Positions 1 to 64,000 of a stretch of DNA of 64,000 nucleotides are shown piece after piece; the stretch's first letter is position 1; every line of letters starts with the position of its first letter. The translations under genes and the position numbers were made by a program. The stretch covers positions 112,530,001 through 112,594,000 of the forward strand of contig OX597818.1 in assembly GCA_951406725.2 (NCBI GenBank), in the 5' to 3' direction. This DNA is from Octopus vulgaris. Lineage: Eukaryota. Under the pieces are notes generated by a model, which was not told the DNA's origin, made no database searches, and saw only the letters and a program-made list of their open reading frames with translations.

Positions 1-2356
1 GATATAGATAATATATTAATCGTCTAATATTTATAAAATAAATTTAATTTCATATAAAATATTTGATAATTTACCAATTATCAAATAAAGAACGAAGTTA
101 ATCCTAAACACTAATCTCCTCACGCGTTCCTTATTTGTGCAAAACATTGTTGCTTGTATTTCCCTTTCTCGTATCTATAACCGCCGAGGAGTCTCCATAC
201 TTCATACTAATATGAGTAGAAGTGGAAGTTCTGAATCTTGAATAGTCCCATATTGTCCAACCCTCAAGTTTCTATGCAATTTTCCAGCTGCTCAACACAG
301 CTGGAAATGACCGACCAAACATAACCTTCCTAAAAGCTCGATACATATTAGATATCATTTTATGCTTATGTATGTTATTTACATTTTTTGTTCTATGTAT
401 TGGGCATATAATGCCTCTATGTTAAAGAAATCCTGTCTCAGACTACGTAATTTCGGATTTAAGGCCACTGCAGAGTAGACTTTGCAAGTGTCATCTGTAA
501 AACTCTGCTCGCGAGTGAAGTCCAAAAGGCGGAAACATTAAAACATAGTCGTGTGAACTGTCCTATCTTCTACATGGTAGATTTAAACTTCTACATAGAC
601 GAAGATTATCTCCTTCGCCTTGTTCATCTTTATTGGAGTTCAGTGTGTTACAAGCACACACTTCAGGCCTCCCGTCAGGGGAAAATTTGACATGCAACCT
701 CCGTAAGTACTCAACTTCAAGAAAACCCATGAGAAAAGATATGTCAAAACTCATTGTAATGGTAAGAATAGACGTCAGTGAATGAAGAATGATACGAGTA
801 CTCTGGGAAAAGTACTTCATACAAATCCGGGTCCTCCAAACTCATTTGAGTACTTATTTTTTGCTACTTCTCGGACAAGCCGCTTATAATTATCTTGGCT
901 GTGTGTTTTAAATGGTTCACTAATTGCAATTTTCAGATAAATTTGGGATAGATTATCATTTCCCTGATATGGAATTAAGTTTAATTTATAAACACCGCAT
1001 GATAATTTATTAACTTTAAGATTCGAAAAGGAGGATCTATATGACAGGAAACTATTTAATTGAAGTTTCATAAAAATTGATTGAACAGAAACAGTAATAA
1101 ATACGAAAGTTATTTAATGAATTTCTTGATGTAAAGTAGCAAACTAGACACCATGTCTGGAATTACTGATTCTTCTAGTCAGAACAAGTCAAAGTTTAGG
1201 AAAACGTGATATATCACTTAACAAATAGGGCAACAGAAACTGACCTTCCATTAATTTCGTGTATGTTTGTCATATTTTCGCAGGGGAAAAAAAACTATTG
1301 AAAATATTTCAAGCTACTCATAATACGTGTTCCCTAAAGTGCTATATATCGTCTGAGAGTAGTTCACTGTCGATTTCGCTCCACAAATCTATTTTTCCCT
1401 GTCCTCCCTCTTTCTATTTCTCTGTCTACCCGTTTGCCTCTATGTTTGTTTCTCTTTTCCGTTTTTCGCACGCACACACAAACACACATATATACACACA
1501 CATATACATATATGTGTGTATGTGCGTGTGTATTTAAGTACGTAAACAAAGAAACCTTTTAATATATAACAATTTGCTGCTTGTCATTCAAATATTTTCT
1601 ATAGAAGACACACACGTGAAGCATACTTATGAGGGAGAGTAAAAAAGTAATTGCTTTAATAATTGATTATCTGTTTTCGCAGTGTGTATACATCTTTATT
1701 GGTTGAATATCAGTTTCAATACCATGACTGATATTGTTTGCTGGCGCTTGGTTTCGTAGTTTTTCTTACATTAACTTATGATTATATATCTTGACAAGTT
1801 CACAACTATATTTTAACCCTCCAACGAAGATAAACATTACGCAAGAAAACAAAACAAAACACAGCAAAACTCATTGGGCCGATGTAAACCTCTGTATATT
1901 GAAAGCGGCTCCTCAGAGATCTTAGGTTGTAGAACGTTTTTACTACAACGTGTCTATAATTGTATGGAGGGGAAAACAGCATTGATTCCAGCATTGATAA
2001 TTATATTCTCTAATTATATTTTCATTTAATTTATTCTTCCCCATAATTTAATAGTCTTTTTGCGATATTAAATGCAAGGTGAAAGGAAAACTAATGCAAG
2101 GAAAGAAATAATTGCTGATAGAATTTTACAATATCCTCATAACCGTGAACATTGAAGTAATAAATGATACATTATAAATATATTACAACGTATGATTATC
2201 TCTGACCCGATCATGTGCTTCAAGTTTTGTATATCACTAAAACCTTGTCCTGCTACGATGAATTGTCAAATATAGACATATCTTAACCACTTACACAAAT
2301 GGATTGCATTTCAGGTTATTATAGCATTTTTTAATTTGATTTAATTTTAAATAGCT

Positions 2357-2572
2357 GTTTCTTTATTACCCGCAAGGGGCTAAACATTGAGGGGACAAAA
2401 AAGGACAGACATAGGCATTAAGTCGATTACTTCGACCTCAGTGCATAACTGGTACTTAATTCATCGACCCCGAAATGATGAAAGGCAAAATCGAACACGG
2501 CGGAATTTGAACTCACAATGTAACGGCAAACGAAATACCCGGCGTGCTAACGTCTCTGCCAGCTCACCACCT
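2357..2572 (-). mobile_element. tRNA-derived SINE, family A
   Basis: Reverse complement reads GGTGAGCTGGCAGA..GTTAGCACGCCGG..GAGTTCAAATTCCGCCG (A/B-box-like), then the core GCCTTTCATC.TTTCGGGGTCGAT..AAGTACCAG. It matches many other copies in the window, and the core resembles the Nin/Deu SINE domain. Confidence 0.8.
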
Positions 2573-2937
2573 TTAATGTCTTTTTAAATATTATACCTAA
2601 TGTAGTGAACTTACCGAGTCGTTATCACGCCATGCTAAAATACTTCGCGTTATTTCGTCAGTCTGTACGGTGTGAGTTCAAATTCCCCTGAAGTTGCCTT
2701 TTTCTATTATCCTTTCAGAATCGATAAAATACGGACAGGTTCTATGTATCATAATGCTTGTATGATTGTGAGGCGATAGAAAAATATGAACCTTAAACAC
2801 CGCCGCATAATTCGACTAAGACATTTATTCGTCGAGTGTACAAGTAATCAGAAATTATCTGGGTTTATAGTTAAAAAGTATGTAATATAAATCTACACAA
2901 CACACACTGATCTCTCTCTCTCTCTCCCTATATACAA

Positions 2938-2969
<32 letters not shown>

Positions 2970-4179
2970 GTGTGTGTGTGTGTATGTATTTGTAATATCG
3001 CAACTAATCATAATCTAATTAATTTGGATTATGATGTTAAAATTTTTAATTAATTATTGGGATTAAATTAGTCTTCAAATACGTGATATTTTTTTTTTAA
3101 TATCTAACATTATTTGATAATGTCATCCATTTAAAATGGCATAAAAAATACTAGAAGAAGAGCGCCTCACTTCAAAAGGAATTTGAAATTTCAATTTAGG
3201 ATGGCTAATGAGGAATTGAATGCCAAATTAATCTACATTTTTTTTCGTTTTTTTTTTGTAAATTTATTCTTGGATTTCTGAATGGGTAATTCCATAATGA
3301 ATATTAATCATGATGATAGCGTCCATCTGATGATGTTTCACATTTTTAGCAAAATTTTTACTATTAAATATGGACATATGCGCACCAGTGTTTTAATGTC
3401 TTTTCTTTGATGTTGAATCAGAAAAATAACTTCAACTCATACAGAGTTTCTCAGTTTATTGTTCATCAAGATGGTTGCATCTATTATTAAAACTAAATTG
3501 TTAATCTTCATATTTCTATATTTTGACATATGCATATATGTTTATATATGTTTATATTGACAGAGAGAATAATATTGCGTCAATGTCATATCTTCTTAAA
3601 TATCTGCACGTATTGTAAAATATATTATTGTTTTATTAACAATATACTCGAGCAATATGTTGGTTCAGTTCATAATAATCTCTCATAACGGGGCTACGAG
3701 AGCAGACTACTTATTTTTATGCTGTATATCATCTTCTGTTTCAAATTACCTTGTTTCTGTTTTTTTTTTTTAAATATGAGTTGATCTGTATTGTCCAGTG
3801 CAAAGCTGTGAGGAAAATCTCATATCCGAAACAAATCCATCCTCGAGTTACAGATGGTATTCCTTCAACGATATCTCTGCTGTCTCTAACCCAGGAATAA
3901 TACACATATGTAGAATTGTTTTAAATAGAACTGTAGAAAAATTTGAGGGCTAATTTGTTGGTTAATACTAACTGAGTATTGTTTGTAATAATTATATACT
4001 TCAGTGGTTGATATTTAATTGTTTTTACTTACTATTAATGTCAGCAACTACCGATCCTTGACTCAGAAAGGAGTTAGGTAGTAGTTGTGAGACCATCCCA
4101 TCATCAGAACCACTGAGAAAATCCCCCATGTTGGGAAAACTACAATCTTTAGAGAAATCGCAAGAGATATTGTCAACAA

Positions 4180-4600
4180 TGTCTGGCATAAAGAGGAATA
4201 ATCACCTCAAGTTATAATAGGGTAGGGTCAAAGATGAGATGTTGCCCGGTTTCTATTAAAGTGTTCGATTTTGTATTTCAGAGAGAAAAAGACTCCAACT
4301 GTCACCGGGAACATTCAAACTGTGCAGCAGCGCGAAGCATTGTTCCAGTTGTTTTGTGAATTCGACAAGTAACGAACAAGTATCATTGGAATAAGGGAAA
4401 TATGCAGGAATCTGAGCTGAATGATCACAACTGGGAATTTCTTTTAAATATTGTAATCTGGCCACAAAAACAATGCATTCTCAGCGTGGGACTGATATTT
4501 TCTAAAGCACGAATAGGTTACAGAGCAGCCATGTGTGACCGAATTATAACAACTCGGATCAAACCCCGATGCTGGAAGGCAACTGTTATTCGAGAGCATG
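4180..4600 (+). pseudogene. Possible highly decayed LINE AP-endonuclease fragment (RTE-like)
   Basis: ORF 4402-4644 contains SVGLIFS...DRIITTRI, resembling the GVG/xRI motifs of LINE AP endonucleases. The region is broken by stops. Confidence 0.3.
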
Positions 4601-5549
4601 CACTAAACGAAGATGTTGAATATGCCACCAAGGATTCCGTTTAAGAACTACATGATGTGTACAGTAAAGAGTGTTTGCCAACATAACATGGCAGTCCTGG
4701 TTTAGGACTAACGTTGCAGTAATTTAGCCTCAGGAGGCATCGTCTCCAGCTGGCTATACGACACGATCTGTGTCCTTATATTTTCCAATAAGGGAATCTA
4801 GCACCCCCACTCAGCTCAAAACAATATCTGCGTATCGAGATTACATGATGTTTGTAATGAAATTATCTGTCATGATGTCAGGCTGGTCATGGAAGAATCA
4901 TGGGGGAATGGAATACACAATTGGGTAGTAGCGAATCTGGTTCTGAACGTATGAATGACCCCCATGCGTTCGGGTGGTTGATAAGAGACAAAGGCAAACA
5001 ACTCTTGTTTTTGCGGGATCAGCGGTCTTTAAACTGGCAATGCTTTTTTTTCTGAGCGTAAAAGAAAATTTGGCATTCTCCAGACAGAATTACTGAGAAA
5101 ACAGTTAATTGCGTCTGAATGAGCACGAAATGTAACTGAGCACTGAGAAATGCCAGACTGTGCAGAAGCGGAGACCTATGATTACACCAGCAGTTACATA
5201 TTCTGTGTTTATTCTATGTAACTTGAGGTAATATCCAGCCACTGAAACGGACGTTCTCCTGATTTTCTACCATCCAACGCGTAGGAATTGACTAATTATT
5301 ATTGGAGTCAAATATATTCAACATTTGCATCGTGCATCAACTTACAAGAGGCGGAGATTGGATAAACCATTCGGCCGTGACGTTATAATTATTTCCCACA
5401 GAGAAACTGTTTTGACTGAGTGGCGCATGCGCAAATGTTTGATAACCATTTTATAAGTGCAACATAGCATATACATACACTCATACACACACGCAAGTAT
5501 ATAGAGAGAGACCTGCGTACAGTTGTATAACATTTATATAAACACATAC

Positions 5550-5643
5550 AACCACACACACACACATATATATATACACATATACATACATATCTCTCTA
5601 TCTCTCTATCTATCATCTATCTATTTATCTATCTATCTATATT

Positions 5644-5682
<39 letters not shown>

Positions 5683-5695
5683 GTCTATGTATCTG

Positions 5696-5731
<36 letters not shown>

Positions 5732-5751
5732 GCTATCTCTCTATCTATCTA

Positions 5752-5840
<89 letters not shown>
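5550..5840. repeat. Compound microsatellite (CA)n(TA)n(TCTA)n(TC)n(TA)n
   Basis: Directly visible. Confidence 0.95.
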
Positions 5841-5841
<1 letters not shown>

Positions 5842-7187
5842 TGGATGCATACGTACACGCCTATATATGCGTATCTCTAAAAGTGGGTTAGTTACGAAGC
5901 ACAACCACTTGATATTAGCGCCAACAAGCATACAAACGCTGAACGATTCTCTGTGTATTTGCTGCTGTTCAATTAGGATATCTATTAAGGATAATGTTAA
6001 TGTAACAAAGATAGCAAAGCTTTTGAATCATGAGAAATCAGTAGCATCTATTATTATTTTTTTCCTAGGAAATGTGGCAATAACATAATAGTCTCCTTCA
6101 GTAACATTAAAACTAAATCGTTACATTTATTAATGCAACAGTCGTGTAATACATCGCTTGAGATAGGAACAATAAAAGGCAGCTCTTCAATATGTTATAT
6201 ATGGTAGCCATCACTGTATTTGATGATATTCTTTAGTGGCCAGAAATAGATTACACATCGTTAAAACAGCATATCAAAGCCGAACACTCTTGTGTAAATC
6301 AATTCCGTTTTAAGCAGTAATTTGTTGCTGACGCTTTGTAACTCGCATTGCTAACTGTTCCAATGTATGCTACAGCTGTGCTGCCAACAATACACAAAAG
6401 GCCGTTCGTTTGAAAAACTGCAATTCGCTCAGTATGAAACAAGATCGGCTGTTTTCGTTTGTTGCCTCTTGTACCGCGACGCGGACGGCTTCTGTTTAGT
6501 TTTAATCTCACACATACGCACAGTTATAGAAATTCACCTACAGAAGCTGAATACGAAGAGCAACAGTATTGATTCGACTAGTCTAGGAGTGTTTGCAAAG
6601 GTCATCAGTTCGTCTCGTCTTCCACCATTTTAAATAAAAGCTACGTAACAAAATGGACGTAGGATATTTAAGTATCTAATGACTAATGGGTTAATTCACG
6701 ATAGTCAATTAGCAAGCCGTCTAGGTTGTGCTTAATTAAATCTTGCGCTTCATTCCATCGGTGTCATATCGTTAATATATATCGAGTTTCCTATGGAATT
6801 ATGTATATTCTAGATTATGATTCAGCTTGTAATCTCCCGAAATAGATCAGAATCTGGTGATATTTGCTCGATAAACAAAGTTTTCTCACAAGAATGAAAA
6901 TCGATTTGTCTTGTCTAGCCATGTTAATTGTTTGTGTACGAAAAATTATCTAGGAAATCAGTCAAATAATTATACATCGGTTTTAATCAAATTCTAATGG
7001 AGACAGACGTAAGACGTCACGTGTGGTGAAGTAATCAGAGGTGGTAACGGAAAACATAAGGGCAAAACCTGAAGCAAAGGCGTTTATGGTTTACGTTAAC
7101 TTGCAATAGAAATGAGTTTATGTGAGTGGGATCAAAGCAATTTATATTCAAGAGAATTAAATGAAACAGAAACACACACATATATTC

Positions 7188-7547
7188 GTGGCACTCCGTC
7201 GGTTGCGACGACGAGGGTTCCGGTTTATCCGATCAACAGAACAACCTGCTAGTGAAATTAACGTGCAAGTGGCTGCGTAATCAACAGACAAGTCTACCGT
7301 GAACGTAGTTCTTCAGGTGATTCAGCGTGACAAAGAGTGTGATAAGGCTAGTCCTTTGAAATACAGGTACAACAGAAACACAAAGAAACAGTGAAAGAAA
7401 GTTGTGGTGAAAGAGTACAGCAGAGTTCGCCACACCCACCCAGCCGGAAACTCTTAGAGCTTTAGGAAATTTCGCAGAATACATTTTCGAAACTGCGATC
7501 CCACGACCGCGAGTCTGCTGCCCTAACCACTGGACCATTTCTCCTTC
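7188..7547 (-). mobile_element. tRNA-derived SINE, family C (~360 bp)
   Basis: Minus-strand head TGGTCCAGTGGTTAGGGCAGCAGACTCGCGGTCG..GGATCGCAGTTTCGA. The body matches copies at 14917, 51047, 53232 and 61357. Confidence 0.85.
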
Positions 7548-8282
7548 AAGCACACATGCAACAATATATATATATATGTGTAATGTTTGCTTTGTATTTG
7601 CCTACTCCACGACATATCGCATTGTGAGAAAATAATCTGCTAATATCGCCTTTATGTGAAATTGCTAGAAGCAGAGTAAGGCAAATGCAGAAATTTGACT
7701 TTGCAAATATCGGGGCCGTGTTTCTAGCCCGAGGTTAACCGCGATAATTTTTGTTGCATGTTATTTATATACCTAGGATTTAGTAGATCAGAGATCATGA
7801 TATAGTGTGCTGTAATAAGAAAGTTGTTTTTTTTGTCTTTCTTTTGTAATTCTGGTTTGGTCTTATAGTAAGAGATCAAAATTAGACGGACATTTGAAAG
7901 GTGTTTCTGTTGATATTATTCCAGTAAGGTTATTTGATCTAGTGGCGATGTTCGTTATTTTCAACGTCGACTGCTGCTTTTGAATATTTCGTAAAATTAC
8001 ATTCCGTGGCACTTGAAAAATGATCTGGAAATAGTTTAGGAACGCAAATCAAGTTACTTAAAAAATAATGAAAATTCGAAAGCATTTTCTCACAATTAAA
8101 AACGATTGCATGAATTAAAATATGAAAAACTATATAATCTACTTTAATGAAACATTCTTTTACTTTCACCTTTCCTCCTTTGCTTGTATGTATACATACA
8201 TGTGCATATATATGTATATATATATGTATGTATATATGTGCATATATATGTATATGTATGTATATATATGTATATATATATA

Positions 8283-8432
8283 TAAATACAAAATAGGACA
8301 AGAACGCAAAACACACAAAGAGACGACACAAAAAACGGACGGGTCATTCGAAGCCTCTAATCTTCAGTCAGGAACCGGATCATCCTCGCAATTTCGGCTG
8401 ATTAATCCTGAAATCACTCCGATCCGGCCAGC
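8283..8432 (-). mobile_element. Structured (TA)n-embedded repeat, family P copy 1 (putative PLE terminal repeat)
   Basis: Homologous to 28176-28377, 48385-48560 and 49402-49795. Flanked by TA-rich tracts on both sides, with covarying stems between copies. Confidence 0.6.
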
Positions 8433-8434
8433 AT

Positions 8435-8490
<56 letters not shown>

Positions 8491-8770
8491 CAACAATTGA
8501 GGGTAAAATTAATTAATTAATCAATTTCACCAAGTATTCAGTATACAAAGGGACCATTTAAGGCGAATTCAAATTATTACATTATATAAAAGGGCTTAGT
8601 AAAATAAATTACTTTGCCGCATACTGAACTCATTAGAAATAGCAGCTAAAAAAACTTTTTTAAAACTATCTCCAATACTTAAAGAAAATCTCTCTCGTAT
8701 AGTGTTTGCTCAATTCAACTCACGAAAGTATGAGGGTAGAGACATTAAAAAATCAAATGCAAAGGTTATT

Positions 8771-8822
8771 TGAGAACGTACGTTTCAAGATTAGTCAAAT
8801 CAACACTTCTATCATCAGCTCA
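8771..8822 (-). ncRNA. Type I hammerhead ribozyme-like motif
   Basis: Reverse complement reads TGAG-CTGATGA-(25 nt stem/loop II)-GAA-ACGTACGT-T-CTCA. Confidence 0.65.
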
Positions 8823-9328
8823 GAACTCCCTGGTTTGGATTTGAAAACACTGAAAGCGGGAGCATACCTTTTCGGCTTGTTATCGCTTCTGAAGATCTGT
8901 TCAAAACTCACAGTGTTAGCAAATTCAAATATGCAAACGAAGAATTTCTGCTCTCCCCTTCCACCAGCGTGGGTTAAAATCAGCAAACATTATGCTTTTT
9001 TTTCCGTAAAATCCGAGGCATTATATAGAGAAAGATGAATTATAATTTCAACAATTGAGGGTAAAATTAATTAATTAATCAATTTCACCAAGTATTCAGT
9101 ATACAAAGGGACCATTTAAGGCGAATTCAAATTATTACATTATATAAAAGGTCTTAGTAAAATAAATTACTTTGCCGCATACTGAACTCATTAGAAATAG
9201 CAGCTAAAAAAACTTTTTTAAAACTATCTCCAATACTTAAAGAAAATCTCTCTCGTATAGTGTTTGCTCAATTCAACTCACGAAAGTATGAGGGTAGAGA
9301 CATTAAAAAATCAAATGCAAAGGTTATT

Positions 9329-9380
9329 TGAGAACGTACGTTTCAAGATTAGTCAAATCAACACTTCTATCATCAGCTCA
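9329..9380 (-). ncRNA. Type I hammerhead ribozyme-like motif (second unit)
   Basis: Identical to 8771-8822, 558 bp away. Confidence 0.65.
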
Positions 9381-10072
9381 GAACTCCCTGGTTTGGATTT
9401 GAAAACACTGAAAGCGGGAGCATACCTTTTCGGCTTGTTATCGCTTCTGAAGATCTGTTCAAAACTCACAGTGTTAGCAAATTCAAATATGCAAACGAAG
9501 AATTTCTGCTCTCCCCCTTCCACCAGCGTGGGTTAAAATCAGCAAACATTATGCTTTTTTTTCGGTAATAACCTTTGCATTTGATTTTTTAATGTCTCTA
9601 CCCTCATACTTTCGTGAGTTGAATTGAGCAAACACTATACGAGAGAGATTTTCTTTAAGTATTGGAGATAGTTTTAAAAAGTTTTTTTAGCTGCTATTTC
9701 TAATGAGTTCAGTATGCGGCAAAGTAATTTATTTTACTAAGCCCTTTTATATAATGTAATAATTTGAATTCGCCTTAAATGGTCCCTTTGTATACTGAAT
9801 ACTTGGTGAAATTGATTAATTAATTAATTTTACCCTCAATTGTTGAAATTATAATTCATCTTTCTCTATATAATGCCTCGGATTTTACGGAAAAAAAAGC
9901 ATAATGTTTGCTGATTTTAACCCACGCTGGTGGAAGGGGGAGAGCAGAAATTCTTCGTTTGCATATTTGAATTTGCTAACACTGTGAGTTTTGAACAGAT
10001 CTTCAGAAGCGATAACAAGCCGAAAAGGTATGCTCCCGCTTTCAGTGTTTTCAAATCCAAACCAGGGAGTTC

Positions 10073-10124
10073 TGAGCTGATGATAGAAGTGTTGATTTGA
10101 CTAATCTTGAAACGTACGTTCTCA
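10073..10124 (+). ncRNA. Type I hammerhead ribozyme-like motif (inverted arm)
   Basis: Stem I TGAG/CTCA; CTGATGA at 10077-10083; GAAA at 10109-10112; palindromic stem III ACGTACGT; predicted GUU cleavage after 10120. Confidence 0.65.
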
Positions 10125-10320
10125 AATAACCTTTGCATTTGATTTTTTAATGTCTCTACCCTCATACTTCCGTGAGTTGAATTGAGCAAACACTATACGA
10201 GAGAGATTTTCTTTAAGTATTGGAGATAGTTTTAAAAAAGTTTTTTTAGCTGCTATTTCTAATGAGTTCAGTATGCGGCAAAGTAATTTATTTTACTAAG
10301 CCCTTTTATATAATGTAATA

Positions 10321-10365
<45 letters not shown>

Positions 10366-10407
10366 TACTTATATATATACACATGTATACACATATACGT
10401 GCATATA

Positions 10408-10448
<41 letters not shown>

Positions 10449-11340
10449 GTATGTGTGTATGTGCATGTGTGTGAGAGAGAGAGGGGGAGAGAGAGAGAGC
10501 GTGTGGATGCACGTGCACGCGTGTGTGTAGAGTAGAAATTTCTTAAGTAGAAACTAGATTACGAATATAAATTTAATTTTTTTAAATTCAAAGACATAAA
10601 TGAAATATTCTTATATTTATATGCGAGACAGAATTTTCTGAGAAACTGTTGAATATATTCCCAAACAATATAAAGTCTTTTGATGCAGTCGGTATGTATT
10701 ACGCTACTTTATAAGGCTGACTGAAATTTTCTCTGGTTTTATATGCATGAAAATGATAATAACGAATATTTAATGGACGTTAGCTATTGAAATTTTTGAA
10801 TGTTTGTAGAACCTGAATGAATGTATAAGATATTCATTATTTAGACTTTCATTAGATGATTCAAAATATTTTAACTAAGATATTCATTCATGAAGATAAA
10901 ATAAGTGTTACGAAGTTGGTTTTATGATGAAAGTTCTGCGAATTTTTTTTTCACTGAGTGACAAGTATCCCCAACGTCTCTCTTCTCTTTAATGGGTTTC
11001 GCTTCTTGGATTAAATTTCAAATAAGTCTATAATTCTGATGATTATTTTCATTTCAACATCCATATTTCCTTTCATAATTTTGTGCCTACATGCTAGCTC
11101 AGATTTCTAAAATATGGCTGCCGTTTTTTTAAATTAATATAATGTGATATTTGCGGAGAATTGTCGCAAAGTTATTTACTGGTTGTATTTCAACTTCATT
11201 TTACAACGTTATGACAGATAAACGAGATACATTATTCCTAGGCTGAATTCTGTATCTGTGGGGAAAATAAATTTAGTAGAAAATAGATAAAAAATGTATG
11301 TGTACCGATGCAGGTTGTTTGAAAGAAACAAACTAGTCTC

Positions 11341-11536
11341 TTTTACTCTTTTACTCTTTTATTTGTTTCAGGCTGTGGCCATGCTGGAGCACCGCCTTTA
11401 GTCGAGCAAATCGACCTCAGGACTTATTCTTTGTAAGTCTTGTACTTATTCTAAGTTACGGGGACGTAAACACACCAGCATCAGTTGTCAAGCGATGTTG
11501 CGTGGACAAACACAGACACAAACATACACACATACA

Positions 11537-11611
<75 letters not shown>

Positions 11612-11793
11612 TTATATATATATACATATACGACCGGCTTCTTTAAGTTTCCGTCTACCAAACCCACTTACAAGGCTTTGGTCGGCCCGAGGTTAAAGTA
11701 GAAGACACTTGCCGAAGGTGCCACGCAGTGGGACTGAACCCAGAACTATGTGGTTGGTAAGCAAGCTACTTACCACATAACCACTCCTGCGCT
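11341..11793 (-). mobile_element. tRNA-derived SINE, family B, with internal microsatellite
   Basis: Reverse complement matches the full-length copy at 59562-59978. Confidence 0.85.
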
Positions 11794-12966
11794 TATGCAA
11801 ATTAAATCACGAACGCTAATTTGTTTGAAAACCATGTAGTATTCTTTCCGTTCTATGGAGACAAAGTGGCAGATCTCATTATTGCTCCGTAGGAAGTACT
11901 TAGTGACATTTTGTCCGTTTTAACGTTCTGAGATTACATTCCTCTGAGGACGCCTTTGCCTTTCCTCCTTTCTGGGTCGGTAAAAGAAGTACCAGTAATG
12001 TACTAGGACCGATGCGGTAGTCTTAACCCTTCCCTGGAAATATCCTGTCTTGTGCCAAACGTTCAAACCAATATTATTTATATTCTTTTACTCTCTTACA
12101 TGCTTCAGTCATTTGACTGCGGCCATACTGTAGCACCAACTTTAGTCGAACGAATCGAACCTCGAGGCTTATTCTTTGTAAGTTTATTACTTATTCTATT
12201 GGTCTCTTTTGCTGTACGCACGTCTACTCATGCACCAATTATTCCCATAAACATACATAATATTAAATTATATTTAACATGATAAAGCAGTCAATTTTAC
12301 CAACAATAATATAATATATAAACTCAGTTCAATCACTCGAATGTGCAGGTAAATATTTACCAGCGATGTAAACAATTATTTTATTTCTATTTTCCTAGGG
12401 TACAAATGGAAAACGATATTCCATCGATAACTGCAAATTAGTTGAAATTTAATGAATAAATCTATCTTGAACTTTTCTAAAGATTTCAAAGTTGCATAAG
12501 TGGTTTGATAATTACAGAGTTTCAATGATTGTTTATCAATTAATGTTCACATACTTACGTACACACTCACATGCATGCTTACACGCAGACACATACACAT
12601 ACAAGAATATATATCTAATGAACAAGCAAATATATTTAAGCATATAAAAGTATATATTTAATATATTTAAATATATATTTAAGCATATGTATAAATGTAT
12701 ATTTATATATGTCAAAGTGTATACAAGCTTACATACATACATTTGTGTGTATGTGTGTGTATGTGTGTGCATTATCTACAGCTCGAATGAAATTTAGAAG
12801 GATTTATGAGTGACTACGTGATAAGTAGCTTGCTTACCAACCACGTTGTTTTGGTTTCAGTCTCACTGAGTGGCACCTTCGGCAAATGTCTTCTACTATA
12901 GCCTTGGGCCGACCAAATCCTTGTGAGTCGATTGGGTAGAGGGCAACGGAAAGAAACCCGTCGTAA

Positions 12967-12997
<31 letters not shown>

Positions 12998-13249
12998 GCG
13001 CCGCCTGGCCGTAAATAATTGTTGGTTATATGAAAAACCACTGAAAAATTATTTACCATTTTTATTGTATTACCATGTGGACTTCTTATTCCATTGCGAT
13101 CGGCCAGGCGGCGCACACGGCAGAATTTTTGGAGGGAAAATTTACGTTCTCAGTCATTACTTAGTTTTAGCATATGCACACCTCCCCCCACTATCTGATG
13201 TCGCTTGGTCAGAAGTGAGGGCCTGTGGCATTTGCCAAATCTATCGAAT

Positions 13250-13311
13250 ATGGTGTTGATAAAGGAAATCAAGCTATTTTCGTGCTTGTGATCTAGAAAC
13301 ATGTTCATCAT
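13250..13311 (+). ncRNA. Hammerhead-like motif with U3:A8 core
   Basis: ATGGTG-TTGATAA-(stem II incl. CAAGC/GCTTG)-GAA-ACATGT-T-CATCAT; 6-bp stem I with one G-U pair. Confidence 0.6.
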
Positions 13312-13798
13312 TAACGGTAAGAGATTGGTTTCGTTTATTTGCTACTCCGTTTTTTGCGTATGTGAATCGCAGGGTTCGTCGTATTTGGAAAATCCACTTA
13401 TAGAAAATGGAAAAAACAGTCTTTGACTGCCATTTCTAATTCCTCCGGTATGCGGCGAGGCAGCCTGCTGCCCGCCCTTTAATTATTTTCACTATATACT
13501 GAACTTTCCAGAAGTTCCTGACGATGAATTTGTCATATTTACATACCGGAATTTTACCGGTAAATAATTGTTGGTTATATGAAAAACCACTGAAAAATTA
13601 TTTACCATTTTTATTGTATTACCATGTGGACTTCTTATTCCATTGCGATCGGCCAGGCGGCGCACACGGCAGAATTTTTGGAGGGAATATTTACGTTCTC
13701 AGTCATTACTTAGTTTTAGCATATGCACACCTCCCCCCACTATCTGATGTCGCTTGGTCAGAAGTGAGGGCCTGTGGCATTTGCTAAATCTATCGAAT

Positions 13799-13860
13799 AT
13801 GGTGTTGATAAAGGAAATCAAGCTATTTTCGTGCTTGTGATCTAGAAACATGTTCATCAT
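13799..13860 (+). ncRNA. Hammerhead-like motif with U3:A8 core (second unit)
   Basis: Identical to 13250-13311. Confidence 0.6.
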
Positions 13861-14163
13861 TAACGGTAAGAGATTGGTTTCGTTTATTTGCTACTCCGTT
13901 TTTTGCGTATGTGAATCGCAGGGTTCGTCGTATTTGGAAAATCCACTTATAGAAAATGGAAAAAACAGTCTTTGACTGCCATTTCTAATTCCTCCGGTAT
14001 GCGGCGAGGCAGCCTGCTGCCCGCCCTTTAATTATTTTCACTATATACTGAACTTTCCAGAAGTTCCTGACGATGAATTTGTCATATTTACATACCGGAA
14101 TTTTACCGGTAAATAATTGTTGGTTATATGAAAAACCACTGAAAAATTATTTACCATTTTTAT

Positions 14164-14194
<31 letters not shown>

Positions 14195-14916
14195 ATGTAT
14201 GTATATGTATGTATATTTGTGTATTTTTTTGTGTGTGTGTTTGTCCCCCCGAACATCGCTTGACAATCGACGCTGGTGACATTACGTCCCGTAACGTAGC
14301 GGTTTAGCAAAGTGGCCGATAAAATAAGTACTCAGCTTACAAAGAATAAGTTCTGGGGTCTATTTGATAGACTAAAGGTGGTGCTCCAGCATGGCTGCAG
14401 TCAAATGACTGAAACTTGAAACCAGTAAAAGATTAAAAGAATAAAATTACTTTGCTTTTGTTTCTTATTATTTTATTACTTCATTTTCGAAAAAAGATTC
14501 AAGAAATATTTGTTATCGAAGCAAGATCTTGAACTTCCTGAAAGCATCGAAAGTTTGACTATAGTAGTGATTCAACTGACATATTTGATATATTTCCGAC
14601 AGAAATATTGCTTTTGCTCCCATTGGTCATATTAGAGACGAGCTCGGAAAAGTAAAATTGATAAGATAAAAGATATAAAATTGCTTGAGTCTCACCGAAA
14701 AACGGTTAAAGAAACATGTGCTTGTTTAGTGATGTGCCTAAAGAGATCTTTACTTCAGTATTGTTCCTCGCAACCCCAGAAGGTTTTCATTTATATGAAT
14801 TAATGATATGTTTATATCCATATCACACTACACAGACATACGACGAAAGTCTCTTCAAAGCAAGAGAAGGGCTGCATTACTGCATTTACATGTCGCCTTT
14901 AAAGTCATACCGTTGA

Positions 14917-15289
14917 GGCCCTGTGGTTAGGCCAGCCGATTCGCAGTCACGGGATCTCGGATTCGATTCCAAGAGCGGGCGTTTTGAGTATTTATTGAGC
15001 AAAAACATCTAAAGCTCTACGAGGCTCCGGTAGGGGGTAGTGGTGAACCTTGCTGTACTCTTTCACCACAACTTTCTCTCACTCCTTGTTCCCGTTCTTG
15101 TTGTACCTGCATTTCAAAGGGCTATCCTTGGCACATTGTGTCACACTGAATCTCCCAGAGTACTACGTTAAGGGTTAAGGGTAACGTGTCAGTGCAGTGC
15201 TCAACTACTTGCACATAAATTTCACGAGCAGGTTGTTCCGTTGATCGGGTCGACTGGAACTCGCGTCGTCGTAATCGACGGAGTGCGAC
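14917..15289 (+). mobile_element. SINE family C
   Basis: Matches 53232-53601. Confidence 0.8.
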
Positions 15290-15609
15290 GGTTGTTGTAC
15301 GAGGAATAAACCCACGTGCAACTGCTATATGATTCTCAATCAATTTAAGAACACAGCATATAATTTCCTAAAGTTACAAAGAAATATTTGTGTAAATAAA
15401 CTGGGCTTGAAGCTCAAATGATTACATTTGTCTGGAAAAAAAACTCGTTTATTTTTATTGTGACTCGTTTTGCAATCTATAAATCTATATAATTTACTTT
15501 TTCAAGTTGAAATATTATTTAAAACTTAAAGTAATATTTACAGTTGAAAGCACTCTTCTATATTGCTATATTTTGGAAAATATTTTAGTTTGTTTAACAA
15601 AATCACTGT

Positions 15610-15610
15610 A

Positions 15611-15685
<75 letters not shown>

Positions 15686-15724
15686 TTATCTATCTCTCTC
15701 TATATATATATATCTGTCTGTATG

Positions 15725-15816
<92 letters not shown>

Positions 15817-15905
15817 TCTCTATCCATTTATTCACCTATCTGTCTACCGATATATATATATAGACATACACACACAAACATACACAAACATACACACACA
15901 CACAT
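15610..15905. repeat. Compound microsatellite (TCTA)n(TC)n(TA)n(CA)n
   Basis: Directly visible. Confidence 0.95.
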
Positions 15906-16349
15906 ATATGAATGCCTCTACGTGTACATATATGTATAAGTGGATATATGCAATGCAGTCAGTAAAAAGCTTAAAGATCAAAGCCATACATAAAATTTAC
16001 TCAATTACTAGAAACTGCAGAATTATTATTATTTATTTTCTTTCAGTAATACCAGACGTTGAATTAAGAGATTTTTGTCTCAATTTTTTATAGATAGTCA
16101 TGTCTGAAAAACCAAAAACAAAAAATACAATTCTAAGTAAACAAACAGTATAATCACCAACACACCCATACGTATGCATATAAATTAGTATGCATATGGG
16201 AGAGCATGGTTCGCTGTATCTAAATTGAGGAATATTTTTTTTAAATGGCCAACAATGAACGATCAGCGTGATTCATAAAAAAACTATTAGGCACCTTGTA
16301 TTCTTTTAGAAATACGATTATGTTAACATCTTTCTCCCCCGTCTTAAAA

Positions 16350-17205
16350 CATTATTCATTATAAAACATAATTCATTTAGGTACGTATTAACATCACCTC
16401 TTTCGAAATAGTCACTTTGCGCTGGAATACACTGGTCCCAGCGTTTCTGCCAGTTTTGGCACCCGGCCTGCAAGTCATTTTCCGTAAGCGAGTCGAGGAC
16501 CTTCTGCGATTCGGTCCGGATCTCGACAACGGTGTTAAAACGACGTCGTTTGAGCTGCATTTTCATATCGGAGAAATGCTGGAAGTCCGCAATTGCTAAA
16601 TCTGGCGAATACGGCGAGTGCGAGGGCGAGACCCTCATGTTTTGGAGAACTCGGTCACAGGGTACAATGCGTCTGTGAAGAATCAAATTTTTCCGCTCCA
16701 TGTACCCGGTCGCTTTCGCAATATGTCCTTCCACAAACCTTTCAAAATGTCGAGTTAGAACTCTTGGTTGACGGTCTGGGACTGAGTGGGAGGTATGTGG
16801 GTAGGGGTTGATGCAGAAATCACATTTCTGAGCGTAACACTCGTGGTAGGTCTTCGGAATCGCTCATCGTCTTCGAAGGAGGTTATTCTGCTTTTGAAGT
16901 GCCGGTGTCACTTGCAACTTTCTATACGACCCATTAATTCATCCCCGAAGCTTGCCGAAGCATGTTCAATGCCACTGTAGCAGTCTTGCCAAGTTTAATG
17001 CAAAACACCACATTGATTCTTTGTTCCTGTCAGTAACAGCAGGCAGCACACATAGATCTTCATAACTTGTAAAGTTTTCACAGCGATGTCACTTCGCACA
17101 CTGCTTTACGAAAGTTACTGCTAGGCCTCACTACCCACGTGACTGTGTGCTGCCTTTGTTGGCGCGCTACAGTACTAGTTCGAAGACCTTTTAATATCTC
17201 CTCTT
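16350..17205 (-). mobile_element. Internally deleted, frameshifted mariner transposon
   Basis: ORF 16318-16734 has HSPYSPDLAIADF...LKRRRF...WQKRWDQCI..QSDYFE (mariner YSPDLAP motif and C-terminus). An N-terminal remnant (EQRINV..KLGKTA...FEDDER) lies at about 16840-17030, and a TIR-like end lies near 17175-17205. Confidence 0.85.
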
Positions 17206-17250
17206 ATATATATATATATATGTGTATGTGTATGTATATAGATATGTATA

Positions 17251-17297
<47 letters not shown>

Positions 17298-17827
17298 CAC
17301 ACACATATATATATGTATATATATATATATATATACATAAAACACACCGAACTTAATGCTATTTGTATTTGTCCAACGACTATACATGAGATTTAGTATA
17401 TCATTGTTAGAATGAAATCAATACCTCCCTGTTCATATCTTTTCCTAATGACCACAACAGTCACCGCACTCAAGGGCTCCACTTTACGATCCATTAATAT
17501 TTATTTGGGACATGATCAACCTCCATATTTGTTGCTTTCCGATATGACTCTCATCATACAACGACCATAGACAATCATATATATCAGAATACGGTGTCGC
17601 TAATCTTCTGCAGTCTGCGTAAGGATTTGGAAACAAATCAACGAAAGACTTTTGTTGTGTCTGTTGGTGAATTTTATATTACATTTCAGCAGTCATTTAT
17701 CTTTGTATTTTGTGTTTCTTTCTGTATAAATGACCGGCAAACAATGCAACAATGTATGTAATACGGTAAGAAAAGTTGCTCAACTGGCCGAGAATAACCT
17801 ACTTTATCAATAGTCCTTTCTACACAT

Positions 17828-18215
17828 CGCGGTGAGTTGGCAGAAACGTTAACACGCCCGGCGAAATTCTTTGAGGTATTTCGTCTGTCGTTACGTTCTG
17901 AGTTCAAATTCCGCCGAGGTCGTCTTTGCCTTTCATTCTTTCGGGGTCGATAGATAAAGTACCAGTTTCGCACTGGAGTCGATGTAATCGACTTAATCCG
18001 TTTGTCCTCTCTGTGTATAGCCCAGTGTGGGTAGTAAAGAAATAGGTATTTCGTCTGTCTTTATGTTCTGAGTTCAAATTAAACCAAGGTCTACTTTGCC
18101 TTTCATCGTTTCGGGGTCGATAACTTAAGTACCAGTTGCCTATTGAGATCGATCTAATCGACTGACCCCCCTCCCCCAAACTTTCTGGCCTTGTACCTAG
18201 AGTAGAAAAGAATAT
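17828..18215 (+). mobile_element. SINE family A, dimeric form
   Basis: The head is followed by two successive cores with different 3' segments. Confidence 0.85.
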
Positions 18216-19444
18216 TCCTTTCTACTCAACTCACGTCAAAGATACTTTCGTTATATTTCATTAACACGACGACCATTTAATAGAGAAATTTAGCTTTGCT
18301 TTTGAAATATGTGTGTCTTCCATATTCCACGATATTGCATGTTTAATTATTGAGAAATTAGTAGCAGTTGTGTAGTAATTACCTTGCCAGTTCCATATCC
18401 TACAGGCATATATGCTATCTTATAAGTAAGAAAATATGGCATAAATTATGAGCAGTTGATAGTCATATAACAGATGCAGTACTTCCACGAGGGAGTTCCA
18501 TGTTGCTGCATTCATGTGCGTTTCCTGTCACATGGTAGGTTCATGCAGAACACTTGACAAATAGGAGATCCAATTTTTTTTAAAGAATAATATCGCCGAG
18601 ACGACGACGGTTTTATTTCTAGGGAACTTTCTAATTAAAAGGCGTCATAGTAATGCAACCTAGGTTGCTAATGCAAAATTTGTGCAGCTGCCATTATCAT
18701 AAACCGAGGGTATCTTTTAATGAAGAAAATGTAATTAAATGAAAACGATAATTATCTTCAAATGTTGTGTAATTCAAATTAGCTAATAAATAACTGATAG
18801 AAATATAAGAGAAGTACTACGGTACTACACCATATCTACAGTTAACATTACACAACGAAGAATAACCAATTAAAATATACACGTCACTTGAAATGCTACT
18901 CGTCCCAATCACTTGCTAGCCCTTAAGTAGATTCCAAAATTATCAGATGTGTATTCCTATAGATTTTCAACAGTTCAAAGAAACGTCGGGAGCCTGCCCT
19001 CTCATCAGACCAATCGCAAGGATTGTCCTCTGCATATATATCTTGGGGGAGTTTTTTATACGTGATTAACGTTCAATGATAGAAAAGACTACCAACAACT
19101 TTGGGGAAAATATACAGTCTTCATCATGCTACATTGAATACTGCTGTGACACGTGATAATTATATATACACTCAACACGTACAATTCGCACAACCAACTG
19201 ATAAACAACTACGTCTCACACATCCCACGAAGCTGCTTTATTGCCCGATTATAACTTCATAGAAGGCCCACCCGTTGCAATATCAACCACTAAAGTGTTT
19301 TGTCACAGGTAACTGTCTAAAGTTATCGGTAGCTTCTGTGACATCGAATTTCTTGTGAGAAACTTCAATTAGCTTTAGCTAAATTCAAACTTTACCGTTT
19401 TGAAGAAGAGGACAATTATATACTATATAGTCTTTATAAGGTGA

Positions 19445-19783
19445 AGGCGCATGACTCAGTTGTTATAGCGTCGAGCTTACGATCGTGAGGTTGTGAGCTC
19501 GAATCCCGGACCGGGCTGCGTGTTGTGTTCTTGAGAAAGACACTTTATTTTGCGTTGCTCCAGTCCACTCAACTGTAGAAATGAGTTGCGCTGTCACTGA
19601 TGCCAAGCTGTATCGGCCCCTTTGCCTTTCCCTTGGATAACACTGGTGGCGTGGAGAGGGGAGGCAGGTATGTATAGGCGACTGCTGGTCTTCCATGAAC
19701 AACCTTGCCCGGACTTGTGCCTGAGAGGGTAACTTTATAGGTGCAATCCCATGGTATGGTCAGTGCCGTGACGTAATGGGGTC
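19445..19783 (+). mobile_element. tRNA-derived SINE, family D
   Basis: tRNA-like head GGCGCATGACTCAGTTG...GAGCTCGAATCCCGG, followed by GTGTTGTGTTCTTGAGAAAGACACTTT (CORE/Meta-like central domain). Single copy in this window. Confidence 0.7.
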
Positions 19784-22059
19784 TAAGTTTTTATAATGTA
19801 ATACCCGAGAAATTGTTGGCGAGTTCGTGGTTTGCACGTCTTCGATCATAGAACAATATAATGCCAAACTGTCATGCAACTGAAAATGTCAGTGACCTAT
19901 AAACATTTCAAAGGAACATCACCATCCATAATTTCAGTATTATAGGAAGCCATGCAAATATTTTGAATATTACCGCTTCTCATCTGACTAGGGAAAAGAC
20001 AGTAAAAAATTAACAAATTTTCAACATCTTTATGCATTATTATGTACGTACAGAACTGAAAGTAATTCTTTTATTTGGAGCTTAACGATTGTTTACTTGT
20101 AGACATGTTCAATAACGTGCTGTTTGTATGAAAATTTAACAGGTTATGTATTTGTATTATGATACGTACGAAAGAATAAGTTCTTTTTTAATTAGTCGTA
20201 TGAGATGATTCCACCATATATTAGAAGATTCATTAATGCATGCACATCCTACAGACACGCACACAAATCATGTAATCGCACGTGGACACACAGACATACA
20301 CAAGTTATCTAATTTCTCAGTTGGTCGCGCTTGAGAGTCCAACCGGAAAATCTAATGATGTTCGCTTTTAAAAGAGCCCTATATAGGAGATGCTTCTGAA
20401 TTCTGCCAAAAAGTACCCACCTAGGAAAAGTGAACGGCGAAGTTAAGTCTGAATGTGTGTTTGTGTGCCACTACGCACACACGTGCGCGTACACACACAT
20501 ATATATAGCATATACGTGAGCTACAATTGCCGATTCAAAAATGGCCAATGACAGAAATTTAACTTCAAATTTGATGGATGATATATTAAATATCATACAA
20601 TATAAATTCTTTTTATACAGGAATATTACTGATAACAGCCATAGCCCCTACTCTCTATAAGAAGTGTGAATATGAGAAAGTTATTTCTCTTTTATTTCTG
20701 CGAAATAGATTCGAAACTGTTCTAAATTGGTTTATTATATCATTCTGTTCTAGAATTTTTTTGTATCTGTAATATATTAAAATCTAAGTAGTGTGTGAAC
20801 AAGAAGCTACAACTGTCTTACTGATGCAAAAATAACTGAAATCGCTTTTACAAAATCAGAATGTAATGTAAATCTTTGCCTGTGTTAATCTGACATTGGT
20901 AATAGTTACAGACAGGCCATTATACCTATTTGGGTGAGTTGTGGCATGTCAGAGCTTAAGTAGATATGTAAGATGTTAACTGACAGCTAATGATTTGAAA
21001 TAATTTCGCAGAAACCAAACATTCTACTAAAGTGTTCACCAGACCGATTCGTTTCATTAACTTTATTTTAAGAATATTTATCATATAATGACAGCCACAA
21101 TTCAATGGAGAGCAGGAAGTTTCGATTTCACGCCTGAAGTTTCTGTCATGATAAATAGTGTTAATTAGTTATGGAATAACATCTTCGTTATCTATCATAT
21201 ATGTTGCTAATTTAACCTTTTGGATATTACAACCATATTTCAACTAATCATTCTGTATAATACGAAACGGTGAGAAATTTTCTTATGAACAGACATTCCG
21301 TTTCTCCACCTCGACAAAAATCTACTAAGCGGCAGTATTTTATTTTATACACCTATAAAATTTGATCGAATGTGACAGGAGTAATATGTTTTTTTTTCTT
21401 TTTACATTGGCACTTGTAATTACTTGTAAATTATATTCTCTGCTGATTTGCGCAACATCTGTGTATCAAATCAATATTGTTAATAGCATCTTTAAGTTCA
21501 ATAAATCTACTCAGATGTGTCATTCGCTATGAAATTCTAATCATTGAATTACTAAACAACCGGGAATGTTTAGTGGTTTTTCATTTGTTTAAATTATAGA
21601 AAGTTCATTATTATAAATCCAGTGAGTTTTTTTAACATTATAATTTAATTAAGACATTATAATCATTAGTATGTTGCCCCTAAAAAAACTATAAAACAAT
21701 TGACGAGTGTAACCACTCGTTTAACTTATATATTTAGATACCAATGTGTTTGATGACAGATGTATATGACTCACAAAATAAAGCAAGTATGATGTGTTGA
21801 AGGCAAGAATGAAAGGATCGTTGGTAATTACAGGGGTCCCCCTTTTTATGTGACGTTGTACAACTGCTAATTATAAAACAAATTATTGATGGATACTCTC
21901 TGTCTCTGTGACATATCTATATACATATGTGAGAATGTGTGCGTGTACAAATGTTTTAGTTAATCTGTGTCATGTCTTAAATTGTTCAGTTTGCAGGATT
22001 AACAAGAGTCCCGTATAATGAAGATGAAGGAGACTGGGTTTTCAAATAGGAAATCTGTC

Positions 22060-22544
22060 GTGAGTAAACGTTTTCTTGATATGCTAAACTTTATTCTTAT
22101 TCTGCTCAATACCACAGATTTGCTTGTCAGTTGTTTGACCTTAACCAGTTGAGCATGTCCCTTAGTGGCTGACGATATGTGCATCTCTGATCACGAGCAG
22201 AAGTAGTGGGGGGAGCATCATAGCCATGTGTTGAGAGGGATTCTTTGGGGTTTGAATAGTTTACCTCTGGAAACATGGGTGGTTCTTTCAACATCCTTAA
22301 GCAACCCTTATTCAGGGACCGTTTGAGCGGGATGGGCTACTCAACCTGAAGAAAATTCTAACTGGGCCCCACCTCCAAGGTCATGTGCTGTTTATCTTGA
22401 CATGAGATCACCATGTCGCGCACATATGGTTGTGATGCATGTGCCTGGTGTACCTTTATCAGACGGGTAGTCATGATGGGTATATTGGGGTTCGTATATT
22501 TTACCCCAGTGTCACTTTGATGGCATGAACTGCTCTCTCACTCA

Positions 22545-22545
<1 letters not shown>
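22060..22545 (+). mobile_element. GC-richer non-coding segment ending at (TAA)n; probable 3' UTR of a retroelement
   Basis: Composition shifts from the flank, and the segment ends directly on the (TAA)n tract upstream of the Dong-like fragment. Confidence 0.35.
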
Positions 22546-22621
<76 letters not shown>

Positions 22622-22630
22622 AAGAAGAAG
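22546..22630. repeat. (TAA)n(GAA)n microsatellite
   Basis: Directly visible. Confidence 0.95.
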
Positions 22631-23121
22631 AAAAGGTCACAGAAAACGAGAAAGCAACCATACTCTGGGATATGCCGATACACACAGATAGAGAAATTAA
22701 GGCCAACAGACCAGATATAGTTGTCAGAGATCATGAAGAAAAAAATGCTTTCTAATTGATGTATCAATACCGGCAGATGACAACGTGTCTCTAAAAGAAA
22801 TGGAGAAACTCTCAAAATACAAAGACCTGGAAATAGAGGTAACTAGAATGTGGAACCTGAAAACAGAAACAATTCCTATCATAGTAGGTGCATTAGGCAT
22901 GATAAAAAAATATTCAGACAAATACATAACAAAAACACCAGGACTTACAAACACATATAACATACAGAAAATTGCACTACTAGGCACTGCACACATCCTA
23001 CGCAGAACACTTTCCATACAATAACCATCAGAGCATCACAACAAATCACAGCACATACCCAAGGCACACAGAGTTGCGCTCGGTAGTGAAGTGAAAGCAC
23101 GCTATAAAAATAAAACTACTG
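22631..23121 (+). mobile_element. 5'-truncated R4/Dong-clade non-LTR retrotransposon (restriction-like endonuclease domain plus 3' UTR)
   Basis: Translates as LWDMPIHTDREIKANRPDIVV..LIDVSIP..KEMEKLSKYKDL..W...PIIVGALG..QKIALLGTAHILRRTL (PD-(D/E)xK RLE, one frameshift). Ends in (AAT)n at 23122. Confidence 0.85.
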
Positions 23122-24811
23122 AATAATAATAATAATAATAAGAAGAAGAAGAATGTGTATCTACGTATTATATATATATATATATATATATATAGGGTGG
23201 GAAAAGGAGAGAGAAAAGAGAGAAAAAGAGAGGGAAAGATGTGATTGTGCTGGAAACATTGTTAAGGTTTGCATTATTCCAGATACTTCACTGGCAGCAA
23301 GATGGTGGATTCATTATCACACAGTACCAAACGTTTAGCAGCATTTCCTCCAAATTTACGTTCTGTCTTGAAATATTAATGCTGAGATCGATAAAATGAT
23401 TAAATAAATACCACTGGAACACTGTGTTTGATATGATCGACTTCCCTATCCCTCACGTATTCTGACCTCGTGCCAAAATATGAAAGGATTATCTTAGATG
23501 TTTCTAAGGCGTCCCAGGAGCTGAGTTGGGTGAACAATTGTTAGTGACGTTCCTTTCTACTCATTACGTTCGGAATATGAATTCCGCCAAGTCCTGCTTC
23601 GCTTTCATCGTTTCAGTGTCGATCTCATAAGTACCAGTTGAATGCTGGGGTCCATGTAATGGAAATACATTGTCTCTTGCAGTTACTTGCTTTCGCCAAT
23701 ATTGGAAACCATTATAACAGATACTTCAACCTGGCTGGACAGAATTACTTGGTATTACTATAATTAAACTTAAATATAAATTAATATTTTTTCCTAAAAT
23801 AAACAACATACAAAATATGAAAATTGCTTCTGGGGAAAAACAGAATTGTCTCATTCTATTCACAACAGCAGATTGCGAGTAAAATTTATGTTGTGGGGTA
23901 TCAACCAATATAATTTAGCCGATAAGATAGTATTTGAAATACCAGGCATTAGAAATAAAAATAGACGCCGTTTCTCTTACTTGCAGCACGTTTTAGCGTT
24001 CGTTCAAACATTAATGATAACTTTCGATTAAGTTCCACACGCAACTTGTGAATCGTCAACGTGTCTTTGGATATGCAAATTATGTACACTATCAGCATTA
24101 AAATGAAGTCACTGTACGATGAAATAAAGAATTGTTTTCAATGTTGCTGTCGATCGTCAATGAGATTAGAGGCAAAAATTTTAATTTGAATCAGGAAAGA
24201 CAAGAAAACACTTAAAGCGGTATAACTTAAAAGATTAGTCGGCGTCAGCCATTCTCTCGGCTATCTGCTAGTGTTTTTTTCACTTTGTTGGCATTATGTT
24301 TTTATCCCATGTAATACAAGTAGAATGCTAGGATTACGCACCCGCAAGAAAGACTTAGGTACAGGTTTGTGCTTAAGTGAAATTCCATCCAGACGAAACT
24401 CATTAGCAACTATTCAAAGTTTAGTAGATTTTTTTCATATCTCCCCATTGGGTTCCCCAAGCAAAACGAACCAGACAACAGATTAAATCCAATACTCATA
24501 ATTTTGGTTTTTATGAAAAATAAAATGCGATAGAAAATATATTTTGAAATGTAGAAGAATTGAGGATTGCTTCGGTTTTCTTTTCTCCTGAAAATATATT
24601 TCTTCGGTGTAAATCGATTCCATAAAGAAAGAATTTGTTTGGAATTTTTCAACATTAGTCGATTCTATCCATTTTATGCAAAATGGCGACAAAATGTGTG
24701 ATGTTAATGCCTAGAGTTATCGGTTTTGGTGATGCGTTGGAAAGAAAAGTATTTTGCACGGAATAGAAATTCGAATCGTGAAAATAAGAAAAAAGCATTT
24801 TTTTTTTCTAG

Positions 24812-26285
24812 TTTCAGCTCAGAGCTGCGGCCATGCTGATGCACCGCCGTTTTGTGCTACACTTTTGTTACGACGAACCTCGTCTAATATGTGCCACTTG
24901 GGGAAGAATGGAGTTTGATACAGCTACTCTCATTTGCACCTCTTGCCGTGAGGTAGGTTCATCTGGGACTCTTGACAGGAAGAGGTCCAGCTTTGATTTA
25001 AAAACCGCTACATCTACTTTGTGCAAGTTCCTCAGACTCTTTGGAAGAATATTAAAAAGCTGTGGGCCCTTGAAACCCAGGCTGTTGCAGAAGCTGGTCC
25101 TGAAGCGTGATGGCATTGCTGGGATCTTTGGCACTACGCAGTGTCGTCCCGTTCTAGCATTGGTGTAGCTTACAATGCCAAAATTTGGCACAAATCCTTC
25201 CAGGATCTTCCAGACATATATCACTGCATACCTCTCCCGTCTTCTCTCCAGGGAGTAGAGTCTTAGCTGTTTCAACCTTTCCCAGTAGCTGAGCTGTTGT
25301 AAAGAGACGATCTTCTTTGTGAATCTTCTCTTGGATTGCTTCAAGGTCCGCTGTTAATTTTACACTGGTGGGTGACCATAGCTGTGAGCAGTAATCCAGG
25401 CGACTGAGGACGAATGTCCGCCAGAGGACCATCATGGTTTCCTTATCTCTGGTTCTGAATGTTCTTAGGAACCACCTAGCCAGTCGTCTGCACTTTGTCG
25501 CAATCCTGGTAATGTGCACTTGGAAAGAGGTATCATCACTCATGTCAATACCCAGGTCCCTCACAAACTTAGGCTCTGGGATTGAAATTCCCTGTGGACC
25601 GGTGTATCCTGTAAGTTTAATATTCCGTTTTGGATGCTGGTTGCGCAAGGCCGGGAATTTTTCAGCATTAAACTGCATATTATTATCCTCAGCCCATCTG
25701 TAGATTGAGTCCAACTCCTGCTGCAGGTGTGCAACATCGCTGGAGTTCTGTATTTTCTGCGAGACTTTCGTATCGTCTGCATAGCTGGCCAGAGTGGCTA
25801 TCCGGGCATTTGAGGGCATATCTGAGAGGGCCACTATAAAAAGCAGTGGTCCCAAGACAGTGCCCTGTGGAACACCGCTCACTATTTGTGTGTTCTTAGA
25901 GGTGGCTCCATTAACCACTACTGCCTGACTCCTATCTTTCAGGAAGTCATGCAACCACACTCCAAGTTTTCCTGCTATGCTGAGGTCACGTAGTTTGTGG
26001 CATATCATACCATGATCCACCTTGTCAAAAGCTTTTGCAAAATCAAGGTAGATTACGTCCACATTTGATTTGTTGAGTAACTGCCTCAACACCCAATCAT
26101 AATATTGTAAGAGCTGGGTGAAACAGCTCCTACCTGGTCGAAAACCATGCTGGGTATTACTCAGCAAGTTATTTTCCTCAAGGAATGCGATTAGTTTCTT
26201 TCTGACTATCCGTTCCATGACTTTGCTGATGTGTGAAGTCAGAGAGATAGGCCTATAGTTTTTGGCATCTGCTCTACTTCCCCCA
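24812..26285 (-). mobile_element. 5'-truncated CR1-group LINE (reverse transcriptase domain, frameshifted)
   Basis: Motifs QHGFRPGRSC, YLDFAKAFDKVDH, SGVPQGTVLGPLLF, YADDTK and SYWERLKQL.LYSLERRRER; 3' end GGCGGTGC..CAGCATGGCCGCAG..CTGAAAC plus an A-rich tail. Confidence 0.95.
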
Positions 26286-26444
26286 TTTGATTACAGTTTA
26301 CAATTAATGTACACAAAATGCGATATTTTAATTCGATGAATCGAGTGGAGGATACACACCTGTGTGTGTGAGCATCGTCAAACTAAAACACCTGGTTGTT
26401 GTTTATACACCTGTCTCCGTCTTTTGTTTTTCTATAAGTTTCAT

Positions 26445-26483
<39 letters not shown>

Positions 26484-26570
26484 CATACATATACATACAT
26501 ATACATATATATATATGTACATATATTACATACATAGATACACACAGACACACACACACACATATATATA

Positions 26571-27128
26571 TGCGAGGATTAGTCAAAGAGTAATGTCATT
26601 TTGTTTAGGACAGGTATAATTACCAACACAGGAACATGTATTATACATCAAAACGAAGCTGGTCCTCTGTGGATCACATCCCTAATTCTCAACATAGTTA
26701 CAGTTTCTCTCAATAGCAATGTTCCACTTTCGAATGAGAGCATGTATCCCCTGCCCCGTAAAATTCTGTTGACTGTTCTTTGAGACACTTCTTCCGTACA
26801 GATTTCAATTCCTCGTCACTGGAATGTTTGCCTCTCAAACCCTCTTTCGTGTCGCCGAAGTGATGATAGTCCGAAGGCGCTAAATCGGGTGAGTGTGGAA
26901 GTACTGAAGAAGTGGCTCAAAGAACAGTCAACAGACTTTTACGGGGCAGGGATACATGCTCTCATTTGAAGTTGGAACATTGCTATTGAGAGAAACAGTG
27001 ACTAGATTGAGAAGTAGAGATGTGATTCACAGAGGACCAGCTTCATTTTGATGTAGGATACATGTTCCTGTGCTGGTAATTATATCTATCCAAAACAAAA
27101 TGGCATTACTTTTTGACTCACCCTCGCA
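26571..27128. mobile_element. Palindromic mariner-derived MITE made of two inverted 3' ends
   Basis: About 230-bp inverted arms ending in CGAGG.T.AGTCAAA.AGTAATG.CATT. The minus strand of the left part encodes PHSPDLAPSDYHHFG..KEGLRGK. Confidence 0.85.
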
Positions 27129-27521
27129 CCTTAAATATAAAATGGTAAATTTCTTTTCGCCAAAATACGGGATTCTCGATAGGGAAAATCCAACAAACTT
27201 TATACTTACATGCCTTTGGACATATATCGCCATGTAAACAATACACTCAGTTTTCATGTTGGCTTCATGTTATCTTCAACGGAAAGCCGAAGATGTCGGC
27301 ATAGAATAATATAAGAGGAATATTCATCTAAGCAATTTAAGAAAACCTAGTGTTGCATCATGTTTCCAGTTTTATGACTTCTTGTTCTAAAAATGGTCAT
27401 AATTATATTTTGAGTGGAACTAAAATTTTCAAAGTTATCACATTAGGCTTCATATAAATTTTGCCAAATGTATATATCCCAGCATTTTATGCAAGGAACT
27501 CTCTCTGTCTGTCTGTCTGTA

Positions 27522-27561
<40 letters not shown>

Positions 27562-28060
27562 CCACTCTCTCTCTCTCTACATGGTTCCTGAAACAGGAGA
27601 TCTACATCCAAACTAAACACCAGCATAATCGTCAACGCCAAACTATATGATTCCTGCAAAGATGTTTATCCTTTCTTATCCATTCAGACAGCAACAATAC
27701 AGCAAATTGTTTATCGGAATTATGATCTGAGTGAAAGATGCAAGTTATATTCTAAATATATCGCAAGTCTAAACATATGCTGGAAGTATGTAAAACAGCA
27801 AATAAGATTCTTGGAAGAGATTTATTGTATATTGACGATTACACGAAGCAAAAGCACGGTATAAATCTAATTTGTTAGTATGTTTTCATTGTCGATGTGT
27901 CAAATATTTCAAAATATTATCTTCCTATGAAATCTGCTTTTTTTTTACTTGGTTATAGGCTTCCATTGTTAAAGACTCTTCATGAAACTCTGTAGGCAAG
28001 TGGCACGCAGAAGAATTAAATGGTTTTGATAACATTTCAAAGAGCCCACGGGAAGTAAAC

Positions 28061-28142
28061 ATGTATGTATGTATGTATGTATGTATGTATGTATGTATGT
28101 ATGTATGTATGTATGTATGTATGTATGTATGTATGTATGTAT
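28061..28142. repeat. (ATGT)n microsatellite
   Basis: Directly visible. Confidence 0.95.
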
Positions 28143-28175
28143 GGTTGTGTGCATGTATGTATGCATACATGTATA

Positions 28176-28377
28176 TATAAAAAATACAAAATGGGAGAAG
28201 GACGCAAAACATCCAGGCAGTTAGGTGATACAAAAATGGGACAACAAAACATCCATATAGACGATACAAAGAAAACAAGGACGGGTCATGGGAACTTGTC
28301 TTTCCTCAGTCAAGTACCAGATTACCTCCGCAATTTCGGTTGATTATACTTGAGATTGCCCCAATCTGGCCAGCCCC
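28176..28377 (-). mobile_element. Structured repeat, family P copy 2
   Basis: Homologous to 8283-8432 and 49402-49795. Confidence 0.6.
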
Positions 28378-28419
28378 CACATGTATATAGTCATATATCG
28401 AATGCCTAAGGGACATTTG

Positions 28420-28650
28420 CTACACTACAGCGAATGACATCCCCTGTTAATCACGAGTTCTGCAGCTGCCTTGCCACTCTTGTCCAGACAGTTCTTGATA
28501 TTGTCCGTCCATTGCATTTGTTTCATGCCTCTTGATCTATTACATTCTACTCTCCCTTGCACTATAACGTTTTCCAGCCCTCGGCTTGTTCGAATATTGT
28601 CATAATGGTTGAGCTTTTGTTGATTAACTGAGAGTTCGCAGAAGCCTCGT
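28420..28650 (-). mobile_element. Decayed RTE-clade LINE, 3' coding fragment
   Basis: Minus strand gives QKLNHYDNIR..GLE/VIVQGRVECNRSRG..MQWTDNIK, typical of the RTE ORF C-terminus. Confidence 0.6.
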
Positions 28651-28699
28651 TTTTAACCTAGCCTTCTTTTAGATACAGTCTTATTTTTAACATAACTTT

Positions 28700-29352
<653 letters not shown>

Positions 29353-29651
29353 TTTTGTGCATAACCAGTTTTGTTCCTTTTATTGTTCTATCAATAATAT
29401 AGGCGTACCCTTTGTATAGAAGCTTTCTGCTTCCTTGTTCCGTTTTTATGAACTCTATGATCTGGCGCATGTCGGTTTATTGTCCCGTCAGCCAATTGTC
29501 CAATCGTCGAATTGTCTGCGCACGGATGTGCAGAGTTAATATTCGAAGGCAAGTGCTTCCCTGCAACTTTAAAGTCTATATATACTCCGGTAAATATACC
29601 AATGGACATATGCATATCTAAACGCAGCTTTTAGTCTGAGATAAAGAAATC

Positions 29652-30410
29652 ATGAAGGTCATGGTGGAATAAATTGCAATGCTTCCTTTCATAAAACTCA
29701 TCTACGAGACTTTTAAATATTCATCGACAAAAAATCGGTGAGTTTTAACAGAGTCGATAAAGCACCGTAAACAGCACCTAGCATTATTATTTTTACTCTC
29801 TGCACGATATTGCCCTTCATTCTTTCGGGTCCGAGGAAAATGTCTCTATGGAATGCAGTGGTTAGTTAGAACCATGAGATTGCTGCAGTTTGCTCAGTTA
29901 GTTTACGCTCAAATTTCCAATGTTCCGTTGATGAACAACATAATCACACTCCCTAGCACACTAATGTAAACATATGGAACTAGTCATCAGTTTAAGGAAA
30001 CCTTCCTTCTTCCCAAATACCTGCCTTCGAGACCCTGAATACAGGTATTTTGGAAGAAGGAAGGTTTCCATAAACTGATGACTAGTTCCATATGTTTACA
30101 TTAGTGTGCTAGGGAGTGTGATTATGTTGTTCATCAACGGAACATTGGAAATTTGAGCGTAAACTAACTGAGCAAACTGCAGCAATCTCATGGTTCCTAA
30201 CCACTGCATTCCATAGAGACATTTTCCTCGGACCCGAAAGAATGAAGGGCAATATCGTGCAGAGAGTAAGAATAATAATGCTAGGTGCTGTTTACGGTGC
30301 TTTATCGACTCTGTTAAAACTCACCGATTTTTTGTCGATGAATATTTAAAAGTCTCGTAGATGAGTTTTAGGAAAGGAAGCATTGCAATTTATTCCACCA
30401 TGACCTTCAT
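29652..30410. repeat. Near-perfect palindrome with ~370-bp arms and an 18-bp spacer
   Basis: 29652-30023 is the reverse complement of 30042-30410, apart from about four substitutions and one 3-bp indel. Confidence 0.95.
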
Positions 30411-33037
30411 TTCTTATTTCATCGATCGCAGTAAAAGTAATGAAGTCCATCCAGGGCATTGGAGTTGAGTGCGGCATAAAATAAGATAACAGCAACACAG
30501 AAGATAACACAACCGTTCATTGATGGTTGCAGTGATTCCACTTCCTATACGCTAATAACGCCATTAAAATGCATTAATGCCTCAACATCAAATATCTATG
30601 TAAACGGCTTGTAAGCCTTGAAACGTAGTTTATTATCCAAAATGTTTTGAAATTGTCGCAGTACAACATTAATTCTGGGTGTATTAAAATACGGAGATTA
30701 TTCTAAAGATAGAAAATTGAGCTTTCATAACACGATTTATATATTTTATCATTACATTCGAAAATAACAAATTTTCTCATTTACAATTTTGCCAAATTCC
30801 TTTTCTATGTTTCTGTTTTGAAACATTTATCTACAGCAATTCGGTAACTTATTTACTGAATTGATGAAATTGAAAGAAACCAATTGATTTTTTATAAGCT
30901 CTGAGGTTTTTCTCCATAAACATCTTTAAGTCTTTGATACCATTATGGCAATGATCATTTTCGCAATAATAGCATGTACCCACTTTATGTATTATTGAAT
31001 ATGCTGTTTCAGAGAATTTATACGACGAGAATATTATCAAAATTTCATTTTTATTTCAATCAATCTCATACATTTCAGATCACTTGTTTATGATTTATTT
31101 ATATAAATCCTATTTGGTTTTGTGACTTACTCAAATTTATATTCAAATCCGACCGCACTCTGAGTGGTTTGCAAATTATCTTAAATATTAGAGTACATTC
31201 GTAATTCAAAATACATGTATATAATGCAGAAAATAAAATTGGTAACAATGGAAGACAAAACTTGTTATGTCAAAGTCATACGTACGTAATACTATTCACG
31301 TGCATGCACTGATTAAGTATTAATTGTTTCCTGAGATCTTATGATTAAATTCTCCATAGTTTGAAATTTTCACTGAATATTTCTATGCTACAATGCTGTC
31401 TTAAATCTATCGTACAAATTCCGACGGCAACGGGACACTTTTGAGCGAGAAACTGGTGTGTTTACTCAGTTCAAATCCAAATCATACAGTAACGCCATTA
31501 TGATTCATACAAAAGGAATTTATTTTCTGAAATGCAAATGTTATTAGAATACGATTATGGCATTTAACTATCTTTACGAGTATATTCCTAAGGTGTGTCC
31601 GTGTAATTGAATAAAGATAGCGTATATTACTTGAACGTATTCAATCCGTAATCTACTGTCTAAAGAAATGTGAATAATATGATCTCAGACGGACGAGAAC
31701 TTGGTAAAATGGAAACAAAATCAGCAAAACCATAATGCAATCAAATAGTGTATTCGTTTCGTCTCAATGGACTCCTATCAACTTTGAAATGTGATTAAGC
31801 AGGTAAAATTTTATTGTCGCAATTTCATGCAGGTCGTTTAATTCAATTTCGATGTAGGTGTACATTTTATATGTAATTTGAATAACTAATAAAGATTTCA
31901 CACTATTCATTTTCGTAGTTTCATTTACTAACGTTTCTTAGAAATACTCGTATATTTTGGACAGCGGATAAGGCGTATGCAATGCAAACATTTTCCGAGG
32001 ATTACTGTTCATTCATTCATTCCTGTCAACAATATTACCTGTTGTACAAACAATTGTATTGAGACAATACATTTTTCGACAGCAGAATTAGTGGCCCGGC
32101 GGACAGATATTCTTAGGAGACAGTCATTATAAAATGGAAGAATAAGAAAAAGAAAATGATGGCTAGGAGACATAGTAAATTATGTGTATTATATAGAAGA
32201 TTTGCTAGGACTTGTATGCCTCGGATTTTAACAATATCCTTCATCGCTATACAGATATAGCGACATATAACATGCGCACGATTCTGGAATATACTTCAAG
32301 TAAATAGTTGAAACATTCGATCATATGCTGTCACTAATATAAAGAAATGGACCGAATGCGTTTCTGTGTGTGTGTGTGCGCGTGAGTTTGCGTGTGGTTG
32401 AGCATGATCGGAAGTTAAAAGAATATCTAAAGAAAGTGAGCTACATGGAAATGGTTAGGTGCATATTTGGATGAAAGTACAGCCACCAGGCAACTGTCAA
32501 ATTAATGGGCCACATTCTAAACAGTTCATCGCTTCTATTCGTCTTCGGACGTATTTTGGTTTTCCGAGTGGACACTGAAATTAGTACACCCCCCACCCAC
32601 ACATACACACACAGACACATACAAATATGCAAGGAAGTTATATATTTGCGAACACAAAAATCACGAAAAAGATACGTGAAATGTGGGGACGGGTTAGCTC
32701 TAAAGCAGGCCCGTTTTGTTTATAATGAACAGTAGATATAAGTATCTGACGATTTATACTGTGACAAAGTGTACAGACAGCTAGAATCCTAATATACAAG
32801 TAGCATTTATTTTTTTTCGTTTTTCCTCTAACATAAACTTTATTCCCATTTAGAAATCTGAAATGTAATCATCACAAAAATAAATAAAATAAATTTTTAA
32901 AAAACCTAGAATCTAAGGGAAAAATCAAGAGAGAAACATGTTTTATTACCAACAAAAATGAGCAAGCTATAATAAGGTATACATATTTTGAATCATGCGC
33001 TGAGCGCATTTATGTGTGTCAGTGTGTGTATGTAAGA

Positions 33038-33089
<52 letters not shown>

Positions 33090-33549
33090 CTGCGTAATAT
33101 TCATTGTCGAAAAAGATTTGTTAGATGATATTATCCGTGCAGCTAAGAGATACGTTCTCTCTGAATTACCTTTAGAATTCAAAAGAAACTTATAAAAGGA
33201 AACAAATTCAATCAGATCGTGAAATTCAAATATTTGAGTTTCCCTTGTTCTCAACATTTCCTTGGATATACCCTAGACGTTCCCTTGGCAGAAATTTCAG
33301 ATTTAGGAAATGTATGCTTACATGCGTTTACGTATGTAAGCATAGAGCGGAAAAATTTGTCAATAGACAGTTTTGTAAGGGTAATTTGCACAGTATTTCT
33401 GCAGTTGTAACGGCAATTCTGCGCTCGAAAAAATATCTTCTAATTTGTATCGCTCAGCACACATTTCGACGTTTATAAAAACAAATGTTAGTTTATTTGC
33501 TTTTATATACACCTGTATATACATATACTTACATACATACATACATGCA

Positions 33550-33592
<43 letters not shown>

Positions 33593-33920
33593 GTAAGATC
33601 CGAGGATCGAGGTGTAGGAAGAAAGTTAGCTTCAAGCAATCCGTAGTAAACATGAAAAACAACTTACAGGGACAACAGTGGTTTATTGAAACGGAAGGTT
33701 GTGGATTTTTTTTCGTATCCAAATACAATAAACTGAAATAAGTTTTTTGTACATTTCGCGGTAGGCGACCTGCGATGCCGGATGTGTGAATTAAAATACA
33801 AAAGTTACGGAATGGACTCGATTAGATTTGGGCTACATATGTTTCATAGCGAGTGGAATCTTCCACGCATTAATATTTACCTCCTTTCGACAATGTGAAC
33901 GTTTATCTAACCACGTTATC

Positions 33921-34010
33921 CTTGGCCTGAAGATTAGGCTTCTATATATGCCTGGATTGTATATTTACCACTTTCGAGGTTCCGTTCGCTAAGAAACATA
34001 TGTAACTCGG
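33921..34010 (+). ncRNA. Degenerate hammerhead-like motif with a long loop II
   Basis: CTGAAGA-TTAG...CTAA-GAA-ACATATGT-A; stem I is weak. Confidence 0.45.
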
Positions 34011-34475
34011 ATCTTATCACTCCATTCCGTAAGTCTTGTTTGCATACAATATCCTTACGTATCTCACGTCTGTTTTCATTCCTCCACTTCACTCTATATT
34101 TCATATCTTCTCTATACTTTTGCCGGATAATCTCCTTTGTCATTTTCATTATAGCTTTGAAAACAAATAATAGTGAAATCGAATTGCAATCTTCAAAACT
34201 TGCGTTAAGAGGAAGCAATGCAAAATTACTAACCGCTTTTATAGCAAGTTGAGGGAGTTGGTTTATTCCGCCTCCTCCGATTTTAGGTCATACAATTGAA
34301 AAAACCGCAACATTTATGGGATAAGCCAATATATATATATATATATATATATCAACACAACTTTTTCCTCCTTCCTCCCTTATTTTTCTTTTTCGTTTTC
34401 CTTTTTTTGTCTCTTTCCCCTTCCCCAAACACACAGACACGCGCACATGCACACACGCACATGCACACACGCACG

Positions 34476-34512
<37 letters not shown>

Positions 34513-34796
34513 ACACACACACACAGACACACACACACACACCTCCACAAAACGATCATACAAAGTGACAAGAATTCTTAAAAACCCAAAAAGACATCTG
34601 ACCATCCCAACAATGTTAAAAGGAAATATAATTTATGGCTTACCTCCTACCATCACACACTCAATGACACTGTGTGAAGTGGTCAAAACTGAAACCCCTT
34701 GAAGTCAATATCCTGTCCAGCAGCCCAAAAAACTTCTTTCCTTCTTCTTTCCTCTCCCTTCCCCTCTTTCTCTTTAGCATCACCTCAGAAACAAAT

Positions 34797-34838
<42 letters not shown>

Positions 34839-37800
34839 ACATGTTCTCCTTCTCACTTCCTCCTCATCCACATCACCCTATTGTACTGTCTTACATTCCT
34901 CCCCACCACAACCAGAAGCTATAAAATGATTAAAATCCCCAGCAAAGGAACTTGTTTTCATTTGAAAACCCCACTAGAATGGGAGAAAGCGCCAATGAAC
35001 TAAGTGATATGATATATATGTAAAAAATGTAATATATAAATAAATATCTGTAAATACAAACCATCCGATCTTCTGATTACCTCATTTCTTCTAATATATA
35101 TATATATATATATACATATTTGTAGTATAGCTAACATTATGTGTTATTGAATGCTTTCCGTTCTTACCGTAAAATATTGTGTGACAGCTGAACATTGAAA
35201 ATATTGTTTTTCTTTAGGTTTTAATCAGAAATTCACACAACCGAATGACGTAAGACGTATTGGAACGAGTAAACATATAAACGTACCTAGAGTGCATGCA
35301 CGAATTTTACATTGTTCTAATTGTCCCATATTTTTCGGAAATAAATCAAATTACATTTATATTCTTCTTTCCTTTTCATGACTGGTTATACAAGAAGCTT
35401 CGCTTTCATACATTACGGGTATTTGGTTTTTCTCGGATGCTTGAATTCTGAATCTAATTTCTTTCATGTTTTAAGAATTGAAAAATTATTTTATTACCGC
35501 AAAAAAAGTTTTCTCTCTTTTTTTGAAATTTTACTTTCAATAATGGCGCCTACTCAAAACAATAATGCATCAACGGTTTAATGGATGGTAGTTTGGGAAA
35601 CACCTGCTGCGGAGCGAATATTCTGCAAAAAATACCCTGTTCAAAGTAACGTCTGTTAAACGTCTGTTAACGTGAAATCACCAAAATATATCATCAAAAG
35701 ATGTGAATGGGTATACTTTGTTGTATAGCTGTCTGCATAGGAATTTTTGTGAGAAAGTGGTTGGTGTTGTCTTTGTAACTAAATATCGGCAAGAAATGAA
35801 CAAACATTCAGATCAATACTTTTGGCTTTTCATATTTGATATAGAAATTACACGTTATTTCCTAGTTTTGAATAATGCTTAAGATCTTCAAATAAATTTA
35901 ATACAACCGTTTATACGATAAACAAAAGATGTATAAATTCTCTGTTTTTGCAGCAGATCAAAGCAATTGCGTTTTATATCATTTAATTCGGAATTCTGAG
36001 AATGTTTTCGAAAGACTTTTGTATTTTAAACTTAAAACAATTTAAGTATAGCTACTATACCAAACGTTAACTCAAATATTGAGCTCATTTCATTGTAAAG
36101 TATGAAGTCTAACAACAACCGTACTGTATAAATTATCTAATTAGATCAAAACCAACTCGTGAAAACCACATCAAATTTCATTTCGATTTATGCACTCTAT
36201 AATAAATATGGAGTTGATTTTTCTAAATATTTATCAAATCGCTTAAATACTGAATCCTACTAAACATCGTAAATGCCACCTAAATCTTGTAATTCAAGAA
36301 CATGTGAGAGGTATATATTCTAATTAACATTCCTTTGATTCGCTAATTGGCGTAATCATGTTTAGGTGATTAAGAAGTTTTCGCTGCAACTACAGAATTT
36401 CAGGATATATCTAACTTCACGGATCTTTCTATATAAATATGCTTTACCATAATTTTGCAACGAGTAGGGGTTGTGAATGAGAATTTGTACAGAAGGCTGT
36501 GCCTTTCATGTTCTTGTAATGTAAATTTATTCCGTTCGTTGACAGTTTTTTAAACCATCGTTTGGATTTCGCAGTGTTTCAATGGCGTCGGTTCTCATTG
36601 CAAATATTCGGCCCAAGTTGGCATTCTAGTGATAAAATCCTAGTTTCTATCCAATCGTTTCAGAATCGCCATCAAAAACAAACTTTATGGATGTTACCAT
36701 TTCTCTTCAGAATAATTCATTATGTATTCTCATTATCCAATACTGAAATTACGGCTAATCGATAATGAAAAAGCAGATTGGAGCACTGCTCAAACAACTG
36801 CAACATAGATGCTGTGCCACATGTAGATATTCTGCAGAAACCCCCTTAATTACTCTATTTGGTTAACGTGCAGTTATACATGTATCCCCAAATTTTACTG
36901 GGTGTACCTCATAAAGCAACGGCTTATCTTTGTGCATCTTTCCCTACAACCCTAATAGCTGTTTCAGCTTCACTAGTTTGGCAGAATTCTGCAAATAATT
37001 CATTGTTAACGATAGGCGCAGGCGTGACTATGTGGTACGAAATTTGCTTTCCAGCCACATGACTGTGTTTGCAGTCACACTGTGTGGCACCTTGGGCAAG
37101 TGTCTTCTACTATGGTCCCAGGTCGTATAAAACCAAAATAGGTGCAGTGCAGCATGCTCTCGGTTCAGCTTGTCCTGATATGCAGTCGCTTACGTGATTC
37201 CATGAAGGTCATCACTGGGGCTGGAGATGATTTTACTGAATGGCAATATCTCACGTTGACCTTGTCGACGTCGTTTCCTGAGTGTATGTTCGCTGCTTTA
37301 ACTAGGCCTCTTTGTTTTCCTCTGTTGTCGTATTTCCGATTGCCAGGTCTATTTCGTGTAGTCCGTCATAAAACAACCAATAAAGAAGCAATCACTTTAT
37401 TGAGGTATGTACGAATTGTTTCGTTATATATCATATAATACACCATATTATAAAACGTCTTTTATTTCTGTTACTTTGATTCTTTTATCAAAATGATTTA
37501 GCAAAGAAGTATAAAAACAAAGCCAGCATCAAGATATGAATAGAAAAGCACAATAGCATCTAAAGTAGATAGGCCACACATTTTTAGAAAGGTTATATTT
37601 GATTACATCGACCCAAATACTTCATTGGTACTTATTATATCGACTTTGGAATGATGAAAAGTAAAGACGACCTTGTCAGAATTTAATCGCAAAACATAAA
37701 GAAATATAACGATACATTGTCGCCATGTTGATACAGCTAATTTATCACCCTTGACAGGAAGAATTATTAGAACAAAAAAATGAATATCTTTGGTCTGTTA

Positions 37801-38016
37801 TTAAAATTCTGTTAGCTACTACCTTGCGACAAATACAAGATATTCATCGTAAACCATATAAAAAGAGCAGAATAAATTCGTGTTCATGTATAGAAATCGA
37901 TAATGATATAACAAAGCGTTAACCGTCGGTTACCTCGGACTCCCGATCAACTAAATGTGGTAGCAGCCGACACTTCCTCATGCCATTCATTTAAAATATC
38001 TCATTGAATAATATAC

Positions 38017-38472
38017 GTTTCTACTCTAGGCACAAGGCCAGACATTTTGGGGGAGGGGCCAATCGGTTAGATCGAGCCCAGTGTGCAACTGGTACTTAAT
38101 TTATCGACCCCGAAAGGAAAGGAAAGGTAAAGTCGACCTCAGTGGAATTTTAACTCAGAATATAAAGACAGACGAAATGTCTCTAAGCATTTCGCCCGGC
38201 GCGCTAGCGTTTCTTATTACTTTACTGGCCACAGGGCGCTACACACAGAGGGGACAAACAAGGACAGACAAACGGATTAAGTCGATTATATCGTCCCCAG
38301 TGCGTAACTGGTACTTCGAGCTCAGTATGCTACTGGTACTTATTTAATCGACTCCCGGAAGAATGAAAAGCAAAGTCGACCTCGGCGGAATTGGAACTCA
38401 AAACCTAGCGGCAGACGAAATATCGCTAAGCATTTCACCCGGCGTGCTAACGTTTCTGCCAGCTCATCGCCC
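38017..38472 (-). mobile_element. SINE family A, multimeric copy
   Basis: Repeated CTGGTACTTA.TTT.TCGAC..CG.AAG..GAAAG..AAAGTCGACCTC cores. Confidence 0.85.
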
Positions 38473-39278
38473 TCCCATTGAATAATATAGTCATAGAAAG
38501 TATATGATATATTTCCTGAACAATATGTGGAAAGACTAAGGTTAGCGTCCCTAGATACTGGTAAGTATTGACCTAAGCAACATCATAAACATGGCAGCTT
38601 ATACTATGAGTTATTGTAGTATATGTATATGTATAGCGCATCAATTTCCCTACCACTACTATTTGACAAATACTGACAAATATGACATGAATTGTGCCAA
38701 ACGCATTAGGTTAAACAACGGTCACTCACATTCGTTTCTAAAATTAGCATCTCTTGGCGGGAACTACTTTATACTAAATGGAATTCCGCACTTGAGTGGC
38801 ATTTATGTTGTGTTTATTGCTTCATGTAAACTCATAATTTATAGCGAGATAATTAAATATAAGAACACGATTTACCCGATTCTTCTCAGAACTAACAAAT
38901 GCCCATGCCAGAGATTATATCTAACTTCCTACTTCGACTATAATTACTTTAACAGCCGCAACATTACAGAAGGCAGGTAAGCGCTCAGTTGGATTTGAAC
39001 TGGGAATTACGTCATGAACATGTCATAGAGAATTTTAGGCAACTGCTTGCCCATTTATATCCCAAGATTTTAAGTCTTCTTTTTGTTTTTGCTCGTTCAA
39101 TATAAACGAAATAAGGACACAAATTTTGGAGCGAGGTGGAGTCAATTACATCAAGTCTGTAAGAAAGAATGCTGAGCACGGCCCAGTTGATACAGAAATA
39201 GCTAGATCATACACTGCAATGCTGCAGATACTTATGCCGCCAGTTTACACTCAACATCCAAAATAACAATAGAAACAT

Positions 39279-39633
39279 TGGTTTCAAAGTTTAGCACAAG
39301 GCCAGCACGCTTGTAAAAGGGAGCCACTCGATTACATTGACCTCAGTCTTCAAATGATTCTTATTTTATCGTCACCGATAGGATGAAGAGCAAAGTCGAC
39401 CAGAATTTGAACTCAGAACGTAACGGCAGACGAAATGCCTATTTCTATTTCTTTACTACCCACAAGCAGCTAAACACAGAGCAGACAAACAAGGACAGAA
39501 AGACAGATTAAGTCGATTAGAGAGACTGCAGTACTCAAATGTTACTTAATTTATCGACCCCGAAAGATGAAAGGCAAAGTCGACCTCGGCGGAATTTGAA
39601 TTCAGAACGTAAAGACAGACGAAATATCACTAA
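39279..39633 (-). mobile_element. SINE family A, dimeric copy
   Basis: Same two-core layout as 17828-18215. Confidence 0.8.
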
Positions 39634-40569
39634 GCAACAACAGAAATATTAAAAAGCTAGTTGTCTACTATCGCAATTACTGGCTATATTTGACAAATAA
39701 CATATTTACTTATGTTTATGTGGAGGGAATCAACTCAGAAAGTTTAACAACGTTACGAAGCAGACAACGACATGTACTTTAAACAAGGATACGCTAATAA
39801 TATAAGACAGTAGTCTTGTGTTGTAAAATTTAAAAACTAAAATAATCAGGTACCTACATTAAATACAGCCTGTCACAAAAAATCTATAACTGTCAGCTTA
39901 TGTACAAATCTGATTTCCTAATGCAGCTGAATTATTCGACAATATTATTAGATCAACTCTATCGCTTATGATCCAAGAATGAGAATTACTGGACAGGAAC
40001 AAATTTGTCCGCATTTCTAACGTTACTTGACGGCTCAGTCGACGTGTTCTGATAATCAACTATGAAGTCTGCAATGCAGAAATGCCTACGTATTAACGAA
40101 GCAATAAATTATAGGCATAAAAATAAAATCTCAAAGATAATTGGTTTTGAAATTGAAATATTATTTAAAATCATTTTGAAATTTAAATGACAGTACAGGT
40201 AGGTTACCAGACCGAATGGATTTCATTGTGTGGTCCGATGAGAAGAAGCAGCGTCTCAAACTTTGCAGAAATTCCGGAACTGTCGGCCGTTTCCAAAAAC
40301 TGATGAGTGAACAATAATTAATAATGCTTGGTTTTGAAATGGATGGATGCTAGTTCGAATCGTGTTCTTTACTACATATATTCCCAGGTATACACACTTG
40401 ATGATAATTGATGAATAATTCTATCGATCATACCTGCATGGTTCCACGTTTGTCCCAATACCTGTAAAATTAACATGCCTGCAAATCCTGGTTTATTCTC
40501 ACCTGAACTAAATGTCAATGCTGCATAATTTAATTTTGGAGTAAATTTCCTTCTACAAATTATTCATCT

Positions 40570-40752
40570 TCTCTTCTAGGCACAAGGCCCGAAAATTTTT
40601 TTGGGTGAGGAGGCCAGTCGATAAGATCGACCACAGCACGCAGCTGGTACTTAACTTATCGACCCCGAAAGGATGGAAGGCAAAGTCGACCTCCGCAAAC
40701 TTGGAACGCTAAGCATTTCCCTCGGAATGTTAACGCTTCTGCCAGCTCACCG
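40570..40752 (-). mobile_element. SINE family A
   Basis: Core and head match the other family A copies. Confidence 0.8.
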
Positions 40753-41332
40753 TCTTTTTTCTACCCATTATTGAACTGTAAAGTTGCGCTTAAGCGTCAT
40801 ATATTTTTCTAATGAACATTTATGCTTCGCTGTTAGAGAATTGTAATAAAGTCGGATGAGGCTGTCCGACAAAACATCGATTTGAGAGTTTGACGCAAGG
40901 CCAGTAGGTTCGTGGGGGTGAGTGTGTGAGCAAGTAATTTACAGGTGAGTAAGTAAATTACATTAAAATACATTATTGTCCACATTACTATTAACTTTTA
41001 TGCAAGAGGTGGCAAGTGGTATTTTCACCTAGTTATTATATACATGAGTGTGTGCGTGTGCAGGCGTGTGTGAGTGATTTTATTGAATAAATTAACTCGT
41101 TAGTATTTCAAGATATTTTAATGTAATTTTGGGAAATATATCGGTTAAAATGAGATGTCAGTGTTATTTTCATTCTTGCGTAATTTAGACGACAGTTTAT
41201 TCATCGCACCCTTGTATATGTATATACCTATGTATGTGTGTGTGTGTGAGAGAGCGCGCTCGCGTGTGTGCGTGTGTTTGCGTGCGCGCGAGCATATGTG
41301 TGTATGCGTGCGTGTGTGCGTATGTACGTATA

Positions 41333-41433
<101 letters not shown>

Positions 41434-43208
41434 ATATTGATATTAATATTAATTGATATAATCGTTTATTATATAGAAATTAAATTACCAGTCTGACATT
41501 CATATCTAATCAATAATTAATTATTAACCGTCTGAAGGAAACGAGCTATCAAAATCTTTGGTACACCGGGCGAAACGCTTAGTCATTTTGTCTGTCCTTG
41601 CGTTAAAATTCCGACGGGGTGGTCTTAGCCTTTCGTCCCTTTCAGGGGATATGTGCTGTAATGGATGACAATGAAAGGAATAAATTCTCCTGAATATAAA
41701 GAGATATTATCCTTAATGATTGAAAGTAAGATAAGCATTTAAGTAATTAAGTCGCAAAGAAATTAAATTAAAACGGATGCGGAGATAGAAAGCAAAAATA
41801 TGGGGAAGCGAATGAAAGCAAAGATGACGAGAGCTTCATAAAATGGGCGCTAGATGAAAAACATGACGGGAAATTTAAGAAATAAATAAGAGGCAGATAT
41901 AATTAGTTGGAATTTATTTAAAATGCTTTGAAGTTGGTGGTCACCATATATGACACCGGATTCATTTGATTATATACACCTGTTGGTATATATACACACA
42001 TGCCACACATTAATACACTGTTTAACTGATAAACTAGTTTACGATGGATTTTATTGAGCACGGGTTAAAACGGGCGATTGCAAATAATTCAGTGCGTTTT
42101 GTTGCTGGAATTAAACTGAGTAGTAAACTCCACTTGTGGAGTTTTTAATTCTTAGGCTGTAATCGTCTGTACATAAACCGAACCTTCTATTCTTGTGAAT
42201 TCTTTATTTGCATCTTTAAAAGTTGTTCACCTTAACTTGAAGTGTATAACATGTTCTTCCAAATGCCAGATATAATTGGAGAAATTCGATTTATTTCTCT
42301 TTCTTCAACGCCTGAAAGGAGAAATACAAGTGAGGCAATGCTATTTAAATTAACCTTCTCTTATTCCTTGCAGAATTTTTTTACTTTGTAAATGTCAACA
42401 AAATCTGGCGATTCAAGACTGTGTATACATATGTCTGTATTAACCTTAACTCGATTGGATAAGTACCTTTGATAGACATAGGCAAAGTTATGTACGCGCT
42501 ATATAAATTTAAACAAAGATATTTTGATCTTGCTTATTCTAGACTAACGTAAAAAGAAAAAAATTCTCTGTAAATCGCCTATAACGGCATTTAAAAGACC
42601 ATTCTTCCGATTTCGGCATCAAAATCAAGTTACCTAAAAATAGATAAAATTCAAATGTCTTCATCCATTTAGTGAGTGTACGTCACTGTACGTAACCTAT
42701 GCCATATTAAATACGTTAGCAGAATATAATATCGGTGATTAAGAATTATTAGGGCATGTTTAAAATATATTTCATATGTTAATTAGATGGAAAGCAAAAA
42801 GTAGAATTCAATTTAATTGTCCTTTGACGCTACAGGCATCGCTGGCTAACTTAATAACACTATGGAGTTTTAAAATTATTTAAGTTCTCATGGGTTCTCT
42901 ACTTTTTCCGCTATCAAATGAACGTTGTTTTTCATATATTTAAATTGTCGCTTCCTTCGCTTCCAGCTGTACAGGTAGTAATCAAACTGCAGGTGATATC
43001 ATTAAAAAAACTTGGCGTTGTTCCGAGAAAAAAATTAGTAAGAAATATATTCTGTAACTTCTCTTTAGTAGCATGTGTTTGTTGTTACTTTGAGTTGTTG
43101 ATGACCTCGACAAAAACATAGGGGACATCAGTATGAACTGTGTTTTCAACTGTTATATGCAAGACATTTTCATACAGGAGTTGTATGAGGAAATTGTTTC
43201 CAGCTCTG

Positions 43209-43245
<37 letters not shown>

Positions 43246-43461
43246 ATGTGTGTGTGTGTGTGTGTGTGTTTGTGTGTGCGTGTATCTTCATATATATATA
43301 TATATATATATAGGTAATTATGAAGATAGACAAATACTATACATTAACTGAACTGTGAATTTTATTTCATTATTTCCTTATTTGCTTATTATCTCTAAAT
43401 ATTCATGTCTACATCTCTTATCTGAATATTTCCATACCAAGATCCTTCATTTTTTCTGTTT

Positions 43462-43538
43462 GTCTCTGATGAGGGAAAACCCCATATTCAGGCATGCTCG
43501 CCTATCACTTGGGATATCCCAGAAACAGATGTTAAAAC
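43462..43538 (+). ncRNA. Degenerate hammerhead-like motif in a ~300-bp element between two (TA)n tracts
   Basis: CTGATGA-GGGA...TCCC-A-GAA-ACAGATGT-T; stem I is decayed. Confidence 0.45.
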
Positions 43539-43608
43539 CTGAAATAATTTAAGAAAAATAATGTATATAATTTGAGATGCTCGTTATGCCTTGGCGTTTG
43601 TTGTCCTC

Positions 43609-43664
<56 letters not shown>

Positions 43665-43666
<2 letters not shown>

Positions 43667-44313
43667 CAAGAATAAGAGAGACGGAGACACTGATGGTCCT
43701 ATGGAAAATATTCGTCCTCAGCCGCTTGGACTACTGCTCCCAAATATGGTCACCACACAATATAAAACTAACAGCAGAACTCGAAGCAATTCAGAGAAGC
43801 TACACAAAGAAAATCGTCTCAATGCAAAATATCAGCTACTGGGAAAGACTGAAGGTATTAAACCTCTTCTCCCTAAAGCGGAGGCGGGAGAGATATGCAG
43901 TGATATACATCTGGAAAATCCTGGAGGGTCTTGTCCCAAACATTGGCATTCAAAGTTACCCCAACCACAGAACAGGGCGCCAATGCATGGTGCCAAAGAT
44001 CCCAACATCACCATCAAAATACAGGTCCAGATACTGCAACAGCTTGGGTTTCAGAGGACCACAGCTCTTTAACATCCTCCCTAAATGCCTGAGAGACTTA
44101 CATGCTGTGGATGTGGGTTTCTTTAAAACTAAACTGGATCTCTTCTTGTCGGGAGTCCCAGATGAACCTACCTCACGACAGGAGACGCAGATGCGGGCAG
44201 CAGCGTCGAATTCCCTTGTTGATCAAGTGCCACGTATCAGAGGTGGATTCACATATTAGTGTAGCTCATTCAGCGGTGGTGCCCCAGCATGGCCGCGGCC
44301 TCCGGGCTAAAAC
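43665..44313 (+). mobile_element. 5'-truncated CR1-group LINE, 3' end
   Basis: FVLSRLDYCSQIWSP...SYWERLKVLNLFSLKRRRERY...FKTKLDLFLSGVPDEP; clearly homologous to 24812-26285. Confidence 0.92.
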
Positions 44314-44382
44314 ATTTTAAAGGATTTTTATTTATATATATATATATATATGTGTGTGTATATGTATATATATATGTATATA

Positions 44383-44444
<62 letters not shown>

Positions 44445-45564
44445 CATGTATATATGTATGTACAATATCATAATGCATCAAGTGACATATTATGATATAT
44501 TGTATTATATTATATTACATAATGTTATATCTTAGATGAGCCAGTGTTTTATTTGCCCCAGTTTCGGCTGTCAGCGAAAAGGAACTGAACATGCGTATCC
44601 ACAGCGGAAACTCACGGGTGTATGGGACTCCGTCAGTGTCGAGTACTTTCTGATCGACACTCAACAGTAAACGGAGATATCGGTATGTGTGAGTATGCTC
44701 ATATATAGTTGTGTGTGTGCGTGTATGTCTTTGCATGTGTGTGTTTATGCGTGTCAATATTCTGCAATGATGTTACTTGCAGGGAAAATTGCTATGTATT
44801 CAATTTTACAATCTCTCAAAGGATACGTATTTTATGATCGTATTGCCTGTTAGATGAGAGAAATTTCACATCACTATCAGCAGCAATCATGGAAGCTTTC
44901 ATTTTAGTTGATTACAAATCGTTTCATTAAATAGAGCTGGCTGAATATTAACACATTTATTATTAGTTATTTTCTAATTCTTCCACTGTGTTTGTTTTCC
45001 AGAACCAGATCAGATCTGATCCAACATTTCCAATCATCTTCTTTCTGTATGTACAGAATAAAAACACAGAGTCGAAAGTTGAAGCAAATACGATACTCAA
45101 CGCGAATATATTTCGGAGTCACTACACATATGTAATATAAATGCAAATGCTACTGTATATCATTATGTTTTTTGGCAGGGACTGATAATGCAATAATAAG
45201 GCAATTATTTTATTGGTAGATATCCAAACATATCATATGGTTGATTATCTTTCATAGCAACACGAGTTTTTTTTTTTTTATGAAATCTTAAAATCACATT
45301 GCAAGTCACTGGTCTTATTCCTTGAAAGAAATTGGAAAAAAGACATTCAGTCTTCAAACGCCACACTACAAAAACTGTTTTGCGACCAGAATTGTGCCAA
45401 CAGTCAAATGCTTTTAAATGCCCATCAGTATACAATTTTACACATAAATTTTCAATTTGTAATTATTTATCACAGCTGAATATGAACTTGCGATCTTTTA
45501 TAACTGTGATCCACCGACTTCCCGTCCTTCCGGTGTCTACGATTATATCTTTTCTGTAAACATA

Positions 45565-45665
45565 GCGCAGGAGTGACTGTGTGGTAAGTAGCTTACTTAA
45601 CAACCACATGGTTCCGGGTTCAGTCCCACTGCGTGGAAGATTGGGCAAGTGTTTCTACTATAGCA
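45565..45665 (+). mobile_element. SINE family B head fragment
   Basis: Matches 59562-59660. A similar head lies at about 37015-37125. Confidence 0.75.
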
Positions 45666-48217
45666 GACATTGTTGATCATAACAGAGGATGCTAAAGATA
45701 AAAGTAACAACGGTGTTGAATGAAATTTATTGAACGACGTAATCAGGGTTGAAATACAGTCATTTAAATTCTAATTACATTTTAGCCATTATGCTCAACT
45801 CTTATTCGATCACAACAACCATATGGGAATTGTGATTACAAGATAAGTTCACCTTGCAGTCAGGCCTACAACAGCAGTGTGTAATTAACGAGCGCTTCAT
45901 TAGTGTCCAGTATTTAATTTAAGTCCGAGTAGACATGGAATCGGTGAACGTTATCTCCATTTTCCACCTTGAGAACAATGCCAATACATTCACGTTATTA
46001 TTCTAAAATTAGTTGTGTTGATAAATGATACAGTATTGTTCATTTCGAGGTAAATTATGAAGTGATGAGGCTGTTATATATTGTATTTTCATGAAGTTTC
46101 CTATTACCTGATCTACAGTGTGATTTAAAGAAAAATTCACTTTACTAATTTGTTTGAGAATATTGTATGAGATAATTAGCTGTTCATAAGAATCTCAAAA
46201 CTAAGTCCATTGTCTCGGAGATAAATACTTTGCAAATCAGCCCGTGATCGGTGATCACTTGCTGATAAGCTGTAATTTAACCAACAGCAGGATGTCATCG
46301 AATGAACATTAGCGACGATAAATAATTTGCAAAGTTAAGTTATATTGTCCGCCAGATGTTGTACGTTTATGTAATACATTGCAAGCGAATTTATAAAGAA
46401 AATATGATGTATTTATAATAGTAATTAAATCATAATGATAGCGTGAATTACAAGCTGCCTTCAACAAGATCTGTTGAAATGTGCTCGGATTAGTGTACTC
46501 TTTCGTTTTTTGATTTTATAGGGAAATTATAGTTTTAGCTTCGTCCTAATGAATTGCACAATCTCTTCCATATGGTAACGTGGATATAAAATGTAAATAT
46601 ACACTGGGATGCTTCTTGAAAAATTATTCCTTGGATGGTTAATCTGTGGCTATTAGTCACAAGCGAAATGTGCGATTTCAGAGAAAAATTACGTCGAAGT
46701 AAGAATCCCCGACTTACATCCTGTTTGCGTGATTATAAAGTGTTCAATACTGCAAGAAATATTCTTTCTATGTGTCTTATATAATGATTATATTCTAGCA
46801 GTTGAACATTTTCCATGTAATAAACTGATATTCTTAAGTTAAAAATCAACAATTAGGGGTCCTTAAAATAATGGAAGGGAAATACTTATATGTTAGTTGA
46901 AAAAATAGTTTCACTTATGTGCTAAAATGGTTACCATATTTGACAGTAGCGAAACCCGGTTCGTATATATTCCAGTCATTATACCAATTGCAACGACGAA
47001 GGATATTTGCAGGATTATTAATGAGAGTACTTGATTGTATGTTGGTATATGAAAATACACTGTATTAAGGAACAAATCAATCAGACCCCCACCCAATATT
47101 CTTTTTAAAAATATCTCTATCTATAGCTAGTCGTCAGCTATACTGAATTTGAAATGAATTTGTTGTCCACCACCACTTGAGAACCAGTGTTGGTGTGTTT
47201 ACGTCCCTATAATGTCGCGATTCGGCAAAGACAACAAGAGAATAAGTACCGGGCTTACAAATAAAAGTAAAAAAAGAAAAAGAAAGATGTATTGGCGGTC
47301 GATTTATTCGACTGAAATTTCTCGAAGGCGATTCCCCAGCACAGCCGCAGTGTTATGGCTGAAGTAGTACTAAGCTAGAAGATATATCGTATAGTGATTA
47401 TTATAACTGAAGACGTGAGCCAAAGATAAGAACTATACTACTGAATTGAAAGGCTTAAGGACAGGTAAAGTACAATAATGGAAACTAAAATAGCAAGTAG
47501 AAAAGAAGTAAACTCTTTGCTTTCCATACGTTTGTGGTCGATAAAACTGAGCACCGGGGCCGATGTGATTGACTTAGATCCCATTCCCATCCATCCGAAA
47601 TTGCTGGCTTTGTGCCAAAACTTGAAACCAATATTTATTCCTCTCTCCATTTATTCAGTTTCACAACAAAGCCAGTAGCAATATTTATCATTTCATTCTT
47701 GTGAGTGCTGTTTCGGTCCTACATTGCATATGTGTTGCGTTTCAAACTGTGCCATATTTATGTATGTACAGGCCAATTCAGAAAAAGAATGTAGTGTGTG
47801 TTTTGAGGGAAATTATCTCTTATTTCTAACATGTCGACAGTTACGCACAAAATATCAGTATCTTCTTCAGAATTCTTCTCCAGGAGATCATTTGTAGAGA
47901 AGTCAATAATTCAGATCAATATTTAAATCTTTATATTCATTTAATTGCGTACATCATTTCTCTGTGGAAATTCCACTGTCATTATTTTCATTCTTTGCTA
48001 ATGAGCTAACACTTTTCAAGCCTACTGTCCATACATTTGTTCGCTTGCATTTTGATTATCCCTGTCTCACGAAGAATTGCAGTAAATGTTCACCAGAATA
48101 TTATATGTTGACAATACCTATTCAGATTCAAACATGAATGTAATTGCAATGCATACATGCATAAATACATACACGCTTATATTACACATATAAGTACATA
48201 TGTATGTATGTATATAT

Positions 48218-48269
<52 letters not shown>

Positions 48270-48276
48270 TTCTAAC

Positions 48277-48322
48277 AAAACTGTCCGACGAACGGGAACG
48301 TGAAACTCTGAGTAACAGTTTT
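48277..48322 (+). ncRNA. Near-canonical minimal type I hammerhead ribozyme motif
   Basis: AAAACTGT-CCGACGA-ACG(GGAA)CGT-GAA-ACTC(T)GAGT-A-ACAGTTTT: 8-bp stem I, GNRA-capped stem II, GUA site, one core change (U4C). Confidence 0.8.
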
Positions 48323-48384
48323 TTGTGATTTTCTGCTGCTTGTAATAAAACATATTATTCTACCTCTGGTAGATTAATATGCTC

Positions 48385-48760
48385 TCCACATCATCCTTAC
48401 AGTTTCGGCCGACTACACGTGAGACTGTTCAAATCTGGCTCCCCCGAAAACATCTAAGCTAAGAGCATTATATTTGGTGGGAGAAAGAAAGAGAATGTGT
48501 ACGACAACAAAGACAAAAATTCTGAGATGTATCACAATTAGAAATACAAGCATCAAGAAAATAACAGCATGTGTCTTTCGATCAATAAAGACGAATCAAG
48601 TTGAGTTGGTGTGTGTAGAGTGAAAGCCTTAAGGCAGGAACATAGGAGTTGAACATAAGAGATGAAAATCATGAAACGGCGATATAAGCGATGCTTAGTA
48701 TGCAGATGGCAGTGAGCAGAGACTAGCGACGAAGCACAACCAGGCAGAATGAAGCATGAT
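48385..48760 (-). mobile_element. Structured repeat, family P copy 3 (diverged, truncated)
   Basis: 48385-48560 aligns by eye with 49520-49680. The right boundary is uncertain. Confidence 0.5.
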
Positions 48761-48829
48761 GTGTACTGTTCTCATTGCCGCTTCTCTATAATTTACCTTT
48801 GCTACAAAAATAGTTTGTATTTATAAACG

Positions 48830-48905
<76 letters not shown>

Positions 48906-48929
48906 AACAATGTCTGTGTGTATTATTTT

Positions 48930-49297
48930 CTTCTTTTATTTGTTTCAGTCATTTGACTGCGGCCATGCTAGAGCGCCGCCTTTAGTTGAGCAAATCGATC
49001 GCAGGACTTATTCTTTGTAAGCCTAATACCTATTCTATTGGTCTCTTTTCCCGAACCGCTAAACACACCAACATCGGTTATTAATAGATGTTGAGCGGAA
49101 AATCATACACACACACACACACATACATATTTATACAACGGGCTTCTTTCGGTTTCCGTCTACCAAATACAACCACAAGGCTTTGGCTGGCCTGAACCTA
49201 TAGTGGAAGATACTTGCCCAAGGTGCTACACAGATGGACTGAAAGAGAAGCATGTGGTTGTGAAGCAGGCCACCTACCACACTGCCACTCCTGCGCC
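48930..49297 (-). mobile_element. SINE family B
   Basis: Reverse complement matches 59562-59978. Confidence 0.85.
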
Positions 49298-49326
49298 TAT
49301 GATGTATATATTTATATATATATCTT

Positions 49327-49401
<75 letters not shown>

Positions 49402-49405
<4 letters not shown>

Positions 49406-49795
49406 CAAAATGCAAAACATCCGGAAAACTAGGTGATACAAAAAGGGACAACTAAACATCCAGATAGGCGATACTAAAAAAACAAGGACGCATCATTCGA
49501 AGCTTTCTATTCTCAGTCAAGAACCAGATAATCCTCGCAATTTCGGCTGATTAATATTAAGATTTCTCCAATCTGGTCAACCCCAAGGAAAAATTGAGCC
49601 AAAAGCATTAGATTCCTGGGAAGAAAGCATTGAATGTGTACGAAAACAAGAGCGGAAAAACATACAATGTTACACAAATATAAATACAAAATACAGTACA
49701 AAACACAGTAAAAAAACATAAATACAAAATACAGTATAAAACACAGTAAAAAAACATAAATACAAAATACAAAAAAAAAAATAATAATAACAGGA
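49402..49795 (-). mobile_element. Structured repeat, family P copy 4, abutting (TA)n
   Basis: Homologous to 8283 and 28176; includes a ~39-bp tandem duplication at about 49680-49770. Confidence 0.6.
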
Positions 49796-51046
49796 CATCA
49801 GTTGAATAAAGTTAAATGGTCTGGCTTTCACGTTCCTCAGTATTGCATTTTCAATTTTTTTTACACATTACGGAATTGATAGCTGGGTAATTTATTTCTC
49901 TTCGTAATATATAAGTGATTATTCTCTGTATGGTCAGAAAAAAGATGTGCAACCGATTATTGAGGAAATGTACAAGTTTTGAAACTGCTCCTGTCGATCT
50001 CATGCTTTATTCACACTTGATCTCTCAAATTGTTTGTAATTTCAGTTTATTCATCGACGTTTTGTTGACAATAGATTATGTTAAACGTAACGGGGAGATA
50101 TTGAGGAAGTAGGAACAGGATATTGGCCGCGGACTTAATCAAGCACAGAAATGAATGTTTACAAAGTCTTTACTGCTTCGGAACTCAAAATGAATAAAGT
50201 ATATTTTAGAAATATAATGAAATATTAAGAACTGAACCCGTTATATGTTATTAAGTATCATTACGTTTCCAAATAGAAACGGCAATATATAATATTGTCG
50301 ATGGAATGTCAAAAAATATCACTGATTCTTGAATGCATTTATATTTTATCAGCAACGAAATGTGAAAAGGAAATTTGCCGATGTAAACACAAACATAAAG
50401 AATAATCACAAAAAAAATCTCTGTTTTCCCTAAAATATTGTGGTTGGTACTCTACTGATTCTTCTACTTCAACACCCATCTTTGCAAGAATAAATTTAAA
50501 GTAATATTTTGCTAAAAAGACAAAAACAAGGCAAGCGTTGTAGAGCGAGAAATGTGCTCACAGGGAAACCTCTAGCATGACGGATTATTAACTCTCGGTT
50601 GGATAATTTTCAATTCCCTCACTTCAGTTTTACTTGTAGCAATCGCATTAACGTCATCGCTAATCAATTACCATCCTTTTAAAGTAATACTTCATTCTCT
50701 ATGGTTCCTAAGCAAGATATTCGACGCAGTATTTGAATTGTGGAGCTCTAGTGAAACCGGCTTGTTTCGAATCTGCAGCAAATTGAATTCATTTAAACAA
50801 GGAAGACTAAGAAAATGTAAGAAGAAAATATTACAATACATGCGATATATAATTGTGATGCATATTTCCAACTCGTCTTGACTCTCCTTTCATTACTCAG
50901 TGAAGAAATGAAATAGATCTCACCGTTCCTTAGTATTTGGTGATAATCATTAAAAGTGACAGTCGATATTATAACTCAAAGCTCCGATAAATCACAGGCA
51001 CAGTTGCCGTGTGTAGGTGACACCTTTTCAAGTCTCTATTCATGTT

Positions 51047-51403
51047 GTGGCCCTCCCTCAGTTACTACGACGAGGGTTCAAGTTGATCCGATTAACGGAA
51101 CAGCCTGTTCGTGAAATTAACGTGCAAGTGGCTGAGAACTCCACAGACAAGTCTACCTTGAACGTAGTTCTTCGGGTGATTCAGCGCGACAAAGAGTGTG
51201 ATAGGGCTGGCCCTTTGAAATACAGGTACAACAGAAACAGGAAGGAAGAGTGAGAGAAAGTTGTGGTGAAAGAGTACAGCAGGAGTCGCCCCCCACTGCC
51301 GCAACCTCGTGACGCTTTGGGTGTTTTCGCTCAATGAACACTCACAACGCCCAGGCTGGATGTCGAAACCGCGATCCCATGACCGCGTGTCTGCTGCGCC
51401 TCC
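51047..51403 (-). mobile_element. SINE family C
   Basis: Matches the other family C copies. Confidence 0.85.
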
Positions 51404-51406
51404 ACC

Positions 51407-51575
<169 letters not shown>

Positions 51576-51576
51576 T

Positions 51577-51653
51577 ATTCAAGTCACTGCCTGGAATCTA
51601 ACTCGGAATCTTGGGGTTAGTAGTCCGCGTTCTTAGCCACTACTCCGTATGCC
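51577..51653 (-). mobile_element. Minimal tRNA-like SINE or tRNA pseudogene with a trinucleotide tail
   Basis: Reverse complement GGCATACGGAGTAGTGGCTAAG...GAGTTAGATTCC has A/B-box-like motifs, no intact acceptor stem, and runs into (TAC)n(AAT)n. Confidence 0.6.
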
Positions 51654-52129
51654 ATATGTTTCTCTAATTTTACAGGAAAGAAAGAGTAAGATTCTCCACC
51701 ATTTTTAAGAACGATGGCTCGTTAAATTCTAACGAGTAGACACTGCTCTAGAGCTGCAATGATATCCTCCCTTCTGATTAGAATCTAAATTATGGCACAG
51801 ACTGATAGGTCATATCCGTATATACAGCAGAATGGCTGTTTTGTTTATTAAGGTATTTCCTTTAGAACGGCTGACTTTCACATCGTTTGTGCAGCTCTGA
51901 GATACCATTTGTTTGACTTTTGATTTTAGTTGCTTTACTTTCACGGTGGGTTCCTCACTTATGTCTTAACTCCATTGCAGTCCCGGCGCTCTTTTATATA
52001 CTTTACATATTTAAAAATAAAATATGTAATTTTTTATTTAGTTTCTTGGTACTTTTATTTTCGCCGTGAGCTTCAAGAAAAACATTTATTGATATTCTTC
52101 AAACAGTTTTGCTGTATTTCGGCATAGTT

Positions 52130-53200
52130 CCAGCTGTGTCCTTCCACATCCTTTTCTGAGATATAAATCTGTCATCATCTGTTTTTCAGTGAAAATCTTG
52201 CGTATTTTTGTGTTATTTTTGACAGATTATTTTATGATATTAACATGCTTAGCCAGAGTATCGATGGTCTCACTCCAATTTATTGCATTGATCTCACATT
52301 TTAGTATATAATTTACCTGTACGATGATATTTTTACGTTTATCCTAGTGCATTTGCGAGTGCTGGATGCTATCCCCTCAAATACACCCAAAAGATTATGC
52401 TTTTCCTTGGGATCTAATTCTTTAATATGGCAGTCCCGTCCTGTGGTACGGTATTGGGTTTCATTTTCTGTTTCCTTTAAAAAATAGCTTTAAAACATTT
52501 ATCGATGTCAAACGCCATTTTATTATCGTTAGTAAACAGTTGTCTTAAAGTTAAAAGCCGTTCAGATTTTTGATCAAATTTGCCAAAATCTTTTGATCAT
52601 CCATGTGGAGGAGGTGTTTTATCGATCTATCTTGTATTCTGTAACCAAGCCGTGTGTGATTTAAGAACATACTTAGAGAAATAAGAGATTTTAAGAAGAC
52701 GAATAGTTATAAATAACGGGTTGGAGAATGTCGTATTTTACATTAACATCACCAGTGTTTAGACTAGCTGCCATTCATATCACCTTCATACTATTCTCTG
52801 GAAACGAATGAATAACCGATATGATTTTGTAGATTTCCATGCATTACTCAACCCAACAATGCTGAAGATTACCAAACGCTTTTCTGCTGCTAATCCATGC
52901 AATGGGAATATTTTTATGTCGTATATCGTAGATCATCATTATATAAATTAGAAGATAGTCCTTACACTCATACAATCCACATTTACAACATTCTTGACCG
53001 ATGAGGATTGTCTTGTTGTCCATCAGAAAGGTATGCGTGTATCCAGTAATGATGGATATTCGCAGATTAATTTTCAAAACTTCTGTACTTCCTTCACAGT
53101 GAATATCGTTTTAACAGGTACCGTAGCTTTAGTAACTTTTCTTAAGGGGCCTTTAGGAGAGTTTTGGAACAATTATTTGCTTGTTATTCTTTCATAAATT
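52130..53200 (-). pseudogene. Heavily decayed RT region of an R4/Dong-like non-LTR element
   Basis: AWISSRKAFGNLQHCWV (cf. WIDYxKAFDSVPHxW) and HLLHMDDQK (cf. HLLYMDDLK) occur in the expected order. Confidence 0.65.
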
Positions 53201-53231
53201 CATTGATTCCATTTATCATCCTTTTTATACA

Positions 53232-53601
53232 TGGAGGCACAGTGGTCCAGTGGTTAGGACAGCGTACTCGCGGTCGTAGAATCGCGGTTTCGATCTCCAG
53301 ACCGGGTGTTGTGAGTGTTTATTGAGCGAAAATACTTGAAGCTCCACAATGCTCCGGCAGGGGTGGGTGGCGAACCTGCTGTACTCTTTCACCACAAATT
53401 ATTCTGACTGTTTCTGTTGTACCTGTATTTCAAAAGGGCCAGCCTTGTCACACTTTGTGTGACGCTGAATTTTCCCGAGAACTACATTAAGGGTACACGT
53501 GACGGTCGAGTACTCAGCCACTTGCACGTTAATTTGATGAGCAGGTTGTTCCGTTGATCGGATCAACTGGAACCCTCGTCGTCGTAACCGACAGAGTGCC
53601 A
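53232..53601 (+). mobile_element. SINE family C, full length
   Basis: GGAGGCACAGTGGTCCAGTGGTTAGG...GGTTTCGATCTCC head plus the family C body. Confidence 0.88.
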
Positions 53602-54250
53602 CGACAATTTTCATACGATTCCTTTTCCGTTCCTTATCTTTTAATACCTTAACGATTTCTATGAATTTTATGTTCCTGAGAAATATGTGATCCATGTACA
53701 TTAATATCATTTCTCTTATACTGTTATCCTGCTTAAATGTTGCGTTTCATAAGCTTGAGTACCGCACGGTACCAGTGCTTCTTTAGTCCGCAGCATGGAA
53801 TAGATTATTCAGCGGAGTTAGATGAACATCATTTTCATTCAACATGTATTTTCAGCTCCAGCAATGTTACTTATCATTCTAGCATTTTAATTGGAGATAT
53901 TTGGAATGTAATTGCGACTACGAGGATCGATGCATTTATCTTTCAAACACTTGAATAGAATTTTTGTCCTGAGATTGTCAAATCCAGTATCAGTGTTTCC
54001 CTTAGCCCCATAATGAAAGGTCTCAAACTTGATTTCATTAACCAGTCTCTTTCGTTATTCCTGCATCATTTTCACACTGACGGGATGTTCGTGTCATTAT
54101 TTGCATTCTCATTAGTATTGCTATTTGCCGAAACATATATTTGGATCGGTTGAATAATCGTATCAGCCAACAGCTTAGTGTTGATAGACTGTAAGCAATA
54201 GCTAATCTACATATGCCTGTGTTTGATCTTTAATTCATCTTTATGTCATT

Positions 54251-54900
54251 GGTTTCAGCCCATGGCTGAAGTCATACTGTTGCACCGCCTGTAGTTACCC
54301 GGTGTTGTTTCTGGTATTTTTTTTTGGGGGGGGGGGAAGTAGCGAATTGGACGGATCTGCTCTTCTTTGCATCTCCTAACACCTGTCCAGAAACCTGTCC
54401 AGACATTCCTTGAAAACTTTCATATTAACACCATATAGATCCCTAAGGTTGCCTGGAAGGATGCTGAACAATTGCGGGTCCTTGAAACCCAGGATATTGC
54501 AGTACTGTGTCCTTAGTTTTAGAGTGGGAAGACGGGATCTTTGGTATGAAGCAATGCTGCCCAGTTCGAGGATTGCTATAGCTTTCTATTCCCAAATTAG
54601 GAGCTACACCCTCCAAAATCTTTCAAATATATATCACCGCATATCTCTCTTGTCTTCTCTCCAGAGAATAGAGACTCAGCTCATTTGGCCTCTCCCAGTA
54701 GCCCATCTTTTGCATCGAGTCTATCTTCTTTGTGTATTGGCGCTGGATTGTTTCGAGTTCCACACTTTGTTTCACACTCACTGGGGACTCTAGTTGGGAA
54801 AACTAGTCCAAGCAACTGAGAACGGAAGTCTTCCATATGGGTAGCAGGGCTTCTCTTTTCCTGGTTCTGAATGTCCTAAGAATCCATCCAGCCACTTGCC
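54251..54900 (-). mobile_element. Decayed CR1-group LINE, 3' end
   Basis: Homologous to 43665-44313 (LGFQGPAIVQHP, YSLEKTR remnants) with the same 3' terminal hairpin. Confidence 0.8.
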
Positions 54901-55862
54901 TTGACAGTAGCTCTGTTGATATCGTTTCCCTTCGCCCAGTTTAAGTATATGTTGGCCTTGAGATATCACAAGACGTTGTTTTCCGTCCCTCGTCAATTTT
55001 TGCCTTCGGTTACCCTTATTAAGTGCAGATGCTATGCATAAAAGGGCATTGTACCGAGGTATCCTAGAAAGGGGAGATTTCGTTCATGTTCACTGGGAAA
55101 AGATCGAATTACTTGCTCACTGTCCTTATGACTAAAATATACTGTAATAGTGATCTCAGCGGGTGAGGATAATGGGGGCTGGGGGCAATGAACCGTATCC
55201 TGTTTTTCCCTTTATCTAACATTACTAGCGGTAGTATTATAATATTATGCGATAATTCTTGGTACTCACAGTTCTTTGAGGATAACGTATTAGGCATTTT
55301 TATCTCTCGAAACTAAAAATCATTTGTGTGAATCACTAGAATATATTTATTCCAAGTGAACATATTACAGATGTATTAAAATAGAATTCCTCTTTGCAGC
55401 TTTAAGAGAATAATTATCAGTATTTGTTTTGGAGTAATTCATTTTCTTCTTTAAAACTCCGGATGTTCACTGTTATTCGGAATAGACTTGGGTCTCCGAG
55501 CAATTATATATAGAATAGGCTTTGCAAAACTCAATACTAATGTAATAATATGACAGGGAGAAAAACACACAAAATAAAACGCATTATGCCATTTGAATAC
55601 CATATAAACAATACATGCATTGCATCTAATTTGCAAATCATTTCGCTAATATTATGTTTTCTAAATTCGTTACATTCCATATTTTCGCTTGATAACCAAG
55701 ACGTTAGTTGCATAAATATGATTGGCCGAATTGTTTCGCCTGCCATTTCACAGAGTCGATTAGGATTCAATAATGACAAATTACCGATTATGTGACAGAT
55801 GTTGAGAACCTATAAACAATATTTCTTTTTAATACCGGAGAATATTAAATGATACATATACA

Positions 55863-55924
<62 letters not shown>

Positions 55925-55984
55925 CGTCTTTCTATCTATCTATATATATATCTATCTGTTTGTCTGTCTGTCGCTCTCTTTCTT

Positions 55985-56060
<76 letters not shown>

Positions 56061-56330
56061 AGAAAGAGGTGAGAGAGACAGTGACAGACAGATGGAGGCA
56101 TGGATATATTGATACAAATAAATGCATACATATTCTTAGGATTAATATACAAAAAATATACATACATATACACATGTAAATATATATATAGTGTTATATA
56201 GAAAGAAAATAACTCATGATATTCAGATGATCATTCATGTATAAGTCAAAAGATATTTGTGTGTTTACAGAGCAGATGTACACGGAGTATAAAAGATACG
56301 GAAATATAATAGGAGAGGGTATAGTGTTTC

Positions 56331-56465
56331 AGATTCGACAGCTGTTTCTGGAGACGTAATAGTTGTCACAATATCAGATGGAAAGTGCAAAAAGTCAAGA
56401 ATACTAAAACAATGGCGGATGTATATAAGCATTACCGTAAATATGGACTCCGTCTTCAGGCTGGA
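56331..56465 (-). ncRNA. Degenerate hammerhead-like motif with a ~95-nt loop II
   Basis: Reverse complement reads CTGAAGA-C-GGAG...CTCC-A-GAA-ACAGCTGT-C (GUC site); stem I is imperfect. Confidence 0.45.
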
Positions 56466-56903
56466 AGGATTGGCGTCTTACGTTTACACGAATCATGGCC
56501 AGATGTAAGATAGATCGCTTTCTATGACTATATTCAAAATGTTGTGAGAACGAAACTACCAAGGAAGATCGTCAGTAAGTTCAATCCGCAATAAACTGTT
56601 GCTTTTAGTCATATACGCGTGTAAGCTATTGAAACTCTTCTCGTATCACCATCTACGTATATATGTTGATGTAGAATTCTAATGAAATTCCCCTGTGTGA
56701 GGTTCCAATTCGTTTTCCGCTTATTAATGATATCGAGCACGTAAACAACTACTTTCAAATTAACCGAAAAAGCTTTCAGCTAAGATAATGATAATTATGA
56801 TGGAATATCTTCTGACGTTGTCTAAGAATTATAATATACGTGCATTTGGATGCTAATATTTTCCTCTCTGAAATTATCGTATGCATTGCAAATCTCCCTC
56901 TAA

Positions 56904-56988
<85 letters not shown>

Positions 56989-56997
56989 TATATATAC

Positions 56998-57049
<52 letters not shown>

Positions 57050-57445
57050 ATACATATATATACATAAACACACACACATATATATATATATATACATACA
57101 TAAGCATATATATATATGTGTGTGTGTATGTGTGTGTGTATGTGTGTGTGTATATAGCTAGATACATATATAGATAGAGATAGAGAGAGTGGGGGGAAAT
57201 TGATAGATGGCTAGAAAGATAGATAGTGATAAATGCGTGTGTGTATGTATGTGCATGTGTCTGTTTCTGCGTTTGCCCACCAACCAGCACGCATTAACCG
57301 GTGTATTTACGTATCCGTCAGCTAGCGGTTCGGTAAAAGAACCGTTTGAATAAGTACCGGGAACGATTCATTCGATTAAATTTCTTCAAGCCGGTACCCA
57401 ACAATAGCCGTAGTCTAATGACTGAAACCTGTCAAAAAGAAAAGA

Positions 57446-57485
<40 letters not shown>

Positions 57486-57504
57486 AAACAAGTAAAAATA
57501 GAAA

Positions 57505-57541
57505 ATGCCGGTTTCGGTCATTTTGAGACCTTTTCAACTGT
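57505..57541 (-). ncRNA. Hammerhead-like motif with U3:A8 core in the PLE 3' region (3' part decayed)
   Basis: Reverse complement reads ACAG-TTGAAAA-GGTC(TCAAAAT)GACC-GAA-ACCGG-CA. Confidence 0.6.
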
Positions 57542-57889
57542 AACGATTAAATAATTAAATTTAGAAAAATTAAAAGAAAAGTTTTTTTAAAGGAATATTT
57601 GTATAGTGTTCAAATATAAGTGGCATTCTGCCTTTCTCTGTCTCCCTTGTTTGCACTTGTGTGTTCGAGGTCGTTGTGAATTCTTGGTAGGGTAGAAGAA
57701 GAAGGTTGATGAGGAGAGGGGTGGAAAAATTTGGGAGTGCCTTGATTGTCGTATTTTGAATGGTCAGTGGCGGCTAGCAGTTGCAGTTCAATTCAGGAGA
57801 ATATTTCTATTGAATGGTTTGTTTATGGAATTTGCGTAGGTGTTATACTAAAAAGCATTAGTGATAAAGTTAAGAGGTAGAAGGTGGAG

Positions 57890-58090
57890 CAGAAGAAGAA
57901 GAAGAAGAAGAAGAAGAAGAAGAAGAAGAAGATGACGATGTTGATGATGATAATGATGATGATGATGATGATGAAGAAGAAGAAGGAGTAGGAGAAGAAG
58001 ATGATGATGATGGTGATGATGGTGATGATGATGACGACGATGATGATGATAATGATGATGATGAAGAAGAGGAGGAAGAAGAAGAAAAAA
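57890..58090. repeat. (GAA)n/(GAT)n trinucleotide tract inside the PLE
   Basis: Directly visible. Confidence 0.95.
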
Positions 58091-59561
58091 GAGAAGGGAG
58101 AATATGAATGAGTGGAAGTAGTGAGGTGTTGTATGACTTGAAGTTGGCACGTTATGGATTATAGCTGTGATTGTGGCTGATTTGTAATGGATTCTTTGGA
58201 ATGTAATATTTGCGTGTGTATTTCTGTTATTCTAAAGCCGAGGTGTATTAATCTTTTGTCGTAAACCCGTTAAGAAGTGGCCTGTATTTTGTAATAAAGA
58301 GAGTTTCTTTACTTATTCGTTGTCTCGAAGTTGTATCGTCCCTACATTGGTAGAGGGGGGGGGAATCCTGAAGCCTGGTGTTTTGTTGTTGGCGCAAGTA
58401 TCTATGTGTTGGCTGAAAGCTATTTTTCTGTTTTGGGGAGTTTTTATCTGGGACTATTTTTTGTTTGGCCTATGTACTGCTCTTGATACCCAGAGCAGGT
58501 TAGTGTGTATATCAGGTTCTCCGAAGCACATGTGAAGTTGCTTTTCACTGTAAACCGTTGTCCCTGTTTGAAGGAGAACTCTGATCCCTCAATTAGATAA
58601 TCGCATATCCCGCAATTGGGTCTTCCACATTTTTTTACTGTCGGCTTCTGTGTTGAAGAGTGTATTCGGGCTTGTGTTAGGAGACTTTTCATAGATTTAG
58701 GCTGTCTCTTGCTTTTTATAATCGTCTGTGTTTAGAGGATTGTGTTCATTCTGTGGTCTTTTTTTAGGAGGGGTATGTTGTGGAGGATGGTGCCGAAGGC
58801 TTCCTTATTGAGAGGGTTGTGTGTGGAGATGTATGGTAAGGCTTTTGATCGTAAGTTTTTCTTTGATTTGGGATGTCTCAGTTCCTTGATGTTGAATGCA
58901 CATGTCAATAAGTGAAGGTGGGTAGTTCCTGGTGATAAGGGTATCTTTTAGTTCTTGTAGTCGTGTGTCTCTGGTGTTTGCATTAGAAACTATAGTGCAT
59001 ATCCTTTTTGCTAGATTGAAGGGGATATTCATCCTCGTGTGTCTGGGGTGGCATGAATTAAATGGAAGATAGTGCTTAGATCTGTAGGCTTATAATATAT
59101 ATCTGTTTCTATTACATTATTAGCTTTCTTAAGGAGGATATCGAGGAAGGGGAGTTGTTGCTGTCTATATTCCATCGTGAATTGGATGTTTACGTCCAGT
59201 CCGTTTAAAATTTCTTGGAATTCTTTGAGTTTCTCTATATTTTCATGCCAAAGAATGAAACAGTCATCTAGATATCTCTTCCAGTTGTTTTCTATATATA
59301 TATATATATATATGCTTCCTATGCGAACGTCTATGCAGTTTGTGTTGTACAAGTGAACTAGTGTTTTCATGTGTAACCAACTACCGTCACCGCCACCTAA
59401 TTGTATTTATTGCTTTGTTTCATTTTCTTGATTCTTTTCATTTTCTACCTTCTTGTTTTTTCCGCATATGAGATTTTATTACTCATTTATCTATATTAAG
59501 TATCAAATATCCCCACTTTTGTGCCCGCTCTGCTCACATACCTTAATGACATTATAATATA

Positions 59562-59978
59562 GGCGCAGGAGTGGCTGTGTGGTAAGTAGCTTGCTTACCA
59601 ACCACATGGTTCCGGGTTCAGTCCCACTGCGTGGCACCTTGGGCAAGTGTCATCTGCTATAGTCCCGGGCCGACCAAAGCCTTGTGAGTGGATTTGGTAG
59701 ACGGAAACTGAAAGAAGCCCGTCGTATATATGTATATATATATGTGTGTGCATGTAAATTGTGTGTCTGTGTTTGTCCCCCTAGCATTGCTTGGCAACCG
59801 ATGCTGGTGTGTTTATGTCCCCGTCACCTAGCGGTTCGGCAAAACAGACCGATAGAATAAGTACTGGGCTTACAATGAATAAGTCCTGGGGTCGAGTTGC
59901 TCGATTAAAGGCGGTGCTCCAGCATAGCCGCAGTCAAAATGACTGAAACAAGTAAAAGAGTAAAAGAGTAAAGAGTAA
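59562..59978 (+). mobile_element. SINE family B, full length
   Basis: tRNA-like head (TGGCTGTGTGG, GGTTCAGTCCC), CORE-like CCTTGGGCAAGTG, internal microsatellite, CR1-like 3' end and (AGTAAAAG)n tail. Confidence 0.9.
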
Positions 59979-60505
59979 ATATATTGTCGGGGAAAGCAAA
60001 AATTTGTGTATGCAGATAACGAGATGAAACTCGCTTAGGTAACAGTAACTCAGGTATAATTTTGGCCCAATATCGATTCTATTTTCCATTATCGTATTTT
60101 GATCCTTCTATTAGCCAAGACATATTTTTGCCCACTTTTTTTAGTGCAGAATACTTTTTAAACCAAACTGTGGTATACACCTGATGAGAAAAGCATTCCC
60201 AGCGTCTACAAGGCTTTTGGAATATTACGTAGAATGCTTCAGATGTGCTTTTGAGAGAGTTGTAGTACTCGATTACGTCTTCCAACCATTTTATCTACTG
60301 CTTTCATATAAAAATGGCGTTTTAGAGCACATGCCATCGAAATTTCCTATCTAATCTCTATACAGGATGAAATGTATCGCTGCATTGATTAATAGATGTT
60401 GTTTGTCAAGTATCGAGTCATCTCCAATTTTTAAGCAAGCCGTGCGTTTATGATAGTGACTAACGATCTGTATTTTACCATGATGTCTCGACTGATCCTC
60501 CCATA

Positions 60506-60552
<47 letters not shown>

Positions 60553-60964
60553 GCTTGCATACACATATTCGTAATAAACCCCCTTAAACCTTGATTAAAA
60601 TTATATCTGCAGATGGAAAACGGTGCTTTATAAATATTAAATGTTATTCTTGTTTTGGTAATTTTGTAGGCGTTAATGTTGTCCGTGTTGTTAATTATGT
60701 ATTTCCGATTCGGCCAAACTTAACTTTAAGCAAAAGGATTATAGAGTTGGTAGTCATTCCTGGTCTGGCATAGAGTGCACCGAGCAGCTTGATCAGTTTT
60801 TCACCTCCCATATTTTGGAAAGGATAAGAATGGAGAATAATGCAAGTTGATCGAACGGCCGGTGGCAATATTACATATTGTTAATATTCAATGTTAGAGA
60901 AGTGGAATGATGAAAATGAATAAATAAATATATGAATTTATGAGATTCTGATATACACTATAAT

Positions 60965-61105
60965 AAGTAGCTAGCTTATCAACGAGATGGTTCCGGACTC
61001 ACCCCTACTGTGTGGCACGTTGGGAAGTGCCAAAGCCTTGTCAGTGGATTTGGTAGACGGAAACTTAAAGAAGCCCGTCTTATATGTATATATAAGTATA
61101 TATAA

Positions 61106-61151
<46 letters not shown>

Positions 61152-61242
61152 ATATATGTATATATGTATATACATATATATATATGTAGATGTATATATA
61201 TATGTATATATAAGTATATATATATATATATGTGTGTGTATG

Positions 61243-61301
<59 letters not shown>

Positions 61302-61749
61302 GTATATATGTATATACATATATATATATGTATATATATATATATATGGAATGGAAGCACTCCGTCGGTTATGACGATGAGGGTTCCAGTTGATCCGAAT
61401 CAACGGAACAGCCTGCTCGTGAAATTAACGTGTAAGTGGCTGAGCACTCCACAGATACGTGCACACTTAACGTAGTTCTCGGGGATATTCAGCGTGACAC
61501 AGACAGTGACAAGGCCGGCCCCTTGAAATACAGGTACAACAGAAACAGGAAGTAAGAGTGAGACAAAGTTGTGGTGAAAGAGTACAGCAGGGATCACCAC
61601 CATCCCCTGCCGGAGCCTCGTGGAGCTTTTAGGTGTTTTCGCTCAATAAACACTCACAACGCCCGGTCTGGGAATCGAAACCACGATCCTATGACCGCGA
61701 GTCCGCTGACGTAACCACTGGGCCATTGCGCTTCCAGATATATATATAT

Positions 61750-61795
<46 letters not shown>

Positions 61796-62010
61796 CGTGT
61801 GTGTGTGTGTATGCATATGTTTGTGTGTCTGTATCTGTCCAGGCCAACATCGCCTGACGACCGATGCTGGTGTGTTCATGTCCCCGTCACTTAATTGTTC
61901 CGCAAGAGAAGTCGATAGAATAAGTACTAGACTTGCAAAGAATAAGTCCTGGGTTAGATTTGCTTCACTAGAGGCGGTGTTCCAGCATGGCCACAGTCTA
62001 ATGACTGAAA
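60965..62010 (+). mobile_element. SINE family B with a nested family C SINE
   Basis: Head at 60965-61080, tail at 61795-62010, with microsatellite and SINE C between them. Confidence 0.8.
61357..61735 (-). mobile_element. SINE family C, full length
   Basis: Matches the reverse complement of 53232-53601. Confidence 0.9.
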
Positions 62011-62187
62011 GAAACGAGAGAAAAAATAATACAAAAATGAAGGACATTACGATGCTTTAAAAGCAAATCAGGCGTAAATAGAAACAAAAGTCTAAATAAA
62101 ATATTCTGCGTTCATAAAAAATGTCGCAGCGCACGAAATATCGCCATAAATAATTTATATGTAAATAAGATTATGAAAGATGTCCAG

Positions 62188-62249
<62 letters not shown>

Positions 62250-62253
<4 letters not shown>

Positions 62254-62622
62254 CATATAGAATATGTTCTGTCTGTCTGTGTGTGTGTCGTCAAGGATCT
62301 CGGGCATCGTCCATTCGATTGCGCTCAAATTTGATCTGTAGATACCGACGGTATCTTGACAAAATTACAAAAATCGATTCCAGATGAGAATACGATCGAT
62401 AAAGCCGTGGGAAGGTGCATTTTTACGCGCAAGTACATCAGCTGTTGCGATAGATACTACGCGTACGCGAGAAAAATGCAAGTGCAGTTTGCGCAAAAAT
62501 TAGCCGGCTGGCTTGAAACAATACCACAAAATGGGACGGTCGGACAAGTTGTTTTGAGAAAATTTAGTTTAAATGTTTGACAACTCAGCACCATCCATTG
62601 GACGGTGGGGGTCGTTTTGCTC

Positions 62623-62624
<2 letters not shown>
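62250..62624 (+). mobile_element. Probable non-autonomous Helitron
   Basis: (TCTG)n/(TG)n near the 5' end; subterminal hairpin CACCATCC/GGACGGTG at 62589-62607, about 12 nt before CTCGT (cf. CTAGT); no TSD or TIR seen. Confidence 0.45.
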
Positions 62625-62702
<78 letters not shown>

Positions 62703-63751
62703 ATATATATGCACAGACAAGCAGACACACGTGCAAGTATGTATAACACATATATTATGCATATATATGCACATATGCGTGTATATCAGCTTATGTATAA
62801 GCCAATGTATGAATGCCTATGAGAATACATATACACATTCGCACATTTATATATGCGATGTGTGTGCATGTGTGCGTATGCGTAAGTTGTGATATACATA
62901 TATATATATACACTCGCGCATATATATATGTATATATATACATATATATGTAAATATACGTACACACTCATATGTACAGTCACACACATATGCATGTATG
63001 TATACACATCTATATTATGCATATATATAAATATATGCGTGTATATATTTGTATGTATATTTCGATATGCATACATTTATAGATGTACATATGATGTTAT
63101 CCGCACATACAGATATTGATATATATATATACACGCTCACACGGACTCAGGTACGAAAACACGCACATGTGCAGACAGCGACACGCACACGTGTGCATAT
63201 AAATATCCATAAGTGTATTTATGTTTCCGAAGATGAATATGAACGTAGGAAACTGTATATACAACGCTGTACAATCAGGCGTACGATTGTTCGTGCTTAA
63301 TTTTGTATCGGATGATTTATGGCTCCTAAAACGATAGAATCTAATCAAAATTTATCACCTAATTTTCTTTATCCTTTTCCATTATTTATTTCTAGCAATT
63401 TGTTTTCTTCTTTCATTGTTGACGTGTTTTATTTTTATATTCATAATTTTTTCTCTCAATCATGTTAGTAATGTTGATATATTGGATATGAATGATGAAA
63501 GTGGATTCTGAAAAAAATATATATATATGTGTGTATAAATGGATGTATAAAAATACAAGTAAAATTATCTTCTAACTAGGACTTTATTAGCTGTAAATAT
63601 CAGCACACAAAGCCAGTGAATTCATTACACCTTGTGATAAATTTTAATCATTGTTTCAAGGAGACATACAAAAACGATGTAACACAGACAGGTAGAAGTG
63701 CACAGAGACACACAAGCTGCAACATACACACAAAACATACTTAAATACATG

Positions 63752-63811
<60 letters not shown>

Positions 63812-64000
63812 TGTGTACATGTATGGATATGACTGTTTTCATGTGAATATTTAAGCATACATACAGAGCGAATTGTCCCCTATATAAGGAGACACACAAG
63901 CATTCATATAATAGCTTATTGTTTATTTACATTTTTTAATGGAACCTATATTTCATTATTATGTGTTGTATTTTTCAAGTAAGTGATTTTCTGCTACATT

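Follow-up and report, generated by a model that had tools for sequence, protein, structure and literature searches.

Penelope-like elements leave insertions of a characteristic form, described by Craig 2021 (PMC8557442) as partial tandems with a 5'-truncated copy in inverted orientation, a tail on one side and a bias towards (TA)n. Their proteins are reported to cut both strands of AT-rich DNA and to begin reverse transcription at internal RNA sites (Frangieh 2024, PMC11167929). In PAc, the only in vitro Penelope-like system, hammerhead mutants still inserted, and the motif needed protein to cleave. Animal retrozymes are described as transcribed and self-cleaving, as dimers where stem III is short, with circularisation by RtcB in vitro (PMC7229834). 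Minimal hammerheads are reported to be weak in vitro (PMC4209133), and eight of nine Xenopus dimers went without cleavage in a recent preprint (10.64898/2026.07.22.740005).

The core variant of interest here, U3-A8 for C3-G8, also has a history. Perreault 2011 described natural covariation from C3-G8 to U3-A8 and cited earlier in vitro activity (PMC3088659), and Cervera & de la Pena 2014 gave U3-A8 its own descriptor, with ~1,300 hits, in the minimal hammerheads of Schistosoma Penelope-like elements (PMC4209133). The earlier note on this DNA had inferred a functional variant ribozyme that CUGANGA-based searches would miss; the U3:A8 core is no novelty, being a published natural variant since 2011 and 2014. 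For hammerheads with U3-G8, no paper was found in our literature search. A 2017 paper by Lunse in RNA Biology is said to treat small Penelope-associated hammerheads and may describe these same variants.

The whole stretch of DNA analysed here (64,000 nucleotides, the window) has the look of animal DNA rich in microsatellites, and it contains decayed pieces of LINEs and other transposons. Within it we found a locus that is, in our judgement and with good confidence, a non-autonomous Penelope-like tandem in (TA)n, each unit carrying a predicted U3:A8 hammerhead, of which weak cleavage in the dimer would be expected. The features of the locus and of other sites in the window are as follows.

12968..12990, left (TA)n run, the target microsatellite inside a dispersed host repeat (from flank alignments)
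12991..13011, minus strand, inverted head of 21-22 bp, the reverse complement of 13101-13122
13011..13559, plus strand, unit 1, 549 bp (from periodicity)
13250..13311, plus strand, predicted minimal type I hammerhead 1 (from descriptor search, folding and family variation)
13314..13342, plus strand, predicted blocking strand, which would pair with core G5-A9 and the 5' arm of stem II in the monomeric circle
13411..13456, plus strand, 46-nt shared box, 106-151 nt 3' of the predicted cut (copy 2 at 13960-14005)
13560..14108, plus strand, unit 2, 549 bp
13799..13860, plus strand, predicted hammerhead 2, identical to hammerhead 1, predicted cut after 13854, partner in the dimer fold (from descriptor search and folding)
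14109..14164, plus strand, partial third unit of 56 bp, the probable start end of reverse transcription
14165..14186, (AT)n run on the right, which passes into the mixed microsatellite of the host repeat (from the sequence)
8485-10324, tandem/inverted element of 558 bp, flanked by (TA)n runs and carrying three C3-G8 hammerheads
~58230-59310, minus strand, decayed Penelope-like element, 5'-truncated and frameshifted, beginning right after a (TA)n run
59559-59979, 48900-49310 and 11330-11800, uninterrupted paralogues of the host repeat (from alignment within the window)

The stretch from 12991 to 14164 comprises 2.1 copies of the 549-bp unit, with (TA)n runs on both sides. At period 549, 603 of 605 positions were identical, while the neighbouring periods 547, 548, 550 and 551 gave 171-199 matches; the two units differ only at 13139/13688 and 13236/13785. 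The inverted head (12990/12991-13011) matches 13101-13122 as a reverse complement at 22/22 positions (E 1.6e-5), and head and forward arm overlap by 1 nt. These results bear out the architecture that had been claimed for the locus, namely a (TA)n target, a tandem of more than two units and an inverted piece at the 5' end. Alignment of the flanks further showed that 12808-12983 on the left and 14193-14446 on the right match adjoining parts of the uninterrupted paralogues. Given that the outer flanks are two halves of one repeat that is unbroken at three sites in the window, the element was inserted into the microsatellite of this repeat. The host repeat itself is ~400 bp long, abundant and dispersed, and has an internal TA/TG microsatellite, as seen at the three sites listed above and at others. 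No protein-like ORF was found in the element, where overlapping stop-to-stop frames reach at most 111 aa, and the RT plus GIY-YIG ORF that marks an autonomous Penelope-like element is absent from it. The 549-bp tandem is a young, non-coding insertion in a TA microsatellite.

A partial tandem, an inverted 5' copy and a microsatellite target are all present, and since tandem units, an inverted head and a TA target are the textbook marks of Penelope-like insertion, we take the locus as likely to be a non-autonomous Penelope-type element (non-LTR retrozyme). The decayed Penelope-like element at ~58230-59310 (-) carries RYLDD, a CX4CX2C linker and GIY-YIG-like motifs, and together with leads from an atlas these motifs are a pointer to elements of Neptune type in the genome. 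The Neptune-like pieces had no significant match in Pfam, and no sequence shared by the 549-bp unit and the Neptune-like piece of the window was detected.

Within each full unit lies the hammerhead motif, and the TTGATAA core that had been claimed for both units was recovered at 13250-13311 and 13799-13860. In hammerhead 1, stem I is formed by 13250-55/13306-11 (6 bp), the core places U3 at 13256, A8 at 13261 and A9 at 13262, stem II is an interrupted 8-bp helix (13264-74/13284-94), and GAAA (13296-99) is followed by the palindromic stem III ACATGT, with the predicted cut after U17 = 13305. Both units carry Y3-U4-G5-A6-N7-R8-A9, G12-A13-A14-A15.1 and U16.1-H17 together with a 3-8 pair, and each full unit has a palindromic stem III that would allow a dimer. 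The G10.1-C11.1 closing pair is lacking: A13263 faces A13295 (A-A), and the base of stem II after this mismatch is G-U in the window and G-C in diverged copies.

A descriptor of the motif (Y3/R8 core, stem II of at least 3 bp, palindromic stem III, stem I of at least 4, 5 or 6 bp), which was written post hoc with the motif already seen, was matched at the three stringencies by 0, 2 and 2 dinucleotide-shuffled versions of the unit (3000 each, both strands), 4/9000 in total. In the window it gave six matches, two here, three in the 558-bp element and one weak. Rfam gave no hit in the window at its gathering threshold and 14 hits at E<=10, none of them a hammerhead; the weak snoRNA and miRNA hits among these were judged to be chance hairpin or microsatellite matches. 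Since the canonical-core motif of the 558-bp element was missed as well, the Rfam models do not cover this minimal form. Exact scans for the hammerhead motif returned nothing from viral contigs, with the window's own form included, and nothing from metagenome contigs, where the pattern carried the diverged-subfamily letter and was unable to match the window form; as these collections are mostly non-animal, the blanks carry little weight.

U17 is a poorer cleavage site than C17. The importance of the 10.1/11.1 pair is stressed in the literature, where a mismatch (U-U) is also known from natural hammerheads (PMC3088659; PMC7229834). The G-U closing pair is suboptimal too. With a GUU site and an A-A at the base of stem II, low activity is plausible, and the modelled hammerhead would cleave weakly, as a dimer.

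The folding predictions were examined for the dimer and for the circle. For the dimer, a swapped double hammerhead was predicted at -186.9 kcal/mol versus -181.3 for two monomer folds (5.6 lower), which lies 3.5 kcal/mol above the unconstrained MFE (-190.4), and the stem III duplex ACATGT was predicted at -7.8 kcal/mol. For the hammerhead motif by itself, the predicted fold was on a par with those of shuffles (z 0.08). The predicted fold of the 549-nt circle had a z of -6.5 (0/40 shuffles) and that of the minus-strand circle a z of -4.4; because the minus-strand circle folds well too, this test says little on strand. In the predicted monomeric circle the core would be masked by 13325-13339, with blocking-strand pair probabilities of 0.87-0.97 for most pairs, and forcing the hammerhead would cost only 3.2 kcal/mol. 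The family-majority base at 13328 (G>T) weakens the predicted blocking strand.

To describe the variation of the family, we used a run search that listed 24 sequencing runs. Part of the unit was present in 20 of them, which come from 10 studies under three organism labels plus one marine metagenome. The runs X1, X10, X12 and X4 were compared (175, 145, 94 and 29 contigs at 80% identity or more; 443 contigs under 3 organism labels), and the family results draw on 40 of the 78 variant rows, 24 of the 81 loose ends and 32 of the 451 pieces. The depths given are summed contig means and not copy numbers, with a bias toward query-like contigs. RNA is on record for one of the 24 listed runs (X20, word share 0.05, outside the compared runs); for X4 RNA is a guess and DNA is possible as well, and the data compared are contigs.

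Both T/C at 13256 and A/G at 13261 were present in 4/4 runs. The depth of C at position 3 (13256) was 290/3840 in X1, 1761/3164 in X10, 100/245 in X12 and 14.3/23.7 in X4, and that of G at position 8 (13261) was, in the same order, 668/4590, 2840/3164, 130/182 and 14.3/23.7. The U3-A8 form dominates X1, and an amplified U3:A8 form occurs in 4/4 runs, which marks it as a subfamily state rather than private decay. The earlier note had read U3:A8 as compensatory, and the pair behaves in this way, as an amplified subfamily beside C3-G8 copies with both stems still pairing; private decay from CTGATGA at positions 3 and 8, named there as telling against it, is not what the four runs show. Because G8 depth lies above C3 depth in X10, X1 and X12, a U3-G8 class is required in these three runs, with a smaller excess in X1 and X12 than in X10. 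In X4, the equal C3 and G8 values and a zero-difference contig (9.44) together account for the whole depth, and only C3-G8 and U3-A8 are needed. With phasing incomplete, the order of core changes was likely C3-G8 > U3-G8 > U3-A8, so that U3:A8 would be a subfamily variant reached from C3-G8 via U3-G8. The large U3-G8 class suggests relaxed constraint.

This class also lends weight to the rival that survives best, a Penelope-type parasite whose hammerhead is nearly vestigial, with linear uncleaved multimers as template and U3:A8 fixed by drift through a tolerated U3-G8, not by selection on cleavage. In X10, a depth of 1080 or more out of 3164 belongs to U3 with G8; PAc mutants are reported to insert, with unprocessed RNA as the main substrate (PMC11167929), and minimal hammerheads are described as low in activity (PMC4209133; 10.64898/2026.07.22.740005). 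The family contigs speak for a maintained motif, however. C3 depth was never above G8 depth in any of the four runs, as expected if C3-A8 is purged, and no variant at another core base was found among the 40 of 78 variant rows listed. The pairing of stems I and II is kept across variants, while loop II tolerates indels: at 13308 stem I changes from G-U to G-C in 4/4 runs, and among the loose ends listed for X10 and X12, stem II reads CAAAC/GTTTG for CAAGC/GCTTG in the window, a double change from G-C to A-U deduced from two of them; the loose ends also have G-C at the base of stem II and keep the extra A before GAAA. We consider this rival unlikely, though it deserves to be kept in mind.

The same contigs bear on the origin of the tandem. 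The head-to-tail junction 13559>13011 was found in 4/4 runs with depth up to 476, and the family is thus a dispersed, multi-copy, non-coding tandem with a hammerhead motif in each unit, as in non-LTR retrozymes. A shorter 461-nt head-to-tail junction variant (13471>13011) was seen in one X4 contig with a depth of 22. If the unit were not free-standing but the truncated end (pseudo-LTR) of an autonomous Penelope-like element, with local duplication making the tandem, this would agree with the preprint's derivation of retrozymes from pLTRs (10.64898/2026.07.22.740005) and with the reported dominance of truncated copies in Penelope-like families (PMC4209133). The recurrent junction stands against such an origin, as do the lack of a protein-like ORF in the unit and the fact that none of the 24 of 81 loose ends listed was recognised as entering an ORF, and we regard it as improbable. 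A satellite or DNA-level element (Helitron-like or from unequal crossover) with a chance hammerhead look-alike, in whose favour the unit junction sits in a palindrome with hairpins close by, is hardly credible given the rarity of the motif in shuffles (4/9000), the covariation at 3/8 and in the stems, and a 558-bp neighbour whose canonical C3-G8 hammerhead lies equally far from the shared box.

This box is what links the two elements. The segment 13411-13456 (+) is identical to 8661-8616 (-) at 34 of 46 positions (74%; 0/200 shuffles, and 53/200 in the antisense control), and in the 558-bp element it lies ~115-160 nt behind the predicted cut, the same place as here. The two units had been called unrelated; this holds outside the box and the hammerhead, where no similarity was detectable (z 0.69, 75/300 shuffles), and fails for the shared 46-nt box. 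Colinear homology of the whole units is not asserted, as the global score (0/300 shuffles) lost its signal without box and hammerhead. The highest depth in 4/4 runs was at 13410-13447, the box region, and among the loose ends listed one X10 contig runs from the box straight into (TA)n, which together suggest that more families share the box and that some copies end there. We infer from this that the box is a candidate cis signal for the Penelope-like protein. Exact scans for the box motif in metagenome contigs and prokaryote genome contigs, collections that are mostly non-animal, gave nothing. The hammerheads of the 558-bp element lie at 8818 -, 9376 - and 10077 +, with U-U at 10.1/11.1 and a palindromic ACGTACGT as stem III, and its two ends differ by ~86 nt.

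Taking the locus as a Penelope-type retrozyme with a working dimeric hammerhead, we propose the following life cycle. Read-through transcription would cross the tandem, and neighbouring hammerheads would pair through their palindromic stem III (ACAUGU), each then cutting behind its GUU (13305, 13854). The 549-nt monomer so released could be closed into a circle by a host RtcB-type ligase. Binding of the RNA, perhaps at the shared box, would fall to an autonomous Penelope-like protein, probably one of Neptune type, which would also nick (TA)n and start reverse transcription at an internal RNA site. Priming at 14164 would yield 2.1 units, and a second priming on the other strand, at the equivalent of 13122, the inverted arm of 21-22 nt. 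The G at 13170 is common to both units and absent from all depth in X1, X10 and X4, so one template gave rise to both units, which fits the copying of a circle or multimer beyond one unit length. The run contigs have a depth peak at 13049-13067, the equivalent of the end of the partial third unit, and a hairpin (14108-14155) lies just 5' of that end, with a z of -1.8 that 9/200 shuffles reached.

Other features were observed in the window. At 57495-57545 (-) a core of the U3:A8 type occurs together with a stem II of 4 bp, GAAA and a palindrome, but U16.1 and stem I are missing; it lies ~30 nt before a (TA)n run and may be the decayed hammerhead from another end of Penelope type. Two long fold-back stretches, 29652-30410 and 26571-27128, have arms 97% and 81% identical, and no hammerhead core or box was found in them. 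Decayed LINE-type RT pieces occur at 24868-26290 (-) (RVT_1, E 1e-31) and 43576-44259 (+) (no RVT_1 hit). A frame at 16318-16863 (-), without a Pfam hit, resembles the end of a mariner-type transposase in its motifs.

The value of the locus is as test material, in that a very young insertion offers two intact predicted hammerheads and clear ends. As the 3-8 pair occurs in three states within the family, measured cleavage could be compared with copy success. The box, common to neighbours that are otherwise unalignable, is a concrete candidate for how retrozymes recruit Penelope-like proteins. Rfam misses both the 549-bp and the 558-bp element, and screens with CUGANGA only would miss the former. 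More tentatively, several divergent retrozyme families of this lineage may have a common short box outside the ribozyme, 105-160 nt past the cut, that serves to hijack a Neptune-type RT, and the present family may preserve a live compensatory C3-G8 > U3-G8 > U3-A8 path, with C3-A8 purged, across related species; we hold this to be possible and rather less likely than not to prove right.

In comparison with known systems, the element resembles the animal non-LTR retrozymes of Cervera & de la Pena 2020 (PMC7229834) in having non-coding units that are arranged head to tail and each contain a type I hammerhead, in a GC content below 50% and in a strongly self-paired predicted circle. With two complete predicted hammerheads it agrees with the criterion of the preprint of Li, Clavereau & Pollet 2026 (10.64898/2026.07.22.740005), and its unit falls within the 51-972 bp range given there, whereas the retrozymes described in PMC7229834 are shorter (150-450 bp). 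In contrast to the canonical retrozyme hammerhead, the form here is the minimal Penelope type with U3:A8; the predicted circle would block the hammerhead, which most metazoan circles are described as leaving free (PMC7229834). The U-U at 10.1/11.1 in the 558-bp element is as in axolotl HHR_Amex2 (PMC7229834). Like the U3-A8 variant of Schistosoma Cercyon (PMC4209133), the 549-bp motif has an extra base after A9, a long stem II and a palindromic stem III implying a dimer; it differs in the additional unpaired A before G12 (A-A at 10.1/11.1), the GUU site, the non-coding tandem that carries it and the occurrence of C3-G8, U3-G8 and U3-A8 classes in one family. As in Neptune/Naiad-type insertions (PMC8557442, PMC11167929), there is a partial tandem with an inverted 5'-truncated copy in a (TA)n target, without a discernible TSD and with two ends at different internal sites. 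Unlike those, this insertion has no RT or GIY-YIG ORF, and its two ends are offset by ~56 nt, compared with a reported tail of 30-40 bp. The locus is no new kind of system, yet its series of 3-8 pairs within one family and its shared box are worth testing.
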